Shown here one piece after another: positions 1-64,000 of a stretch of 64,000 bases of DNA; position 1 is the stretch's first letter, and each line of letters opens with the position of its first letter. Made by a program: the position numbers and the translations under genes. The stretch is from Candidatus Poribacteria bacterium. GTDB taxonomy: Bacteria > Poribacteria > WGA-4E > WGA-3G. The notes under the pieces are model-generated. The model saw only the letters and a list, made by a program, of their open reading frames with translations, had not been told where the DNA came from and did not search any database. The stretch spans positions 2,906,204 through 2,970,203 of the forward strand of contig OY282386.1 of the NCBI GenBank assembly GCA_958295945.1, in the 5' to 3' direction.

Positions 1-992
1 ATATTTGTCCATAATGGCAGATAAGGGACTTGCCATCTGAACTGAAAGAGATATATTTAATGTACTCAGGCGATTCAACTGTAAAGGTGTCATAGATTTC
101 ATTTGTTGTTATATCCCAGATATAGATTCTATTATCTTCGTCATGGCATGCAAGTAAGTTTGTAATCGGCGAGAAGATAACATCTGACATCTCAGATTCT
201 ATCGGATATGATACTATCGGTGTATTATTACCCAGTTCCCACAGACGGACACTATTTTCATCACCAGAGGTGACAAAGTTTTTTCCATCTGAGGACATAA
301 CAACAGAGGTATACCGTTCACCGAAACTATCAGAATCATGTTTCCCTTTTTGTTTTGGTTTGAAAATCTCTGGAGGTTTATTTGGGAATGTTATATCATA
401 ACTTAAAACTCCAAAATGGTATGAGTTTGCAAATAAAGTCCTTACATCTAATGAAAACTGAAGAGAATTTGGCCACACTCCTGACGAATGTTCCAGACTA
501 ACGGGTCGGTTTTCTCCTAATTTCCAATAGTGGAAATTATATTCACTCTCAAAAGCAAGGTGGACATCACTTGAAAAGTCGGAATTATAGAAACCAGTCT
601 CATTTGGGTGTTTATAAAGTGTTTCACCGTTTTCTAAATCATTCACTGAAGCAGTATCATCCTTGAAGTGATAAAAAGTGGAGAATAACCTATTTTCTGG
701 TGTATAACTTAATGATTGCCAACCCTCTTCATTTGGTTTCTGATATGTGTTGTGCAGCTGCCATTCGTATTGGTCATTTGAGAATGTATTCGGAACGTTC
801 CAAACATGTGTCAAGCCTTTCCGATCGCATGCAGCAAGTTGCTTTCCGTCTTTCGAAAAGCATATTGTGCCAATATCTTCTATGCCGCCAAGTGTTGTGA
901 GATGTTTACCTGTTGCCATCTCAAACACAACTATTTTGTCTGATGACAACACCCATCCTTTCTGTTCAAGGACTGGATATCCATTCATATCA
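1..992 (-). pseudogene. WD40/PD40 beta-propeller repeat protein, 3' portion of a gene split by an IS insertion (continues beyond window start)
   Basis: The minus-strand frame is open from ~988 to the window edge. It translates MNGYPVLEQKGWVLSSDKIVVFEMATGKHLTTLGGIEDIGTICFSKDGKQLAACDRKG...ISFSSDGKSLICHYGQI with repeated (F)SxDGK blade motifs. It is in frame with the 2079..2680 segment once 993..2078 is removed. Confidence 0.6.
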
Positions 993-2078
993 GGACTTAC
1001 GCATTTTTATAAAATGGTGTATACTATTCTATTATGACTACATGGACACAATCTAAAAAGAAGGAAAACCTATTTTCCGATTATTGTCAATTTTTGTTAT
1101 CAAGTTTTACGAACTGGACGCAAACGTACTTTGGTGATCAGTCTGAGAAATGGAGCCATGATCAACTCAATCGTTTTTTGAGAAATGAGAACATTCCATC
1201 AAGCGAACTCTGGCAGTCTGTCCAGGATGACATTGAGTTTGATGATCAAGGGCACATTGCTTTTGATGATGTTGTGCTACCTAAACCGCATGCGAAAAAG
1301 ATTGAAGCTCTCCGTCCTCAGTGGAGTGGTAGCGACAAAAAAGTCGTTGATGGCATCGGTATTGTAACGTGTCTCTATGTCAACCCAAAGACGCAAGAGT
1401 ATTGGATCATTGATTATCGCATTTACGACAAAGACCATGATGGAAAAACCAAAATAGACCATTTATTAGACATGCTGCAAAACGCGGTCTTCAAAAAACA
1501 ACTCCCGTTTCGGACGGTGCTAATGGATAGTTGGTATGCATCCATGCAAGTCATGAAAGCGATTGAAAAACTTTCTAAGATTTATTATGTGCCACTGAAA
1601 CGCAATCGTCTTGTAAACGATACGGACGGCGTTGAACCACACCAACAAGTCCAAAAGTTATCTTGGACACAGACAGAAACGCAACACGGAAAGCACGTGC
1701 ACATCAAGAAGTTTCCAAAAGGGCATCAAGTGAAGTTGTTCCGGTTAGTCTCCTCTAACGGACGCACGGAATATATTGCGACAAACGATTTATCTCAATC
1801 GGATGCGGATGCGACACGCCAAGAATGTCGCGTGCGTTGGAAGATTGAACAACTTCATCGTGAGATCAAACAAGTCACCGGTATTGGTAAATGTCAATGC
1901 CGCAAGTTGCGTGCCCAAAGAAATCATATTGCTTGTTGTTTTCAAGTATGGGTCTGTTTGAAACGTGTTGCGCGCAAACATGGTAAAACAATTTATGAAC
2001 TAAAACAAAGTTTATTGGATGATTATATGCGATTTCAACTCTCTAATCCTTCAATAATTTTTAAAAATGCGTAAGTTC
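993..2078 (+). mobile_element. Insertion sequence (~1086 bp) with ~22-bp imperfect terminal inverted repeats and a single transposase gene
   Basis: Left end 993-1014 is ggacttacgcatttttataaaa. Right end 2058-2078 is tttttaaaaatgcgtaagttc, the reverse complement of the left end with 2 mismatches. The element encloses one DDE transposase ORF and interrupts a WD40 gene. Confidence 0.7.
1034..2074 (+). CDS. DDE transposase, IS4/IS5 superfamily (346 aa)
   Basis: 346-aa ORF with motifs LMDSWYAS and RVRWKIEQLHREIKQ. These resemble the R-W-x-I-E...K (Y-x2-R-x3-E-x6-K-like) signature of IS4/IS5-type transposases. The ORF is flanked by the inverted repeats above. Confidence 0.7.
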   Translation: MTTWTQSKKKENLFSDYCQFLLSSFTNWTQTYFGDQSEKWSHDQLNRFLRNENIPSSELWQSVQDDIEFDDQGHIAFDDVVLPKPHAKKIEALRPQWSGSDKKVVDGIGIVTCLYVNPKTQEYWIIDYRIYDKDHDGKTKIDHLLDMLQNAVFKKQLPFRTVLMDSWYASMQVMKAIEKLSKIYYVPLKRNRLVNDTDGVEPHQQVQKLSWTQTETQHGKHVHIKKFPKGHQVKLFRLVSSNGRTEYIATNDLSQSDADATRQECRVRWKIEQLHREIKQVTGIGKCQCRKLRAQRNHIACCFQVWVCLKRVARKHGKTIYELKQSLLDDYMRFQLSNPSIIFKNA

Positions 2079-2680
2079 TGCATATTAAACGGTTCGGGTG
2101 CTCCATCAGGAGATGTGAAAGCTAGTAGACGGTTGTCAGGTGAAAATGCAAGCGGATACGTGCCGACGTATTTTCCCATGCGTTTAGGCAAATCAGTTGT
2201 TCCTATTTCATGGTTATTTCTTGGTAGTTTCCAGACTTCTACACAGCAATAGAGTTTCTTTTCTGGATTTGAGTGTCTACTGTAGCCACCAACAGCGAGA
2301 TACTCACGATTAGGAGAAAAGACAATTTCAGTTGGTGGGATAGGTTCTTCGCGTGGGACTTCAATTATACATTCACCGGTAGATACCTCACATATTTTGA
2401 TAGGTCCACCGAAACTTGTTGCGATCCATGCACCGCATTGAGAAAATGCTACAGATGCAACTGTGTTTCCTTTCTCCCATAATGTTATGAGTTCACGTTT
2501 TTCCACATCATACCACCATAAACCGAGATAGGTTGCAATTGTTAGGAGTTTTCCATCGGGTGAGAATGCTGTATCTTGTATCCCTCCTCGTCCTATCCGT
2601 GTAATTGCACCTTCTGGTAAGTTCCATGTGCTTGGATCTGTGCTACCGTGATCAATCTGATAAGGAAAGTAATCTGACAT
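2079..2680 (-). pseudogene. WD40-repeat protein, 5' portion (start MSDYFPYQ...), truncated by the IS. The host ORF reads into the IS right end and stops at 2051.
   Basis: AAGGAG lies 9 nt upstream of the ATG at ~2680. The product contains WNLPEGAITRIGRGGIQDTAFSPDGKLL and further SPDG/SPN repeats. The ORF runs through the IS terminal repeat (..FNMQNLRIFKNY*). Confidence 0.55.
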
Positions 2681-2702
2681 AGTGAAAAACTCCTTTGTTG
2701 CT

Positions 2703-2918
2703 TTAATATCGTGCATTCACGATGGTATCTATATCCCATAGGATTACTGTGCCATCTGTGCCACCACTTGCAAGTGTTCTGCCATCAGGTGAAAACCTGA
2801 TTCTTCCAATACCACCTTTGCCTAAACGTGCTTTTGCTCCTTTTGGTAGAGACCACTGCGATATTTGATTTGTATTTTGCATAATTAAAATTTCGTTCTT
2901 GTATTGATGATTAGACAT
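2703..2918 (-). CDS. WD40-repeat fragment (71 aa), a partial paralog of the N-terminus of the adjacent WD40 gene; possibly a pseudogene remnant
   Basis: MSNHQ...WSLPKGAKARLGKGGIGRIRFSPDGRTLASGGTDGTVILWD parallels WNLPEGAITRIGRGGIQDTAFSPDGKLL in the downstream gene. It has only one blade. Confidence 0.35.
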   Translation of the reverse strand: MSNHQYKNEILIMQNTNQISQWSLPKGAKARLGKGGIGRIRFSPDGRTLASGGTDGTVILWDIDTIVNARY

Positions 2919-3398
2919 TCTTATGTGTTTGTGTTCACAGTGTGTGAAGAAACATTGTCTGGATTTAGTGCAAAATTTGATAAAACTATCCGGGTAGGCG
3001 CGGTTTATTAATTGAGATATTGTATCTACATGATTGGTAATAAGGGTGTGGATTTGTATTATAATTCATCGATTGGTAATACTTCACACGTAGGTTTGCG
3101 ATATATTTCGTCTAAGTTAGGAATAAAGTTTATCTTTGAATGTGTTAATGGATAGTAGTATAAAAGGCAAGGATGCCGAACAAAAACACGCCTAAATCGA
3201 TGATTGTCAATATTATACCTTCTCTATTGTTAGAATACAAGCAAATTTGAATAGTAGTTTTTACTTGAGTTTTTTGTTGTGTGTGATATACTACTGAAAA
3301 TCTTTTTGTTCCAATCCTTGAGTATGAAGCAGAGATTTTGTCTTGAACATAGTTTCAAACTTAGTTTATTGATTATCGCTAAATGAGAGGTATTAGAT

Positions 3399-4379
3399 AT
3401 GGTTAATTGTGCATTGCTTAGTGGTAGAGGAATGGGTATGATGCATGGTGGAAACTTCCATAACCATCCAGATGCGGAAGTTGTCGCAGTATGCGAAATG
3501 AATCCTGATCTGCTTGAAAAAGCGAAAGAACACTTCGGGGTTCCTGGTTACACATCCATTGAGGAGTTGTTAGCAAACTGTGATGCAGAACTTGTCCTGC
3601 TGATCGTTAACGAAACGCGTCGTATTCCACCATTAAGCGAACTGATTGCTGGTGGACGAAATGTATTTACAGAAAAACCGCTGTGTGGATTAGAAGGACA
3701 AGCACGAGTTCGTGAAGAGGATCTCAAGATTGCGGCACCTGCAATCAAAAGTTGGCGCGGATCAGATCTGAAATTTGGCATTGATTTTAATTATCGGTTT
3801 ATGCATCATTTCAGAAAACTGCACGATGATGTTGCTGACGGTGTGTTAGGTGAAATCAAAATGGTTCATGCACGCGCGCATTTCAATTGTTGGTCACATA
3901 TCATAGATTTGATTTTATGGACTATAGGTCGTCCAGATTGGGTGAGTGTCGTCGGTGATCCAAATGAGTCTGGTGGATGGGCACGATTGATTCATATCGG
4001 TTGGCCGAACGGTGTCATCGGTACACTAAGCGGTACAAATCTATGGGGTTATGATGATGATCCTCTTCGTATCAAAGTTCTTGGTGATAAGTCATACGCT
4101 GAGGCGAAAGGCTTAGATGGGAAATACTTACGCCGCAAAGCGGGTAACTCTGAAGTTGAGGAACGATGGGAAAACGAACAAGGTAATCCTGAAATGCCTG
4201 AATCCTTCAAGAGAATGGCAGATGGTGTTATAAAAGCGATGCAATCTGATAATGCTTTTCCTGCCGATGGGAATGCTGCATGGAATGAATTGCTATTTGA
4301 GGCTGCTGTTCATAGATCAGCCTTACAAGAAAATGCTCGTATTTCTCTTAATGATGTAGAAGAAGACGCATTTGCGTAA
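3399..4379 (+). CDS. Gfo/Idh/MocA family NAD(P)-dependent oxidoreductase
   Basis: GAGAGG RBS lies 8 nt upstream. The product has an N-terminal Rossmann-like GRGMGMMHGG...AVCEMNPD region, a TEKPL motif and the C-terminal alpha/beta domain typical of the family. Confidence 0.7.
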   Translation: MVNCALLSGRGMGMMHGGNFHNHPDAEVVAVCEMNPDLLEKAKEHFGVPGYTSIEELLANCDAELVLLIVNETRRIPPLSELIAGGRNVFTEKPLCGLEGQARVREEDLKIAAPAIKSWRGSDLKFGIDFNYRFMHHFRKLHDDVADGVLGEIKMVHARAHFNCWSHIIDLILWTIGRPDWVSVVGDPNESGGWARLIHIGWPNGVIGTLSGTNLWGYDDDPLRIKVLGDKSYAEAKGLDGKYLRRKAGNSEVEERWENEQGNPEMPESFKRMADGVIKAMQSDNAFPADGNAAWNELLFEAAVHRSALQENARISLNDVEEDAFA

Positions 4380-4689
4380 ATTTAGAATTGGGCGCGGTTT
4401 TGAACCGTGCTTTTAATTATAAATTGCGGTCACAAAGACTCCGCACTGCAATGATCTAAATGTCTTGTTTCCAATTTGATGTCTATGGTGTTGTTTCATG
4501 ACCACATCATCGGCATCAGTTTGTGTACATACATAATCGCGACTTCTTGTTGAAGGTATTTGTAACGTCTCCAACAAGAATCGGGGTTATAAACCCTCCA
4601 ACAAGATGAGTTAGTGACAATTGAATGGATATCCACTTAAGACAGGACTATTTATAGTGGAATGGACAATTAATAGGACACGTCTCAGA

Positions 4690-4713
4690 GGGCGAGGAAA
4701 CCTCGCCCCTACG
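4690..4713 (-). repeat. REP-like element copy 1: 8-bp GC-rich stem (gggcgagg/cctcgccc), AAA loop, then CTACG (GTAG head on the minus strand)
   Basis: Read directly from sequence. Copies 2 and 3 have the same architecture with compensatory stem substitutions. Confidence 0.55.
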
Positions 4714-4886
4714 GGACTTGTGGTACTTGCAAGTGCATTGAAATGTCTTCTTAATTCTAAACTGGACTATAAATAACCCTGCAATTAAAATGAATTCATT
4801 GAAAATTGTGATAGGATATGCTAAAATTGCATGCAGAAGATAAGAATTAACACAAAATTCTCGGATAAAACGGAGAAACAATCCAC

Positions 4887-7766
4887 ATGAAACGTTCTGT
4901 ATTTTTTATAATTGCGATTTGCTTCGGATTACTCGGTAATTTGATAGTTCAAGCACAGCAGACAACGCCTCTGGTAGGAACTGGCATACAACCAGAAATT
5001 AAACGAATGACTGCTAAACTGTCTGGAGAAGTAATCTGGAAAGGTTTTGACCTGTCTCATACTAACGTATCTGTGTATCGTGATGAAAAACTGAAAGACA
5101 TTTACACTAGTGGTGTATCAAAATTAGGCACTGGCACATTTACGCTCCGTGTGGAACCTGGACGGTACTATTTGGTCGCTTATGTGGATGTTGATGGTTC
5201 AGGGAAGTTTGATGAAGGTGATGGCTACGGTGTATTGGGTATAAAGAATTGGAGTGATGAGAATCAGACACATGTTGCCATCGAAGTGGGTACAAACACA
5301 GCAATAAAAGGAATACAGATACCGATAACAGCGAGACTTCAAGGCGTTGAAGAAACGCAGAAACTTGTACCTGCAGCTACATATAAACCGAGTAAATACC
5401 AACAATTCAAAACTGAACTCATTAAGGCAACATCTGGTCTACGCGGCACACTCAACTATTCGGGAGAAAGTGAAATTGCCGAAGAGCACAAGCTTGTTCT
5501 TGCCTATACAGATACATCATGGAAATATCGTGCTGGGATTGCTATTGTTAATGACAAGACAAACGAATGGGAACTCCGTTTGAAGCCTGGGAAATACTAT
5601 CTGATGGCGATTGTTGACAAAAATGGTAGCAACAAACTTGATGATGATGATATTTTCGGTTTTTATGGTCTTAAAGACATATACAAAAAAGGAGCATTTC
5701 CAGAACCTGTATTGGTTAAACCCAGTTCATTTGCTGAAGGTGTTGAAATACATCTAACTGCTACCTATAAAAAGGTAGACCTTACAGAAGCATCAGAAGT
5801 GACAGCGATCATATCAGGACGAGTTTTTCCAATACCACAAACAGCGACAGATGTCCGGATTGAAGTTTATGATAATTCTGCCTTTGTAAAACCCCTCGCG
5901 ACAACGGTTACCAATCCTGATGGCACATATCGTCTTCAACTTCCACCTGGAGAATACTACATCATTGCTAATCACGATGCTGATGGAGACGGTAGATATA
6001 GCAAAGGAGATAGGTTGGGTGGATTAGGAACTGAGTCAATCACTACAGAACAACCTGCTGCAGTCGCATTTGATGCAGGCGAAACAAACGATATCAATAT
6101 CCGATTAAGCGCACAGTATGATGCAGACGGTCAACTTGTTGCTAACAACAATCCGAATATAACACCTTCTGTCGTCGATTTGGGTGCGAATCCATCTCCA
6201 GGTGTTCCACAAGAAGTAAAAATGGGGAGTATTACAGGGAAAGTGACTTCGTTCTTTGCATCGCGAAATGATAAATCCAAGAATGACAACGGTTCATCAG
6301 ATGAGGAGATACCTGTTCCTGATGGTATTCTGAGTCTTTCTACGACACCTGATTTCAGTTCTCCTATGGTGGTTCCACTCATACTTGATGAAGATGGAAA
6401 CTACCTTGTTGATGTTGAATCCGGTAGATACTTTATCCTTGCTGTAGTAGACCAAAATAGGGATGGTGCATCAGGTTTGTCTGATGGTATTGGTGTTTAT
6501 GGGACACATCAACCGGTACGTGGCACACCTGCTCCCGTTTCTGTTTTAGAGGGTAAGACCACGCCACATGTTGATATTGATATTATGGCATCTTATGTGG
6601 ATGAGGCAGGAACGATGTCTGAAATTGAAGATGGTGGACGGTGGAATATTGCGCGTATGCATGGTGAACCGGAGGATATATTCAAATATACACAACAGGG
6701 CAAACAGATTGAAGAGTGGATGTATTGGACAAAAGGTATTGGATTTAAATTTGTAGCGGAAGGTGCTGGCTGGAAATTAAATGATCAGGAAGAGTTTGAA
6801 CCAAACATACAGAATATAAGTAAAGAAACAAAAACACCTGATGGGGTAAAACAAGATGGTGCTAATGAAACAATAGTAAATAAGCCTGATAAAGTAGAAT
6901 TAAGTAAGTTTTCTTTGACTGCAGCATCTGTTTCAATCTTCTACAGTCATGATGGGGTATTATGGCGTATTGCCCCAACAACAGCAGAAGATTTAAAACT
7001 AAACGTTTTTCGTGATATGCCCGTGGATTCACGTGTAGCACCACTTGGAGCAGGTCATCGTCCCTCTGTATCTGTGAATGGAACGCTTGTCTACCATGAT
7101 TTTGATAACAATGTTATTCTTAGAGACATTAAAACTGGAAAAAGCACGGTTTATTTTGATGGACGTGCTCTCGCAGAAGATGTGAAGATTTCACCTGATG
7201 GGGAACATATAGCATTTTCACGGAACGAAGGGAACGATAGAAAGAGGATTGTCATTCAAAATATACGTAATGAGAATATATTCCTTGTCCCTTCAACAGC
7301 GAGAGAAATGACGCATCCTGCTTGGAGCATAGATGGTCAATTCCTTGCATATTCTACTGCTGGTTCAATTGAGAATCCTGCTGCAGATACAAATCGGAAC
7401 ATCTTTCTATTCAATCAAGGAACAAACAGTGTTGAACCAATTGTCATTTCCCCAGCAGATGATGCGGAACCCTCCTGGCATCCTACTGACAGAAATACAC
7501 TTGTGTTTTCCAGAGGCACTGATGGAAGCGTCCGTCAGATATGGGTGGTCAATTATTCGTCTACCGGTGAACGGACAGAACAACAGATAACTGAAATGGG
7601 TGGGAATCGTCCCGTATGGGTGCCACCGAATGGACGTTGGATTGTTTATGAAAACAATGGGCAACTCTGGACAGTGGACTATCAAAATCCAGGAAGTGAA
7701 TTTCCGCTGTTGAGTAATGGAAAAGTTGTGTTTGGGTATCAACCTGTTGCAGTTTCTGTTGAGTGA
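4887..7766 (+). CDS. Secreted 959-aa multidomain protein: signal peptide, four carboxypeptidase-regulatory-like/DUF2141-like beta-sandwich repeats, C-terminal TolB-like PD40 beta-propeller
   Basis: The N-terminus MKRSVFFIIAICFGLLGNLIVQAQQ is a signal peptide. The motif PG(R/K/E)YY(L/I)xA..D.(D/N)G(S/D)G(K/R).D.GD..G..G recurs four times, for example LPPGEYYIIANHDADGDGRYSKGD. The C-terminus carries SPDGEHIAFS..., PAWSIDGQFLAY... and PSWHPTDRNTLVFS... PD40-type blades. Confidence 0.6.
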   Translation: MKRSVFFIIAICFGLLGNLIVQAQQTTPLVGTGIQPEIKRMTAKLSGEVIWKGFDLSHTNVSVYRDEKLKDIYTSGVSKLGTGTFTLRVEPGRYYLVAYVDVDGSGKFDEGDGYGVLGIKNWSDENQTHVAIEVGTNTAIKGIQIPITARLQGVEETQKLVPAATYKPSKYQQFKTELIKATSGLRGTLNYSGESEIAEEHKLVLAYTDTSWKYRAGIAIVNDKTNEWELRLKPGKYYLMAIVDKNGSNKLDDDDIFGFYGLKDIYKKGAFPEPVLVKPSSFAEGVEIHLTATYKKVDLTEASEVTAIISGRVFPIPQTATDVRIEVYDNSAFVKPLATTVTNPDGTYRLQLPPGEYYIIANHDADGDGRYSKGDRLGGLGTESITTEQPAAVAFDAGETNDINIRLSAQYDADGQLVANNNPNITPSVVDLGANPSPGVPQEVKMGSITGKVTSFFASRNDKSKNDNGSSDEEIPVPDGILSLSTTPDFSSPMVVPLILDEDGNYLVDVESGRYFILAVVDQNRDGASGLSDGIGVYGTHQPVRGTPAPVSVLEGKTTPHVDIDIMASYVDEAGTMSEIEDGGRWNIARMHGEPEDIFKYTQQGKQIEEWMYWTKGIGFKFVAEGAGWKLNDQEEFEPNIQNISKETKTPDGVKQDGANETIVNKPDKVELSKFSLTAASVSIFYSHDGVLWRIAPTTAEDLKLNVFRDMPVDSRVAPLGAGHRPSVSVNGTLVYHDFDNNVILRDIKTGKSTVYFDGRALAEDVKISPDGEHIAFSRNEGNDRKRIVIQNIRNENIFLVPSTAREMTHPAWSIDGQFLAYSTAGSIENPAADTNRNIFLFNQGTNSVEPIVISPADDAEPSWHPTDRNTLVFSRGTDGSVRQIWVVNYSSTGERTEQQITEMGGNRPVWVPPNGRWIVYENNGQLWTVDYQNPGSEFPLLSNGKVVFGYQPVAVSVE

Positions 7767-7830
7767 TAAGTGTTTGTTGTATGGGATTGTTTTTACCTCA
7801 GATTCTAACTATTTTACCTATAACTCCTGA

Positions 7831-8301
7831 ATGAAAAGGACATACAATATGAGTAGAAACAGACGTAGAAAAATCATTATAGGACATTTACCTTCAGACA
7901 TCAACCAGTCAAGCAATGACATTTTATCTCAAAAGATATTTGAACAGATAGATGATCTACTCACTAATGAATACGACTGGGATGAAATTGGTTATGAGAA
8001 ACCACGTCCGGAAGATATTGATAAGGCAAAAAATGTTATGTCCAATTTTATTTCATCAATAAATTCGGCAGGATATTCATTGTTTTCATTAGAAACACCG
8101 TCTATTTCCAATGGTGAAAATGGTGGTGCAACTATAGAGTGGCGCGAAAATGGAAGGAGTCTATATTTTGACATCAACCATCAAAGTATAAAGTTTACGA
8201 AGGTGTGGACAGAAGGCAAGAATACAATAGTGAGAACTAAGAAACTTCACAAGAGTGATTATGTGAAAGTATGGGAATGGATATTAAATGAACGATCCTG
8301 A
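7831..8301 (+). CDS. Hypothetical protein (156 aa), first gene of an AT-rich three-ORF islet
   Basis: The ATG is preceded by a purine-rich stretch and the ORF overlaps the next ORF by 14 nt (ATGAACGATCCTGA). No recognisable domain. Confidence 0.45.
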   Translation: MKRTYNMSRNRRRKIIIGHLPSDINQSSNDILSQKIFEQIDDLLTNEYDWDEIGYEKPRPEDIDKAKNVMSNFISSINSAGYSLFSLETPSISNGENGGATIEWRENGRSLYFDINHQSIKFTKVWTEGKNTIVRTKKLHKSDYVKVWEWILNERS

Positions 8302-8515
8302 ACATATAGAAAATGATGAAGAACTCTATAGAAGGTTTGAATCAAATGAGTTTAACACTAAAACTCCTCCTCAATATATTGTAAAAGCATCTGGTGATAT
8401 CAAGTTTCAATCTGCAGCATTTCTCGGTGGAGAAAGACCGTCTGTAGATAGGTCAAAACTTAGGTTTAAGCCAGAAGAAACAAAAAAAATGACTCTGATG
8501 GTATTCTTAGTGTGA
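8288..8515 (+). CDS. Hypothetical protein (75 aa); probably the 5' part of a single gene continued in the -1 frame (8512..8724)
   Basis: ORF ends 23 nt after an A8 run (8482-8489). The -1 frame is open from 8470 onward and continues to 8724. Confidence 0.4.
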   Translation: MNDPEHIENDEELYRRFESNEFNTKTPPQYIVKASGDIKFQSAAFLGGERPSVDRSKLRFKPEETKKMTLMVFLV

Positions 8516-8724
8516 TTACTGAAGATGTTAGGTCTATATCTATACAAGACTTTTCTGTTGATGTAAAATATGAACCGATTAACGATAACAAAGCACATTC
8601 GGAGATTATCATAATTCCAAATCTTGACGGTATATCAAAGAGTAGGAAAAAAGGGGCACTCTCAGATCTCAGAAGAGGTTTAGCAGAAATTGCAGTGTGT
8701 GAAATTAAACCTAATCCGGTATGA
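8512..8724 (+). CDS. Hypothetical protein (70 aa, GTG start as given); probably the 3' part of the 8288 gene reached by a -1 shift at A_AAA_AAA
   Basis: It overlaps the 8288 ORF's stop codon by 4 nt and its frame is open back to 8470. The slippery heptamer lies at 8482-8488. Confidence 0.4.
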   Translation: MITEDVRSISIQDFSVDVKYEPINDNKAHSEIIIIPNLDGISKSRKKGALSDLRRGLAEIAVCEIKPNPV

Positions 8725-8945
8725 TAGTAATTGGACAAACTCAATTGAGAAACAACAAGGTAACATTCCATATACAAATTAGAATGTTACCTTTTTTATT
8801 GTCAAAAAAAAGAAAATACAATAAAATTATAGAAATAAAATGATGAATGTGTCAAAACTACTTATTACAATCGCAGCTTCAGTTCATGATGTCCTTATAC
8901 CAAATTAACGAGATTTTTCCTGTTTTCGATGCCGAGAACACGGGC

Positions 8946-8969
8946 GGGCAGGGGAACCCTGCCCCTACG
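8946..8969 (-). repeat. REP-like element copy 2: stem gggcaggg/ccctgccc, GAA loop, then CTACG
   Basis: Same architecture as copy 1, with compensatory stem substitutions (CGAG->CAGG paired with CTCG->CCTG). It lies 48 nt upstream of the secreted-protein gene at 9017. Confidence 0.55.
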
Positions 8970-9016
8970 ATTTAGGTTAATTTGGTATTATACTTGATAT
9001 AGCGAGGTACAACTAT

Positions 9017-10330
9017 ATGTATAGCTTAAAAAGATTTCTCCAATTAATGTTAATGATGGTTTTCTTTATGCTGCTTCTTACAACAGCATCAGCACAATAT
9101 CTTCTCATCCCAATGGATAATGTGCAGACAAACCACCTGAAAGCCTATGGATTGACCTATTGGGCATTGGAAGTGCCGCGGGAATACAGTTGTTACTGGT
9201 GGCTGAACTATCGTGGTGGATCGTTTGTTACTCCTGATGCTGCGGATGTGAAACTACGAGCAGCACAGATGGGTGTTACTTTTGAAACGTTGAGTGCTGT
9301 TGAATATCAGACAATCAAAGAGAGCCTCATTGAAACAAGTAATATGGATGAGATATTACTTGAAAAAGCACCAAAGATTGCTGTGTATGCACCACCTGAA
9401 GCGTCTCCATTTCAAGATCCTTGGGACGATGCGGTGAAAATTGCTCTGGATTACGCTGAGATTTCTTATGACCAAATTTGGGACAATGAGGTGCAACGAG
9501 GTGCTCTACACACGGAAGGTTACGATTGGTTACATCTGCATCACGAAGATTTTACTGGACAGCACGGCAAATTTCACGGTTCATTTTCACACCAAGTATG
9601 GTATCAACAACGGATGGCACTATTTGAGAAAACTGCAAAAGAATCAGGTTTTAAAAGCGTATCACGCCATAAAGGGCAAACTGCACTGGACATTGCAGAT
9701 TATGTAGCAAAAGGTGGATTTATATTTGCCATGTGTTCTGCCCCTGAAACGCTGGATATTGCCTTAGCATCAAAGGGTGGTACGCTTGATATTGTTGATC
9801 CTGTGTTAGATGCTACACCGCTTGCTCAGGATTTTCAAAAGAAATTGGACTTTGAACACACATTTGCATTTGAGAATTTTACACTCTATCCAAACCCGAA
9901 CAAATATGAATTTTCTGATATTGATAATCCGAATCCTGATATGAGTCCACACACGGGGGTTGAGGATTTCAAACTCTTTGAATTTTCTGCGAAACATGAT
10001 CCGATACCAACAATGTTGACACAAAACCACGTCTCAGAAGTGCCGGGTTTCCTTGGACAAACAACATCATTTAATAAGAACACGATAAACCGATCAGTCA
10101 CGATTTTAGCCAATATTGAAGGCACAAACTATGTCAAATATGTTCATGGCACATTGGGAAAGGGTACATTTACATTTCTCGGTGGACATGACCCAGAGGA
10201 TTACCGCCATCTTGTCGGTGAAGGAAAGATACCAACCAATCTTGACCTGCATAAGCATTCACCCGGTTATCGGTTGATATTAAACAATATCCTGTTCCCT
10301 GCCGCTCGTAAAAAACCACAGAAAACCTAA
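9017..10330 (+). CDS. Secreted hypothetical protein (437 aa), possibly with a class-I glutamine amidotransferase/DJ-1-like fold
   Basis: The N-terminus has a signal-peptide-like hydrophobic stretch (MMVFFMLLLTTASAQ). An internal GGFIFAMCSAPETLD carries a candidate nucleophile cysteine. Assignment is weak. Confidence 0.4.
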   Translation: MYSLKRFLQLMLMMVFFMLLLTTASAQYLLIPMDNVQTNHLKAYGLTYWALEVPREYSCYWWLNYRGGSFVTPDAADVKLRAAQMGVTFETLSAVEYQTIKESLIETSNMDEILLEKAPKIAVYAPPEASPFQDPWDDAVKIALDYAEISYDQIWDNEVQRGALHTEGYDWLHLHHEDFTGQHGKFHGSFSHQVWYQQRMALFEKTAKESGFKSVSRHKGQTALDIADYVAKGGFIFAMCSAPETLDIALASKGGTLDIVDPVLDATPLAQDFQKKLDFEHTFAFENFTLYPNPNKYEFSDIDNPNPDMSPHTGVEDFKLFEFSAKHDPIPTMLTQNHVSEVPGFLGQTTSFNKNTINRSVTILANIEGTNYVKYVHGTLGKGTFTFLGGHDPEDYRHLVGEGKIPTNLDLHKHSPGYRLILNNILFPAARKKPQKT

Positions 10331-10404
10331 TAGCCGTCAGTATTCAGTTTCAGTCAAGAATCCTCTTTTTAAAGAATCCTGAAAACTAATAACTGACAAC
10401 TATA

Positions 10405-12516
10405 ATGAATATGAAAGCAACACTCGCAACCTGCAACTTGAATCAGTGGTCACTTGATTTTGAGGGTAACTGTGAACGTATCATTGAGTCAATTGAACGT
10501 GCGAAAGCAATAGGTGCTCGCTACCGACTCGGTCCTGAACTGGAAATCTCAGGTTATTCTTGTGAAGACCATTTTTTGGAGGAAGACACGTTACGGCATA
10601 GTTGGGAAACGCTTGCACAAATCATAATCGGTGGTCATACTGATGGTATCTTGTGCGACATAGGTATGCCTGTGATGCACAAAAGTGTACGTTATAATTG
10701 CAGAGTATTTGTCTGTGATGGTAAAATACTACTCATCCGTCCCAAAAAGACACTCGCTGCTGAAGGGAACTACAGAGAACCGCGTTGGTTTGCAGCTTGG
10801 CAGAAGGGATGGACAACCGAACCGTATCAGTTACCACCTGAAATCCGTGAAATCATTTCACAGTCGTCAGTGCCGATAGGATGTGCAGTCATCGTGACTA
10901 ATGATACAATCTTAGCTTCTGAGACCTGTGAAGAACTATTCGCGCCGCATTCACCCCATATTGACCTTGCTGCAAACGGTGTTGAAATTATTGCTAATGG
11001 GTCAGGTTCACATCACGAACTACGCAAGCTTGATACGCGTTTATCTCTGATATGCAATGCTACTGATAAATGCGGAGGGATTTACCTATACGCAAATCAA
11101 CAAGGGTGTGATGGAGGTAGACTTTACTTTGATGGATGTGCCTCCATTGCTCAGAATGGACACATTCTTGCACAGGGATCACAATTTTCTATAAGCGATG
11201 TTGAAGTGGTTTCAGCAACTGTTAATCTCTCAGATGTGCGGTCATATCGTGGTTCAAGAATGAGTGGTGCGGTACAGGCAAGTCAAAGTGTTTCAATTCC
11301 ACAAATAAATGTTGATTTTTCGGTGACCGATAGTAAAATACAAAGTGTTACCATACCGAAGGTTGATCCCAACATACATACACCTGAAGAGGAGATCGCA
11401 CTTGGTCCTGCCTGTTGGCTATGGGATTATCTTAGACGATCTGAAGCTGGAGGATATTTTGTGCCACTATCAGGTGGATCGGATAGCGGTGCAGTTGCGA
11501 CTCTTGTCGGGTCTATGTGTCAACTGGTTGCAAAATCAATTTTATCTGATGTACAACATGTAATAAGTGATGTTGAACGATTGCTTGGTAAAGATTGTGT
11601 AAGAACTATCAAGACAAAGTATAAGGACCCTTTTCTTGCTTCACAGCATCTTGCGCATCAACTTCTATATACTTGTTATATGGGAACTGTAAACAGTTCT
11701 CGTGAAACGCAGCAACGTTCAAAGCAGTTGGCAAGTGAGATCGGCAGCTATCATCTAAACATCAATATAGATACGCTTGTAAATGCGCTGCAAAAGTTAT
11801 TCACTGGTATCACTGGTAAAACACCTCAGTTCAAGACTGAAGGTGGCAGCACTGTTGAGAATCAAGCATTACAAAACATACAGGCACGACTGCGGATGGT
11901 CATCAGTTATCTATTTGCACAGACCTTGCCGTGGGTTCGCAATAAGCGTGGCACGCTTCTCGTCTTAGGTACTGGTAATGTTGACGAAGCATTGCGTGGG
12001 TATCTCACAAAATACGATTGCAGCAGTGCAGACATCAATCCGATAGGTAGTATCAGTAAAACGGATCTTCGTAGTTTTCTAAGATGGGCACAGAAGAATC
12101 TCGGGTATCCAAGCCTTGGTGATATATTGGAAGCACCACCGACAGCTGAGCTGGAACCAATTACGGAGACCTATACGCAAACAGATGAAGATGATATGGG
12201 TATGACTTATGCGGAGTTGAGTCGTTTCGGTCAGTTACGGAAAGTGCATCGGTGTGGACCTGTCAGTATGTTTGAAAAACTTGCTCAGGAATGGAATCAT
12301 CTTCCGCCAGACGAAGTGGCAGAAAAGGTGAAAAAGTTCTTCCGGTATTATGCGATTAATCGGCACAAGATGACAACTCTAACCCCTTCATACCATGCAG
12401 AACCGTACTCACCAGAAGATAACCGATTTGACCTTCGTCAGTTTCTATACAACACACGTTGGAGTTGGCAATTTAAGAAGATAGATAGGATGTGCGAGGA
12501 GATGCAAGACGAATGA
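10405..12516 (+). CDS. nadE: Glutamine-dependent NAD(+) synthetase (N-terminal nitrilase/CN-hydrolase domain plus C-terminal NAD synthetase domain), long eukaryote-like form (703 aa)
   Basis: The N-terminal carbon-nitrogen hydrolase region contains ...[13 protein letters not shown].... The PP-loop [13 protein letters not shown] sits in the C-terminal synthetase domain. The length matches the Qns1/NADSYN1-type. Confidence 0.8.
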
Positions 12517-14156
12517 TAACCCTTAATTCTTCAGTTGTATATAGGAAATTAAGCGTTCTTCTTTTCTCTATTTTCTTATTCTTGCTATCTGTCTTGCTAT
12601 CAGTATACGCTACTCCAAATATTCCAAATAACTTTGATGGTTGGGTGATTGACACGTTGTATAAACTTGAGGTTTCTGGTGTTACAGGTGGTTTTCATCG
12701 GCACACATTGCCGCTTTCGCGTGAGGATGTCGCAATGATTGTCCGAACTGCAGATAAACGTGTCCAATCTGGAGATGTCACTATATCTGACATAGACAGA
12801 AAACTCTTAGAAAAACTCAAACGAGAATTCTACAATGAGTTAGTCCAGAAAAATCCCAAAGCTTCACAAAAAACTGTACTACAAAGAACAGCCTTAATTA
12901 TTGAACCCGAATTACGTATGGCTAATGAGGAGATTGCACCTGCGCTTCAAAGTGGACTGCATTTCGTTATTGGTAAAGATAGTCACAGATTGAACATATA
13001 TTCTGAATTGGAAATATCCAATTTTGAACAGCGACAAGATTTTTTAGAAAGTTATTATCTACCGGTTCCACCACCCCTTTTGAAATCTGCAGACCAACGG
13101 TATGAGAAATGGTATTGGGATTATGTAGTTGACTTCAAACGAAGTTATGTTGAATACAATCTCTCATTCTCCGAAAATGCGAAGATAAATCTACTCTTTG
13201 GAAGAGATTCTGTTTATTGGGGTGCGAGTCCTATCAAGTCTGTCGGAATATCTGATAACTCCCCACCGTTTGAACTTGTCCGTCTCACTGGAACAATCCC
13301 TTGTAAGATCGGCACACTCAAAGCAACTGCGTTTTCAGCACAACTCAATTCAACATGGTATGATGACAGCACTACACGTTACCTTGCGAAACGCTATCTT
13401 AGCGCGCATCGGGTGGACTATCAATTTAGTGATTGGCTTGAAATAGGTGTATCGGAATGGGTGCTTTATGGTGGAGATGTGGAGTCAGTCAGATGGTACT
13501 ATCTCAATCCTATAATCCCATATTATGCGGTGCAATATAATGCAAAGAATGACGACAATTTGATGCTGAGTTTTGATTGCGCAGTGCGACCGATTGATGG
13601 TGTACGTTTATATGCAGAGTGGCTTGCCGATGATTTTCAGTACCAATCCGATTCCAATGACCCGCATGCGGTAACCTGGCTTACTGGTGTGGAGTGGTAT
13701 CCAAAGTTTGCAGACCGACAACTCGGTTTTCTCACAGAATATGTGCGTGTCAATCGTTGGACATATACACATCTGGAACCTGATAACCAGTTCACACACT
13801 TCGGCACAATGATTGGACATCCGATAGGCACGGATGCTGATTTACTCACGTTTCGTGCGTCTTATCATGCAACACCTTCTGCAGTCTTTGAGGGGAGTCT
13901 TAGCCATCAACGAAACGGTGAAGCAGACATTACTGATCGGTTTTACGGTGAAGATTTTGAGAACATACCTTTTCCATCTGGAATAGTTGAACGGTTAACT
14001 GAATTTCGACTTGGTTGGAAATATAGTCCGATAAATGGGGTTAAAGGTACTATCAACTACGCATGGCGGCATATTCAAAACAGAGAACACGTTGAAGATG
14101 ATACTGATCAACAACACCGATTTGTTTTTATGATTGCTTATGCATGGGGAAACTAA
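12492..14156 (+). CDS. Outer-membrane protein, capsule-assembly Wzi-like (tentative); true start probably downstream of 12492
   Basis: Hydrophobic N-terminus. [16 protein letters not shown]...[11 protein letters not shown] resembles the Wzi N-terminal helical region, and [18 protein letters not shown] resembles the Wzi WWGPG region. The ORF overlaps nadE by 25 nt, so the start is uncertain. Confidence 0.4.
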
Positions 14157-14179
14157 GGTATAAATAAGGAATTATCCAC

Positions 14180-14851
14180 ATGCTGAAGATAACAAGACGC
14201 ATACTCATAAGACTCATTTTATGTGCAGTTCTAATCGTTGGATTTGTCGTGTTTGTCCGTGATTTGAACGGAGTGCGACTCCTTGTACTTTCACCCAAAA
14301 TATTGAAATATCGTCCTGTGATACAAGAACATGCTGCTATGCATCAATTGGATTGGCGACTTATTACTGCCCTGATTGTGCAAGAATCTGGGTTTGACGA
14401 GAATGCCGAGAGTCATGCAGGTGCGATGGGTTTGATGCAACTGATGCCAGATACGGCAAAAGAGCTTGGTGTTACTGACCCATACAACGCTAATGAAAGT
14501 ATCGCTGGTGCGACACGTTATTTCCGCAGTTTATACGACCTGTATCCTAACAGTTCACATCCGAATCGTGTTCGTATTGCTTTGGCAAGTTATAATGGAG
14601 GACGTGGACACATCAAGGATGCTCAACAGATTACTGCACACAGACATGATGACCCAAATCAATGGGAGTGTCTCAGCAAAAGTCTTGTCCTGCTTACAGA
14701 AAAAGATAAGGTATTACATAGGAACGTGTGGGAGGCAGGTGTGCCACCGCACGGCTATTTTCAAGGTTATCCTGAGACACTTGACTATGTTGATCGGGTC
14801 ATTCGTTATTATCAAAGGCTGTGTTATTATTCTAAGTTAATTCACAGATAG
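14180..14851 (+). CDS. Lytic transglycosylase (SLT domain)
   Basis: Canonical SLT motifs ESGFDENAES, AMGLMQLMP and YNGG, plus an N-terminal membrane anchor. Confidence 0.8.
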   Translation: MLKITRRILIRLILCAVLIVGFVVFVRDLNGVRLLVLSPKILKYRPVIQEHAAMHQLDWRLITALIVQESGFDENAESHAGAMGLMQLMPDTAKELGVTDPYNANESIAGATRYFRSLYDLYPNSSHPNRVRIALASYNGGRGHIKDAQQITAHRHDDPNQWECLSKSLVLLTEKDKVLHRNVWEAGVPPHGYFQGYPETLDYVDRVIRYYQRLCYYSKLIHR

Positions 14852-15110
14852 AAATATATCTAAGTATTAGGTTATGGAGATTGTGAGATTTCAGAATAAT
14901 AGACTGCGATAAGTATTAACTATAGTTCGGCAAGTTTCATCCTGTCAAGAAGTATTGATAATATATTGAAAGGATACCCTCTTTTCTGCCTTTTGTCACT
15001 CAGAAAAATAAAACTGTCCAAACCATTTATATATAGAGAGAAAATAACATGCACTCCCTATCTAATAAGTTGCATGTTATGTCTTAAATGGTCTGATTGA
15101 TATTTTGCTC

Positions 15111-16259
15111 CTATTCGGGTATTGCTTCAATTATTTCATTCAATGCATGTGGAATTCCATCAGTCATTCCTCTAACACCTACACTTTTTACAGGATTACG
15201 GTTTCCATCAAAGCGAAGGATGGTTGTAGCACCTTCGTAGTCGGTGATGGCAGATATTGCATCTCGGATTGCGGTTGGATCATCTGCTGAACCTACCATC
15301 TCTATTACCATTGCTAAAATCTGCATAGCATCATAACTTGTTGCAGCAACGCCATCAACTGAATTGTATTTCTCCATATAAGCGGAATTAAAAACTTCCG
15401 CATCTGGATCTAAGTTTGTACAAAAGTGTCCGTCAACAGGTGCATTATCTTGCAAAGTGGTAGACATAAGTGGATCGTCCCAACCATCACTACCGATAAA
15501 GGCGGATACAATCTCCATATCCCGTGCCTGTTTCATAATCAATGGATTTGCAGCTGGAAAACTTGCAAGAAGAAGGACATCAGGATTTGCTTCTTTGACT
15601 GCTGTAAGTTGTGTATCAAACACCATATCGCTACTCTGATAAGTTTGTTCAACGACTATCATACCACCAAGTTCTTCAAAACTAGATCTGAAAGACTCCA
15701 CAAAACCCTCAGAATAAACATCCATGTTTTGCCAAATCATTCCTGCAGTCTCGTATCCAAGATCTTCTATGGCAACCTTAGCAAGAAGTTTTGCTTGCAG
15801 TACATTTGAACCAGCAATGAGAAACATTAGATCTTTTGGATCTGTTTCATCTGCTGTTACCTCGGCTCTTGTTGCACCCAATAGAACTGGTACAGTTGCT
15901 ACAGGACCAACTTTCACAGCATGACTTGAAAAGAGCGGACCTAAAATAGCAACAACATTATCAACTTCAACCAATTCAGTTGCAGATTGGACTATGGTTT
16001 CAGTTGTTTCCTGTTTAAAGATCAACTCAATCTGCATACCGAGAACGCCACCTGCTGCATTGATTTCGTCTCGTGCGAGTTCAGCACCCTTTCCAAAACT
16101 GGTATAATTCGGTTCTGGATGAATTAACCCAACTTTTAGCGTCGGCATTTCGTCATCTATTGGTGGAAGCATATCCTTCATTCTTTCACACCCAGAAAAC
16201 ACCGCAACAGTGAGTACGAGAACTATGTACAGCGTCAACCCAAAAATTCTTGTGTTCAT
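15111..16259 (-). CDS. ABC transporter substrate-binding lipoprotein, type-I periplasmic-binding fold (LivK/branched-chain-amino-acid-like)
   Basis: Signal plus lipobox (..VAVFSGC). LKVGLIHPEP...GAELARDEINAAGGVLGMQIELI is typical of Leu/Ile/Val-binding-type SBPs. Confidence 0.65.
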   Translation of the reverse strand: MNTRIFGLTLYIVLVLTVAVFSGCERMKDMLPPIDDEMPTLKVGLIHPEPNYTSFGKGAELARDEINAAGGVLGMQIELIFKQETTETIVQSATELVEVDNVVAILGPLFSSHAVKVGPVATVPVLLGATRAEVTADETDPKDLMFLIAGSNVLQAKLLAKVAIEDLGYETAGMIWQNMDVYSEGFVESFRSSFEELGGMIVVEQTYQSSDMVFDTQLTAVKEANPDVLLLASFPAANPLIMKQARDMEIVSAFIGSDGWDDPLMSTTLQDNAPVDGHFCTNLDPDAEVFNSAYMEKYNSVDGVAATSYDAMQILAMVIEMVGSADDPTAIRDAISAITDYEGATTILRFDGNRNPVKSVGVRGMTDGIPHALNEIIEAIPE

Positions 16260-16480
16260 ACAATTTCTCCCAATTTTCTTATGAGGGTTTTACACAACTA
16301 ATGATTTGATCAGGCTGCACGATAACCCTCTGCATCGCGCATTTTGCTATCAACTTTCATCTATGATAACAATTTGCAAAAAAATAATCAAGAATATTGT
16401 CTTTTGTGGGGTGTGTGTAAAGTATTTGTCACATCATCCCATTATAGTAGATTTTGAAAGGACTTGAACACTCTGCATCA

Positions 16481-16506
16481 GCGAGGTTAGAAAACCTCGC
16501 CTACCG
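16481..16506 (-). repeat. REP-like element copy 3: stem gcgaggtt/aacctcgc, AGAA loop, then CTACCG
   Basis: Same stem-loop-plus-CTAC(C)G architecture in the 340-bp gap between the SBP and ATPase genes. Confidence 0.5.
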
Positions 16507-16602
16507 TGGGTCGACAGTGTCAACTTATATTTATAATTCACTATAAAGTCTACTATATTCGGACACCTGTTGACTCACTGGACTTATGTGTGACAGAAAC
16601 CA

Positions 16603-18129
16603 TTACTCACAATTGGTTAAACCAAGCATTAGTTTTCCCAATTCTTGATGATTTGTTTCGTTCGGTATTACTACACCAACGATCACGCCATTAAACATTA
16701 CTGCAATCCTATCAGAGAGTTCAAGTAGTTCGTCCAACTCAGAAGAGACAAGTATTATCGCTTTTCCACGATTACGCGCTTGAATAAGCCTTGTATGAAC
16801 AAATTTTGCAGCATGAATGTCCAATCCGCGTGTTGGATGTGCAGAAATAATCAACGTTGGATCACCAGATAACTCACGAGCGACAACAACCTTCTGCTGA
16901 TTCCCACCTGATAACGTGCTAATTGGATCGTATATATTTCCAACCCGTATTTGATACTTATCCAATGCATTCATAGAGAATCGCCGAATATTTTCTGTAT
17001 GTAGTATTGCGTTTCGTAAAAACAGATTTTGTGTATGTCTTCCTATGATAAAGTTCTCATCGATGCGATTATTCAGACTTACACCGTGTCGGTGTCTGTC
17101 CGCAGGTAGATGTGCGACTTTTCTCTTACGGAATTCTGCTGGTGATGCATTGGTGACAGATTCACCGTTAAATGTAATATATCCTTTGTCTATCTTACGC
17201 AATCCGGTTAGCATTTCAACAAGTTCTGTCTGTCCATTGCCTTCAACGCCAGCGATGCCGACAATTTCGCCTGAATACACATCAAGTGTAATCCCGTTTA
17301 GTAACCTTTTAGAAGTATCAGATGTCACTGTAATATCATCTAATCTTAGTATTGGACGATTTTGCTCTATATCCTTTCGTTCAATAGCGTTCTGTGTTAC
17401 AGGTTCTCCAAGCATGAGTTCCGCTAACTCATGTGGATCTGTTTCTGATACAGACCGGGTAGTGATAGATTTTCCGCGTTGCATGACTGTCACAGTATCT
17501 GCTATCGTCATTACCTCGTTGAGTTTGTGTGTAATGATGATAATACTCCTGCCTTCCTTTTTCAGACCACGCATACAATCAAATAATCCTTCAATCTCTT
17601 GTGGAACAAGTACTGCTGTCGGTTCATCCATAATCAGTATTTCTGCACCGTGGTAAAGGACTTTAAGGATTTCTGTATGTTGTTGTGCCCCAATTGGCAG
17701 CGATTCAATTGAAACATTTAATTGGACATCAAACCCAAGTTCATTTGAAAGTTCTATGATTTCTTTTTCAGCTTCATGATAGTCAATTAGAGTTCCATAT
17801 TTTCGTGTTTCCTTTGCTAAGATAATATTCTGAAGTGCGGTAAAAGTAGGTATCAAAGTGAAGTGTTGTTGGATCATTCCTAAACCGAGTTGCATTGCCT
17901 GTTTTGGAGTAGAGATATTAACAGATTGTCCATCAACATATATTTGTCCAGAATCCGGTTGTTGCAGTCCGTAGAGAATATTCATCAAAGTCGATTTACC
18001 TGCACCGTTTTCACCTACGATAGCATGAATTTCACGTTGGTTGAGTGAAAAATCCACATTTTCGTTTGCTTGCACAAGTCCAAATCTCTTGTTGATGCTG
18101 CGCATCTCTATTACGGGAATCTGTGACAT
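16603..18129 (-). CDS. ABC transporter ATP-binding protein with two fused ABC domains (sugar/nucleoside importer type)
   Basis: Two Walker A sites (GENGAGKST and GVEGNGQTE-type), signature LSGGNQQK and Walker B ILIMDEPT; 508 aa. Confidence 0.8.
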   Translation of the reverse strand: MSQIPVIEMRSINKRFGLVQANENVDFSLNQREIHAIVGENGAGKSTLMNILYGLQQPDSGQIYVDGQSVNISTPKQAMQLGLGMIQQHFTLIPTFTALQNIILAKETRKYGTLIDYHEAEKEIIELSNELGFDVQLNVSIESLPIGAQQHTEILKVLYHGAEILIMDEPTAVLVPQEIEGLFDCMRGLKKEGRSIIIITHKLNEVMTIADTVTVMQRGKSITTRSVSETDPHELAELMLGEPVTQNAIERKDIEQNRPILRLDDITVTSDTSKRLLNGITLDVYSGEIVGIAGVEGNGQTELVEMLTGLRKIDKGYITFNGESVTNASPAEFRKRKVAHLPADRHRHGVSLNNRIDENFIIGRHTQNLFLRNAILHTENIRRFSMNALDKYQIRVGNIYDPISTLSGGNQQKVVVARELSGDPTLIISAHPTRGLDIHAAKFVHTRLIQARNRGKAIILVSSELDELLELSDRIAVMFNGVIVGVVIPNETNHQELGKLMLGLTNCE

Positions 18130-18196
18130 TGTTATTTACCTATTCTGAAAATACAACTTATTTGATATGATTGGGATAATTCATTGCTGTCAATCA

Positions 18197-19369
18197 TCAT
18201 CTTTTTGCAAAGCATTTGCGATATAACGCGATGATTTCTTCTTGAGTTGTTTGTCTTGGATTGTTGGCTGGACTTCCACTTGCAATTGCATCCGCAGCCA
18301 TTTGCTCCACAACTTTTTCAAACCTCTCTTCATCAATACCGATTTGTCCGAGACGCGGCATATCAATATCGATGACAAGTCGTTCAACAGCAGTAATCGC
18401 AGCATCTGCTTGTTTCATTAGCGATAATCCGTCTATCTGTTCACCCATTGCTTCTGCTATGTCAGCGAACCGTTGCGGAGCACCGACAACACTAAACTCC
18501 ATTACATCAAGCAACAGCACTGAATTTGATAAACCGTGATGAATGTGAAAATATGCACCTATGGGTCGGGACATGCCGTGCACTAACGCAACAGACGAAT
18601 TGCTGAATGCCATGCCTGCGATAGATGCACCGATCATCATATCTGTTCGTGCTGAGATGTTCTCTCCATCAGACCATGCTTGACGAAGTGAACTTGAAAT
18701 CAGTCTTATTGCTTTCAATGCAAGTGTGTCGGTTATCGGTTGTGAGTGCTTTGAGACATACGCCTCAATTGCGTGCGTCAAGGCATCAACACCGACAGCT
18801 GCGGTCAGATGGGGTGGTGTTGTGAGTGATAGCGTTGGATCTACTATGGCAATAGAAGCCAGTAGACAAGCACTGCTCAGCATCATTTTAACGTTGCGTT
18901 CTGTGTCTGTTATAACGGTTACTTTGGATACTTCGCTACCTGTTCCTGCAGTGGTTGGTATTGCAATTAGCGGGGTACCCTGATTTGGGATTTTGTCTAT
19001 ACCCATGTAATCTGTGAATTCTCCATCATTTGTGAGTTTGACAGAGATACCTTTGCCGCAGTCAATCGCGCTGCCGCCTCCGATACTCACAATTAAATCG
19101 CAGTTTTCGTCAGCAAATTGGTTTACCCCATCTGTAACATTTTGTAATGTCGGATCGGGGGTTACATCTGCGAAAATAGTGGAGATTATGCCAGAGTTGT
19201 ATAAGTTTTTGGCTATTTGGTCAGCATACCCAAGTTTTTGGATTCCTGGATCTGTGACAATGAGTGCTTTGGTTGCACCGAGCCGTTTTGCTTGTTCACC
19301 AACTTTTTCGGATGCACCTGCACCGGTGATTATTGTGGAAGGGAGTGAGAATGTGGTAGGCAATTTCAT
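18197..19369 (-). CDS. Iron-containing (group III) alcohol dehydrogenase
   Basis: GGGSAIDCGK and the metal-binding His cluster (...HGMSRPIGAYFHIHHG...) match the Fe-ADH family; 390 aa. Confidence 0.8.
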   Translation of the reverse strand: MKLPTTFSLPSTIITGAGASEKVGEQAKRLGATKALIVTDPGIQKLGYADQIAKNLYNSGIISTIFADVTPDPTLQNVTDGVNQFADENCDLIVSIGGGSAIDCGKGISVKLTNDGEFTDYMGIDKIPNQGTPLIAIPTTAGTGSEVSKVTVITDTERNVKMMLSSACLLASIAIVDPTLSLTTPPHLTAAVGVDALTHAIEAYVSKHSQPITDTLALKAIRLISSSLRQAWSDGENISARTDMMIGASIAGMAFSNSSVALVHGMSRPIGAYFHIHHGLSNSVLLLDVMEFSVVGAPQRFADIAEAMGEQIDGLSLMKQADAAITAVERLVIDIDMPRLGQIGIDEERFEKVVEQMAADAIASGSPANNPRQTTQEEIIALYRKCFAKR

Positions 19370-19466
19370 TTTCCAAATTTAAGTATTTCAAACAGAATTT
19401 CTAATGTTTTATTACTAACTTGAATCTTTATATTGATAGCGTTTTCAGGTATGATCAATACCATAC

Positions 19467-19798
19467 CTATCGTAACGTGAGTTTGATATAAAGGTTAGAA
19501 AAACCGATACAATATATAACATTTATCACAGATTTGATGACGGGCATGTTCTGGCATTCCAGTGGAGTGCTATGTCTATAGAAAATCCAAACACAAAGTT
19601 CTTGCACTCCAGCGGAGTGCTATGTGTGATAATCTCACATACCGCTCCGCTGGAGCGGAAACACTGGTTCGGATGAATACTATAAACATATTGCTCCGCT
19701 GGAGCAAAGAAGGTGTTTGGGTTACGTTGGAACTGCTTTAGTTTAATTGAATTCCCCTGATGAACCAATCTCTTATATTCGAACTCACGTTATCGTAG
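19467..19798. mobile_element. MITE-like structured element (~330 bp) with 21-bp imperfect terminal inverted repeats and internal direct and inverted repeats of a CTCC-N3-GGAG core
   Basis: TIRs are 19467-19487 (ctatcgtaacgtgagtttgat) and 19778-19798 (ttcgaactcacgttatcgtag), matching 16/21 in reverse complement. Internal 27-bp direct repeats lie at 19554-19580 and 19604-19630 (22/27). Inverted copies (ctccgctggag) lie at 19645-19655 and 19694-19704. The element is non-coding. Confidence 0.4.
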
Positions 19799-19836
19799 AT
19801 TTGTACCATTTATGAGGGAAACTATCCTCTATAAAG

Positions 19837-20589
19837 TCATTTCGTTGTGATATAGTATCCCCAACCTTCATCTGTCTCTTCTATCTCAACTGTGATACCT
19901 AAATCTCGAAGTTCTCCTATAGGTATACCTTGTTCAAAGGCATTATAACCACCATTTGCTTTCATCCACTTAAAAAACACAAGAGTGCGATGTGTAGATC
20001 CGGATGGAAATAAGGTATACGTTGCTTCCAATCCAGCAATTTCCTCATCTATTGTCATTGGAGGATTTCGCATATACTCCATGTAAGTATGTACTTCTGG
20101 AATATCTCCAAACCTTTCAAGGAGTTGGTTATACTGTGCACTATGAAGTTCATCTGGATCCATCGTTTCTGGATCGCCAATCCACGTACCGCGCGCTTTT
20201 GTATCCATTTCGGCATCAATAGTATCATGCCATGGATTCCTTTGAAGAGAGTGTTCATTTGTGAGCACGTCGTTCTGCGATTCTTGTTCTGTCCATTCTT
20301 CATTTGCTTTATTGTCTTTTTCCTTTAACAGATCTGAACCTTCGTGATGAATTGATGAATCAGATTCATCAGCAGATTTCAGATCACCTGGATTCTTAAC
20401 AATATCTTTTACATTTTGATCTGATGGTCTTGTGTTTGTATTCTCTTGATTTTCAGCAGGCAGTAACTCCGTGAGTTTGTCTGTAGAGTCGAGTGTGTGG
20501 AAGTTTGTTGAGAGGTAAAGTGGGACAAGAATGACAATAAACGGGATGAGAAAAATCAGTTTTTTCATACTGGTTTCTCCATTGGACAA
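19837..20589 (-). CDS. Secreted acidic hypothetical protein (250 aa)
   Basis: Signal peptide MKKLIFLIPFIVILVPLYLS (probable start at the internal MKK). No recognisable domain. Confidence 0.5.
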   Translation of the reverse strand: MSNGETSMKKLIFLIPFIVILVPLYLSTNFHTLDSTDKLTELLPAENQENTNTRPSDQNVKDIVKNPGDLKSADESDSSIHHEGSDLLKEKDNKANEEWTEQESQNDVLTNEHSLQRNPWHDTIDAEMDTKARGTWIGDPETMDPDELHSAQYNQLLERFGDIPEVHTYMEYMRNPPMTIDEEIAGLEATYTLFPSGSTHRTLVFFKWMKANGGYNAFEQGIPIGELRDLGITVEIEETDEGWGYYITTK

Positions 20590-20714
20590 TAGGTAGTCAA
20601 CTACTTGTATGACAAAAGTGGAGTAAAGGAAACTCCGTTCGTAATATCTATAAACGAATCTTGATATGATTATAGCATATTGCTCTCATCAAATCAAGGT
20701 TTTATAGTTTCAAT

Positions 20715-20781
20715 CCTAATGCCGGAAATGGCGGATACCTGTCAATACCATTGCCATACCGTAAGCGTCCGCAGTTTCAAT
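20715..20781 (-). repeat. 67-bp duplicate (66/67 identical) of the 3' end of purH (last 21 codons plus stop), a candidate attR-like remnant
   Basis: cctaatgccggaaatggcggatacctgtcaataccattgccataccGtaagcgtccgcagtttcaat differs from 23575-23641 at one base. The native copy encodes ...IETADAYGMAMVLTGIRHFRH*. Confidence 0.7.
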
Positions 20782-20871
20782 GAAAGATAACCTAATATGT
20801 TATATCCTTATGTTGCATGTATAAAATAAAATCAATTAGGATTTTTGAGTAGGGATCGGCTTCCAAATGTA

Positions 20872-21186
20872 CTAAGTGTCCAAAGGCACACGACAGATAC
20901 CGATCAAATCAAGTCCTCGGTTAAGTTGTTTCTCAGTAATCTGAAAATCAGAGACTGTGATAGCATACATCACATCACGACTGGTAATGCTTATGAAAGA
21001 CTTTAACAACTGACCTCCTACATCAAAACTAAATTGTAATAACCGCTTAGGAAGCCGTTGTCGCAGATTCAGGATATCCCACTTAAAAATATTTCGAATG
21101 TGGTGTTCGCGTATGTCTTGAAATTGATGTACTTTTGAATTACCTTGAAGCGCGTAAAGTGTTACGTCTTTAAAACTCGTCAACAA
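20872..21186 (-). CDS. Hypothetical protein or gene fragment (104 aa from a TTG start; frame open to ~21222 without an ATG)
   Basis: ORF only; no canonical start. The upstream in-frame extension ...WPYHEREYTADEFREF... suggests a truncated gene. Confidence 0.3.
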   Translation of the reverse strand: MLTSFKDVTLYALQGNSKVHQFQDIREHHIRNIFKWDILNLRQRLPKRLLQFSFDVGGQLLKSFISITSRDVMYAITVSDFQITEKQLNRGLDLIGICRVPLDT

Positions 21187-21280
21187 AAACTCTCGGAATT
21201 CATCAGCGGTGTATTCGCGTTCATGGTAGGGCCACTGAAAACCAGTTGCACGTCATAAGATGTACATGTTTTTCATAAAG

Positions 21281-22921
21281 TTACTCCTTCTGTGAGTCAT
21301 CAGCGTTTGAAGGCTGTGAACGTTTTGGTGGCGGCACCTTTTGCGGATTTCTGCGGAAATACTCAGCCAGTTCTGGATCATCCTTTGCGAGTCTTCGCAA
21401 TCCCTCTTTTGGTCCGTGGTTCTGCAAAATTTGCTTCGCCTTGTTGAACCGTTCTGGAGTTAGCGGTTTTGGCGTGATTTTTTCACGGAGTGCATCCTCA
21501 AGACTTGCCTCAGTTGGAAGTCCGGGTAGCAGTTGTTGGCGTAGTTGTTTTTCAAGTTCGGTAGCAATTTCTGCATCGGACATAGTTGCGAATTTTTCAA
21601 GTTGTCGGACCTCCCGCATGAACTGTTCAAATTCGGGTTGCCGTCCGACTTCTTCTACATGTCGTTCGAATTCTTCTCTGGCGCGTTCGAATTCTTCTCT
21701 TTCACGTTGTTTTTGAAAATCCAATTCGGTATCTGTGTTTTCTGGTGGAAGAAATTCCTCAAAGTCGTCAGAATCTGGTATAGGCGCATCTTTGTCCCAC
21801 CATTCTTCGGGAGGTGGGTTTTCACCTTCTGCCAACATCTTACGGAACTCTTCTCGTTTAAATGGAGGAGGTTTCTCCTCAAGGGTCTTTCCCATTTCAT
21901 CAAGATATATAATTTCAATTCCTTCCGGTTCAATCCCTCTAAAGAGGAGGCCAAACTGTTGTTCTCTGGTGAGGGATGCTCCAATGTAACTCACACGGTA
22001 ATCGGATTTGCGCTGCACGTAGGTCATTTTCCTACCTACATAAAAGGGCAGTTCCGTTTCGTTATTAGATCCGGCAAGCCCCAGAAAATGAATACGTTCA
22101 TCTGCACGCCGAGCATTATGAAAACGTTGCTTATAATCAATTTCTTTTTCAAGATGAGCAGTTTTAAGTGCCTCTATATCAGACGCAGGAATTCCCAGGC
22201 CTCTTGAACGCATTTCCCGGAACTGTAGGTCATTTTCAATGGTAATTAAGTCCCCTCTGATCCTCATATACTCTGAATATTCGGCTGCATTTTGTATGGT
22301 AAGACCTCTATCAAGAATCGATTGGAGCCACTGTTGGGGAGGGTATATTCTATCAATCTCGCTAGATAACTTGCCTTTGTTGTAGTTGGTGTGAAACGCA
22401 TCCATTAGTGCTTCAACGGTTTGGGGACCGGTATGTTTTTTGCCGACTGTATCATAAGCTGGTGTATCATCATAAGCTGGTGTATCGGTGATATCCACCT
22501 TGACATCAGATTCAGACACCAATGGTGGTGTATCGGATTTCTTTTTTTCCTTTTCTGCAGCAGCTATAGCGATGGATCGGACTTGTTTACGGAGCTCAAC
22601 AAGTTCTTCATCGGTGAGCGTCCAATGTTTTTTTGCTGCTGCATCTATGAATTTTTTCATTGCGACATCTATCTGTTTTTCTATCCAAACATCCCAAGGA
22701 TCCGTATCATCCGCGAGATGTTTTGAAATTTCCTTGCGGTTGGTTGAGGCATGGTCCGTGGAATCCTCCCATGATTTTTCACTAATGACAGAATTTTCTG
22801 TCTTAGATTGAGTGAAGAGATAGATTCCTACAATAAGAATCAAACAACCTATTAATCCGCCGAGAAAAAACTTGTTAGAAAAAAGTTTCATTTTGTTATC
22901 TCCTTGTTTAAGATTCTTCAA
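21281..22921 (-). CDS. Membrane-anchored, highly charged low-complexity protein (546 aa) with internal short repeats
   Basis: N-terminal TM segment (FFLGGLIGCLILIVGIYLF). Repeats TDTPAYDDTPAYDT and REEFERAREEFERHV. The C-terminal half is E/R/K-rich and looks coiled-coil or disordered. Confidence 0.55.
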   Translation of the reverse strand: MKNLKQGDNKMKLFSNKFFLGGLIGCLILIVGIYLFTQSKTENSVISEKSWEDSTDHASTNRKEISKHLADDTDPWDVWIEKQIDVAMKKFIDAAAKKHWTLTDEELVELRKQVRSIAIAAAEKEKKKSDTPPLVSESDVKVDITDTPAYDDTPAYDTVGKKHTGPQTVEALMDAFHTNYNKGKLSSEIDRIYPPQQWLQSILDRGLTIQNAAEYSEYMRIRGDLITIENDLQFREMRSRGLGIPASDIEALKTAHLEKEIDYKQRFHNARRADERIHFLGLAGSNNETELPFYVGRKMTYVQRKSDYRVSYIGASLTREQQFGLLFRGIEPEGIEIIYLDEMGKTLEEKPPPFKREEFRKMLAEGENPPPEEWWDKDAPIPDSDDFEEFLPPENTDTELDFQKQREREEFERAREEFERHVEEVGRQPEFEQFMREVRQLEKFATMSDAEIATELEKQLRQQLLPGLPTEASLEDALREKITPKPLTPERFNKAKQILQNHGPKEGLRRLAKDDPELAEYFRRNPQKVPPPKRSQPSNADDSQKE

Positions 22922-23118
22922 GTTAGTGCACTAATGTATAAGACACATGCTAACACGTCTTCGGTTTAAGAACAACAATATCTGTGCCATGTCCTTCCGG
23001 ATGTAAAAACCCCACCTGCAACAAAAAAAGTCCAAACGAAACGCACACCCAAAGACAGCGCGATCGTGAAGACTCCAGATATAGATTTGTAATATGAAAA
23101 AATTAGTGGATTTTCGCT

Positions 23119-23130
23119 GGGGGGGGGGGG
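23119..23130. repeat. Homopolymeric G12 tract in an AT-rich non-coding stretch
   Basis: ttttcgctgggggggggggcacgg read directly. It lies ~200 bp upstream (minus-strand sense) of the 546-aa gene start. Confidence 0.8.
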
Positions 23131-23574
23131 CACGGACAACCAAGAGCATATATTGCCCTTGAGCAAATTCTTTCTCAAATAATAAGTACTTAGGATCGAT
23201 TTTTTCTTAATTATTGTGGTACTCAAGTGTTTATTATTCATTTTTAAATCCCACTCCACTTATTGAGTTATAGTATCATAACACAAATTCCGGTAAATGT
23301 CAAATTTATTTAAAAAAATTCGTAAAATTTCTTAGTTTTTCACTGTCTCCCTGCCATCACAAAGACGGTGAAGATGCAAGACCGATTGTCGCACCCATCA
23401 CCATAACTTTTCAATCGGTAGTTTTCCAATGTGTCGATCTCGTTTGAAAGTTTCCCTGACCAATTCGAGAGTGAAATACCGAGATTACCAGAAGTCCACT
23501 CATCCGGTTGATACTCACGCCGTGCTAAACTCCAGCGCGGTATCATATCAGAATAGTCCCTGTAATCTTCAAAC

Positions 23575-25158
23575 CTAATGCCGGAAATGGCGGATACCTG
23601 TCAATACCATTGCCATACCATAAGCGTCCGCAGTTTCTATCACCAAGTCATCATTTACAGAGCCACCGGGTTGGATGATTGCACGGATGCCTGCTTCACC
23701 GGCAATCTCCACGCCATCAGGGAATGGGAAGAAAGCATCAGAAGCTAAGACAGAATCTTTTGCCTTTTCTCCTGCTTTACGAACAGCGATAATCGCAGCA
23801 TCTACACGACTCATCTGCCCCGCACCGATTCCTACTGTTTGTGTCCCTTGCGCAAGTAGAATACAGTTGGATTTGACATGCTTGCATGCTTTCCATGCAA
23901 ATAACAAGGATTCTATCTCTTCGTGCGTGGGTTTACGTTTTGAGACAACTTGTAAATCACTTCTAACAATGTGATGTACATCTTGTTCTTGAACAAGCAC
24001 ACCGCCACTGACATTACGTATTTGCATAGGATTTGTTACTGTAGACGGAGTGTGGCTACTACTATTCAAAGGTCCTGTTTCAAGTATTCTACGGTTTTCC
24101 ACGCGGGACAATGCATACAATGCTTTATCAGTGTAACTCGGAGCGATAATTGCTTCTATTTTCACTCCAGATTTTGCTGCTTCGCGTATCGTATTCGCTG
24201 TTTGAATGGTAACTTTACGGTTTAAGCCTACAATTGAACCGAATGCAGAAGTTTTGTCACATTCAAGTGCGTTTGTAAATGCATCTTGGAGGTTTTCAGC
24301 ACTTGCAAGTCCACACGGATTGTTGTGTTTGATGATGGCACATGCAGGTGTTTTGAAGTCCTTCACTATTTCTAAGGCAGCATCCAAATCGAGGATGTTA
24401 TTGAAAGATAAGGGCGAACCATTCAGTTGTTTTGCCCAAGCAGCGCACGGACCGGGTTTTGTATCAGTTCTGTAAAATGCAGCACTCTGATGTGGATTCT
24501 CACCATATCTCAACGAATCTGCTTTATGATATTGTAGTGAAAGTGTATTACTGAATTCATCGTTATTATCTAAATTGGCAAGATAGGTAGAAATTGCTCT
24601 GTCGTAATGTGCGGTGTGGAGGAAGGCTTTTTTTGCTAACTCAAAGCGTAACTCGTCGGAGAGACATCCATCGTTAATATCTAAATCAGAAATAATCTGT
24701 GCATACTGGTTAGAGTCAGTTAGGACTGCAACTTGCTGATAGTTCTTGGCTGCGGCGCGAATCATTGTTGGTCCGCCGATGTCTATATTTTCAATGGCAT
24801 CTTCAAGGGTGACATCAGGTTTGGCAACTGTTTCCTCAAATGGATAGAGGTTGCAAATCACCATGTCAATGGGTTTTATGCCGTTTTCTTCTGCTTGTGC
24901 TGCATGTTCAGCATTATCCCATTGTGCAAGCAAGCCGCCATGGACTTTAGGGTGAAGTGTCTTAACTCTCCCATCTAACATCTCTGGAAAGCCAGTGTAT
25001 TCAGAGACATCAATAATCTCTATACCTGTTTCACGAAGATGTTTAGCAGTGCCGCCAGTGGAAAGTATTTCAACCTTATGTTGTACGAGTGCATTTGCAA
25101 TGTCAATTAGGTCAGTCTTATCATAAGTACTGATGAGCGCGCGTTGAATCTTTTTCAT
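23575..25158 (-). CDS. purH: Bifunctional AICAR transformylase / IMP cyclohydrolase
   Basis: The N-terminal MGS-like IMP cyclohydrolase domain begins MKKIQRALISTYDKTDL...LSTGGTAKHL. The AICARFT domain follows. The C-terminus GMAMVLTGIRHFRH is the conserved PurH end. Confidence 0.9.
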   Translation of the reverse strand: MKKIQRALISTYDKTDLIDIANALVQHKVEILSTGGTAKHLRETGIEIIDVSEYTGFPEMLDGRVKTLHPKVHGGLLAQWDNAEHAAQAEENGIKPIDMVICNLYPFEETVAKPDVTLEDAIENIDIGGPTMIRAAAKNYQQVAVLTDSNQYAQIISDLDINDGCLSDELRFELAKKAFLHTAHYDRAISTYLANLDNNDEFSNTLSLQYHKADSLRYGENPHQSAAFYRTDTKPGPCAAWAKQLNGSPLSFNNILDLDAALEIVKDFKTPACAIIKHNNPCGLASAENLQDAFTNALECDKTSAFGSIVGLNRKVTIQTANTIREAAKSGVKIEAIIAPSYTDKALYALSRVENRRILETGPLNSSSHTPSTVTNPMQIRNVSGGVLVQEQDVHHIVRSDLQVVSKRKPTHEEIESLLFAWKACKHVKSNCILLAQGTQTVGIGAGQMSRVDAAIIAVRKAGEKAKDSVLASDAFFPFPDGVEIAGEAGIRAIIQPGGSVNDDLVIETADAYGMAMVLTGIRHFRH

Positions 25159-25197
25159 ATCAAATATAGTCTCTATTTTGTGTATATGCCAATCTTT

Positions 25198-26499
25198 CTA
25201 TGTTATATATCTTGGAAATCCGAAACCATCATTAGCGACGTGGCTTCTGGCAGGAATTTGTGCGCGTGTCGGTATTATGAGATTCATTTCGGATGTGTTT
25301 TCTATCACCGTGCCATCACCGATCCGCACTTCATCTCCAATCATGATTTTTCCCGGATGTTCAGCAGCACCACGGATAGTTCCAATAACAACGGATGAGC
25401 CGATCCGACACCTTTGATCAATCTCCACGAACCCATATATTTCAGTATTTGTGCCGATAGTTGTGCGATCAGCGATTTGTACTGGACCGAGGAGGCTTGT
25501 ATCCGTGCCAATTTCAACAAAATCACCGATAACCGGATGCCGTTGCTTGACTTTGACACTCAAACCACCAAGTGTGCATGGATAAATCACACATCCTGAG
25601 CCGATGATTCCCGTTTGTCCGGTTGTTACGCCTCGGTGTGGATGTTCTAAAAGATTCGCGTCCCCGATTTGCGTTTCTGGGTGTAAATCAGCTTGATAAT
25701 AACGACCGCCTAATTCTGAGATCGCTCGAGGCAAGAGGGGGACAGGCACTCTATGAAGGTCTGTGTTGTCTTCTGGCGGTTCGGTTCGTGTTAAGGCATG
25801 TGCGACATCGTGATAGAAGAGTACTCGCCAACCGGGGTATGTACTGACAACCAGTTGTAGTTGATAAACTAATGCAGCAGTAGCGTTCAATGTGCCGAGA
25901 AAGTCTTCGTACGGTTCAAAAGTGCGTTCATGGATTGCGACATCTATGTGTTTACGAAAGTCCTGTGCAGCAATTTTTTCACGAGAAACACCGTTATGGA
26001 GTAGATATGCATCCCATACGGCTGGGTCTTTGAGAGAAGCGAAACGGTTCCATAACGCTCGACTTTTCAATCTTGGGAGTTCCCATAGAAGGGAGAAGGC
26101 AGTTTCAAGAGCAGCTTCAAGATGTTTTTCGTCAGGAACTGCTAAGAACGATTGTACGACCATTGCATATAACTGGTCGGCTACCTCTTCAATTGCTTCT
26201 GATAGTTCACGTTTTTGATTCTGTAGCTGTGGTGCGTTGTGTGACCCTGGTGCGACACATTCCAGTAAATTACCCAGCACAGTTTCAAGTATATCTCTGT
26301 TGACAAAACCACGTCCAGAACGTTGTGCTAAACCTTCTCGACTCGTGCTATCTATACGCAAGGCGTTGAGATCAGACCTACTGTAGATTGGACGTAGACG
26401 ATCTATGGTTTTTTCCAATAGTGGTTTCTTGCGTTGTTCATAGGAAGAATCAAATATTGTAGTTTCAGACATAATGTCTCCAGAAAATAGGTTTACCAA
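25198..26499 (-). CDS. Serine O-acetyltransferase-like protein (CysE-type left-handed beta-helix C-terminus) with a long N-terminal helical extension
   Basis: C-terminal hexapeptide region DLHPETQIGDANLLEHPHRGVTTGQTGIIGSGCVIYPCTLGG...RHPVIGDFVEIGTDTSLLGPVQIAD matches the SAT active-site pattern (DIHPxAxIG...RHPxIxD). Probable start at the internal MSETT. Confidence 0.5.
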   Translation of the reverse strand: MVNLFSGDIMSETTIFDSSYEQRKKPLLEKTIDRLRPIYSRSDLNALRIDSTSREGLAQRSGRGFVNRDILETVLGNLLECVAPGSHNAPQLQNQKRELSEAIEEVADQLYAMVVQSFLAVPDEKHLEAALETAFSLLWELPRLKSRALWNRFASLKDPAVWDAYLLHNGVSREKIAAQDFRKHIDVAIHERTFEPYEDFLGTLNATAALVYQLQLVVSTYPGWRVLFYHDVAHALTRTEPPEDNTDLHRVPVPLLPRAISELGGRYYQADLHPETQIGDANLLEHPHRGVTTGQTGIIGSGCVIYPCTLGGLSVKVKQRHPVIGDFVEIGTDTSLLGPVQIADRTTIGTNTEIYGFVEIDQRCRIGSSVVIGTIRGAAEHPGKIMIGDEVRIGDGTVIENTSEMNLIIPTRAQIPARSHVANDGFGFPRYIT

Positions 26500-26543
26500 A
26501 TGTAAGAAAAATCAGCCTATTCGCTTTGTGTATATCTTTATTG

Positions 26544-27692
26544 TCATTCTGTATTTGTCAACTTTGTGAATATTTCCTGAGCAGCTGCAACACCCGCGCC
26601 AAGTTCAACATCGTATCCTATTTCCATCAGTCCTCTCTCAAAAGCAGATATGGCAACAATAACATCGTCTGCGTTCATCCATCCAAGATGTGCGATTCGG
26701 ACTATCTTACCACTCAACTCACCTTGACCACCAGCATAGGTGATGCCGTGTCTTTCTCTCATCATCTTCACAAATGCTTTACCATCAATTTCTTTCGGTA
26801 AACGGATTGATGTTAATGTGTTCGCGGGTGATGAGGCAAACAGTGGAAGACCGATGGCTTTAACAGCATTTCGTGTTGCTCTTGCCATAAGACTATGACG
26901 AGTGATTGTATTGCGGATACCTTCGTCACAAATACGGTTTAACGCACATTGTAATGCGATTAGAAGCGTAACTGCTGGCGTGTATGGAACTGAACCTTCT
27001 AATCCTCTTTTATGTGCCTTACGATAGTCTAAGTAGTATTTCGGCAAATCTGACTTTTCTGTCGCTTCCCATGCACGTTGACTTAGTGCAGCAAAAGCAA
27101 GTCCGGGTGGTGTCATCAATCCTTTCTGCGAACATGATACGATAACATCAACACCCCATTTATCCATCTGCAAATCATCTGCACCGAGTGCACTTACAGC
27201 ATCAACAACGAGTAAGGTTGGCGTGTTCTGTGTTATCCCTGCAAGTGCTTCAATGTCGTGCAGTACTCCTGTGGAAGTTTCGCAGAGTGTTGCGAAAACT
27301 GCTTTTGCGTCAGGCTGTGATGACAACTCAGCTTCAACTCTTTCAGGGGAGACGGAATCTCCCCATCTCACATCAATAGGAAGGACATTCACACCATAGG
27401 TATCGCAGATTTCTGCCCACCTTTCACCAAATTTTCCGCTGCGAAGAACGATGACCCTATCTCCTCTGCATAGTAAGTTTGTAACAGCACCTTCCATCGC
27501 ACCAGTACCAGATGATGTCAAGAACAGGACATCGTTTTCAGTTTGGAAAACATGCTTCAATTTTTCCAAAACATCTTTAATGAGGGCAACTGTATCATCG
27601 CTTCGATGATAGTCAATGGGTTGTGCCATTGCTAACAACGCGTCTGGCGGTATTGGTGTTGGACCTGGCGTAAAGAGATGACTTTTTTTCAT
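26544..27692 (-). CDS. Class V PLP-dependent aminotransferase (serine-pyruvate/alanine-glyoxylate aminotransferase family)
   Basis: 382 aa; LFTPGPTPIP N-terminus, a GTGAMEGAV segment and an S-x-x-K-type lysine region typical of AGXT-like enzymes. Confidence 0.7.
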   Translation of the reverse strand: MKKSHLFTPGPTPIPPDALLAMAQPIDYHRSDDTVALIKDVLEKLKHVFQTENDVLFLTSSGTGAMEGAVTNLLCRGDRVIVLRSGKFGERWAEICDTYGVNVLPIDVRWGDSVSPERVEAELSSQPDAKAVFATLCETSTGVLHDIEALAGITQNTPTLLVVDAVSALGADDLQMDKWGVDVIVSCSQKGLMTPPGLAFAALSQRAWEATEKSDLPKYYLDYRKAHKRGLEGSVPYTPAVTLLIALQCALNRICDEGIRNTITRHSLMARATRNAVKAIGLPLFASSPANTLTSIRLPKEIDGKAFVKMMRERHGITYAGGQGELSGKIVRIAHLGWMNADDVIVAISAFERGLMEIGYDVELGAGVAAAQEIFTKLTNTE

Positions 27693-27699
27693 GATTGGC

Positions 27700-27915
27700 T
27701 TAAGATGTGCCTACTGCTCCGGGTGATTTGCTCTCAACTTCCATAACAACCCACTCTCTACTGAGAAGTTGTAGTATTGCGACGATAGCTTCACGTTGTA
27801 CTGCACTATCCATAGGAACTTCAACTGTGAGTGTCGCGAATTCCTCTTTTTGAACGTCTCCATCTTTGTCAAACTTCATTGGTGTAATTTGTATTTTTTT
27901 CAGTTTTGCATCCAT
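27700..27915 (-). CDS. Small hypothetical protein (71 aa) within the aminotransferase-oxidoreductase operon
   Basis: Tightly spaced, 8 nt and 30 nt from its neighbours. No known domain. Confidence 0.4.
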   Translation of the reverse strand: MDAKLKKIQITPMKFDKDGDVQKEEFATLTVEVPMDSAVQREAIVAILQLLSREWVVMEVESKSPGAVGTS

Positions 27916-27944
27916 AATAAATCCCCTATATTGAAATTAAATTA

Positions 27945-28967
27945 TTAGGTAATATCCATGAATGTAGCCATATCTATACATAGTCCGCTGCGCTGGGAAG
28001 ATTCCCAACCTGCCAAAACAGGTGCTAAAGAGAAAAGTCCGTCATGATAGTCGCTTTGCAAAATGCTTACATCACTAGTTTGAATGGCACGAATAAAGGT
28101 TTTGTCTTGTGCTAACCATGGATTGAATTCCTCTGCTTGATAGAATAATTCACCATTTACCTCTATTCTATCGTAGCGGAAGATAGCGAGATAGCCACCT
28201 TCATAGAAAACAGTAAACCACGGTTCATCATTGGGACTTGCTCCTGCAGAGATAAAGTTGAGTGCCATAGTTGCACCGTTTTCAAAGGAGTAATTGAATA
28301 TACACGATAACGGTGTGTTATATGATGAACGTTCACAATAAAACGCTTGCGACTTAGACACGTTCAGACCTGTCATAAATCGACTATAATCAGTAGCATG
28401 GACACCCCAATCAAGTGCGCGTCCACCAGATTTATTCATGTCTGCCCACCATGTTTTCGGTGAATTCTCTGCTTTGGCAGGTAATCCTCCGTAACTTACA
28501 AAACGCACATGCACGATGGTTTTATCCATCAAAAATTCACGTGCTTTTTGGAAGATCGGACGATAGCGTTCACGAAATCCAACAGTGCTAATAACTCCCG
28601 CATGTTGAATTGCTTTGTCAATTCGGTTGGCAACCTGCATATTGATTGCCTGCGGTTTTTCACTGAAAATATGGATACCTTTTTGTGCAGCAGTTACCTC
28701 AACATCTGTCCGCACATAAGCTGGTACGATAGAATACAACACGTCAAAATCGTGTGAATTCAGCATTTCGTATGCCCCACCATTTTCGCTGTGATAGATA
28801 TTTGGAACATCAAACTGTTCAGCAACTTCCTGTGCCGTTTCCATATTACTATCACACACAGCAATTATATTAACGGGATCTAACTGCAAAAGGTTCGGAA
28901 TTCGGGTTTTTTTAGCGAAATTTCCGCATCCGTAGAAGGCAACGCGAACATTTGATGTGATTGGCAC
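27945..28967 (-). CDS. Gfo/Idh/MocA family oxidoreductase
   Basis: N-terminal Rossmann region VRVAFYGCGNFAKKTRIPNL... and an EKP motif (FSEKPQAIN); 340 aa. Confidence 0.75.
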   Translation of the reverse strand: MPITSNVRVAFYGCGNFAKKTRIPNLLQLDPVNIIAVCDSNMETAQEVAEQFDVPNIYHSENGGAYEMLNSHDFDVLYSIVPAYVRTDVEVTAAQKGIHIFSEKPQAINMQVANRIDKAIQHAGVISTVGFRERYRPIFQKAREFLMDKTIVHVRFVSYGGLPAKAENSPKTWWADMNKSGGRALDWGVHATDYSRFMTGLNVSKSQAFYCERSSYNTPLSCIFNYSFENGATMALNFISAGASPNDEPWFTVFYEGGYLAIFRYDRIEVNGELFYQAEEFNPWLAQDKTFIRAIQTSDVSILQSDYHDGLFSLAPVLAGWESSQRSGLCIDMATFMDIT

Positions 28968-28980
28968 AATATGATTCTCC

Positions 28981-29883
28981 TTATCGCTTTTCTCGCCAAG
29001 GTGGAACTTTCCAAGTATTAAACCAATCCCATTTCCAGATTACTTGTTTTTTCGGCATTTCTACTTCATATTCTATGCCAGCAGTGAAGGGAAGAATTTG
29101 GGTTTTATCTCCAACAATTTCTCTGATATATTCAACATACGCCATTTCATCTGTGACATTGGGTGGCCAGTGTCCTTCAGGTATCGGGTCAGATTTTCGA
29201 TCCGTGCGATAGTGTGTCGGTATCATAAAACGTGGTTGAATCAGGTCTATCAGTTCAATTAATCGATGTTCAAGCCCCTTTCCAAGTCCCAGTTTCATGT
29301 GAACAAGAAAATCTACCTTTCCTTGAAGGTTTGCTAATGCTGGATAGGGTTCGTGGAGATCACCTATGTGTAGGATAGAAACATTTTTTGTCGTGTGAGT
29401 TATGAGATAGCCATTGGTTGGTAAATCAGGTGTTTGGTTCTCACCACTTTCTATTGTTTCGACTTGAGTGGGTCCATGCTCAAATGTCTCTGAACCTTGA
29501 AATGAACGTGATGTGCCATTCTTGTCGTTACAATGTTTTGGATACAAAATCTCTACTTTTTCGGCAGGAACATGTTTTGTTATTGGGAGGTCACGTTCAA
29601 AGGCAGCATCACCATATTTCTCATTGATAGGTTGTTCTGGTGTGATGCATCCGGGATTGACATATAGTTTTTTAAATCGTTTGCCTTGACACAATTTGCT
29701 TAATGTAGCAGGATGGCAATGGTCAAAATGTTCGTGTGATATAAAGATATAATCGTATATCGGTTGTACATCTGCTAAGTTCTGATTGAATAGGTAGGGA
29801 TCGAAAGCGATATTGATGTCTCCAAAACATGCATCAAATGCACCGCAACCCCACCATCTCAGAAATATGTTGTCCATATACAC
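28981..29883 (-). CDS. MBL-fold metallo-hydrolase
   Basis: HEHFDH (the HxHxDH zinc-binding motif) and downstream His/Asp ligands; 300 aa. Confidence 0.75.
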   Translation of the reverse strand: MYMDNIFLRWWGCGAFDACFGDINIAFDPYLFNQNLADVQPIYDYIFISHEHFDHCHPATLSKLCQGKRFKKLYVNPGCITPEQPINEKYGDAAFERDLPITKHVPAEKVEILYPKHCNDKNGTSRSFQGSETFEHGPTQVETIESGENQTPDLPTNGYLITHTTKNVSILHIGDLHEPYPALANLQGKVDFLVHMKLGLGKGLEHRLIELIDLIQPRFMIPTHYRTDRKSDPIPEGHWPPNVTDEMAYVEYIREIVGDKTQILPFTAGIEYEVEMPKKQVIWKWDWFNTWKVPPWREKR

Positions 29884-29917
29884 TCTATCAGAAATTCTTT
29901 AATCATCTATTAAGTGT

Positions 29918-30208
29918 TTACTCTTCATAAGTCCTTAGTTTTCTAACCCATGCTACGCTATCTTGCATATCCTCTCGGTCTGCCCACATTCCTATGAAAG
30001 GCATTTTACTAAATTCTACGTCTTTTTCGTCTGTCTTGCTACTTTCGTCATCAGTATCAATCAGTTCAATTTGTATACGGACCTTTGTGCCTTCGGGTAA
30101 TGATACAGGATTTGACAAAACAATGCTCCCATTATTTATCTCGCCCTGTTCTATAATTACATCCATTTTTTCACTCCTATGATCAATCAGTATAGTTATA
30201 GTATACAA
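29918..30208 (-). CDS. AbrB/MazE-like swapped-hairpin DNA-binding protein (antitoxin-like), with no partner toxin adjacent
   Basis: ...INNGSIVLSNPVSLPEGTKVRIQIE... resembles the SpoVT/AbrB fold. The C-terminal FIGMWADREDMQDSVAWVRKLR tail is of the type seen in antitoxins. Probable start at the internal MDVII. Confidence 0.4.
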   Translation of the reverse strand: MYTITILIDHRSEKMDVIIEQGEINNGSIVLSNPVSLPEGTKVRIQIELIDTDDESSKTDEKDVEFSKMPFIGMWADREDMQDSVAWVRKLRTYEE

Positions 30209-30227
30209 TCAAGATATAGAATTCTAT

Positions 30228-32084
30228 CTATTTCATTAACCACATTTTACGCACAATCTTGGTGTTTCCTGCATCAAATTGATAGAAATAGATACCACTG
30301 GCAACAGATTCACCATCTGCATTTTTACCGTTCCAATGAAACTTTTTCTCACCTTGAGGTTGGAGTCCAAGGTCAAATGTCCTCACCAATTCACCAACTG
30401 GAGAATAGATGGATATTTTCACGTCACTGGATTCATTTAGTTTGTATGGAATCCATGTTTCAGGGTTAAATGGATTAGGATAGTTTTGAAGGACCTCAAC
30501 AGTTTTTAGTCTTCCCCATGTTATAGACTTTTTTCCATGTGGTTCAACAGATGTAACCACATCTTGAGCTTCAGTGAATATATATACATCATGGCCAGAA
30601 CTGAATCTATAAGTCTCAACAATACCAGAAGGCCATTCTAAGGTAATGTTACCCGATGGATAACCTGTTCCAAGACCAAATTCAAGTTCCAAACTATCAC
30701 TGCCTAAGAACCCCGTTCCACAAATTAACTCTTGTGTCTGAACATGGTTGCCATATTTAACAGTCACACGTGTTCCAATTCCATCTCGATTGCTTTCTGT
30801 CCCTATTAAGCGAATTAGGATACGTTTATGGTCAGCTTGAATTCGTCGTGTGTCAGCTTCAAGTTCGTTTTTGAGTAACGTATAACCGCTGTTATTGACG
30901 ATGAAGAAATCAACATCACGGTCATTATCAAAATCTCCTGATGTTGCGCCGCGTGCGACTGCATTAGAGGTAACACCAAGTGAATCTGCACGATCTACAA
31001 ATGTCCCGTCACGATTGTTATGATAAAGACGGTTAAGGTTTGTCTTTTGCGAATTATCTACATCACCATTGACGACGTAGAGGTCTCGGAATCCGTCATT
31101 GTCATAGTCAATGAAACTGGCATACCAACCAACGCCTACGTTTGCGACACCAGCTTCTTCGGCAACATTTGTAAAAGTTCCATCACCGTTATTTCGCCAG
31201 AGCAGGTCTTCGTCATAGTTTGTAACGAATAGGTCAAGGTCAGCATCGTTATCATAGTCTCCGACACAGAGTCCCATTGCACCTGTTGGTTTTCCTCTAA
31301 TGAGCGTAACAATCCCAGATTGTTCTGATACATCCTCAAAAGTGCCGTCCCCTTTGTTACGGTAGAGTTTATCAGGTCCGTGATCATTTGCTACAAACAG
31401 ATCTGCCCATGTATCACCATCGTAATCAAAAAAGATTGCCCCCCATGCAATTCCGCCATCATCAACACCGGCTTCCTGTGCAACATCTTCAAAAGTGCCG
31501 TCGCCTTTGTTGCGATATAGTACATTGATTCTTGGAGCAGGATTGAAGACTAAGAGCGATGCTGGACGTCCCCAGTTTGACACATAGATATCCAACCAAC
31601 CATCGTGGTCATAATCAGCAACTGCAACAGTTGTGCCGTGTTGTGCATCTGTGACACCCGCCTGCCCACTTACATCTGTGAACGTACAGTCTCCGTTGTT
31701 TTTGAATAGAAAGTTTGGACCCTCACAGGATACAAAGAGGTCGCTCCAACCGTCATTATTGTAGTCTAACCAGACGCAACCACGTCCATTTGGCGTGTCG
31801 GCAACGCCTGCTTTTTCAGCAATGTCCTGGAACGTTCCATCCCTATTATTGTGGTAAAGTGCATTTGGTAGACCACCATCTCCAACAACGAAAATGTCCA
31901 TCCAACAGCCGTCGTTATCATAATCTGCTGCAGCAGTTCCGGGACCCATCCAAGCCCCGGAGTTTTCATCAACTGGCGTTTCACGTTGATGGATCCCTGC
32001 GATTGCACTTCTATCTACGAAATTATCCGCAAATAACGGAGAAACGACACAGAAACATAAGAGTATGAATACGTTGCATCGCAT
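30228..32084 (-). CDS. CRTAC1-family protein (FG-GAP/VCBS repeats plus ASPIC/UnbV domain) with a C-terminal T9SS-type sorting domain
   Basis: Signal peptide. Repeated DYDNDGWxDLFV... FG-GAP-like motifs. The UnbV-like region reads RDGIGTRVTV...GTGFLGSDSLELEFGLG. The C-terminal tail NYPNPFNPETWIPYKL...ISIYSPVGELVRTF...GIYFYQF...KMWLMK matches the Por-secretion/T9SS CTD pattern. Confidence 0.65.
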   Translation of the reverse strand: MRCNVFILLCFCVVSPLFADNFVDRSAIAGIHQRETPVDENSGAWMGPGTAAADYDNDGCWMDIFVVGDGGLPNALYHNNRDGTFQDIAEKAGVADTPNGRGCVWLDYNNDGWSDLFVSCEGPNFLFKNNGDCTFTDVSGQAGVTDAQHGTTVAVADYDHDGWLDIYVSNWGRPASLLVFNPAPRINVLYRNKGDGTFEDVAQEAGVDDGGIAWGAIFFDYDGDTWADLFVANDHGPDKLYRNKGDGTFEDVSEQSGIVTLIRGKPTGAMGLCVGDYDNDADLDLFVTNYDEDLLWRNNGDGTFTNVAEEAGVANVGVGWYASFIDYDNDGFRDLYVVNGDVDNSQKTNLNRLYHNNRDGTFVDRADSLGVTSNAVARGATSGDFDNDRDVDFFIVNNSGYTLLKNELEADTRRIQADHKRILIRLIGTESNRDGIGTRVTVKYGNHVQTQELICGTGFLGSDSLELEFGLGTGYPSGNITLEWPSGIVETYRFSSGHDVYIFTEAQDVVTSVEPHGKKSITWGRLKTVEVLQNYPNPFNPETWIPYKLNESSDVKISIYSPVGELVRTFDLGLQPQGEKKFHWNGKNADGESVASGIYFYQFDAGNTKIVRKMWLMK

Positions 32085-32099
32085 AGTCCATGTCCCTCC

Positions 32100-32858
32100 T
32101 TAGTATCGGGTTTTAACAGCACCCCAAGTGGTGGTCGCTTTACCGCCCGGTTCAACATTGAAAGGATTCATATTGTCTGTGAAGTATTCGTATTCTACCT
32201 CAAGATTGCCATCACCTGCTGCTACACCCGCATAGACACCCAACCAAAGTGGAGGAGTTAATGCAAAAGTACCTTCACCGATATCCATCCAATCATCATC
32301 ACCTTCAGCTTTATACCATGCAGTGTAGGTATCACCCTCTTTCTTGAGTCGCATTGACATTTCAATATCACCCCAATCACCAAATCTCCATTGGATATCT
32401 TGAGGTCCTAAACCAGCTTCCTTTCTTTGATACTGAATGTGTCCTTTAGCACCAGCATCTCTCCCCCAAAATTTAATGGTTACCCAATTATCGTCCTCAG
32501 GACTTTTCACAAGAAGACCATTGACACCAGAAGTGGTATCCCATTTAGCACGGAAATGTGTTTCTACATCAAACGTATCCGCTTCAGTTTCTTGGTATAA
32601 AAAATGTGATGCATCACCTGCCCAAAGGTTACGATTCGGTTCACAGTCTATGTATAAACGTCCATCAACTGTTTCTCCAACATCCCAATTAGGTGGTTCG
32701 TTTTGCCATTCCCAATTAGGATTCTGCAATTTGTTTCCATCAAACGGGTCGCCAAATGAATCAGCTGCATCCACAGTGGATAACAATCCAGACATTGATG
32801 TAAACAAACAGATTATAGCACTCATACAAACAATTTTCACAAATGTCATGTTTTTCAT
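32100..32858 (-). CDS. Secreted concanavalin-A-like lectin/glucanase-fold protein (DUF1349-like), tandem paralog 1
   Basis: 252 aa with signal peptide. ~75% identical to the 33002..33760 product over its full length. W-rich beta-sandwich pattern (QWRFGDWGDIE...TAWYKAEGD). Confidence 0.55.
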   Translation of the reverse strand: MKNMTFVKIVCMSAIICLFTSMSGLLSTVDAADSFGDPFDGNKLQNPNWEWQNEPPNWDVGETVDGRLYIDCEPNRNLWAGDASHFLYQETEADTFDVETHFRAKWDTTSGVNGLLVKSPEDDNWVTIKFWGRDAGAKGHIQYQRKEAGLGPQDIQWRFGDWGDIEMSMRLKKEGDTYTAWYKAEGDDDWMDIGEGTFALTPPLWLGVYAGVAAGDGNLEVEYEYFTDNMNPFNVEPGGKATTTWGAVKTRY

Positions 32859-33001
32859 TAAAAGTTACCTCATATTCATAATTGTAAATCGATCTATCAC
32901 TAAAGCAACAAAATTACATTACTTGTACTCAAGAATATTGATTATGTAATTAAGTGAAATATAGGTGGGGCAAACTTAAAGTCAACCCCACAAAATTTAT
33001 T

Positions 33002-33760
33002 TTAATACCGGGACTTTACCATACCCCATGTTGTTGCTACCTTTCCTTCAGGTTCAACATCCGTTGGGTTCACATGGTCTTCAAGGTATTCATATTCTAC
33101 TTCTAATTTTCCTGAACCTGCTGCTACCCCAGCATATATGCCGAGTTGCAGTGGTGGACTCAAATCAAAGGTACCTTCTCCAATATCTAACCAATCTTCA
33201 TCACCTTCTGCTTTATACCATGCAGTGTAAGTATTTCCTTCTTTTTTGAGTCTGAAAGACAGTTGGATGTCTCCCCAATCGCCAAATCTCCATTGGACAT
33301 CTTGCGGTCCTAGACCGGCTTGTCTGGTTTGATACTGAATATGTCCCATTGGACCAGCATCGCGGGACCAGAATTTCACAGTTACCCAGTTGTTGTCTGA
33401 AGGACTCTTCACAAGGATTCCATTGACACCAGAATTAGCATCCCATTTTGCGGAGAAATGGGTTGAGACATCAAACGTGTCAGCATCAGTTTCTTGATAC
33501 AAGAAATGTGAATCATCTGAAGCCCAGACATTTCGGTTTGGTTCACTATTTATATATAAGGCACCCTCGCGCGTATCGCCAATATCCCAAGTTGATGGTT
33601 CGTTTTGCCACTTCCAATTTGGATTCTGCAATTCACTACCTTCAAATGGGTCACCGAATGAGTCTTCAGCGGACACTACATTTATCAGTGCGGACGAGGT
33701 TGCAAATAAACAAAAAACGACACTAAAACAGATAATTTTCAATAATCTAAGATTTTTCAT
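33002..33760 (-). CDS. Secreted concanavalin-A-like lectin/glucanase-fold protein (DUF1349-like), tandem paralog 2
   Basis: 252 aa; collinear with paralog 1 (same length, no indels evident). Confidence 0.55.
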   Translation of the reverse strand: MKNLRLLKIICFSVVFCLFATSSALINVVSAEDSFGDPFEGSELQNPNWKWQNEPSTWDIGDTREGALYINSEPNRNVWASDDSHFLYQETDADTFDVSTHFSAKWDANSGVNGILVKSPSDNNWVTVKFWSRDAGPMGHIQYQTRQAGLGPQDVQWRFGDWGDIQLSFRLKKEGNTYTAWYKAEGDEDWLDIGEGTFDLSPPLQLGIYAGVAAGSGKLEVEYEYLEDHVNPTDVEPEGKVATTWGMVKSRY

Positions 33761-33819
33761 AAAACTATTTCCTCCTATTTGTTAATTTTAAGGTGAATTG
33801 GGTTAATTGTCAAGGTAAT

Positions 33820-35484
33820 TCACCGAATTTCTTCAATTCGTATGACTTGATTCACAGATATGTTATTGAGTTTATGTAATTGTCCACTTATCCACTTAAC
33901 CTCAATTGAGATCATATCTGAATATGTGCCAAGACCAAATAGAAGAGAAAATTCGCTTCCAGACGCATAACTACCACCAGACGTTACCTCTTTGATTTGT
34001 GTGATGTCACCAGTGCGTACAATCACTTTAGAACCAATTCCATCACGGTTGCTTGTATTTCCAACGAGTTCAATTTTCAACCAATTATTGTTCACTTGGT
34101 TATCATTTCGTAGTAGAACAGGATTGCCACCACAGCAGGATATCAGAATATCCATATCTCCATCAGTATCATAATCCGCGATTGCTGTTCCACGCGCAAC
34201 GACAGGATGTGTGAAAAACTCACCTACTGTTTCAGATATATCTGTGAATTTGCCCTCTTCCATGTTAGCAAAGAACTGACATTTCTGCTTGTAGGACAGC
34301 GAAGGGGTGATTTCTGCTACGTTATCCCATACATGTCCATTGGCAACAAACAGGTCTAATGTTCCGTTATTATCAGCATCAAGAAATTGAGTGCCAAATC
34401 CGAGTTGAGAGAAACTGGGTTCAGCAAGTCCAGTCTCAAATGTAGTCATTGTATAGAAACCATCTCCATCATTGTGAAAGAGACTGTTCACTTCCAAAGA
34501 AAAATTTGTGACAAACAGATCTAACAATCCATCATTGTCGTAGTCACCGTTGGCAATACCCATACTTGCGGTTGCACGTCCCTCTGAGTTATAGGCAATA
34601 CCTGCAGAAACAGCAACATCTTTAAATGTACCATCCCCGTTGTTATGATAAAGAAAATCTTCGACTGCATCGTTTGCAACAAAAATATCTGGTTTGCCAT
34701 CGTCGTTGTAGTCTGTGAATAGGACACCTAATCCCTTTCCTTCATTTTCAACACCAGCAATCTTTGTCACATCCGTAAATGTCCCATCTCCATTGTTTTG
34801 GTAAAGTGTATCTTGAGCACCAGGATATTCGTGTGGACCACAATAGATATGAACACCCTCAAGTATACATGGATGTGCTGTTTCAATCTGATAATCTAAA
34901 TAGTTCACAACATAGAGATCAAGGTATCCATCAAGGTTGAAATCACCGAAGGAAGCACTCACACTCCAACGACTATCACCAACACTTGCCTGCGTTGTCA
35001 CATCGCTAAATGTGCCATCTCCATTATTGCGGTAAAGTTGATTGCTTCCATAGTTAGTGAGATATAGGTCTGCATCACCGTCATTGTCATAATCAGCAGA
35101 AATACATCCCATTCCGAATCCGTAATTTTTCTCAAATCCGGAATGTTTCGTAACATCAGTGAATGTGCCATCTCCGTTGTTACGATATAAGACATTCATC
35201 TCGTCAGGATTTGTTCGGTGTTTGGATGGATTCGCACACGTCTTACCACTATTGACAAGGAATATATCAAGGTTTCCATCATTATCATAATCAAAAAACA
35301 GACAGCCTGAACCCATTGTTTCAGGTAAATATCTATGATCAGAAGCTCCGTTGTTATGTCTAAAGTTGATTTTTGCAGCCTGCGTCTGATCTGTAAAACG
35401 GACAGTTGTTTCATCTGCGTTTATGGGAAAGATGGATATGAAAAGGAATAAGCAGATGAGAATTAGATGAAAGACATTTTTCAT
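33820..35484 (-). CDS. CRTAC1-family protein (FG-GAP repeats plus ASPIC/UnbV domain), no T9SS tail
   Basis: Signal peptide. Repeated YDNDGxxD(L/I)F(V/L)xN... motifs. C-terminal NRDGIGSKVIV...SGGSYASGSEFSLLFGLG UnbV-like region. Confidence 0.65.
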   Translation of the reverse strand: MKNVFHLILICLFLFISIFPINADETTVRFTDQTQAAKINFRHNNGASDHRYLPETMGSGCLFFDYDNDGNLDIFLVNSGKTCANPSKHRTNPDEMNVLYRNNGDGTFTDVTKHSGFEKNYGFGMGCISADYDNDGDADLYLTNYGSNQLYRNNGDGTFSDVTTQASVGDSRWSVSASFGDFNLDGYLDLYVVNYLDYQIETAHPCILEGVHIYCGPHEYPGAQDTLYQNNGDGTFTDVTKIAGVENEGKGLGVLFTDYNDDGKPDIFVANDAVEDFLYHNNGDGTFKDVAVSAGIAYNSEGRATASMGIANGDYDNDGLLDLFVTNFSLEVNSLFHNDGDGFYTMTTFETGLAEPSFSQLGFGTQFLDADNNGTLDLFVANGHVWDNVAEITPSLSYKQKCQFFANMEEGKFTDISETVGEFFTHPVVARGTAIADYDTDGDMDILISCCGGNPVLLRNDNQVNNNWLKIELVGNTSNRDGIGSKVIVRTGDITQIKEVTSGGSYASGSEFSLLFGLGTYSDMISIEVKWISGQLHKLNNISVNQVIRIEEIR

Positions 35485-35511
35485 TACGAATTGTACTTGG
35501 GTTGGAAATAA

Positions 35512-37836
35512 CTATGGGGATTGTTCTTCAGATCTATTAATCATCTTCGTAATCTGATCCAACTGTTGCTGGATATGTGGCACGATGCTAATATCAGGAT
35601 ATGTTTGTAGCAAAGTGGTATAAGTTTCAGCAGCGCTGGTAAAATCATTCTTTTTCTCATATATTTTAGCGATTTGTGCTAAAGCTTCTGCTGCTAATGA
35701 ACTTTCAAGTGATGAAACCTGACGATATGAATGTATCGCATCTCCATAGGATTTCTGTGAATAATATATCTTACCCAGTAGCATCCAAATATCGTCAACA
35801 ATTGACGCTTTCGGATGTGCTGAAATTGTATCCTCACACTGTGTGATGGCTGATTTAGAATCTCCAGTTAGGAAGTATTGAAGTGCATTGGCATAATCTG
35901 TCAATGGGATAGACAGGTAGTCGGAATTGTCTTGTATCAACACAATCCGTTCAAGTGCATCGTTTGTTAATTCATCCGATTTTGAAGTCCGTAAGACTTT
36001 TTGATATTCCGATACTGCGTTATCAAATTCAGTAGCAAAGAAGTAAGAATCACCCAACAGTTTTCGCGCAGTAGCACTTGACCGACTCGCACTGATGGCT
36101 ATCGGTTCTAACACATCTCTGGCAAGAGTCCACCGTTTTTGCAGTAGATGACATTCACCAAGTATCAAATTCACTTCCATCAATTGGGATGCAGGCATAT
36201 TTCTGGATAACAAAGGTTGTAGAGTTATATGTGCGGCTTTGGGGTTATGCAGCCCGTGTAGTTGTGTTTTTGCAAGTAAAAGTTTTCTATCCACCGAGAA
36301 ACTATTTTGGTCTAATTTCTTCAAAATCGTTATTGCTTCATCCCACTGTTTATTCTTTTGGTACAAAGCCGCCATTTTATACCTTACATTCGTTAGTATT
36401 CTTCTATCATTTGAAAGTTGCAATAGAGATTTATAAAATTCTATGGCATAAGGATTTTGATTTCGTTCAAGATCATTCGCCAACTTCTCCAATGTTGCAT
36501 CAGTGGGGGTAGGATAGGTTCTGTGGATTTGTGTAAGTATTTTTAGTGCTTGAGATTGTTGTCCAGCATAGTAGTACATCTCACCTAAAGTCAATGCATT
36601 GTTGAGATTGGTTGGTGCAGCTTGATGAACCGTTTCATATTGAGCAATCAACTTTTTCCTTAATGGTTCTTGGCTTGCTCCTTGATAGATTTCAAGCATA
36701 GATTGCCAAATTGCTGCACGTTGACTTGTACTTGGACCAACGGTTTGCAGTCCATCAAGATAGGTAGCAGCAGCTTTTTCAATATCTCCTTGGATGCTAT
36801 GGACTGCTGCAAGTTGGGTATACAGATAACCATAACGCGGATTTGCTCGTATTGCCTGCTGAAACGATTCTATGGCATCCGAATACATTTTGTGAGAAAC
36901 ATATATCATCCCTAACTGCTGATGTTGATTAGAATCTCCCGCAACCAATTTCTTCCATTCTGCAATCGCTTTTTCCTTATCACCAAGTTCAGCGTAGAGA
37001 GACCCCAATTTACGGCGTATTGTTGTGTTTGCTGGATTTTTTTCAAGAACGCCTTGATATAGTTCAAGTGCCTTTTGAGTTTTGCCTTGCTGCTGGTATA
37101 TGTTGGCTAATTCCTCTAATAAGGTAGTATCCGTGGAATTTATTTTCAGTCGGTCTTTTATAAGTTTTTCTGCATCTGAAAAACGTTTGTTTTGTGTATA
37201 AAGACGAACCAAGCTACTAATAGCAGATGAACGATAGATGGAATTCGGATACTTATCAAGAAAATGCTTGTAACTCTTCATTGCAGATTCATAATCACCT
37301 TGAACATATTCATAATAAGCAATCAAGTAGGCAGCAACGGCAGCAGTAGCAGTGTCAGGGTGTTGTTTAATTATCTGCTTGCACATGATTTTTGCTTCAT
37401 TATACTGATAACGTTGGCTATACAGATTTGAGAGTTGATGAACTGCCTGAGATGCATACGAACCATCAGGATTTTCATCTATGACTTCTTTCAGAATTTT
37501 ACGTGCTTCTGCATCTTCACCGAGTTTTGCATAACTCTGTGCAAGCATCAAACGCATAGAATCTTTCTGAGTCTGTGAAAGTGTTCCTTTTAACAACTCT
37601 TGATACGCTTTAATGGCTTCAGCATAACGTTTTTGGTAATAATGATCATTTGCATCTTGAATTGCCTTAAGTGTATTTACCCTTTCTATTTGTTCGTCTG
37701 TAGATTGCCTCTGAGCAAGGACAGGACTAAATGTAGAAACAAAAAGGAATAACAGGACAATAGGCAGTCCGACTGAAACTTTCTTAATTAATGTAAAAAA
37801 ATGTTGCATGAGTAGATATTCCTTGTTTGTTTTCAT
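35512..37836 (-). CDS. Tetratricopeptide (TPR) repeat protein (774 aa) with N-terminal signal/anchor
   Basis: Many 34-aa A/Y/L-patterned repeats (e.g. AIKAYQELLKG, ALELYQGVLEKNP). The N-terminus is hydrophobic. Confidence 0.7.
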   Translation of the reverse strand: MKTNKEYLLMQHFFTLIKKVSVGLPIVLLFLFVSTFSPVLAQRQSTDEQIERVNTLKAIQDANDHYYQKRYAEAIKAYQELLKGTLSQTQKDSMRLMLAQSYAKLGEDAEARKILKEVIDENPDGSYASQAVHQLSNLYSQRYQYNEAKIMCKQIIKQHPDTATAAVAAYLIAYYEYVQGDYESAMKSYKHFLDKYPNSIYRSSAISSLVRLYTQNKRFSDAEKLIKDRLKINSTDTTLLEELANIYQQQGKTQKALELYQGVLEKNPANTTIRRKLGSLYAELGDKEKAIAEWKKLVAGDSNQHQQLGMIYVSHKMYSDAIESFQQAIRANPRYGYLYTQLAAVHSIQGDIEKAAATYLDGLQTVGPSTSQRAAIWQSMLEIYQGASQEPLRKKLIAQYETVHQAAPTNLNNALTLGEMYYYAGQQSQALKILTQIHRTYPTPTDATLEKLANDLERNQNPYAIEFYKSLLQLSNDRRILTNVRYKMAALYQKNKQWDEAITILKKLDQNSFSVDRKLLLAKTQLHGLHNPKAAHITLQPLLSRNMPASQLMEVNLILGECHLLQKRWTLARDVLEPIAISASRSSATARKLLGDSYFFATEFDNAVSEYQKVLRTSKSDELTNDALERIVLIQDNSDYLSIPLTDYANALQYFLTGDSKSAITQCEDTISAHPKASIVDDIWMLLGKIYYSQKSYGDAIHSYRQVSSLESSLAAEALAQIAKIYEKKNDFTSAAETYTTLLQTYPDISIVPHIQQQLDQITKMINRSEEQSP

Positions 37837-39002
37837 TTCATTAAACCGAGACTCGCCGTTAGAGCCATACCGTAAAGCATACAGGATTCATCTATGTCGA
37901 ACTGTGGATGATGGCACATGTTAACAATACCTTCCTGTTCATTTCCTGCTCCTACCATAACAAAACAAGCAGGGATTTGCTGAGAATAGCAAGCGAAATC
38001 TTCACCACCAAGTATTGGAGAAATTGGATAGATAACATCTTCATCTCCAACTAATGTTTTTGCTGATGAGAGCACTTTTTCTACACACGGGTCATGATTG
38101 TATGTAACCGGACATCCTTCTTGGTAGGCAAAAGTGTAGGTTGCTTCATAAGCTTTCGCTATTCCTACCAGTAGGTTTTCCAACTGAGAACTAATACGTT
38201 TTTGAACTTCCTGTTTCAGAGTACGAACTGTGCCCCCAAGTGTTACGGAGGGAGGAATTACATTCTTAGCATCTCCACCGTGAAACTGTGTAATACTGAC
38301 TACAGCAGAGTCTAACGGATCAACGTTTCTTGACACAATAGACTGCGCTGCATTTACAAATTCTGCACCGATAACTATCGGATCAACTGTAAGATGTGGA
38401 AACGCAGCATGTCCTCCTCTTCCTGTAATAGTTATCTCAAAAATATCAGATTGTGCAAGCATAGGACCAGGACATGTTGCATATTTACCAACAGGGTACA
38501 ATGGAAAGACATGTATACCGTAGATTTCGTCAACACCGTCAAGCACGCCATCTGAAATCATCGCTTGTGCACCACCTGGGTATGCTTCTTCACAAGGTTG
38601 AAAGATGAATCGTATGTTTACTTTGAGTTGACTCTTCAGATTTGAAAGTATCCTTGCTGTGCCGATAAGCATAGCCGTGTGTGCATCATGTCCACACAAA
38701 TGTGCTTTTCCGTCTATTCTGGATTTGAAGGGAACATCCGTCTGCTCTTGAATAGGCAGAGCATCCATATCAGCACGTAAAGCAATGCATCTCGTCGCGC
38801 CATCAATCTCCAAATCCCCGACAACCCCTGTCCTACCTATTCCTGTTCTGACAGGTATATCAAGTGCCTCAAGGGCATCCGCTGCGATACATGCAGTACG
38901 CTCAACATCAAATCCTATCTCAGGATGTTGATGTATGTCTCGACGGATTGCTACAATATCATCAAAATGTTGATGACACTTTTCAAAAATTATATCCTTC
39001 AT
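37833..39002 (-). CDS. M20D-family amidohydrolase (N-acyl-L-amino-acid amidohydrolase/hippurate hydrolase-like)
   Basis: LCGHDAHTAMLIG metal-binding motif, ADMDALP motif and overall M20 peptidase/amidohydrolase layout; 389 aa. Confidence 0.75.
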   Translation of the reverse strand: MKDIIFEKCHQHFDDIVAIRRDIHQHPEIGFDVERTACIAADALEALDIPVRTGIGRTGVVGDLEIDGATRCIALRADMDALPIQEQTDVPFKSRIDGKAHLCGHDAHTAMLIGTARILSNLKSQLKVNIRFIFQPCEEAYPGGAQAMISDGVLDGVDEIYGIHVFPLYPVGKYATCPGPMLAQSDIFEITITGRGGHAAFPHLTVDPIVIGAEFVNAAQSIVSRNVDPLDSAVVSITQFHGGDAKNVIPPSVTLGGTVRTLKQEVQKRISSQLENLLVGIAKAYEATYTFAYQEGCPVTYNHDPCVEKVLSSAKTLVGDEDVIYPISPILGGEDFACYSQQIPACFVMVGAGNEQEGIVNMCHHPQFDIDESCMLYGMALTASLGLMK

Positions 39003-39135
39003 ATTAACACCTTAATTTTTACTGTCTTTTACTTATACCATTTCTATAAATCATTATGACATTAACCGTTGTCCAGAAAGATCGCGATTCGGAGATCGCT
39101 CCTACCAGAAGAGGGTGGGACATAATGGCACACAA

Positions 39136-40812
39136 TCAATTAGAAATGGTATTATATGTATATGTCCTACGAAGAATACTCTTGTGACCTTGATCGTTTT
39201 GCAGGCGATAGATTACGGTGTATATCCCTTGCATTTTTTGAAATGTATTACTATCAAGAAGAGGTGTAAATTCAACATATTTTGAAGTATCAGTTGGTAC
39301 TACTATTTTTTCACTGAAAGGACCGTAACACCTCACACCTAATGGATTGAGCACCTTCCATGTCAGTGTCACATGCTTCGGACGTGGTGGATTGTTGACA
39401 TATACCGTGATTTTATCTCCTAAAGTGTCTTTATCCATATAGAGTGTTCCCAATTTAGACAGCATTTTGTCTGTAAGCGTTATCGGAGGTACATATTCCA
39501 AATACCCGTTTCCAGGTATTGCACGCCATGTTCCACCTGTGGCTATTGCAATCTGTTTGATCGGTAGATAATCTAGTCCAATAACCTCAACACGAACTTG
39601 TTCCTTTTGCAAGGTAGAGATGACTTCATCAAGGCTATATTGTGACTTGCCATCAAAATCAGCATCATGAAAAGCTGCATCACTTGCAAGAATAAAGAAA
39701 CGTTGTGCATTTCGTCTGAATCGCATCTTATTGACAGCATCCATCAACGCATCTAAACCTGCTTCCGACATATCTCCGCCTCTATCAACATCAATCTTGA
39801 ACAACAAATTTTTGAATTTGCCGAAGTCAGTCGTTAACCCATAATTTTTGACTTTATCTGTGAATGTCACCAATCCGTAAGCTGCGTCTCGTTTTTCTCC
39901 CTTGAAGGCATCAAACACAAAGTCAAAATATGCACGAATCCCACGGATATTATCCATCATACTTGCGGTTTCATCAAGCAGAAAGACTATATCAACCTTA
40001 TCTGATGTTGTTGCAGATGTGAGTTGACCAGCAATGTCTTGCATCATCTTGATATAAATCCCACCGACTTTTCTACCACTTGATGTACTACTACCACTAC
40101 TACCACCCCATGTATTCCCCATACCTGCAGCTCGGAATGCATCGCCTCGCTTACTACCATAATGGATCTGTGGTGCACCTGCCTTTGGTGAAATACCACG
40201 CAAAGTGGCACTTACCTCTAAATTGATTGTACCTGTGTCCACACTTGGTGTCCCGATGGTATTTTTTGATGTAGATGTTAGTGTAAACTGGTCTCGATTA
40301 ACTTTGACAGTAGTGTTATGTGTGTGTGGATTTTGTGTTATATTTGCCTGTCGTAATGTGTGAAGATCTTCACCATCGTTTCTTGTATCTTCGTCAGGTT
40401 TATTGACGTTTTCCTGTGTTCGTCTTTCTGCTGTTGCTGCCATTTCTTCAAAACTATCAATATTCAACAGTGCGGTGTTTATATCAACGGTTGGTTTCGT
40501 TGGCGTAGGGGGTTTTTCTACTTCTTCATTAGAATTATCGTTTCTTGTAGGGGTAGGTATCTCCACAACCTCAGGTGGTTTAGGTTCAGTAATGCGTTGA
40601 ATTGGCACAAGTTCTCCAACTATTTCAGGTCTGAAATCTGGTTGTGCTATGTCTGTTGGAGAATACCACCACAGGCAAAACAGAAGAATTATGTGGATTA
40701 ACAGGGAATAGATAAGAAATGGGTGTTTCCGCTTTTTGTTGTTCATTTTTTTAATACCAATACGAAAAGGACTACTATAATCTATCCATATTATGATGGT
40801 GTATAAAGACAT
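39136..40812 (-). CDS. Membrane-anchored von Willebrand factor A (vWA) domain protein
   Basis: N-terminal TM segment (FLIYSLLIHIILLFCLWWY), a Pro/Thr-rich linker, a vWA region with a MIDAS-like DETASM (DxTxS) and a C-terminal beta-rich domain. Probable start at the internal MNNKKRK. Confidence 0.6.
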   Translation of the reverse strand: MSLYTIIIWIDYSSPFRIGIKKMNNKKRKHPFLIYSLLIHIILLFCLWWYSPTDIAQPDFRPEIVGELVPIQRITEPKPPEVVEIPTPTRNDNSNEEVEKPPTPTKPTVDINTALLNIDSFEEMAATAERRTQENVNKPDEDTRNDGEDLHTLRQANITQNPHTHNTTVKVNRDQFTLTSTSKNTIGTPSVDTGTINLEVSATLRGISPKAGAPQIHYGSKRGDAFRAAGMGNTWGGSSGSSTSSGRKVGGIYIKMMQDIAGQLTSATTSDKVDIVFLLDETASMMDNIRGIRAYFDFVFDAFKGEKRDAAYGLVTFTDKVKNYGLTTDFGKFKNLLFKIDVDRGGDMSEAGLDALMDAVNKMRFRRNAQRFFILASDAAFHDADFDGKSQYSLDEVISTLQKEQVRVEVIGLDYLPIKQIAIATGGTWRAIPGNGYLEYVPPITLTDKMLSKLGTLYMDKDTLGDKITVYVNNPPRPKHVTLTWKVLNPLGVRCYGPFSEKIVVPTDTSKYVEFTPLLDSNTFQKMQGIYTVIYRLQNDQGHKSILRRTYTYNTISN

Positions 40813-40877
40813 GCATCCAATATACTAAGAACTTCATCAAGGAGTTCATGAGGAGACTTTTCAATGAATTCAACCTG

Positions 40878-41135
40878 TCAACTATTATAATCTACAGATT
40901 TTATTTGTTCTACCATAACATAACCTGTTAGTGAGGATTGAGACGGGATTTTTACATGAAACGGTACATTTCTGTGGGTATTAGTTAGAGGACATACCAT
41001 AGCAAGTTGAGTCCGTATGTTAAATTGTGTATTACTGACAATCAATGCGGGGCGTCTTCCTTTCTGTTCATATCCTGATTGTGGATCGAATGATAGACGG
41101 ACGAAATCTCCTTTCTCTGGAATATACCTTCGCAT
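40878..41135 (-). CDS. mazF: Type II toxin, MazF/PemK-family mRNA interferase
   Basis: 85 aa; GDFVRLSFDPQSGYEQKGRRPALIVS...AMVCPLT is a canonical PemK/MazF core. Confidence 0.8.
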   Translation of the reverse strand: MRRYIPEKGDFVRLSFDPQSGYEQKGRRPALIVSNTQFNIRTQLAMVCPLTNTHRNVPFHVKIPSQSSLTGYVMVEQIKSVDYNS

Positions 41136-41411
41136 CTACCATACCTCTTTACCAACGGGGTTACCCCACTCTGTTTCCTCTGGTTGATATTCTTCAGGCA
41201 TTTCGGCAAGTAACTCCTGTAAATCAATTCGTTTTCTCGCTATAGTACGAGTTTCAACAATTATCCTACCATTTTGAATTGTTACCTGGACTTCATCCCC
41301 CGCTTTGATTTTTGCTTCGTCCAACATTGTCTTTGTAAAATAGATACTATCACTATTATCAGTTTTTTGTATCTTGGTTACCACAACAATTCTCCTTTTT
41401 TCATTATTCAA
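41136..41411 (-). CDS. mazE: Type II antitoxin, MazE/AbrB-type
   Basis: 91 aa. Directly abuts mazF (stop codon adjacent to the mazF start). SpoVT/AbrB-like AGDEVQVTIQNGRIIVE. Confidence 0.7.
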   Translation of the reverse strand: MNNEKRRIVVVTKIQKTDNSDSIYFTKTMLDEAKIKAGDEVQVTIQNGRIIVETRTIARKRIDLQELLAEMPEEYQPEETEWGNPVGKEVW

Positions 41412-41422
41412 ATATTTTTCAA

Positions 41423-42391
41423 CTATAAATGAAATTCAACTACATCACCATCATATAGGACATCGTTACGACTGACTGGCTGTCCATCGTGCCATTCAGG
41501 TCCCCATATTCGTGCAAGTTTGAATTCCGCAAAATCTTTGTGTAGACCCAGGGCAGCATCAAACACAGTTGCCCCGTTTGGTAAAACAATAGGGTCATCC
41601 CGTTCTACAGATTTTCCCGGTGCTTTCGGATAAACACGAACGATGTCCAATATATCGTATAAACCTTGTAATAGCTCTTCTTTACCCTCTCCTGTCTCAG
41701 CGGAGATTACATAGATAGGCACATCATCACCATAAAACTCAGATAGTATCTCCAATCTATCATTAGCATCTGGTGCATCAATTTGATTCGCAACAACGAT
41801 ATACCCTAACTCATCTCCATCAGCTTCTCCTCTTTGCTCGTTAAAAACGGAAAGAACAATATCTAATTCATCTAAGAGATTATCGTTCGCAAGACTTATT
41901 ACACCTAAACACAAATCAGCGTTCCTGACTAATGTCAGCACTGAAGGAGAGATAAAATCCTGCATTACTGAAGGAGTGTCAATCAGTTGGAATTGTATAT
42001 TCTCATAGGGAAGCATCCCTACAATCGGCATCGTTGTAGTGTATGGTGTCGGTGAGACCTCAGATTTCGCTTTTGTCCAGTTGGCAAGTATCTGTGATTT
42101 ACCACTGTTGGGTGGACCTAACATTACAAGTTGTCCAGCACCCTGTTTCGGTATATGTTCGCTATAACCCTTTTTCCCTGCTCCTTTACCACCTTTGCCT
42201 GATGAACCTTTTTTCAAGACTGCGATTCGCTTACGTAAATCCGATACTACTTTTTCTGTGCCTTTATGTTTTGGAACAATTCGAAGCATTTCCTCTAACA
42301 GACTCAGCCGTTCTTCATCTGATTTTGCTGCTTCATGTTCGTGTTTGAGTTTATAGTAGGTTGGAGGTAGATTTGCTGGCATATTGTTCAC
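41423..42391 (-). CDS. DRG-like (developmentally-regulated GTP-binding protein/Obg-HflX superfamily) GTPase with C-terminal TGS domain; G3/G4 motifs degenerate
   Basis: N-terminal helical region LKHEHEAAKSDEERLSLLEEMLRI...KKGSSGKGGKGAGKKGY, a glycine/lysine-rich linker, G1 GPPNSGKS, and a TGS-like C-terminus ...RIWGPEWHDGQPVSRNDVLYDGDVVEFHL. DTPS replaces DxxG and NQID replaces NKxD. Confidence 0.6.
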   Translation of the reverse strand: MNNMPANLPPTYYKLKHEHEAAKSDEERLSLLEEMLRIVPKHKGTEKVVSDLRKRIAVLKKGSSGKGGKGAGKKGYSEHIPKQGAGQLVMLGPPNSGKSQILANWTKAKSEVSPTPYTTTMPIVGMLPYENIQFQLIDTPSVMQDFISPSVLTLVRNADLCLGVISLANDNLLDELDIVLSVFNEQRGEADGDELGYIVVANQIDAPDANDRLEILSEFYGDDVPIYVISAETGEGKEELLQGLYDILDIVRVYPKAPGKSVERDDPIVLPNGATVFDAALGLHKDFAEFKLARIWGPEWHDGQPVSRNDVLYDGDVVEFHL

Positions 42392-42549
42392 CGAATCTGT
42401 GTATATTTAAAATAACTAAGACACATTACAACACCTACGACATATTACCAAATTTCTATGGTGGTGTCAAGATCATCTCATCTCATAGCAAAGACAAACA
42501 ATTTTGATCTCTCTGTTTACCTGCTGTAAACAAGTCACTCCTCTATGAT

Positions 42550-42771
42550 TCATGGGTTGATGAGTTCGATTGCATATTTTATACAACCTGTCACGAAGAA
42601 GATGACTGCAGCGGCAAAAAGAATAACGATTACAGCTAAAAAATAGCCCAAAAATAAACCATCTATGAGATTAAGGCAACCCTCTTCATCTGTTGAGAAT
42701 AATTTTCCCCAAAAAAAATAACCTAAGCAGATTATAATGAACACTGCCGAACATATAACGTAAACCATCAT
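42550..42771 (-). CDS. Small two-TM membrane protein (73 aa)
   Basis: Two hydrophobic helices (VICSAVFIIICLGYFFW and LGYFLAVIVILFAAAVIFFV). Confidence 0.4.
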   Translation of the reverse strand: MMVYVICSAVFIIICLGYFFWGKLFSTDEEGCLNLIDGLFLGYFLAVIVILFAAAVIFFVTGCIKYAIELINP

Positions 42772-42917
42772 ACATTTCCCATTGATTAGAGTTACGAAAC
42801 AATTTTTATATATTGTTCCAATAGTGTTTTCGTCAATATTGAAATTTCAGTTCTCTGTCTTTCTGCAATTCGTCCAACAATCCACTCACGACATAGATTT
42901 TCAATCACAGAAATACT

Positions 42918-43523
42918 TCATGCCTTTTGCTCCACCATGCTGGAAAGGATGCCGAGGATTTTGTCACACTGTCCAATAGCATAAACTTCCTTATCAATGT
43001 ATAGTTTTTTCCCTTCCAATTTGAGAAATTGCCACATAGTGCCTGTAGTGGCAGTTCCATAAATACAAGGGATGTCATTTCCTTTTTGGGTATTAAAGTG
43101 TTGGGCGGCGAGCATTTCAGCGATACACTGGCCGAAGCCAGAAACAGGATTTTCTCGCTTTGCTTCAACAAGAATGATTATGGGTGCTTCTAAATAAAAT
43201 TGCACAGGTGAGAGACTTACCAGAAAATCACATACGCCGGTCAAACCCTTTTCAACAGCAACACTGAAGTCAATTCCTGAAAAGAAACTAATTCGGTCCT
43301 CAAACTTTTCGCGAAGTTCAACGAGAACATCGGTGACAATTAATTCCGAGCTAGCTTTTTCTGTACCGATTGCGAGGGCTAATGGCACTTTTTTTGCCAA
43401 TGCAGTGGTAAGATGTGCACTCAGTGATACCGGTTCTAATCTGGAAGAAATATCCGCTGCTTCATTCGTTTCTAACTGAAACGCTTTAATTACTTCTTCG
43501 ATGGTAAAATTGCTATACGCCAT
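42918..43523 (-). CDS. PD-(D/E)XK nuclease-fold protein, stand-alone HsdR-N-terminal-like (HSDR_N_2-like) domain; tandem paralog 1 of 3
   Basis: 201 aa; GVCDFLVSLSP...APIIILVEAKREN (D...E-A-K), then GQCIAEM and GTATTGTMWQFLK (TNG..W.F-like). Confidence 0.5.
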   Translation of the reverse strand: MAYSNFTIEEVIKAFQLETNEAADISSRLEPVSLSAHLTTALAKKVPLALAIGTEKASSELIVTDVLVELREKFEDRISFFSGIDFSVAVEKGLTGVCDFLVSLSPVQFYLEAPIIILVEAKRENPVSGFGQCIAEMLAAQHFNTQKGNDIPCIYGTATTGTMWQFLKLEGKKLYIDKEVYAIGQCDKILGILSSMVEQKA

Positions 43524-43655
43524 TGTGTTAGTCCTCCTAAATGGTCATAGAACAAATAATGCTTTAATGTGTCCAATTTATCTATGCAAAATGATTGCCC
43601 GTTGAAATGTGTTCGACAATCCTTTCCAGATTAGATTCTCAGGGGCTGTAATAAT

Positions 43656-44261
43656 CTACGCCTTCTGTTCTACCATACTCGCGAGAATACCGAGGATTTT
43701 GTCACACCCATGAATTGAGTAGAATTCTGTATCAATATGGAGTTTCTGTCCATCTAATTTGAGAAATCGCCAGTCCGCTCCAGTCGTGCTGACCCCGTAG
43801 ATGTATGGGATACTGTTCGCTCTTTCAACATTAAATTGCTGTGCTGCGATCATCTCTGCAACACATTGACCGATGCCTTCTAATAAGTCATCCTTTTTTG
43901 CTTCAACCAAAACGATGATGGGTGCTTCCAAGACAAATGACACAGGTGACAGGCTTATCAGAAAGTCACACACACCAGTTAATCCCTTCTCAGCATCAAC
44001 GTTAAAGTCAATACCCGAAAAGAGGCTAATCTGTCGATCAAAATGTTCCCTCAGTTCCAAGAGCACATCCCCAACAATCATTTCTGATTTTGCTTTTTCT
44101 GTCCCGATAGCAAGCGCGACTGGCACATTGCGTTTCAATTCTGTTTTCAAATGCGCGCTCGGTGCCACAGGTGCTACATCACAAAAGAGGTCCGTGGGAA
44201 CATCTATTTCAAGTTGAAACTCAGTTTTCACGCTATCTAAAGTAAAGCTGCTATAAGACAT
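43656..44261 (-). CDS. PD-(D/E)XK nuclease-fold protein (HSDR_N_2-like); tandem paralog 2 of 3
   Basis: 201 aa; GVCDFLISLSP...APIIVLVEAKKDD, GQCVAEM, GVSTTGADWRFLK. About 60-65% identical to paralog 1. Confidence 0.5.
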   Translation of the reverse strand: MSYSSFTLDSVKTEFQLEIDVPTDLFCDVAPVAPSAHLKTELKRNVPVALAIGTEKAKSEMIVGDVLLELREHFDRQISLFSGIDFNVDAEKGLTGVCDFLISLSPVSFVLEAPIIVLVEAKKDDLLEGIGQCVAEMIAAQQFNVERANSIPYIYGVSTTGADWRFLKLDGQKLHIDTEFYSIHGCDKILGILASMVEQKA

Positions 44262-44289
44262 TATGCAATACCCCTTGTTCTGTAAAGAT

Positions 44290-44919
44290 TCACGCTTTTT
44301 GTTCTACCATACTCACGAGAATGCCGAGAATTTTATCGCACTGACCAATCGAATAGAGTGTTCTATCAATATGGAGTTTTTGTCCTTCCAATTTGAGAAA
44401 CCGCCAATCTGTTCCGGATGTGGTAGCTCCATAGATGCAAGAGAAGTCATTCCCTTTTTCTGCATTGAAACGTTGTGCAGCGAGCATCTCTGCAGCACAT
44501 TGTCCGAAGCCGAGTGTCAGGTTATCTTTCTTTGCCTCAACGAGAATGATGACAGGTGCGTCTAAAAATGAGAGGATAGGAGACAGACTTACCAAAAAAT
44601 CGCAAACACCAGTTAAACCTTTGTCATCATCAACGTTAAAGTCAATACCTGAAAAAAAACTTATGCCACGATCGAATTGCTCACGGAGTTCAAACAGAAC
44701 ATCAGTTACAATCAGTTCTGACCTCGCCTTCTCTGTACCAATTGAGATAGCTAACTGCACCTTTTCTTCTAACTCAGACATGAAACGATCCCGTGGCCTG
44801 ACCACATCTGTTTCAGAAAAGACACCAGCAGATTCTATAATTTCCAGTTCAAATTCTGAACGAACTGTATCTAAAGTGAAATTACTATAAACCACTACAC
44901 AATGCCTCCTTCTTATCAA
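44290..44919 (-). CDS. PD-(D/E)XK nuclease-fold protein (HSDR_N_2-like); tandem paralog 3 of 3 (real start probably near VVVYSNFTL)
   Basis: GVCDFLVSLSP...APVIILVEAKKDN, GQCAAEM, GATTSGTDWRFLK. The N-terminal 9 residues of the ORF as given are probably not translated. Confidence 0.5.
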   Translation of the reverse strand: MIRRRHCVVVYSNFTLDTVRSEFELEIIESAGVFSETDVVRPRDRFMSELEEKVQLAISIGTEKARSELIVTDVLFELREQFDRGISFFSGIDFNVDDDKGLTGVCDFLVSLSPILSFLDAPVIILVEAKKDNLTLGFGQCAAEMLAAQRFNAEKGNDFSCIYGATTSGTDWRFLKLEGQKLHIDRTLYSIGQCDKILGILVSMVEQKA

Positions 44920-45004
44920 TTTTCTCCTAACATTCCTATTATTGTAATGTTAAGTATATCACTTAAAATTCCTGTCGTCATATCAAACTGACAAAGTGAT
45001 AATC

Positions 45005-45790
45005 TCACTTTTCGTCTTGGACAGTGCTAATCTCATCTTCGGATATTTTGTGGACACTCTTTGGATTAAATGTCTGCGTAGTATCAACACGCAACGCCAC
45101 TTCAATTCTTCCACCTGTCAATACAAAAAACTGAATAAGAAAACCACCACCCTGCATCGATTCAACCTGATATTCATCAGTATCAAGATCACCAATCCAT
45201 TCTGGCAGCACATCTTCAAATTTCGGATGTACAATCACATTCTCTGGTAGTGCAACTATTAGCGTTCCGGGTTCATCACCAATTGCATTACCAATGATCT
45301 CTCGTTTTTCTACCATAAATGGGACAACGGTACTAGCATATTCAAAATCATCTCGTGTGTTACGTTCTGGTGGCACAAGTCCCCACGTCAGGTGATGGAT
45401 AAACGGATTGCCATATCCTTGTCCAAGCATGTGTTGCAAAGCCGTTTTGTCAACAGGATGCACAACAGCAACGTAGTCAAACCAACCATCATTCCGTGCG
45501 GGACTCTCCGCTGACAATTGTGCAGAAACATTGATATAGTCGCATCCATCAACAGGAGATGGATAACAGCGTGCATCCCATCCATTTATATATCCGAGTT
45601 GTTTTAAACCATCAGCTATGCAGTGAGGTGGATCACAAAAAATGGCAGCGTGATCCATGTTTGGATAGATCTGGACACCTGCACTCGTAATATGGTCCGC
45701 AACTTCGGTGGCTTCGGTAAAACGCAACGCTGCGTTTTCAATTTGTAAGTAATCTGCAAAATTTGTAGGCAATTTAATCAAGCTTTCCAT
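45005..45790 (-). CDS. Hypothetical protein (261 aa)
   Basis: ORF with good coding appearance. No domain recognised. Confidence 0.45.
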   Translation of the reverse strand: MESLIKLPTNFADYLQIENAALRFTEATEVADHITSAGVQIYPNMDHAAIFCDPPHCIADGLKQLGYINGWDARCYPSPVDGCDYINVSAQLSAESPARNDGWFDYVAVVHPVDKTALQHMLGQGYGNPFIHHLTWGLVPPERNTRDDFEYASTVVPFMVEKREIIGNAIGDEPGTLIVALPENVIVHPKFEDVLPEWIGDLDTDEYQVESMQGGGFLIQFFVLTGGRIEVALRVDTTQTFNPKSVHKISEDEISTVQDEK

Positions 45791-45953
45791 GTGATTCCTC
45801 CGTGGTATTACAAGATGCGATGCAATATCAGTTTAACAAAATTTACGACCATTAGCAAACGTATTTTCGTTGAAAAAAGTATGGAATACTGTTAACATAG
45901 AGACATTCAGATTCTGGAACATCAGAACAGTAGATTGTATCAAACCATGATTA

Positions 45954-46754
45954 TTGAGGGAATTAATGAGAAGAAATACATTTCGTGAATTACTTAATGC
46001 TGATAAACCAACCGTAGGAACACATATCCATACAACTTGGCCATCCATCGTTGAAGCAATTGGACATACAGGATTATATGACTATGTTGAATTTGTTGGG
46101 GAATACGGTCCATTTGACTTACACGATTTAGATAATTTGTGTAGAGCTGCTGAACTCCATAATATTTCAACAATGATTAAAGTTGACCAAGAACCGCGGG
46201 GATTCATTGCACAGCGCGCGATCGGTTCTGGATTCCAGAGTGTGCTTTATGCCGATTGTCAAAACGTTGAAGATGTGAAGGAGTGTGTGAAAATTACGCG
46301 TGCAGATACACCACAAGATGGAGGTAGTTACGGTGTTGCTACGCGCAGGTTCTCATATATGGGATATGGAGGCGGACCAGAATATGTTCAAGCACTACGA
46401 GATGTCGTCGTTGTTATTATGATTGAGAAGAAAGGGACAGTTGACAATCTTGAAGAGGTAATGTCCGTTGAAGGCGTTGACATGATACAATGGGGTGGTT
46501 CGGATTACTCTATGAGTATTGGTAAGGTTGGTCAGCGCGGTTCTTCAGAAATCCAAGAAACGGAACGGAGAGTATTTGAAACCGCATTAAAGATGGGAGT
46601 TCCGCCTCGGGCAGAGATTGGTAGTGCTGATGGCGCAAAACGATTTCTTGATATGGGGGTCCGACACTTCTGTATCGGAACTGATATATCTATTCTCTAT
46701 GGCTGGTGGCGCGAACATGGTGATGGATTACGGAAAGCACTTGAGGGACATTAA
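45954..46754 (+). CDS. HpcH/HpaI-family 2-keto-3-deoxy-acid aldolase
   Basis: 266 aa. N-terminal NTFRELLNADKPTVGTHI..., internal ...IMIEKKGTVDNLEEVMSVEGVDMIQWGGSDYSMSIG... and ...FCIGTDISIL match the HpaI/HpcH/2-keto-3-deoxy-L-rhamnonate aldolase pattern (TIM-barrel). Confidence 0.7.
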   Translation: MRELMRRNTFRELLNADKPTVGTHIHTTWPSIVEAIGHTGLYDYVEFVGEYGPFDLHDLDNLCRAAELHNISTMIKVDQEPRGFIAQRAIGSGFQSVLYADCQNVEDVKECVKITRADTPQDGGSYGVATRRFSYMGYGGGPEYVQALRDVVVVIMIEKKGTVDNLEEVMSVEGVDMIQWGGSDYSMSIGKVGQRGSSEIQETERRVFETALKMGVPPRAEIGSADGAKRFLDMGVRHFCIGTDISILYGWWREHGDGLRKALEGH

Positions 46755-46758
46755 ATCA

Positions 46759-46824
46759 GTTGTCAGTCGTCAGTTATAGAGGATTCTGAACCAACAAAGT
46801 CATCTATAACTGACCGCTGACAAC
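46759..46824. terminator. Long inverted repeat (21-bp arms, 2 mismatches, 24-nt loop) between convergent genes; a bidirectional terminator candidate
   Basis: Arms are gttgtcagtcgtcagttatag (46759-46779) and ctataactgaccgctgacaac (46804-46824). It begins 5 nt after the aldolase stop and ends 7 nt before the creatininase stop. Confidence 0.35.
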
Positions 46825-46830
46825 CAAAAA

Positions 46831-47562
46831 CTATGACAACATCTCTTGCATCTTTCCTGCAACCCAATCAACCGCAACATCAATCATTACCTGTCCACTT
46901 TCTGAAGTAGCGAGTTTTGCCTGATGATGATATTCTCTGTCAGATTTTGCTTGTCCTTCATTGGAAATTGTGAGTTTAGCACTGTCGTAATCAACACCAT
47001 TCCAATCAACGTTTTCTGCAAAAGCAGCAAGTGCAAACGCAGTCTCAAATTCCGCTGCATGTCCTGGACAAATTCCTGACTCCATCTGTTCTTGAACTAA
47101 CTCACCAGAGTATGCTTCCCAGTATGAGTGGAATGCGATATTGATTCCCAATTTTTCTCTGTAACCATCCAATCGTTGATGTACTGGTCCAGCATTCCCA
47201 GCATGTCCATTGACAATTAAAATGTTTTCAACACCATGTCGTCGCATGCTATCTGCAACATCGTATAGGACCTCACCGAACACCTCTGCACGAAGTGTGA
47301 GCGTGCCTTTATGATCCATCCAATGTTCCGAGACACCGATGGCTAAAGGCGTTGTCACTATTACCTGTGGGTATAACTTCTCTGCTGCCAGCTTAGACAC
47401 ATACACAGCACTCTGTGTATCGTGGTACATCGCTAAATGCTCGTTGTGTTGTTCTGTGCTGCCTGTGGGAATAATAGCACCTTTGAGCGTGCCAGCGTCT
47501 ATCGCCTCACGCACATATCGCCTTTGGTTTTCCCACAATAACACTGATTTTATTTGAGACAT
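46831..47562 (-). CDS. Creatininase/creatinine amidohydrolase-family protein
   Basis: IIPTGSTEQHNEHLAMYHDTQ...TPLAIGVSEHW...ILIVNGHAGNAG matches the creatininase-family metal-binding pattern; 243 aa. Confidence 0.7.
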   Translation of the reverse strand: MSQIKSVLLWENQRRYVREAIDAGTLKGAIIPTGSTEQHNEHLAMYHDTQSAVYVSKLAAEKLYPQVIVTTPLAIGVSEHWMDHKGTLTLRAEVFGEVLYDVADSMRRHGVENILIVNGHAGNAGPVHQRLDGYREKLGINIAFHSYWEAYSGELVQEQMESGICPGHAAEFETAFALAAFAENVDWNGVDYDSAKLTISNEGQAKSDREYHHQAKLATSESGQVMIDVAVDWVAGKMQEMLS

Positions 47563-47599
47563 TATTTATCCTCCAATATGGAATAACTAGATAACATGA

Positions 47600-47803
47600 T
47601 TAGTTGAATTGTTTAAAATATTCGTCAATTTCATCTCTTAATTCAATACCTGCTTGTTCAAAGGCATCTAAAAGTTCAACGTATGTTCCTTCACCACCGA
47701 TAAAATCCCAAATCGTTTTAGATCTATAGGACTTGAACTTTACGCGTATACAATCCTTAATCTTCTCTTTAATCATCGTTTGCCGTTGTAAATTCATTCT
47801 CAC
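47600..47803 (-). CDS. Small hypothetical protein (67 aa) overlapping the 3' end of the methyltransferase gene by 35 nt
   Basis: ORF only. Charged, helical-looking. Confidence 0.3.
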   Translation of the reverse strand: MRMNLQRQTMIKEKIKDCIRVKFKSYRSKTIWDFIGGEGTYVELLDAFEQAGIELRDEIDEYFKQFN

Positions 47804-49373
47804 TGCCTTTTTCTTTTAAATGAAAAATTGTCTCAGAATAGGCTGATTCGCGATTCTTTTCAGTCCGATTCAGTACAGGTCGCTTATGTTGATTGACAAT
47901 ACTCATCCCCGCCCTTTCAGCAATAGTGGGATACATGTTATATTTGTCATTAGCAACAATAAAGACATCGTAATCGTCCGCCAGAAACCTTTTACAATTC
48001 TTGAATACCGCTGCTACACCATGAATGTAAGATTCTCTCGCTTCACGGCCCTTACCTCGAAACAGAGGACCAATTTCCAACTCATCTAACCGTTTGAAAC
48101 CAAAAAGGTCATAAGCATAGGCATGTTGTTCATGATAATTTATAAGACCTACGTAGGGTGGACTTGTGAAGATTCCTTTTATCCTCTTTGCATGAGTAAA
48201 TTCTTCCAACTGTGGATTTTCACGTTTCAACATTTTAAAGATGTCAATAGTCCGTGAATCACCAGTAATGCAATGCTGACAGGTATCCGATTTTAACTGG
48301 TTAAACTCAATCCATCGTTCTATGCTATCTTTGCAATAACGTTCCCACCATCCTAAAATTGAAAAAAGTGGTTTACAGACCTTTCCATGCTTCCTGCAAT
48401 AGTATGTTGTTGTCATAGGTTCACGTAATGTGCCTAAATCTGCGTGTGTTGTTGCTCGACAGGAACGAATTGTCCTACTTAAAATTAGCATTAGTGCTTC
48501 TTGTACTGCTGCATCTTTTATTCTCTGTATTTTACTATGGACAAGTTCAATTTCTGCTCTTACTCCAGGAAGATACCACTGTTTCATAAATCTGGCAGAA
48601 TCTCTTGACATCTGAATGTCAATTTTGTGATCAGATACAAGTTTGAGGTATGTAGCTAAAAAAGCTGCTTCCTTCTCAGCACCATACTTTTTTTGATCAA
48701 TTTCTCCCGCTCTAACCTGACTTTTAAATGATATTGGAAAGTATTTATTATTGAATGATGACAAAGTCTCTGCCAGTTCTGCTTCAAACTCTCTTATTCC
48801 TAATGTGGATACGTAGTTTCTCAGTTCAGATGTGATTTCCTTGCTTTGTTCATAAAGTTGGATGAAATTGTAATGTCCAAGTTTTGCATTACTGATAAAG
48901 GCATTAAATGCAGAAATATCAATTCCCACAGCATGCATACCAAGTTCGTTTGCTTGTACCAGTGTAGTCCCGCTTCCACAAAATGGATCAAGGACAATAT
49001 CACCTGCTTGAAAGTAGACTTCCTTTTTAAACTCATCAACATGTCCATCTAAGAAATACTCAACTAATTGCGGAATGAATTTGCCCTTATAAGGATGTAG
49101 CCGATGGACATGTTTTGTCGTCTCCGCTTCTTTAATTTTCTCAAAGGACAATGTCCAATTTATGTCGGCACCGAGTTGATTTTTCCACCGTATTTCACGA
49201 TTAGCATGACCGTAATATTTTTTGAGACTATCCATTGGAATCATCTTTGATCCATTTTCAAACACCGTTTCAATGTGTCCATACTGGATAAGATAAGAAA
49301 TATTAGCAGTTGTCACATTTTTCTTCAGGTATTCTGAAGCCCATTGACTGGCTTGTTTGAGAGTCAGAAGCAT
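47769..49373 (-). CDS. DNA (amino-)methyltransferase, N6-adenine or N4-cytosine; orphan (no adjacent restriction endonuclease recognised)
   Basis: AdoMet motif I DPFCGSGTT, preceded by RLHPYKGKFIPQL (the HP..KP..L element). Catalytic motif IV TSPPY sits near the C-terminus. A ~270-aa putative target-recognition region separates motifs I and IV. Confidence 0.75.
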   Translation of the reverse strand: MLLTLKQASQWASEYLKKNVTTANISYLIQYGHIETVFENGSKMIPMDSLKKYYGHANREIRWKNQLGADINWTLSFEKIKEAETTKHVHRLHPYKGKFIPQLVEYFLDGHVDEFKKEVYFQAGDIVLDPFCGSGTTLVQANELGMHAVGIDISAFNAFISNAKLGHYNFIQLYEQSKEITSELRNYVSTLGIREFEAELAETLSSFNNKYFPISFKSQVRAGEIDQKKYGAEKEAAFLATYLKLVSDHKIDIQMSRDSARFMKQWYLPGVRAEIELVHSKIQRIKDAAVQEALMLILSRTIRSCRATTHADLGTLREPMTTTYYCRKHGKVCKPLFSILGWWERYCKDSIERWIEFNQLKSDTCQHCITGDSRTIDIFKMLKRENPQLEEFTHAKRIKGIFTSPPYVGLINYHEQHAYAYDLFGFKRLDELEIGPLFRGKGREARESYIHGVAAVFKNCKRFLADDYDVFIVANDKYNMYPTIAERAGMSIVNQHKRPVLNRTEKNRESAYSETIFHLKEKGSENEFTTANDD

Positions 49374-49529
49374 TTTTGATCCTTGAAATAATTGCGTTAT
49401 AACAATGTATTCTTGTTTCTTCTAGTGATGTTATCTCACAGATTTTCAATTGTCATTACGCACCAATTTTTAACCGAAGAAAGACAATCAATATATGGTA
49501 CAACGAAAAACAGATATGTTTAACTTCAA

Positions 49530-50864
49530 TTAATACACTTCAATATATTTGTCAGTTTCCCACTGGCTAACACTCATAAGGTAGTCTTGCCATTCTTCGC
49601 GTTTTATCTGAATGTAATAGTCAGCGTATTCTGTTCCTAATGCGTTTCTGATGACTTCATCTGCTTCAAGTGCATCAATCGCATCACTAAGTGTTGAAGG
49701 TAGGGAATGAATGCCTCTCCGCTGCAATTCTTCTTCAGAAACTTCATATAAGTTGTCCACATTTTGCTCTCCAGGATCAATCTGGTTTTCTATACCATCC
49801 AAACCAGCAGCAAGGAGTACAGTTGCAGCAAGATATGGATTTGCTGCACCATCACCTAATCGGTTTTCAATGCGTCCGGATGCAGGAATGCGAATCATTT
49901 GTGTGCGATTGTTTGAACCATAAGTAACGAAAACCGGTGCCCAAGATGCACCCGATCTCGGCGGTCTTCGGACTAACCGTTTGTAACTATTTACAAGTGG
50001 ATTTGTAATCGCTGTAATCGCTTGTGCATGCTTGAGAATACCACCAGTAAACCAATACGCAAGCTGAGATATACCATTCGTATCATTTTCATCAAGAAAT
50101 TGATTTGTATGATTTTCTTCATCCCAAAGACTCATGTGAAAATGAGCACCATTCCCGGTCAGGTTGGCAAAAGGTTTTGGCATAAATGTCGCTAACAACC
50201 CACGCTCTTCAGCAACCGTTTTGACCATCCATTTGAAGAAAGTATGTCGGTCAGAAGAGGCAAGAGCATCAGAGTATGTCCAATTGACTTCATACTGACA
50301 TGTACCATCTTCATGGTCATTAGCATAAGGTTGCCATCCCAATTCCTGCATATATTTTATCAAACTTGCCATCATATCAAGGTTGCGATATAATGCTTTC
50401 AAGTCGTAACACGGCTTATCCAAACTATCAAGTGTGTCCCAAGGTATATATTGTCCATCTTCATCCTGTTTCAAGAGCATGAATTCCGCTTCAATACCAA
50501 CATTAAATACATATCCATTCTGTTTTGCTTTTTCCAGTTGGTTTCGCAGAATAGTTCTTGGACAATAGTGCCATGATTGACCTTCTACGAACATATCTCC
50601 TGCAACCCATGCTAAGTTCTCTCGCCAAGGAACGATAGTCAAGGAAGAAAAATCAGGAATACAAGCCATCTCAGGATCATGTGGTCCTTGTCCAATCTCA
50701 CCTGCAGCAAATCCTCCAAAACCCGCACCATCATTAGCCATATCCTCAAGGTGTGTCACAGGAATAACCTTTGCTTTTGGTGTTCCACTCATTTCCACAA
50801 ATGAGCAGAGAAAAAACTCAATTCCGTTTTCACTAACAAACGATTTCACCTGATCTAAAGTCAT
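49530..50864 (-). CDS. Glutamine synthetase-family protein (GlnA/gamma-glutamyl-amine ligase type, 444 aa)
   Basis: N-terminal beta-grasp region (FVEMSGTPKAKVIP). Catalytic-domain motifs NVGIEAEFML and GNGAHFHMSLWD, plus NPYL. Confidence 0.65.
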   Translation of the reverse strand: MTLDQVKSFVSENGIEFFLCSFVEMSGTPKAKVIPVTHLEDMANDGAGFGGFAAGEIGQGPHDPEMACIPDFSSLTIVPWRENLAWVAGDMFVEGQSWHYCPRTILRNQLEKAKQNGYVFNVGIEAEFMLLKQDEDGQYIPWDTLDSLDKPCYDLKALYRNLDMMASLIKYMQELGWQPYANDHEDGTCQYEVNWTYSDALASSDRHTFFKWMVKTVAEERGLLATFMPKPFANLTGNGAHFHMSLWDEENHTNQFLDENDTNGISQLAYWFTGGILKHAQAITAITNPLVNSYKRLVRRPPRSGASWAPVFVTYGSNNRTQMIRIPASGRIENRLGDGAANPYLAATVLLAAGLDGIENQIDPGEQNVDNLYEVSEEELQRRGIHSLPSTLSDAIDALEADEVIRNALGTEYADYYIQIKREEWQDYLMSVSQWETDKYIEVY

Positions 50865-51078
50865 TAATACATTCCTTTATTGGGAGGAAGAAGAGATTGA
50901 CTGATGCAATTACGTTGACAATGTTGATTTTCTGTTGTTTGGGGGACTACTGAAAATGAGAAAATTATGAAAGAAATACAAGAATGTTTGGAATTGATTA
51001 CATTTGAAGATCTAAGACTATACATACCGAAGTTATTATCAGACAATCAGTAGATAAACTGTCTTTATGTGTTCTCAA

Positions 51079-52299
51079 CTAATAAACTTCTCGCAATGTA
51101 ACACTAACAATACTATGATTATAGTTAAGAAAATCAAGGATAGGATCTAATTCATTTGTTCGGTTCTGTGTGAATTGGTAATCAGCACTCAACGATAGAT
51201 TGCCAGAGAATTTCCAATTGAACGCAGCAGTAAATCCAAATTGTGTATCTCTCCTATCTTCTGCCCCTTCCATAATATTCCCATGCTCATCTCGAATCTG
51301 TCTACCATCAAACAACACCCATACACGAGCGAACCTTAACCGGAACCATCGTCCCGTGTCAAATTTGTAAAATGTGCTTAAAGCAGCTTCCATACTTAAA
51401 AAGTTGAAAAAATCTACATTAGAACGGTTAGAAAAGAAATTTGCTTCCTCTTGAAAAACAATACGGTCTGATACTGTTTCTAACAATTTGATTCCACCAG
51501 AATATCTCAAATCGAGTCTGCTTTCTCCAGGTTCCAGTCCAGATACACCTAATATCAGATTGTTCAAATTGGTATCATATTGACCATATTCTACAGCATA
51601 TTCCATTTTAGCTAACACCTGCTTTAGCAAACCAAATTGCAAACGAGCAGTTGTCCTGTGACTTGTAGATCCAATCAATAGAAAATCCTCTCTCAACTGT
51701 ATTGTATCGTCAAAATTGTGAATTCGCATATTATACTCAAATATACGTCCAATACGAAAACCAATATTCCTTTCGGTATTGTTGTAGACATCAAGGGTTC
51801 GTGTTAAACGATGAAACCGATGCGATGCAACAAAGGCAGGCAAACCAGAAAATGGACGGTAAAGCAGCTCTGTTGTTGACACATCTGTGAATGAATCAAA
51901 TTCATTGAGTTTTCCAGATTCACCAGAGTAATTTTCATATTGTGGTGAATACTGCACTTTCAGTCGGAGATTATCACCTGTAACAGGTAAATCACCGATT
52001 AGATCCAAACCGAATCGGTTAATATAACCTTGCAGTTCTGGACTTTCCTGACCAGCAAGGCTGCTCGTATAAGGATCAACACTTAATCCAAGTTCAATAT
52101 GATTGTTATATGTATTGGAAATTCGCGCATCTATTGTCAGTTTAGATGGTTCCGTCGTCTCTGGAGGAATTGGTTCTAACTGTAGCAATTCCGGTCCGAA
52201 TTCATCCTGTAACTGTGCAAACACATGTTGCCACTGACTAAAGAAAAGCAGAAATATAATGAGCACTATTATGCGAATACAATAAGACATATTAAACAC
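51079..52299 (-). CDS. Outer-membrane beta-barrel-like hypothetical protein (406 aa)
   Basis: Signal peptide (IIVLIIFLLFFSQWQHVFAQ), alternating amphipathic beta-strand pattern and a C-terminal ...VTLREVY aromatic terminus. Confidence 0.4.
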   Translation of the reverse strand: MFNMSYCIRIIVLIIFLLFFSQWQHVFAQLQDEFGPELLQLEPIPPETTEPSKLTIDARISNTYNNHIELGLSVDPYTSSLAGQESPELQGYINRFGLDLIGDLPVTGDNLRLKVQYSPQYENYSGESGKLNEFDSFTDVSTTELLYRPFSGLPAFVASHRFHRLTRTLDVYNNTERNIGFRIGRIFEYNMRIHNFDDTIQLREDFLLIGSTSHRTTARLQFGLLKQVLAKMEYAVEYGQYDTNLNNLILGVSGLEPGESRLDLRYSGGIKLLETVSDRIVFQEEANFFSNRSNVDFFNFLSMEAALSTFYKFDTGRWFRLRFARVWVLFDGRQIRDEHGNIMEGAEDRRDTQFGFTAAFNWKFSGNLSLSADYQFTQNRTNELDPILDFLNYNHSIVSVTLREVY

Positions 52300-52441
52300 A
52301 ATTTCTCCAATTTCACATATACAAATGCGACCAGGACTTCAAACATACCGTAGGCGCGCTTTGTAAGCGCGCCATAAATATATTTTCATCAGTTACAACC
52401 ACCAAATTAGGTACTGTTTTTATAGGACTCAGAAATTTACA

Positions 52442-53212
52442 TCACTCAATAATCCCATCTATAGGACTTGATGCAGTAGCATAGAGTTTCTTAGGAATAC
52501 GACCTGCTAAGAAAGCAGATCTACCTGCCTCAACGGCTTTTTTCATCGCTTCTGCCATCATCACCGGACGATGTGCTTTTGCAACAGCCGTATTGAGTAG
52601 AACACCATCGCAACCTAATTCCATCGCAATCGCAGCATCTGAGGCAGTACCAACACCAGCATCAACAATTAGCGGCACTTGAACGCTATCACGGATAATC
52701 TGTAAGTTATATGGATTCCGAATTCCCATACCAGAACCTATCGGTGCACCTAACGGCATCACAGCAGCACACCCTACATCTTGCAACTTTTTACAGGTTA
52801 TCGGATCGTCATTACAATAGGGCAACACAGTGAACCCATTTTCAATGAGTGTCTCCGCAGCAATTAACAACTGTTCAACATCCGGAAACAAAGTCTGTTC
52901 ATCGCCAATTACCTCAAGTTTAATCAACGATGTTTCAAGTGCTTCACGCGCAAGTTGTGCAGTCAAAATAGCATCCTTTGCCGTAAAACAACCCGCAGTA
53001 TTCGGCAGGATAGTTATATTACGTTCGCGTAGTAGTGTAAATAGATTCTCCGCAGTATCTTCTGTAAATTTCACACGACGCATTGATACAGTCGCAATTT
53101 CAGCACCACTCGCTGAAATTGCCTCTGTCATGATATGAAAATTCGGATATCCCGCAGTTCCGATAAGTAACCTTGATGTATATGAATTTTCTGCTATTTT
53201 AAGCTTTACCAT
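52442..53212 (-). CDS. thiG: Thiazole synthase
   Basis: [22 protein letters not shown]...ATVSMRRV and ...[15 protein letters not shown]...[29 protein letters not shown] are canonical ThiG motifs. Confidence 0.85.
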
Positions 53213-53232
53213 TTATATCTTTCAAATCCGAT

Positions 53233-53553
53233 TTATCTTTTGTAAAACGTTACACCTTCAAGATCAATTTGATTTATTATGTCTTGATTGTTTAGATTAT
53301 CGTAAATAGACAAATCAATAGTATAAGGCAGCAATTGATCATCAAGATCACTGGCAATCTTGGAGAGAATCTTGTGCGTTAAGGCATTCCCACCACGAAG
53401 TGTGAGATCTATGTCAGAACCGTTCTTATAATTATCTCTTGCACGAGAACCGTAAAGTATAACTTCTTCTACTTCTGGATACCGATCAAAGACATCGTAT
53501 ATCTTTTGAAGTGATTTCTCAGACAAACCGTATTTCATGTTATAGTTAATCAT
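53233..53553 (-). CDS. Minimal nucleotidyltransferase (MNT/MntA-type), the antitoxin of a HEPN-MNT pair
   Basis: GSRARDNYKNGSDIDL (GS-x9-13-DxD nucleotidyltransferase motif); 106 aa. Overlaps the upstream HEPN gene by 8 nt. Confidence 0.75.
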   Translation of the reverse strand: MINYNMKYGLSEKSLQKIYDVFDRYPEVEEVILYGSRARDNYKNGSDIDLTLRGGNALTHKILSKIASDLDDQLLPYTIDLSIYDNLNNQDIINQIDLEGVTFYKR

Positions 53554-53965
53554 CTTCCATCAGTTGTTGTAATCGGATTAACAATCTCTCAAATTCTGTA
53601 TAGTAATCTTCGCGAATTATCTTTACTACATCGGCTGCAATTTCTTCATCATAAGTATGTGATGTCAATTTCCGTTTTTCTACCATATCCATCCATACTT
53701 CACCGTTTTCAATCAGTCCATTCCTAAAAGCAGCACGTGTTGTATCACGAGAACCAAATAAATTCAATAATCCTTGTGACTCCAGGAAATTCTTCATAGT
53801 TTTCCAGGCCACTTCATGTGTATATTCAAATCCTTGTATTAATCCTTGTGATTCCAAATCAGAAAGTTCACGTTGCTCTGCAAGTTCAACTGCGGATTTT
53901 AAGCGTGCAAATGCTCTTCCAAAACTGATGGCACGTTGAACCCAACGAGTCTCTTTAATATCCAT
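53546..53965 (-). CDS. HEPN-domain protein (HI0074-family nucleotidyltransferase substrate-binding protein, HepT-type toxin)
   Basis: 139 aa with the helical HI0074/HEPN pattern (AFARLKSAVELAEQ...GLIQGFEYTHEVAWKTMKNFL...TRAAFRNGLI). Adjacent to the MNT gene. Confidence 0.65.
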   Translation of the reverse strand: MDIKETRWVQRAISFGRAFARLKSAVELAEQRELSDLESQGLIQGFEYTHEVAWKTMKNFLESQGLLNLFGSRDTTRAAFRNGLIENGEVWMDMVEKRKLTSHTYDEEIAADVVKIIREDYYTEFERLLIRLQQLMEDD

Positions 53966-54063
53966 AATTCATCAACAATACCTAATGGTTTTCAATTAGT
54001 ATAACACCGCATATATTCTTTTTCAAGATATCCTTGAATCTGTCCTCAAATTCTAACCCTAAA

Positions 54064-54270
54064 TCATCCACCCTGAACAGCACGAATAATCTCTATTTCA
54101 CTGTTTTCCGTTACTTCATACGCCTTCCACTTCGATTTCGGAATTACCTCTTTCTCCACAGCAACTGCAATTCCAGACTGATGCGGATCTATCTCTAAGG
54201 AATTCAACAGATCCCATACATTCATTATTTCACGTATTTCTCTGTCTTCTCCATTAATACGTATATGCAT
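54064..54270 (-). CDS. thiS: Sulfur-carrier protein ThiS
   Basis: 68 aa, ubiquitin-like, C-terminal GG (..IEIIRAVQGG). Lies between thiO and thiG. Confidence 0.8.
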   Translation of the reverse strand: MHIRINGEDREIREIMNVWDLLNSLEIDPHQSGIAVAVEKEVIPKSKWKAYEVTENSEIEIIRAVQGG

Positions 54271-54273
54271 TTT

Positions 54274-55422
54274 TCACGACTCCTCTGATGTCAAAAACCT
54301 TGATAACTGAAAAGGGACAATTGTGGGGGAAGTCTCACCCGTTAAAATCAGTTTAGTTATCTCATATACGGTAACAGGTGTTAATAATATACCGTTACGG
54401 TAGTGTCCTGTGGCATATATAAGATTATCAATCGGTGTATTGCCAAGTATCGGAGCATTGTCCCTACTACCAGGGCGTAACCCTGTCCAAGATTCCAGAA
54501 TCGGTAACTCGTAAATTCCCGGAACAACTTCCCATGCGCCACGAAGCAATTCGAACATACCTCCCACAGTTAAACGCTCATCATATCCCATCTCTTCACT
54601 TGTCGCACCAACGATGAGTCTCCCATCAGATCTCGGAACAAGATATACATTAGTTGGATACCTTGCTCGGACGGTGCGAATGACCGTACTGATCTCTATT
54701 CCTTCATTCATCTCTAATGCTAACATCTGCCCTTTCACCGGACGGACTGGTGGCAGCATATCATTAGGGATACCATCTATCTGCCTAGACCAACAACCTG
54801 CTGCAAGAATAACAATATCACACTGTTTAATACCTTCATCAGTTTGCATGGCAGTCACTCTCCCATTTTCTATTACTATCTTATTGACGGTTCTATTTTC
54901 ATGCAACTTCCCACCATACTTTTGAAAAGCATACTTGAGCGCACAAATCATCAATCTATTATCCACCTGATGGTCAGTTTCACAGTGGATTGCTGAATTA
55001 ACCCGCGGGGATAGTGCCGGTTCTATTTCACATGCATCTCTCCCATTTAACCATTTCACCTCCAATCCAAATTGCTGTTGTGCCTTGTATAAGTGACGGA
55101 GTTGATGTGTATCATCAGGTTCTAAACCCACAATTAAAGTGCCTTCCACACGATAACCGATTGACATGTGGGTATCTGTCTCTAATTCATCAACCCATTG
55201 TGGATAAAGTGATAAACTCTCTATACCTAATTGAAGTAGTTCTGGTTCTTCTGTATGCACTTCAGCATAAGGGGCAAGCATACCTGCTGCTGCCCAAGAT
55301 GCAGCGCGTCCGGCTTCACCTCGATCAAATATGGTGACCGCGGCACCAGACTTCGCAAGCTGCCATCCAATTCCGAGTCCGATCACGCCTCCCCCGATGA
55401 TAACAATGTTCTCGTTTGACAT
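54274..55422 (-). CDS. thiO: Glycine oxidase (FAD-dependent), thiazole biosynthesis
   Basis: N-terminal FAD fingerprint IVIIGGGVIGLGIGWQLAKSG, DAO-family layout, thi operon context. Confidence 0.7.
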   Translation of the reverse strand: MSNENIVIIGGGVIGLGIGWQLAKSGAAVTIFDRGEAGRAASWAAAGMLAPYAEVHTEEPELLQLGIESLSLYPQWVDELETDTHMSIGYRVEGTLIVGLEPDDTHQLRHLYKAQQQFGLEVKWLNGRDACEIEPALSPRVNSAIHCETDHQVDNRLMICALKYAFQKYGGKLHENRTVNKIVIENGRVTAMQTDEGIKQCDIVILAAGCWSRQIDGIPNDMLPPVRPVKGQMLALEMNEGIEISTVIRTVRARYPTNVYLVPRSDGRLIVGATSEEMGYDERLTVGGMFELLRGAWEVVPGIYELPILESWTGLRPGSRDNAPILGNTPIDNLIYATGHYRNGILLTPVTVYEITKLILTGETSPTIVPFQLSRFLTSEES

Positions 55423-56429
55423 TAATCTTCCGATGATTCCGTTTCTTCTTCTAATAGATTAATAAATAGATCTTCTGCTTTAACAATTTTTTTGACTAAT
55501 CCATTTTCAAACGCGAATTTTGAAAATGCATCCCATTTCTCTTTTTCCTGAATCTGAGTTGTTGCAAATAAGTCCACTGTGTCGTTAAAAGCAAGTGTTT
55601 CTAATTCTTTATTTGCATCGGGATTTGCCTTAAAAAAGAATTCCAATGCAGATTCAGGATTCTTCTTCGTATATTTTATCGCTTCTCTAATCGCCATCAT
55701 CAAAGATTCAGCAGTTTTCGTATGTTTCTCCAAATAATCATCATTAGTAATAATTACCAATTCATAATAATCAGGTATACCGTGTTTCTCAAGTGCGAAA
55801 AATGCCGCCTCTGCTCCCTTAAGTTTCAGCATGTTAATTTCATAATTCCGAAATGGACCGATCACCGCATCAATCTGCCCGCTGATAAGAGGGGCAACAA
55901 TATTTGTCCCCACATTTATCAGTTTATAATCCTCTTTCTTTAAACCTGCATTCGCACCGATAGCATTAAACAGAAGCACATCCAATGGTGCTACCGTATA
56001 CCCAATTGTCTTGCCTTTGAAATCTGCGGGTGTCGTAATGCCTGATTTCTTGAGATATGTTATTGTATTCAATGGATGTTCAACAAGTAATCCTATTGAT
56101 TTGACAGGTAGTACCTCTTCACTTGCACGAGCTATAGTAACACTGTGCTGGTAATTCACAGCAAAGGGTGCCTTTCCTACTGCAACAAGTTTCAACGGTG
56201 CATCAGGGTCACCACCCCATTGTAAATCTACGGATAAACCGTGTTTTTCAAATATTTTGCTTTCTTTCGCAACATAAAGCGGCACATGGTCAATATTTGG
56301 AAACCAATCCAAAAGTAACGTAACATTCTCGGTTTCTGTTTTTAGATGTCCATCTGAATGTATATTGATATGTCCAGTTACCAATATACCACATGTGATG
56401 AATAAGACTAATCGTATTAACATTTTCAT
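55422..56429 (-). CDS. NMT1/THI5-like ABC substrate-binding protein (ThiY-type HMP/thiamine-precursor binding)
   Basis: Signal peptide. LLLDWFPNIDHVPLYVAKE...DLQWGGDPDAPLKLVAVGKAPFAV is typical of NMT1/THI5-like SBPs. ATGA overlap with thiO. Confidence 0.65.
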   Translation of the reverse strand: MKMLIRLVLFITCGILVTGHINIHSDGHLKTETENVTLLLDWFPNIDHVPLYVAKESKIFEKHGLSVDLQWGGDPDAPLKLVAVGKAPFAVNYQHSVTIARASEEVLPVKSIGLLVEHPLNTITYLKKSGITTPADFKGKTIGYTVAPLDVLLFNAIGANAGLKKEDYKLINVGTNIVAPLISGQIDAVIGPFRNYEINMLKLKGAEAAFFALEKHGIPDYYELVIITNDDYLEKHTKTAESLMMAIREAIKYTKKNPESALEFFFKANPDANKELETLAFNDTVDLFATTQIQEKEKWDAFSKFAFENGLVKKIVKAEDLFINLLEEETESSED

Positions 56430-56473
56430 AAGAAACTCCTTCCAAATTAATAATTGTCAATAATCTAAATTTA

Positions 56474-57244
56474 TCAGATCGTCTGTGTGTTTTTCTGACG
56501 TTTCCGCCACGGCATTGCCCAAAATTCCAATAGAGACATAATTGCAAATAAACCTAATCCCAAGAATGTTAGACTGAAAATTGCAGCAAAAACAAGATCT
56601 ACCTCAAGCGTTGAATTAGCATACAACATCAAAAACCCAAGTCCTGCACTTGCCCCTACCCATTCACCGATCACAGCACCAATTGTGGATATTGAGATAC
56701 CAATTTTCGCGCCAGAAAAGATGAACGGTAGTGCAGTAGGTATACGCACTTTCCAAAGTATCTGCCATCGTGATGCACGTAGTATCTTAAAGAGGTCCAC
56801 CGTATCCGGATCGGTAGATTTCAATCCATCTAATGTAGTTAGGACAATAGAAAAAAACACAATAATTGCTGCCATCATAACTTTTGAGGCAATCCCAAAC
56901 CCAAACCAAACGACTAACAATGGGGCAATCGCAAACACAGGTACCGTTTGGGAACCAATTACATAAGGATAAAATGCTTTCTCCAAAATCGGAAACTCAA
57001 ACATCAGCACTGCTAAAGGGACACCAACACTAACCGCAAGTGCAAATCCGAGCAACATTTCTTGTAATGTCACCCAAGAATGCTTCAATAATCGATCGTG
57101 TTCTTCAAATAGGGTTACTACTATTTTTGATGGTGGCGGAAGAATAAAGTGTGGTATCTCTTTAATATACACATATACTTCCCAAGTTCCCAACACAGCC
57201 AACAATATCAGTACTGGTAACACATAATTACTGAAAGAACGCAT
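56474..57244 (-). CDS. ABC transporter permease (nitrate/sulfonate/bicarbonate-type, ThiX-like)
   Basis: Six predicted TM helices with the EAA-like loop region (..LKSTDPDTVDLFKILRASRWQILWKVRIPTALP). Confidence 0.7.
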   Translation of the reverse strand: MRSFSNYVLPVLILLAVLGTWEVYVYIKEIPHFILPPPSKIVVTLFEEHDRLLKHSWVTLQEMLLGFALAVSVGVPLAVLMFEFPILEKAFYPYVIGSQTVPVFAIAPLLVVWFGFGIASKVMMAAIIVFFSIVLTTLDGLKSTDPDTVDLFKILRASRWQILWKVRIPTALPFIFSGAKIGISISTIGAVIGEWVGASAGLGFLMLYANSTLEVDLVFAAIFSLTFLGLGLFAIMSLLEFWAMPWRKRQKNTQTI

Positions 57245-57368
57245 CTAATTTTTTTAACAGCAAAAAGCCGTCTTCCGTTTTCGGTATAGAACATGCCGGT
57301 AGTTATATTAACTGCCTTAACAGTACCAAAAAGAAGCGGCTCAGTTCCTCAAAGGTTGAGGCACAATT

Positions 57369-57457
57369 CATTTTGTTTTTCCCTACGCTGGCATGACCCA
57401 GATCAGGTTCAATGGGTGTTTTCTCAGCTCCTATACGTATAAGAGCACCCCATAATG
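57369..57457 (-). ncRNA. TPP (THI-element) riboswitch aptamer
   Basis: The minus-strand RNA reads CAUUAUGGGGUGCUCUUAUACGUAUAGGAGCUGAGAAAACACCCAUUGAACCUGAUCUGGGUCAUGCCAGCGUAGGGAAAAACAAAAUG. It contains the hallmark GGGGUGC...CUGAGA and ACCUGAUCUGG.UAAUGCCAGCGUAGGGAA elements. A hairpin plus U-run follows before the permease start at 57244. Confidence 0.85.
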
Positions 57458-57521
57458 TCATTTCAATACTATTGTATCATAATTTCATAATCTCTGCAAT
57501 ACATTAAGAATCAACTCATTT

Positions 57522-58526
57522 TTAATCCACCGGCATTGCACGCTTTGGAATCTCTACTTCTTGTTCATCCCAAAACTTAAATGCCCCTTGATGTAATGGA
57601 ATAACAAATGCTTTTGATGCGTTTTCTATAGTCATTACTGAAGCAGCTTGATTTGATTGAAGCATTCTATTTTTGCCTTCTGATGAATAAACATGTTTCA
57701 GTAGAGCATAAATGGTCTCTTCTGGAATTGCTTTATTCGCAATCAGAACTGTTGGCATAGTAATTGTCCTCACGGGTTCAACTTTTCCTTCATACATACC
57801 TTCTGGCAATTTGGAAGGGAAATAGAACGGATATTTGTCATAAAAACCGTGCTTCTTTGCAGGGGTATCAAGGTCTATCATGCGAATAGATTTAATTGCT
57901 GTTAATTCAATTATTGCACGATTTGGAACACTGACTAACCATAAAAAACCTTGAACCTGACCATCTTGCAACGCTTGAGCACCTTTAGTACCACCACTAT
58001 AACTCGGTGTGAATTCTTCCCAAATTCCGGCTGCCTTTGCAAGCCGTTCCATAGTTTTTGCAGTACCAGAACCAGGAGCACCACAAGCAACCTTTGTCCC
58101 TACAATATCATCAAATGTATGAACATTGCTCTTTTCAAGTGTTGAAAATTGTCCATAAGCATAATATAAAAGCGTAACCATGCGGATATTATTTCTTGGT
58201 CCAACTTCTGCAAATACTTCTTCACCATTATAACCCAGCGAACTTTCAGATGCAAATACTACCCCGAGCGCATTCTCTTCCTCATTAACACGGCGTGTGT
58301 TTTCAACAGAACCTGCGGATGCTACAACATAGAGTTTTACATCAGGCACATTGTGCTCGACAATCTGTTTAATATCACCTGCAAACAGAGAAAAACTTCC
58401 ACCAATCACGCCACCATATATAGTATACCATTCCTTATCCTGTTTATCACCGCATCCTGAAAAAAAAGTAAGTAGTAATAAAATAGAACTGACACATAAT
58501 TGGAGATAATTCTGTTTATTGCCCAT
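57522..58526 (-). CDS. TAXI-family TRAP-transporter solute-binding lipoprotein-like protein
   Basis: Lipobox (LLTFFSGCG). YGGVIGGSFSLFAGDIKQIV resembles the TAXI GG..GG.Y..G motif; 334 aa. No DctQM permease adjacent. Confidence 0.5.
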   Translation of the reverse strand: MGNKQNYLQLCVSSILLLLTFFSGCGDKQDKEWYTIYGGVIGGSFSLFAGDIKQIVEHNVPDVKLYVVASAGSVENTRRVNEEENALGVVFASESSLGYNGEEVFAEVGPRNNIRMVTLLYYAYGQFSTLEKSNVHTFDDIVGTKVACGAPGSGTAKTMERLAKAAGIWEEFTPSYSGGTKGAQALQDGQVQGFLWLVSVPNRAIIELTAIKSIRMIDLDTPAKKHGFYDKYPFYFPSKLPEGMYEGKVEPVRTITMPTVLIANKAIPEETIYALLKHVYSSEGKNRMLQSNQAASVMTIENASKAFVIPLHQGAFKFWDEQEVEIPKRAMPVD

Positions 58527-58950
58527 TTGAATTCCTTAAATATTAGGTTTTGGATAACCGATAATATCATAACTTTGCACAATTTACAAGAGAATTGAGA
58601 CCTATGGGTATGTCAGTTTTTTTGCATGCATATTGTATCTGTCTTGTTGAAGGAGTGAAGTGCCATCGATTTTTTAGACCATAATTTCGTAAAGTTAAGA
58701 CAAGTTTTTTTGTTCAAATTCAATAGGAGTTAAATAACCTAATGCCGAATGAGGTCGTTTCTGGTTGGACACTTGTTCAATAAAATGTCCAATGGTAGAC
58801 GAGATCTCCGAACCTCGCAGATGCTGAATGTTCAAGTAATTTCAAAATCTACTATAACTTTACATACAAACACAATTTCTCTTGATAAATCTTTCTAATA
58901 TTGATAAACTAACAATATAAATGTGTTTAAATGACAAGGAGGACGTAAAG

Positions 58951-60222
58951 ATGAATAGATCTTACGCATTCTTATGGATTATTACCATTAGCATATTCAT
59001 GTGTGTTGGATTTACTTCTATATGTGAGGCAACTACTGAAGAGGAACCACCACCACCTCAAAAGGAAACTCATCCATCTGAAAAACGTGTTGTAGTTTTA
59101 CATTTTAAAGATAGCAGTAATTTTGATGATCCAGTCGGTTGTGGTTGTATACCAAACTTCGTCGGTGCTGTTTTTAGCACAAAAAAAATGTGGGATTTGG
59201 AAGCAGGTTTCGCAACAATTCTTGCTCGAAGACTCGCAGAAACATCTGTCTATCAACCTGTTTCACGAGATGAACTACTGGATGCTATGGCACAGATGAC
59301 CTTATCAAGACGTAACTTAATGAAAATTGATAAAGACCAACGTGCAGAACTTGCGAAACTACTCAATGCCGATGTTATAATTGTTGGTGAAATCAAAAAA
59401 TTTGGACAGACAAGAATGAAGGCAAACGCTTCAAGGTCCTTGACAGAAAGTGGAAGAGAAACACAATCAGTACCCATATCCACAAGTTATATGACCAGAT
59501 TTGCAGCCATGGGGCATAGAAATCGAGCTTTTGTAAAACTTAACATGAAATTTTACGAAGCATCCGGAAATGAAATCGCTACTGTGCCAATTGACGTATC
59601 TCATAGAGATAGTCTCGCGGGGACAAATATCGCTGGATTGAAAGCTTCTGTTACTGAATCCGGCTCCGAATTTCAATTTGGAAAGACTAAGGAAAAATTT
59701 GGAAACCGCACTCGACCAATCACAAAAACCACACAACTAAATAAAATTAAATTTGCTTCACCTGAGTATGATAGAACTCTTTTTGGTATAGCAACAAATG
59801 ATGCCCTTATCAAGACCGTCATCGAACTTAGAGATAGTTTTGGTCCAAACTTCATAACGCCATGGGAAACACCTGAGAATAAAGAGGAGCAAAAGAAGCA
59901 AGTTGACGAAGCAATGGCTAAACGTCCAATCAAAATTACTTATGTAGAAACCGATGATCAAAATGTGATTTACATTAATGCAGGTTCCGCAAAAGGAATA
60001 GCAATCGATCAGCAGTTTGCAGTATATACTGATGGTCCACCAATTCGTGATGTTGATACAGGTGAAATCCTTGATTATACAAAGAAGAAAATTGCAACTG
60101 TCGCTGTTACGGAAATCCTGAACGAGAAACTCTCTGTCGTAAAAATAGTTGAAAAAACAGGCGATATCAAAAGAGGTGACTTACTAAAATCACTTACTTC
60201 AGATGATCCGAAGGAACAATAA
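58951..60222 (+). CDS. Secreted CsgG/LpoB-like (curli-assembly/TolB-N-like fold) protein; start taken at the ATG 8 nt after AAGGAGG
   Basis: Signal peptide. VVVLHFKDSSNF...ATILARRLAETSVYQPVSRDELLDAMAQ...LLNADVIIVGEIKKFG matches the CsgG/LpoB V.VLPF.N...L...L....F.VVER..L......ADYLL.G.I..F pattern. The track ORF begins at 58921, but the RBS supports 58951. Confidence 0.45.
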   Translation: MNRSYAFLWIITISIFMCVGFTSICEATTEEEPPPPQKETHPSEKRVVVLHFKDSSNFDDPVGCGCIPNFVGAVFSTKKMWDLEAGFATILARRLAETSVYQPVSRDELLDAMAQMTLSRRNLMKIDKDQRAELAKLLNADVIIVGEIKKFGQTRMKANASRSLTESGRETQSVPISTSYMTRFAAMGHRNRAFVKLNMKFYEASGNEIATVPIDVSHRDSLAGTNIAGLKASVTESGSEFQFGKTKEKFGNRTRPITKTTQLNKIKFASPEYDRTLFGIATNDALIKTVIELRDSFGPNFITPWETPENKEEQKKQVDEAMAKRPIKITYVETDDQNVIYINAGSAKGIAIDQQFAVYTDGPPIRDVDTGEILDYTKKKIATVAVTEILNEKLSVVKIVEKTGDIKRGDLLKSLTSDDPKEQ

Positions 60223-60238
60223 TCTTGGAGGATTTAAT

Positions 60239-61357
60239 ATGAATATTTCTTTTTTTCAATCACTTTTCAGAGTAATGGGTAAATCTATATACAGAGTTTA
60301 TCCCTTCATCTTAGTTGTAATTTGTTTCTCAATAATGGTTTTCGGTTGTGCAGATACATCAAACAAAGAGAAATCAGATACATCACAAGGTGAAAAAGTA
60401 GACTCGTCTGAGAAAAAAATAAAAATCGGGTTTTCAATGGCTTCTTTGAGAGAAGAACGGTGGCAAAAAGATCGGGATATATTCATCAGAGAAGCAGAAA
60501 AATTGGGGGCCGAAGTTATTGTCCAATCTGCAAATGCTGATGCTGTAAAACAGAATGAGCAAGCTGAAAATATGATTACACAAGGGGTTGATGTGCTTGT
60601 TGTCATTCCGAGTGACAGTGTTGCCGCATCTCAAATTGTAAAAGCTGCACATGCAGAAGGTATTAAGGTCATCGCCTATGACAGGTTAATCCGAGAAAGT
60701 GATCCAGACCTTTATATCTCCTTTGATAACGAAGAGGTCGGTTACTTGCAAGCAGAATACTTACTACGACATCAACCCAAAGGCAATTATTTCTTACTCG
60801 GTGGAGATCCGGGAGACAATAACGCACATCTACTACGAAAAGGACAGTTGCGTGCACTCCAGACTGCAATTGAGTCAGAAGATATTAAGTTAGTCGCTGA
60901 TGGAAAACATTGGGCAGTGGCATGGGAAGCTAAAGACGCGCTTAACAAAACTGAACAAATTCTAACCCAAACAAATAACCAGATAGATGCTGTTGTCGCA
61001 TCAAATGATGGCACTGCAGGTGGCGTGATCCAAGCTCTTGAAGGACAAAATCTGGCAGGAAAAGTTCTCGTTTCTGGACAAGATGCTGACATCGAAGCGT
61101 GCCAGCGAATCGCTAAAGGCACACAAACGATGACTGTTTTCAAACCCATTGATCTCATCGCTACTGTAGCTGCACATGCCGCAGTTGCGCTCGCAAAAGG
61201 AGAGGAAGTGGCTAAAGCAACCCAGATGGTCAATAATGGGAAAGTTGATGTGCAATCAATAATACTCAAATCAATTCAAGTTGATAAAGATAACCTGGAT
61301 AAGGTGATTATTGAAGGCGGTTTCCACACACGAGAAAAAGTATATCAATCTAAATGA
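60239..61357 (+). CDS. xylF: D-xylose-binding-protein-like periplasmic sugar-binding protein (type-I PBP fold); start taken at the ATG after the GGAGG RBS
   Basis: KIKIGFSMASLREERWQKDRDIFIREAEKLGAEVIVQSANADA..., ...GVDVLVVIP..., ...GIKVIAYDRLI...YISFDNEEVGYLQA... and ...IDAVVASNDGTAGGVIQAL...GKVLVSGQDAD are collinear with E. coli XylF as recalled. No xylG/xylH adjacent. Confidence 0.6.
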   Translation: MNISFFQSLFRVMGKSIYRVYPFILVVICFSIMVFGCADTSNKEKSDTSQGEKVDSSEKKIKIGFSMASLREERWQKDRDIFIREAEKLGAEVIVQSANADAVKQNEQAENMITQGVDVLVVIPSDSVAASQIVKAAHAEGIKVIAYDRLIRESDPDLYISFDNEEVGYLQAEYLLRHQPKGNYFLLGGDPGDNNAHLLRKGQLRALQTAIESEDIKLVADGKHWAVAWEAKDALNKTEQILTQTNNQIDAVVASNDGTAGGVIQALEGQNLAGKVLVSGQDADIEACQRIAKGTQTMTVFKPIDLIATVAAHAAVALAKGEEVAKATQMVNNGKVDVQSIILKSIQVDKDNLDKVIIEGGFHTREKVYQSK

Positions 61358-61865
61358 TAACGGATGGACTTGCTATTCTCATATCAGATTGTATGGAAAA
61401 GACATACTGTCACGAAACTCATACCCATGGTTCCGGTTAGCATAAACAAAAAATGACTGAAGAGGAATTATCAAGTAGACAATTACCAGATGTAAATGTC
61501 GTAAATATTGGAGGACCGCTGGATAATATCATCACTTCTTGAAGTCAGCGTCCAGATTTTGTACATGTAGATCTAAGTCACGGTCCAAATACAATAGTCG
61601 CCAATGTCAATTCGGTAGACTTGAAAACTATTTTAGGTTCAGATATACGATTTCTTCGGGTGTCAAATGTTCCATTCATTCCAGTACCAACTGGCTCATA
61701 TATCGCACCTGATTCCTTCATTAGACAAGCACAAAATCTTAAGGTAAAACGAATTGTCATTACCACTGGTATATTTAGTGAATATCCAATTAGTGTGGCA
61801 CTTAACAAAGCAGGATTTTCAGTTCAAAAGAGAGTTATACATCAAAGACCCTTCATCACAGCCAG

Positions 61866-62174
61866 ATGTTAACAAAAGGGAAAACTAAAATGTCAATAGA
61901 ACATATTATCCACCAAATTGATAAAGTAATCAGAGATACGAACACACCCAGACAAGAGAAAATTGAAAGCCTAAAACAGCTTGCAATTGCTTGTTGGCGG
62001 GAAGTTGCTCCAGAATTGGAAAATGCTGAAATTCTGCGCAATATTGATGCTGATAAATTAACTGCACGGTGGGCTAAGATAAATGACAAAATTAGCAACT
62101 ATGAAACTAAAGGTCAAATTTTATATGTTCTTGAATGGCCAGCTTCCGGTGGCAATTTCTATTGGATCAAATAA
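61866..62174 (+). CDS. Hypothetical protein (102 aa)
   Basis: ORF only, with AAAGGGAAAA upstream. Confidence 0.35.
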   Translation: MLTKGKTKMSIEHIIHQIDKVIRDTNTPRQEKIESLKQLAIACWREVAPELENAEILRNIDADKLTARWAKINDKISNYETKGQILYVLEWPASGGNFYWIK

Positions 62175-62295
62175 TTAACTCTACATTTCATAGAGACACA
62201 TCACTTGGCTTCCTCTTAGGAGGAATTCTTGTTTCTCAATCTTATATCTGAATGTAGAAAAAGCACGAGTTGAGTTTAGCGATTCTCTATCTGTG

Positions 62296-63492
62296 TCAAT
62301 TAAGCAATACAAGGTTATCCCGATGTATAATTTCATCGTAATCGTGATAACCAAGAATTTTCTCTATGTCCTGCGTCTGTTTTCCGGCAAGTTTAGTAGT
62401 TTCTGTAGAATTATAGTTAATCAAACCACGGGCAATTTCTACACCATTTTCTGTGAAGCAAGAGACAGTATCACTGAAATTAAAATGTCCTTCAACACGC
62501 TTAATGCCAGCAGGCAACAAACTCTTGCCACCTTGAATGAGTGCATCTCGTGCTCCGTTATCTACAACGATGTATCCTTTGGGAGGACGGGAATAGGCGA
62601 TCCATCTTTTGCGACCAGAAATACGTGCATTCGGAAGGAAAAGCGTACCAAGCAGTTCCCCTTTTAGGAGACGCGTAACAACAAGCGGTTCACGTCCAAA
62701 AGCAATAACCAACATCTCCCCAGAAGAGGTAACTATTTCTGCGGCTCTCAACTTGGTTATCATACCACCTGTCCCACTTGCTGTGCCTGCTTTCCCCGCA
62801 GATTGCCATATCTCATCTGTGATCATATCAACCGTATGTATAAGTTCAACATCGGGATTATGTCGTGGGTCTGCTGTGAACAATCCTTGTTGATCAGAAA
62901 GTAGGATTAGCAAATCTGCTTGTGCAAGATTAGTAACATATGCTGAAAGCGTGTCGTTGTCACCAACTTTTATTTCGTCTACGGCAACACTGTCATTTTC
63001 GTTGATAATAGGAATCACATCAAGGTGGAGAAGTGCATGTAACGCATCATTCATGCGGGTATATCGTTTTCTGTCTGAGAAATCGTCTTGTGTCAGTAGT
63101 AACTGAGCAGGACATTGATCATAAAAGCGAAATCGTTCTTCATAAGCAGACATCAACCGAATTTGTCCAACTGCAGCAGCTGCTTGTAATACAGGCAGGG
63201 TTTGTTGATGAGAATTCACACCCAGATGAGGGAGTCCAGCAGCTATCGCTCCAGAGGTTACAAGTATGACCTCTACTCCATTTTGCTTGACAGTCGCTAA
63301 ATCGTGAACTAATCCATCAAGTGCTGATTCGTTGATACGATAATTATCTGAAATCGTACTACTACCGACCTTTACAACGATACGCTTAACTTCAGAAAGA
63401 CATTCACGACCATGTTTCAACTTGCCTTTGTCAATTTCTTTCACCTTTTTAGGAACTTTGTTTTGTAGGAATATTTCTTCGGTTTTATCCAT
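62296..63492 (-). CDS. proB: Glutamate 5-kinase with C-terminal PUA domain
   Basis: RIVVKVGSSTISD...LVTSGAIAAG amino-acid-kinase motifs and a C-terminal PUA-like region; 398 aa. Confidence 0.85.
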   Translation of the reverse strand: MDKTEEIFLQNKVPKKVKEIDKGKLKHGRECLSEVKRIVVKVGSSTISDNYRINESALDGLVHDLATVKQNGVEVILVTSGAIAAGLPHLGVNSHQQTLPVLQAAAAVGQIRLMSAYEERFRFYDQCPAQLLLTQDDFSDRKRYTRMNDALHALLHLDVIPIINENDSVAVDEIKVGDNDTLSAYVTNLAQADLLILLSDQQGLFTADPRHNPDVELIHTVDMITDEIWQSAGKAGTASGTGGMITKLRAAEIVTSSGEMLVIAFGREPLVVTRLLKGELLGTLFLPNARISGRKRWIAYSRPPKGYIVVDNGARDALIQGGKSLLPAGIKRVEGHFNFSDTVSCFTENGVEIARGLINYNSTETTKLAGKQTQDIEKILGYHDYDEIIHRDNLVLLN

Positions 63493-63503
63493 TTTCTGTC
63501 ACT

Positions 63504-64000
63504 TCATCTGATCACTTTCGGACTATAGGTAAACTCAAAATCATCAATCTGAATTGTATCACCTTCTTTGACGCCAGCACGGGTAAGGGCGTTTATTACT
63601 CCCATCTTTTTTAGTTTCCGAAATAGTAGCATCAACGCCTGTTCATTTTCAAAGTCTGTCATCACAACAGCCCGTTTCGGTTCATCACCACTTACAACAA
63701 ATCCTGTATCAGTCTCTTGGAGTTCAAACCGTGTACGTGGTTCAGGTGGTAGTTCCTGTTCAAGTGTAATTGTTGATTCAGCTTGTTCACGAGCCTTCGT
63801 GTCAAGGTATTGTAATGAACGGTACGCCTGATGCATGAGTGAATTGACACCTTCACCTGTGATACCGGATATTGGAAAGACTTTCCTTTTCCCAAAGTAT
63901 TCCTGCACCCGTTGTATATTCTCCTTCGCGTCAGGCATATCAATCTTATTAAGAGCAATGATTTGAGGAAGTTCAGTCAACAAAGCATTGTAATGTCCGA
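63504..64000 (-). CDS. obg: GTPase Obg/CgtA, C-terminal part (G-domain end plus OCT domain); the gene continues beyond the window end
   Basis: ALNKIDMPDAKENI (G4 NKxD), ...VFPISGITGEGV (G5), then a TIGR-OCT-like C-terminal domain. The ORF is open to the window edge and lies directly upstream of proB. Confidence 0.7.
   Translation of the reverse strand, partial: GHYNALLTELPQIIALNKIDMPDAKENIQRVQEYFGKRKVFPISGITGEGVNSLMHQAYRSLQYLDTKAREQAESTITLEQELPPEPRTRFELQETDTGFVVSGDEPKRAVVMTDFENEQALMLLFRKLKKMGVINALTRAGVKEGDTIQIDDFEFTYSPKVIR

Follow-up and report, generated by a model that had tools for sequence, protein, structure and literature searches.

Gene organization of the locus

Four genes were found side by side on the minus strand of the window, i.e. 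the whole stretch of 64,000 nt that was analysed. Read along that strand, a GTPase gene was followed by mazE, mazF and a gene of a membrane-anchored vWA protein (Table 1). A co-directional vWA-MazF-MazE-GTPase string had been described in the initial annotation of this DNA, and all four open reading frames were recovered as described. The spacers were short, namely 38 nt between the GTPase gene and mazE, 0 nt between mazE and mazF, and 44 nt between the full mazF frame and the vWA gene.

Table 1. Features of the GTPase-mazEF-vWA region (window coordinates).
Feature	Position	Strand	Remarks
Candidate promoter	42442..42470	-	best sigma-70-like match, TTGACA-17-TAATAT with TG; consensus match only
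DRG/Rbg-like TRAFAC GTPase	41423..42382	-	319 aa from ATG; ORF reaches GTG at 42391
mazE antitoxin, intact	41136..41384	-	82 aa from GTG; AAGGAG precedes the start
mazF toxin, truncated	40878..41135	-	85 codons, then in-frame TGA at 40878-40880
mazF 3'-end remnant	40791..40877	-	27 in-frame codons and TAA
Poribacteria-specific vWA protein	39136..40746	-	536 aa
M20 peptidase	37833..39002	-	member of the Poribacteria-conserved block GTPase-(mazEF)-vWA-M20-TPR
TPR-repeat protein	35512..37836	-	774 aa; last gene of the conserved block; 4-nt overlap with the M20 gene

The candidate promoter preceded the ATG of the GTPase by ~60 nt and might serve the whole string, the number of promoter matches in the region being not above the shuffled expectation. 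The scan for terminator-like sites, the counts of which were likewise at or below the shuffled expectation, gave none between the four genes. As a weak hint, this suggested that the genes were probably co-transcribed. No Rfam family matched positions 35000-46000 at gathering thresholds. A canonical obg had also been reported at 63.5 kb. An obg-like gene was indeed present there, upstream of proB, but only its last 159 codons (63504-63983) were inside the window; this fragment carried an NKID motif and the Obg C-terminal domain DUF1967.

Features of the GTPase and its relation to DRG, Obg and YchF proteins

The GTPase frame (41423-42391) encoded 322 amino acids when read from its GTG codon. Since all homologues began with MPANLPP, the ATG listed in Table 1 was considered the likely start. 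Pfam matches to MMR_HSR1 (1.5e-13) and TGS (PF02824, 2e-10, residues 252-320) were obtained. The protein was arranged as an N-terminal helical hairpin with a PKHKGTEK apex, a disordered Gly/Lys linker, the G domain and the C-terminal TGS domain. In the AF2 model (mean pLDDT of 92), the loop that joins helices 22-35 and 40-60 contained the apex motif. The G motifs were GPPNSGKS (G1), T116 (G2), DTPS (G3), NQID (G4) and SAE (G5), and in the alignment DTPS was opposite DLPG and NQID opposite NKID of Rbg2. Both the DRG/Rbg-like organization and the G1, G3 and G4 readings of the initial annotation were therefore correct.

The family profile was compared with the PDB sequences. The best matches were yeast Rbg2 (7.7e-56) and Rbg1 (6.5e-53), far ahead of MTG2/Obg (~1e-24), Nog1 (~1e-21) and YchF (1e-10), and a Foldseek search with the GTPase model gave Rbg1 chains (7rr5_R and 4a9a) as the top three matches. 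Ranked by profile E-values and by Foldseek, the GTPase was most similar to DRG within the Obg-family branches, and the comparison proposed earlier for this protein thus favoured DRG.

The resemblance to DRG/Rbg proteins in sequence and fold extended along the full length. The two-helix hairpin at the N-terminus had PKHKGTEK opposite QKNKATEH of Rbg2 and Rbg1. Next came a Gly-rich linker and a GxPNxGKS P-loop with the K+-type Asn; G3 was succeeded by a hydrophobic residue, as in DRG, and the C-terminal TGS domain aligned to those of Rbg1, Rbg2 and human DRG1 (2eki).

Several differences were also recorded. In DRG proteins the S5D2L insert comprises ~65 aa between G3 and G4 (Rbg1 residues 176-240), and yeast Rbg1 with S5D2L deleted stays conditionally functional (PMC3510508). 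The insert was missing from the GTPase, in which the spacing of G3 and G4 was 64 aa and a canonical alpha2-beta4-alpha3-beta5 arrangement was modeled between them. In the profile alignment ~50 residues of Rbg2 (184-235) had no counterpart in the family, and no match to PF16897 (MMR_HSR1_Xtn, S5D2L) was found in the GTPase by Pfam at E<=0.01. Further, the G3 glycine was replaced throughout the bacterial family (DxP[P/A/S]), the poribacterial G4 read NQxD instead of NKxD, the hosts were bacteria, and no DFRP partner is known for the bacterial family.

The Obg/CgtA and YchF/OLA1 proteins shared with the GTPase the Obg-family G domain, which in the latter group was also followed by a TGS domain. 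However, the N-terminal Obg-fold domain and a GTP1_OBG Pfam match were both missing, the NCBIfam Obg models scored ~50 bits against cutoffs of 280-406 (TIGR02729, 50.8 bits against 280), and the profile E-values for Obg were ~30 orders of magnitude weaker than those for DRG. The alignment with YchF was limited to the P-loop region; the GTPase had no coiled-coil insert, and its G4 was not of the NxxE type.

It was proposed from homology that the GTPase is a translation-associated factor. GTP-Mg would be bound by three elements, namely the P-loop, which is intact, the G2 Thr, which is invariant, and the Asp of G3. By analogy with Rbg1/Drg1, the hairpin at the N-terminus and the TGS domain may provide the contacts with the ribosome, the apex PKHKGT being the putative equivalent of the DRG KNKAT. 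Both ribosome binding and GTP hydrolysis are thus predictions from the sequence. Switch II would be expected to work somewhat differently from that of classical GTPases, because the G3 glycine was replaced in every family member examined, and the Ser found at this position in Poribacteria should still offer a backbone NH. With neither S5D2L nor the G3 glycine, the mechanism may diverge from that of DRG more than assumed.

Distribution and motif conservation of the GTPase family

DRG-type GTPases had been regarded in the initial annotation as uncommon in bacteria, and the reviews of DRG and Obg-family GTPases that were consulted describe DRGs as absent from them (PMC8629797, PMC4263083; see also the 2026 preprint 10.64898/2026.05.13.724932). 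However, one peptide pattern of the family was found in at least 600 species genomes of GTDB, and the 80 loci kept from the pattern matches represented at least 15 bacterial phyla, including Planctomycetota, Chloroflexota and Bacillota, which are lineages with cultured members. Representatives of 372 clusters at 50% identity gave matches at E<=1e-30. Three family members bear the JGI name 'ribosome-interacting GTPase 1'. Within the part of the literature on bacterial DRG homologues, COG1163 and the 'ribosome-interacting GTPase' that was covered, no description of the family was found. It was concluded that the bacterial DRG-like GTPases constitute a widespread but uncharacterised sister or variant of DRG/Rbg.

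The motifs were inspected in 100 family representatives. The H39 and K40 residues of the apex motif were invariant, and P37, K38, G41 and T42 were each conserved in at least 93% of the sequences. G1 was conserved as well. The fourth position of G3 was Pro in 83, Ala in 10 and Ser in 7 representatives, and never Gly. The Asp of G4 was kept in 89 of the 100, most non-poribacterial members reading [N/T]KxD. Among 16 poribacterial sequences sharing 72-96% identity, both DTPS and NQxD were invariant. The dN/dS of the GTPase was ~0.04-0.10, with dS > 1 in most pairs. The unusual G3 and G4 motifs are consequently fixed features under strong purifying selection, either family-wide or invariant in Poribacteria, and the GTPase cannot be called degenerate, as it had been. 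An altered nucleotide specificity, suggested earlier from the same motifs, is unlikely because the G4 Asn and the guanine-specifying Asp are retained in NQxD, and guanine specificity would be expected to persist.

It could be argued that the loss of the G3 glycine together with the Lys-to-Gln change in G4 abolishes switching or hydrolysis, leaving a pseudo-GTPase that acts as a static ribosome- or RNA-binding factor, either nucleotide-bound or nucleotide-free. In Ras, replacement of Gly60 by Ala (G60A) hampers the conformational change that GTP induces, and the Pro that predominates in the family is unable to give a backbone NH to the gamma-phosphate. However, the P-loop was intact, and its Asn, which is a mark of K+-dependent GTPases, was present in 99 of the 100 representatives. 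The G2 Thr (T116) was found in all 100 and the G3 Asp (D135) in 98, as expected of an active nucleotide/Mg2+ site. The frequent retention of the G4 Asp, the backbone NH still available from the poribacterial Ser and the strong purifying selection on the whole G domain also argued against a pseudo-GTPase, which we considered improbable.

We tentatively proposed, at odds clearly below even, that the family is a pan-bacterial equivalent of the DRG/Rbg translation factors known from archaea and eukaryotes; it does without S5D2L and the switch-II glycine and keeps the lysine motif of the hairpin apex. Should the family have split from DRG in ancient times as a sister group, and not been acquired recently from archaea, the textbook absence of DRGs from bacteria would be contradicted, and DRG-type factors would have arisen closer to the last universal common ancestor. 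The family would then represent a natural 'minimal DRG' with unorthodox gamma-phosphate sensing. Having no S5D2L and never the G3 glycine, it could help to separate the essential from the dispensable parts of DRG and to explain how a TRAFAC GTPase can switch when that glycine is missing.

The vWA protein

The vWA frame (39136-40812) was most likely translated from M23 at 40746. The Pfam VWA match (9e-12) and one N-terminal hydrophobic segment agreed with the membrane vWA protein of the initial annotation. The segment (residues ~8-28) was the only one and was read as a signal-anchor helix (~8-27). It preceded a disordered linker of ~200 aa rich in Pro, Thr and Glu, a vWA domain (~250-420) with the MIDAS-like sequence DETAS, and a C-terminal beta-sandwich (~433-531) seen in a low-confidence AF2 model. 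Since the mean pLDDT of this model was 49.6, only its secondary-structure layout was used. The topology deduced from the anchor places the vWA domain probably outside the cytoplasm. No match to the sequence was found in the PDB. The family was restricted to 335 matches, every named one of which was from Poribacteria, and the vWA, M20 and TPR proteins probably form a Poribacteria-specific envelope-associated gene set.

By what is generally known of BatA and BatB, the vWA protein resembled them in its N-terminal membrane anchor, in the MIDAS-like motif of its vWA domain and in the TPR protein encoded nearby. It differed from them in lacking a MoxR or DUF58 partner, in the long disordered linker and the extra C-terminal beta-sandwich, and in its restriction to Poribacteria.

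The mazEF cassette

The MazE frame (41136-41411) opened at a TTG codon at 41411, but translation likely begins at the GTG at 41384; the resulting 82 aa are also the length of the orthologues. MazE was 52-58% identical to the same-site orthologues in loci L004, L005, L006 and L009. Its NCBIfam match to NF007312 (2.3e-7) was below the curated cutoff, as was a ChpS match. The TAG stop codon of mazE directly abutted the mazF ATG, an arrangement that fits translational coupling of the two genes. MazF matched PemK_toxin at 1.4e-20 over profile positions 1-82 of 109, and NF007386 at 5e-21, which was below the curated cutoff.

Of the annotated MazF-MazE pair, the toxin gene was truncated. Codon 86 of mazF was TGA, where the orthologues had Arg (CGC or CGT), leaving 85 of ~113 codons. 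Beyond it, 27 conserved codons (…ELLDEVLSILDACLY…) continued in frame to a TAA at 40791-40793 and were 60-80% like those of the orthologues. Recoding of TGA as the cause of the stop was rejected, as long open reading frames across the window read normally with table 11. The nonsense codon would inactivate the toxin in this genome, and the antitoxin is intact.

The cassette was intact in L004 and L006; mazF was deleted in L005 and frameshifted in L009. No mazEF was present in L001, L002/L003, L007, L008 and L011. A search for repeats around the insert gave one weak 24-nt pair, probably due to chance, and thus no evident insertion scars. What the locus carries is a type II toxin-antitoxin cassette of the usual chromosomal kind, which is variable and decaying within the GTPase-vWA spacer. 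It resembled the E. coli-type mazEF (a PemK/MazF toxin and an AbrB-like MazE) in having the antitoxin first and adjoining stop and start codons, and differed in the toxin, which ended at codon 86 in the window and was frameshifted or deleted in other orthologous copies. The site illustrates, cleanly if on a small scale, how a chromosomal mazEF at a single orthologous position loses its toxin first.

Conservation of the gene string and its interpretation

Twelve loci, the window included, had GTPases of at least 71% identity, and 11 of them kept the order GTPase-vWA-M20-TPR; the GTPase-vWA linkage was confined to Poribacteria at or above this identity. Insertion sequences broke the adjacency in L010. 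In L012 and L013 the GTPase gene was followed by mutY and the vWA gene was not adjacent; mutY was the downstream gene in Poribacteria at 60% GTPase identity. In L014 (56% GTPase identity) two HEAT-repeat genes intervened and the vWA gene was 5 kb downstream. The vWA protein itself had diverged to 48% identity. Outside Poribacteria, the 207 neighbouring ORFs of 55 loci (102 downstream and 105 upstream) included no VWA or PemK member. The GTPase neighbours there were unrelated housekeeping genes, the commonest Pfam family occurring in 4 of 102 ORFs. The vWA-mazEF-GTPase synteny, the recurrence of which had been put forward as a check, was thus not seen in these loci of other phyla.

Based on these data, the string was interpreted as three functionally independent units that were kept together by vertically inherited gene order in one poribacterial clade (probability of about 0.78). 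The remark in the initial annotation that the linkage could be coincidental was the better reading of the synteny.

A real poribacterial operon of the GTPase with vWA-M20-TPR, serving e.g. translation-coupled expression or the biogenesis of an envelope complex, with mazEF as a passenger, was judged rather unlikely. Where mazEF was absent, the GTPase-vWA spacing was 11-29 bp (513 bp in L008). Such tight adjacency, kept despite saturated synonymous sites (dS > 1), leaves room for a functional or transcriptional link between the two genes in Poribacteria, and the vWA gene still near the GTPase in L014 pointed the same way. However, the ORF located upstream on the opposite strand, which encoded an M28 peptidase in L002-L004, appeared about equally conserved, which suggested a general block synteny and not a specific pairing. 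The adjacency was lost or interrupted in L012, L013 and L010 as described above, the pan-bacterial spread of the GTPase family contrasts with the confinement of the vWA family to Poribacteria, and the two proteins were predicted to reside in different cell compartments.

The NTPase-centred conflict or sensor module of the initial annotation, in which the GTPase would sense a ribosomal or phage signal and regulate the MazF RNase together with a vWA partner, drew on the co-directional, tightly spaced genes without a terminator-like site between them, on the recurrence of mazEF at precisely this position in five genomes of Poribacteria (GTPases 71-100% identical) and on three PD-(D/E)xK paralogues just upstream that matched a CRISPR-associated PADLOC model; it was largely refuted by the synteny data and is very improbable. 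PADLOC gave no match at E<=0.01 for any of the four proteins. Six related loci lacked mazEF, and of the five that carried it three had a defective toxin gene. In addition, the 55 loci from other phyla had no vWA or PemK gene beside the GTPase, only ~7 residues of the vWA protein were predicted to be cytoplasmic before the membrane anchor, and the PD-(D/E)xK genes were absent upstream of the GTPase in L001-L004, the four loci with gene tables. As this module fails, the string adds nothing to defence-system biology; of interest are the well-defined, strongly conserved DRG-like GTPase family in many bacterial phyla and the decay of mazEF. As a curiosity, and not as evidence of a link, it may be added that the E. 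coli mazEF is directly downstream of RelA, a TGS-domain ribosome-associated protein.

Gene Organization of the Minus-Strand Run

ORF calling in the window showed that the 35.5-42.4 kb region of the minus strand was an unbroken run of co-directional ORFs. The best-supported reading of this run was that three independent units, namely a DRG-like GTPase, a toxin-antitoxin cassette and an envelope gene set, followed one another in an inherited gene order. The Pfam and NCBIfam searches matched the GTPase to MMR_HSR1 and TGS, MazF to PemK_toxin and the fourth protein to VWA, while the antitoxin ORF gave weak MazE and ChpS matches. The named homologues of both the GTPase and the vWA protein came from Candidatus Poribacteria.

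Coordinates of the features in the window and in the poribacterial comparison loci (L numbers)
Feature	Location	Strand	Remarks
GTPase	41423-42391	minus	likely true start ATG 42382, 319 aa
mazE	41136-41384 or 41411	minus	82 aa from GTG
mazF	40878-41135	minus	85 aa, truncated
mazF 3' remnant	40791-40877		still recognisable
mazF with nonsense codon	40791-41135
vWA protein	39136-40812	minus	likely start 40746, 536 aa
M20 peptidase	37833-39002	minus
TPR protein	35512-37836	minus	774 aa
Hydrophobic ORF	42550-42771	minus	73 aa, no Pfam match
Tandem paralogue	42918-43523	minus	201-209 aa (all three)
Tandem paralogue	43656-44261	minus
Tandem paralogue	44290-44919	minus
ORF	45005-45790	minus	261 aa, no Pfam match
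obg-like 3' end, then proB	62296-63983	minus	runs off window end; proB AA_kinase + PUA
obg-like part	63504-63983		final 159 residues
mazF, frameshifted	L009:9395-9740		several single-base deletions
mazE kept, mazF absent	L005:4507-5078
Transposase	L001:12606-13760		inside or in place of vWA-M20-TPR block
Transposase	L010:9212-10075		inside or in place of vWA-M20-TPR block

A DRG-Like GTPase Family in Bacteria

The initial annotation had described the GTPase as organized like the DRG/Rbg proteins, the archaeal and eukaryotic translation factors of the Obg family, and this was borne out. The family profile matched the PDB families of yeast Rbg2 and Rbg1 with E-values of 7.7e-56 and 6.5e-53, far beyond those of MTG2/Obg (about 1e-24 to 1e-20), Nog1 (about 1e-21) and YchF (1e-10), and only the DRG alignments extended from the N-terminal helices through to the TGS domain. 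The AlphaFold model computed from the family alignment was confident (mean pLDDT 92.1), and Foldseek agreed, with ribosome-bound Rbg1 (7rr5_R, 2.5e-17) and Rbg1-Tma46 (4a9a) as the best PDB matches.

The family shared with DRGs an N-terminal helical hairpin, the apex of which (PKHKGTEK) aligned to KNKAT of DRGs, a disordered Gly/Lys linker, a TGS domain and the P-loop Asn typical of K+-dependent GTPases. H39 and K40 of the hairpin apex were invariant among 100 family representatives. In eukaryotic DRGs, the apex lysine is conserved across all orthologues and hydroxylated by JMJD7, and the HTH touches the 60S subunit (PMC8629797). It was proposed that the window GTPase is a housekeeping DRG-like protein, probably ribosome-associated.

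However, the family lacked S5D2L, the domain of roughly 65 residues (Rbg1 176-240) that defines DRGs within the Obg family (PMC3510508). The G3 to G4 distance in the window GTPase was 64 residues and held only the canonical alpha-beta-alpha-beta elements in the model, about 50 Rbg2 residues were unmatched in the family profile alignment, and no Pfam match to MMR_HSR1_Xtn was obtained for the window GTPase. The G3 glycine, found in DLPG of Rbg2, was also gone family-wide. Since neither S5D2L nor a canonical G3 was found, the family was not filed as DRG proper and was treated as a new, uncharacterised variant of the DRG kind. A 2026 phylogeny assigns Obg to the bacterial branch and Rbg to the archaeal and eukaryotic branch (10.64898/2026.05.13.724932), and a literature search found no published description of this bacterial family. 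Members carry the JGI name 'ribosome-interacting GTPase 1', therefore automatic pipelines already group the family with DRG/Rbg1.

An exhaustive phmmer search against 1.84 billion cluster representatives yielded 372 matches at E<=1e-30; those listed (150 of 372) were mostly full-length proteins of about 320-335 aa with 35-47% identity. A GTPase search returned 6813 matches among 8000 candidates scored. The most conserved peptide of the family, PKHKGT[ED][KH], was scanned in one genome per GTDB species, giving at least 600 matches, the best 80 of which came from Poribacteria, Methylomirabilota, Aerophobetes, Zixibacteria, Binatia, Planctomycetota, Nitrospinae, Chloroflexota, Armatimonadota, Desulfobacterota, Clostridia/Bacillota, Ignavibacteria, Acidobacteriota, WOR-3, Latescibacterota and Bacteroidota.

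The Obg branch was also represented in the window. A canonical obg had been noted at 63.5 kb; an Obg-like gene (NKID, DUF1967/OCT domain) was indeed present there, upstream of proB, but only its C-terminal part lay within the window. Therefore, the genome encodes both GTPases.

Conservation of the GTPase Motifs

The GTPase motifs had been quoted correctly, as DTPS stood opposite DLPG and NQID opposite NKID in the HMMER alignments with yeast Rbg2 and Rbg1, but the label 'degenerate' was not upheld. Among the 100 representatives, G89, G94 and K95 of G1 and the G2 threonine were invariant, N92 was kept in 99 and the G3 aspartate in 98. The fourth position of G3 (S138 in the window) was Pro in 83, Ala in 10, Ser in 7 and Gly in none; we know of no other TRAFAC GTPase family with a DxPP consensus. 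The K-to-Q change in G4 was specific to Poribacteria (3/100), and both this Q and DTPS were invariant in 16 poribacterial sequences of 72-96% identity. The dN/dS values of the window GTPase against seven poribacterial orthologues were 0.04-0.10, with synonymous sites mostly saturated. Judged from these sequences, the G3 and G4 deviations are fixed, at the level of the family and of the lineage, in a strongly constrained protein.

The altered nucleotide specificity suggested earlier would not be expected either, because G4 retained Asn and the Asp that specifies guanine. As Pro, the usual G3 substitute, has no backbone NH, the replacement of glycine would imply that switch II is coupled to the gamma-phosphate in an unorthodox way.

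Decay of the mazEF Cassette

The window MazF covered the PemK profile to position 82/109 only. When read through the stop, the gene gave …KSVDYNS*QVEFIEKSPHELLDEVLSILDACLYTPS*, and the L004 orthologue read …KSVDYVSRHVQFLEKAPDWVLDEVLSILDACLYPSS*. In the DNA alignment, TGA of the window stood opposite CGC or CGT of three orthologues; thus, the window mazF carries an Arg86 nonsense mutation, with mazE intact. The toxin gene was intact in L004 and L006. Its independent inactivation in three genomes by deletion, frameshifts and a nonsense codon, each time with an intact mazE, looked like toxin-first decay. The cassette would be an ordinary chromosomal toxin-antitoxin, now an antitoxin plus a toxin pseudogene.

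Six related loci (L001, L002, L003, L007, L008 and L011) had no cassette, and in all of these except L008 the GTPase to vWA gap was 11-29 nt. MazF of the window and L004 shared about 80% identity, similar to the 71-72% of the GTPases. This fitted long residence with repeated loss, although mazEF may instead have been inserted repeatedly at this site.

It was also observed that in the window (41136-42391) the gene immediately preceding mazEF encodes a protein with a TGS domain that is probably ribosome-associated. In E. coli, mazEF directly follows relA, whose product also has a TGS domain; the likeness is probably a coincidence.

Synteny and the vWA Protein

Genes following the GTPase in the poribacterial comparison loci
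Locus	GTPase identity to window	Following genes
L001	89%	vWA after 15 nt, transposase, then M20 and TPR
L002 / L003	78%	vWA-M20-TPR, without mazEF
L004	71%	mazE, intact 114-aa mazF, vWA, M20, TPR
L005, L009	85-90%	mazE, mazF broken or missing, vWA-M20-TPR
L006	86%	mazEF intact, vWA-M20-TPR
L007, L008, L011	73-84%	directly vWA-M20-TPR, without mazEF
L010	83%	block replaced by transposase
L012 / L013	60%	mutY
L014	56%	two HEAT-repeat genes, then vWA orthologue

Within Poribacteria, the GTPase and vWA-M20-TPR might be co-transcribed and functionally tied. This explanation was weaker, since the ORF upstream of the GTPase, 534-580 aa long on the minus strand and an M28 peptidase in L002-L004, was apparently kept about as well, a pattern that favours synteny of the block as a whole over a dedicated link between the GTPase and vWA genes. 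The N-terminus of the vWA protein was short and basic (MNNKKRKHP), and its only hydrophobic helix lay at about residues 8-27. About 200 residues of predicted disorder came next, then a vWA fold bearing a MIDAS-like DETAS, and finally a beta-sandwich at the C-terminus. In this predicted topology the cytoplasm would hold so few residues of the protein that direct contact with the cytosolic GTPase is unlikely. The full-length protein had only 335 detectable relatives, the named ones all poribacterial, and vWA-M20-TPR would represent a lineage-specific envelope gene set.

The transposases of L001 and L010 matched DDE_3 and, weakly and below the cutoff (9.4e-5), DDE_Tnp_1; they show a route by which local synteny breaks.

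Outside Poribacteria, the two ORFs flanking the GTPase in either direction were Pfam-scanned at 55 loci, and neither VWA nor PemK was matched by any of the 102 downstream and 105 upstream ORFs; the vWA-mazEF-GTPase synteny was not seen at these loci. The commonest neighbour family occurred just 3-4 times. The sole recurring neighbours were dihydroorotate dehydrogenase B genes (DHO_dh and DHODB_Fe-S_bind, 3 loci each; L017, L018 and L024 of Aerophobetes, among other loci), which lay next to the GTPase in a few lineages and were apparently lineage-restricted.

The conflict-module reading was not supported, as the proteins of the string had no PADLOC match, the linkage did not recur and the toxin was decaying; as a finding posed in those terms, with a degenerate GTPase at the centre of a sensor or conflict module, the string is ordinary.

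Genes Upstream of the GTPase

The 261-aa ORF gave nothing in the PADLOC search. Three tandem paralogues directly upstream of the GTPase had no Pfam or NCBIfam matches and were missing from this position in the four related loci for which gene tables were available. Tandem Repeats Finder gave two short repeats only in the window and no CRISPR-like array. The first two paralogues were 64% identical to each other, and each of the three matched the CRISPR-associated PADLOC profile PDLC01472 'PD_DExK' at about 1e-47.

Follow-up and report, generated by a model that had tools for sequence, protein, structure and literature searches.

Several described families share the PD-(D/E)XK nuclease fold with the genes studied here. 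Uma2/DUF820 (PF05685) is a 'putative restriction endonuclease' family of small, free-standing proteins that is abundant in cyanobacteria. The fold also supplies the nuclease part, at the N-terminus, of type I HsdR (3h1t, 2w00) and of the type IIG enzymes BpuSI (3s1s) and DrdV (7lo5), where the nuclease is coupled to a helicase motor, a methyltransferase and a specificity module. Among defence profiles, PADLOC PDLC01472 ('PD-DExK') is described as CAS-associated, and a published table of type III accessory genes contains a PD-DExK entry with Marme_0670 as the example, which may be a different PD-DExK family (PMC6546367). Finally, the animal mitoribosomal proteins mL37 and mL65 (mS30) have been called 'repurposed endonucleases' (PMC8998825).

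We compared these systems with three tandem genes, pA, pB and pC, located in a 64-kb window (the whole stretch of Poribacteria DNA that was analysed). All three are direct sequence-family matches to PDLC01472, whose profile omits their conserved N-terminal 50 residues, but they have no cas gene or CRISPR array nearby, and the true type III-operon members of that family form a separate branch of 206-aa proteins that are 27–29% identical to them. In contrast to the type I and type IIG enzymes, the window proteins are stand-alone and carry no motor, methyltransferase or specificity module. They resemble Uma2 in being small, free-standing and multi-copy in cyanobacteria and Poribacteria, and the two families share hot spots and gaps within operons, at times as direct neighbours; however, pA, pB and pC have no match to the Uma2 profile, which the positive control, cluster c61, matches at E 3.4e-18. 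Their likeness to mL37 and mL65 is one of structure, with a sequence identity of 9–11% and no link in profile searches of PDB sequences; those proteins are ribosome-bound, eukaryotic and about 380 aa long. The window proteins keep the catalytic residues. The sequence family is already present in defence-profile collections, as the CRISPR-associated 'PD-DExK' family, and is without a Pfam or NCBIfam model. It is common in Poribacteria and cyanobacteria, and the array in the window is an ordinary example of it.

Organisation of the array

Three co-directional ORFs of equal length lie in tandem in the order pC-pB-pA (Table 1). Their proteins are 63.7–64.2% identical in pairwise comparisons (tblastn E 1e-84 to 1e-86) and the genes 67–69% identical at the nucleotide level, in agreement with the initial annotation, which had described three tandem paralogs of about 60–65% identity with spacers of 28–132 bp. 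The motifs it had quoted, GVCDFL.SLSP, AP.I.LVEAK, GQC.AEM and T.G..W.FLKL, are all present and invariant in the three proteins. No fourth copy was found in the window. The GC content of the array, 0.40, is like that of its surroundings, and an Rfam scan of positions 40000–47000 returned sub-threshold chance matches only.

Table 1. Coordinates of the array genes, their spacers and adjoining features
Feature	Coordinates	Strand	Remarks
Conserved upstream neighbour (cluster c1)	45005..45790	-	261 aa; no Pfam match; left border of the syntenic hot spot
Promoter-like site ATGACG-17-TATACT	44953..44981	-	With an upstream TG; lies in the 109 bp that separate pC from the upstream gene; consensus match only
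pC	44290..44895	-	First gene, 201 aa; ortholog type C; intact E55/K56/E60/D99/E120/K122/Q132 signature; PADLOC PD_DExK E 2.8e-47
pC-pB spacer	44262..44289	-	28 bp; read from the sequence
pB	43656..44261	-	Second gene, 201 aa; ortholog type E; PADLOC PD_DExK E 8.7e-48
pB-pA spacer	43524..43655	-	132 bp; decayed CopG-type antitoxin (c5) 3' remnant at its start; pA ribosome-binding site at its end
pA	42918..43523	-	Third gene, 201 aa; ortholog type A; protein used for the structure model
Second c5 CopG-antitoxin 3'-end remnant	42867..42902	-	Just downstream of pA; ENLCREWIVGRI compared with c5 ENLIREWVLEHI

For pC, the longest ORF spans 44290–44919 on the minus strand, but the GTG at 44895, which stands 9 nt after an AGGAGG and gives a protein of the same length as pA and pB, is the more likely start. 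Similar short spacers with an AGGAGG ribosome-binding site are usual between tandem copies at other loci. A search of the array revealed no terminator-like site on the minus strand, which makes co-transcription of the three genes probable. Promoter-like sites of the kind seen upstream of pC are no more numerous than expected from shuffled sequence.

Both stretches that follow pB and pA carry traces of a c5 gene, a cluster that matches CopG_antitoxin. In the pB-pA spacer the trace reads APENLI, at about 43629–43650. The stretch downstream of pA matches c5 weakly on its own (E 2.8), and we read it as a c5 remnant because the same sequence recurs at the same position in other loci.

The initial annotation had also pointed to the co-directional genes downstream of the array. 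These are all present, namely a hydrophobic ORF of 73 aa, a GTPase carrying the domains MMR_HSR1 and TGS, a MazE-like ORF and a PemK/MazF of 85 aa. A functional link to them is not supported, since these neighbours are retained in the closest relatives only (all four genes in locus L001, only the GTPase in locus L026). We also considered a single operon of the array with the membrane ORF, the GTPase and mazEF and rejected it: the arrangement occurs only in those closest relatives, and the GTPase has its own promoter-like site. Their adjacency to the array appears to be incidental. On the other side, c1 borders the array-bearing hot spot in 29–31 Poribacteria loci; it is genomic context and no demonstrated partner of the array. 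The window array is a routine instance of a lineage-wide expansion and no special module with the GTPase and mazEF; for this window, the value of the present analysis is mostly corrective.

Fold, family and catalytic signature

Assignment of the three proteins to the PD-(D/E)XK fold and to the PDLC01472 family is practically certain. The PADLOC profile matches them at E 7.6e-48 to 2.8e-47 over residues 54–199, covering profile positions 2–142 of 146. Three aligned sequences did not suffice for a usable structure prediction (pLDDT 54); an alignment of 143 sequences gave an AlphaFold model of pA with a pLDDT of 95.2, in which the alpha-beta-beta-beta-alpha-beta core is present and the D/E/K residues are in place. 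The signature positions are E55 and E60 in helix 1, D99 in strand 2, E120-x-K122 in strand 3 and Q132 in the next helix. The nuclease signature that had been proposed from the motifs stands, at the level of both the conserved D...E-x-K...Q residues and the predicted structure.

The model is equivalent to the HsdR N-terminal nuclease domain, and its best full-length structural matches are mL37 and mL65, which are ribosome-bound RNA-binding proteins. At the sequence level, an hhalign comparison of the family profile with the N-terminus of a single cyanobacterial HsdR placed the D...EAK motif in register, weakly (probability 7.6%), and the helix motif of the window proteins is Q-C-x-A-E-M as against QxxxY in HsdR. 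The proposed membership of Pfam HSDR_N or HSDR_N_2 is not supported, as scans of pA, pB and pC against Pfam and NCBIfam gave no match even at E≤10. Membership of Uma2/DUF820, raised earlier as something to exclude, is equally unsupported (no PF05685 match in any of the three; hhalign probability 0.4%). A PHROGs scan of the three proteins yielded nothing useful, profile searches of PDB sequences with 3- and 116-sequence alignments returned chance matches only, and our literature search found no paper on the PD_DExK-matching family.

Catalytic competence is likely. D99, E120-A-K122 and E55/E60 are invariant in pA, pB and pC and near-invariant in 116 diverse representatives. Among 154 Poribacteria copies, K122, E60 and K56 are conserved in all 154, D99 in 153, E120 in 143 and Q132 in 142, and the full catalytic signature is found in the three window proteins and in about 90% of Poribacteria copies. 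Type F of Poribacteria is without E55, E120 and Q132. No DNA-recognition or modification-reading domain is recognisable beyond the ~200-aa core.

Expansion in Poribacteria and distribution of relatives

At least 530 relatives were found in the species-representative genome set, and the best 80 come from Poribacteria metagenome-assembled genomes, save a few 'uncultured bacterium' records. In Poribacteria the genes form tandem co-directional runs of 1–8 copies, with up to 7 copies per assembly (a lower bound). Runs in this size range are the norm in the lineage, and the earlier view that a triplicated array is unusual is not supported. At least 17 paralog types belong to a single Poribacteria-wide expansion; in the tree they all fall into one clade, and the CRISPR-embedded branch is the outgroup of the tree. 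At synonymous sites the window paralogs have diverged to saturation (pS 0.69–0.76); dN/dS within ortholog types is 0.06–0.13. Members of type E, represented by pB, share 89–96% identity in many Poribacteria genomes. There is retention of one type at a given site in 16 genomes, and the single-copy types D, G and L are stably syntenic across many. Fragments make up only a few percent of copies. These paralogs are therefore ancient and under strong purifying selection, which does not fit the 'diversifying' module that had been suggested; the fallback offered with it, a lineage-specific paralog expansion, is supported by the arrays, the distribution of types, the single clade and the ancient divergence. 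We regard an ancient, lineage-specific expansion at a hot spot as very probable.

This recombination hot spot lies between the conserved 261-aa gene and, in most genomes, pyrR-pyrC-carAB, and it also collects toxin-antitoxin pairs (CopG/PIN and DUF433/DUF5615), Uma2 nucleases and WD40 genes. The order of paralog types varies between genomes, and copies are gained, lost and reordered in a cassette-like manner. Between the window and its closest relative, L001, homology stops at the 3' end of pC and resumes at 43541, 18 nt before pA; in L001 the pB cassette is replaced by two genes for WD40-repeat proteins and a third gene of unknown function. Raised synonymous-codon identity at the gene ends, which would indicate gene conversion or recombination, was looked for, but the rise (0.62–0.63, compared with 0.41–0.61 in other 10-codon windows) is slight and unconvincing. 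No partner gene is conserved across sites.

Across Poribacteria, at least five sites have unrelated housekeeping genes as neighbours (dnaK, trpA, dprA, PhyH and pyrR). In 82 of 95 runs the gene upstream shares the strand of the copies; no hsdM, hsdS or helicase neighbour is conserved across 80 loci. Nor is a defence-island setting supported for the window itself, which holds mostly metabolic genes.

The distribution over phyla is patchy: besides Poribacteria, the family occurs in Cyanobacteria, at about 50% identity. Two family searches of a 90%-identity database retrieved 4,659–5,844 proteins at E≤0.001, and the family comprises 2,458 clusters at 50% identity. In cyanobacteria, free-standing relatives are embedded in operons of unrelated function, in the same direction as the operon genes and separated from them by tens of bp. 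Single copies were found between an ABC permease (urtC-like) and its ATPase, after mnmA, between drmD and a DISARM methyltransferase, and between hsdM and hsdS; three cyanobacterial contexts are defence operons. Nineteen cyanobacterial plasmids, conjugative ones included, carry the family. An abundance of dozens of copies with no defence association, named beforehand as an outcome that would speak against the proposal, was thus found only in part: copies reach 7 per assembly as a lower bound, while the hot spot is locally rich in toxin-antitoxin genes and some cyanobacterial relatives lie inside defence operons.

Possible roles of the nucleases

The explanation that we favour is that pA, pB and pC are ancient paralogs of free-standing, predicted catalytically competent PD-(D/E)XK endonucleases with a role in conflict or defence; taken as a whole, we consider this about evenly balanced between right and wrong, and the defence or conflict role by itself is plausible but falls somewhat short of that. 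Each protein would act as an autonomous Mg2+-dependent DNA endonuclease, probably as a homo- or hetero-dimer, because small enzymes of this fold are usually dimeric. Transcription may start from the array's own weak promoter or read through from the upstream gene, and the proteins would serve in genetic conflict by cutting foreign or aberrant DNA, not in the metabolism of neighbouring genes. Autonomy is favoured by the unrelated housekeeping neighbours in Poribacteria and the unrelated operons in cyanobacteria, and a link to conflict by the three defence-operon contexts, the type III CRISPR sister branch and the 19 plasmids. Against a conflict role, most Poribacteria copies lie among housekeeping genes and not in defence islands, and the stable synteny of types D, G and L resembles housekeeping genes more than fast-turnover defence genes. 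Because mobile genes of any kind are known to accumulate in defence loci, presence in restriction-modification, DISARM or CRISPR operons is no proof of a defence role. No relatives were found by tblastn against phage genomes or in IMG/VR contigs, and hence the viral side offers no sign of an arms race; Foldseek against BFVD likewise gave no viral link (best E 0.035). As the proteins have no recognisable domain for reading DNA or its modifications beyond the core, it is also difficult to see what would protect the host chromosome from a free nuclease that is not regulated.

The family is large, well folded and evidently under selection, and is without a solved structure. Knowing its substrates would help to account for the five to ten or more copies retained by sponge symbionts and filamentous cyanobacteria and for their presence inside restriction-modification, DISARM and CRISPR operons, and would show whether the CRISPR-embedded branch gives type III systems a DNase.

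As an alternative, the genes could be selfish homing-type nuclease cassettes, which would cut an empty intergenic target and be copied in by repair, an array representing repeated insertions at one site. Homing would explain why copies lie co-directionally in gaps within unrelated operons and have reached different phyla as well as plasmids, and it agrees with the short spacers inside the urtC-like/ATPase, drmD/methyltransferase and hsdM/hsdS pairs, the same-strand upstream neighbours in Poribacteria, the patchy phyla, cassette replacement bounded at gene ends, and co-travel with the operon-invading small genes Uma2 and XisH/XisI. We nevertheless think it unlikely. Fixed homing genes normally decay, whereas here dN/dS is low, a type persists at one site in 16 genomes and fragments are rare; at four insertion sites in cyanobacteria no flanking repeats or target duplications were found, the ends of the genes show only slightly raised codon identity, the single Poribacteria clade gives no sign of ongoing exchange with cyanobacteria, and the family is absent from the phage genomes and viral contigs searched. 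The genes could also encode housekeeping nucleic-acid enzymes, such as structure-specific nucleases of DNA repair or recombination or nucleases that process RNA, with substrates split among paralogs and position irrelevant. Strong purifying selection on ancient duplications, single-copy types stably placed beside dnaK, trpA, dprA and mnmA, a normal base composition and the structural likeness to RNA-binding mL37 and mL65 all point that way. Such enzymes would not be predicted to occur as 1–8 interchangeable copies, however, and restriction to two phyla, carriage on plasmids, array composition that is highly variable even among close relatives, and co-location with toxin-antitoxin, Uma2, restriction-modification, DISARM and CRISPR genes make this distinctly improbable.

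The c5 remnants raise the idea of a toxin whose antitoxin, the downstream CopG-type c5, has been lost from the window copies. In about ten Poribacteria loci c5 follows a PD gene, and the hot spot is rich in toxin-antitoxin genes. Yet this is a minority of copies: most have no c5 beside them, among them those at every single-copy site and at every cyanobacterial site examined, and no partner gene was seen at the cyanobacterial sites. Where c5 does occur, the next gene is usually a likely partner of its own, PIN c74 or DUF5677 c50. In the window c5 has decayed while the nucleases are intact and selected, the opposite of what an unneutralised toxin would lead one to expect, and we hold this reading to be very improbable. 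Still less credible is that the proteins are catalytically silent structural or nucleic-acid-binding proteins, repurposed like mL37 and mL65; the residues lost from type F would fit, but the full signature of the window proteins and most other copies, with near-absolute conservation of D99, K122 and E60, argues strongly against it. A more elaborate conjecture, which we rate as a long shot, is a combinatorial nuclease system in which paralogs, including degenerate ones such as type F, would pair as hetero-dimers of distinct specificity, as a stand-alone innate-immunity counterpart of the nuclease subunit in cyanobacterial type III CRISPR operons; the family would perhaps also be the closest prokaryotic relative of the mL37/mL65 pseudo-dimer, pointing to a bacterial source of the 'repurposed endonucleases'.

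The profile name itself implies a CRISPR-Cas accessory nuclease, a role that is largely refuted for the window locus and to which we give next to no credence there. No Cas family occurs among the PADLOC matches listed for 51 window ORFs, and no tandem or CRISPR-like repeat array was found in the window. Of 80 Poribacteria sequences (79 loci and the window), 75 are without CRISPR-like repeats and five have short repeat clusters only, whereas the same search detected three arrays in the positive control, L088; the housekeeping neighbours also speak against it. What favours a CRISPR role is the sister branch, whose genes adjoin cas6 or, within type III operons of cyanobacteria, are flanked by RAMP genes. 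Both branches score alike on the PADLOC PD_DExK profile, the free-standing cyanobacterial members at 176–181 bits and the CRISPR-embedded ones at 154–157, but the latter are the divergent tree outgroup, and in them D99 is replaced by E within a 'PEY' motif.

A free-standing PD-(D/E)XK nuclease family with an intact active site

Three consecutive paralogous genes recognised in the initial annotation, here pA, pB and pC, were borne out as minus-strand ORFs separated by 28 and 132 bp; all motifs quoted for them were found and are invariant across the three copies, and the genes downstream are those described (see table). A GTG at 44895, 9 nt past an AGGAGG, is most likely the start of pC, which would make all three proteins 201 aa long. 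Pairwise, they share 63.7–64.2% protein identity (tblastn, E 1e-84 to 1e-86) and 67–69% DNA identity, and no further nuclease copy is present in the window.

Scans of pA, pB and pC against Pfam and NCBIfam returned no matches, even at E ≤ 10, so at the level of sequence profiles the suggested check against HSDR_N, HSDR_N_2 and Uma2 is negative. All three match the PADLOC profile PDLC01472 ('PD_DExK', described there as CRISPR-associated) over residues 54–199 with E ~1e-48; judged by sequence, the genes belong to this already profiled, uncharacterised 'PD-DExK' family. Among 116 diverse representatives, E55, K56, S59, E60, D99, E120, K122, Q132, N144 and W164 are near-invariant, and the helix-1 Glu, strand-2 Asp, strand-3 E-x-K and next-helix Gln form the classic PD-(D/E)XK active site. 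Alignment with one cyanobacterial HsdR N-terminus using hhalign placed CDF...VEAK in register with ADY...IEAK, at low probability, and alignment with one Uma2 protein found nothing; the window proteins are not Uma2 members. By structure, they resemble the cutting domain of type I/IIG restriction enzymes, whose other modules are all absent, and show a striking full-length resemblance to mL37 and mL65. Structural comparison supports the predicted PD-(D/E)XK fold and the 'HsdR-N-like' flavour proposed initially; membership of these Pfam families is unsupported. Overall, the data show a family of free-standing PD-(D/E)XK nucleases that falls structurally with HsdR and type IIG enzymes and has an intact active site.

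A HMMER search over 1.84 billion representative proteins yielded 2,458 clusters at E ≤ 1e-3 (378 at E ≤ 1e-30), the best matches being almost all ~200 aa and aligned end to end. Profile searching of a 5.8-billion-protein set recovered 5,844 proteins; among the best 120, named matches are nearly all from filamentous cyanobacteria (among them Dolichospermum, Symploca, Sphaerospermopsis, Oscillatoria, Argonema) and ~50% identical to pA, almost all matches are named 'hypothetical protein', and none carries a precomputed Pfam domain. A one-genome-per-species scan found at least 530 relatives, the best 80 of which are titled Candidatus or uncultured Poribacteria, save a few titled just 'uncultured bacterium'. 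Among named relatives, the nearest all belong to Candidatus Poribacteria, a group of sponge symbionts.

Features of the window and of comparison loci (L numbers) from other genomes
Feature	Locus	Position (nt)	Strand	Description
pA	window	42918–43523	−	ORF, 201 aa
pB	window	43656–44261	−	ORF, 201 aa
pC	window	44290–44919	−	ORF as first called
Hydrophobic (membrane-type) ORF	window			73 aa; downstream of array
GTPase	window			MMR_HSR1 and TGS domains; downstream of array
MazE-like ORF	window			downstream of array
PemK/MazF	window	40878–41135	−	85 aa; downstream of array
CopG (c5) 3′ remnant after pA	window	42867–42902	−	short, decayed
CopG (c5) 3′ remnant after pB	window	about 43629–43650	−	short, decayed
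Type II DNA methyltransferase	window	47769–49373	−	534 aa, intact; PADLOC MTase_II, E 2e-223
67-aa ORF	window	47600–47803	−	matches final 23 positions of TdeIII restriction endonuclease profile alone
Minimal nucleotidyltransferase (Polbeta/NTP_transf_2)	window	53233–53553	−	overlaps next gene
HEPN-type NTase_sub_bind	window	53546–53965	−	overlaps preceding gene
Type F nuclease copies	L010, L011, L014, L016, L017, L019	5943–6563 (L011)		L011 as example
Secreted WD40-repeat genes	L001	7673–10000		in hot spot
Short palindromic repeat clusters	L005	about 11330–11400, 14413–14747		downstream of nuclease array
Small nuclease genes	L096	5408–6621		interrupting cyanobacterial defence operon
Small nuclease genes	L089	7001–7603, 12082–12833		interrupting cyanobacterial defence operon
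Sister-branch locus	L088	12001–13269
Sister-branch locus	L090	8001–8621
Sister-branch locus	L092	8001–8621

An old Poribacteria-specific expansion under purifying selection

Far from being unusual, as had been thought, the triplicated array is typical for the Poribacteria lineage and belongs to a known family: 79 Poribacteria loci carry 1–8 co-directional copies (one in 37, two in 22, three in 11, four to eight in 9), with a median tandem spacer of ~22 bp that includes a ribosome-binding site. Some loci share one chromosome, and the top count per assembly is at least seven copies, a lower bound because the best 80 matches alone were fetched.

At 80% identity, the 154 full-length copies from Poribacteria cluster into 17 recurrent types, by which the window array reads C-E-A. 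In a neighbour-joining tree every Poribacteria type falls in a single clade, sister to a free-standing cyanobacterial clade, with a CRISPR-embedded branch as outgroup. Synonymous sites between the window paralogs are saturated (pS 0.69–0.76) and dN/dS inside types is 0.06–0.13, contrary to the idea of a recently diversifying cluster; the expansion is shown to be old, Poribacteria-specific and under purifying selection. The full catalytic signature is retained in ~90% of Poribacteria copies. Type F throughout has D/H55, K120 for the catalytic E120 and A132 for Q132, and thus looks inactive; in five of the six cases an intact copy comes immediately after it, which hints at a possible active/inactive pairing.

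Cassette-like turnover at a Poribacteria hot spot

The window array sits in a syntenic slot whose upstream flank (genes for glutamine synthetase, a type II methyltransferase, creatininase and an HpcH aldolase, and a conserved 261-aa gene, c1) is common to 22–31 loci, with glutamine synthetase matched in just 6; pyrR-pyrC-carA-carB borders the slot on the other side in most genomes. Its content is variable, the order of nuclease types differs, and CopG-antitoxin/PIN or DUF5677, DUF433/DUF5615, Uma2 and WD40-repeat genes are mixed among the nucleases. Between the window and its closest relative, L001, homology ends at the final pC codons (44299) and restarts at 43541, 18 nt before pA, and a 2.3-kb stretch of L001, holding two genes for WD40-repeat proteins and a third of unknown function, takes the place of pB. 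Only in L001 is the array followed by the membrane ORF and mazEF, and only in L001 and L026 by the GTPase; the adjacency that had suggested a linked module is therefore incidental. These comparisons show a hot spot where mobile toxin-antitoxin and nuclease genes accumulate, with turnover in the manner of cassettes, and no conserved partner gene for the nucleases. Other types occupy stable single-copy sites, after a PhyH-family gene, dnaK or trpA, or before dprA.

The 85-aa MazF/PemK ORF spans profile positions 1–82 of 109, being short at the C-terminus and possibly truncated, and L001 carries a form of identical length. At about ten other Poribacteria loci, nuclease copies are followed by intact CopG (c5) genes, and in L001, L002, L006, L008, L019 and L021 the same c5 remnant lies downstream of copies. 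The hot spot also repeatedly contains genes (clusters c6 and c34, present at many loci) for secreted WD40-repeat proteins, some of which have a trypsin-like C-terminal part; often these genes have a nuclease copy immediately downstream and CopG/DUF5677 genes upstream. The palindromic repeats of the Poribacteria locus L005, which contain TTTCGTAGGGAC, look REP-like rather than CRISPR-like.

Relatives in cyanobacteria and the proposed role

In cyanobacteria, free-standing copies occur singly and co-directionally within unrelated operons, their spacers measuring tens of bp. In Nostocales a copy separates an ABC permease from its ATPase; in two genera a copy follows mnmA; on an Oscillatoria plasmid one is flanked by drmD and the DISARM methyltransferase; and one shares an hsdM/hsdS gap with a Uma2 gene. 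The DISARM operon also has XisH/XisI between that methyltransferase and drmA. The family occurs on 19 cyanobacterial plasmids, and no relatives were found in phage genomes, viral contigs or predicted viral structures.

The sister branch comprises 206-aa proteins, 27–29% identical to the window proteins and with Glu for the catalytic D99; their genes sit between RAMP genes in the type III CRISPR effector operons of cyanobacteria or, in another genome, adjoin cas6. It is widespread (2,013 database matches, unnamed) and occurs twice in tandem in Allocoleopsis. Since the PADLOC profile scores alike for both branches, the 'CRISPR-associated' label can be traced to this branch and is unfit for the window genes. 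An accessory CRISPR role at the window locus is less likely than the role in genetic conflict proposed below; no Cas family stands among the PADLOC matches listed for 51 window ORFs, and no CRISPR array was found in the 64 kb.

From the variable array content and from where the family is found (a hot spot for toxin-antitoxin genes, operons for RM, DISARM and CRISPR, and plasmids), we infer a role in genetic conflict; each protein would act as an autonomous Mg2+-dependent DNA endonuclease, probably as a dimer. The chief alternative, that of selfish genes of a homing type, is favoured by the insertions in operon gaps and weakened by strong purifying selection, long-term synteny and the absence of insertion scars at four cyanobacterial sites. 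We consider less likely a housekeeping nuclease, a toxin paired with the CopG gene, which is itself decayed behind pA and pB, and a non-catalytic role for proteins that so widely keep their catalytic residues.

Beyond the array, the window is metabolic overall and free of compositional anomaly; it also contains mazEF, a HEPN/MNT pair and an apparently orphaned methyltransferase. The nucleotidyltransferase and NTase_sub_bind genes are a predicted MNT-HEPN toxin-antitoxin module among metabolic genes. The 534-aa methyltransferase looks orphaned, the adjoining 67-aa ORF resembling a decayed restriction gene, and the same fragments occur in relatives from other Poribacteria.
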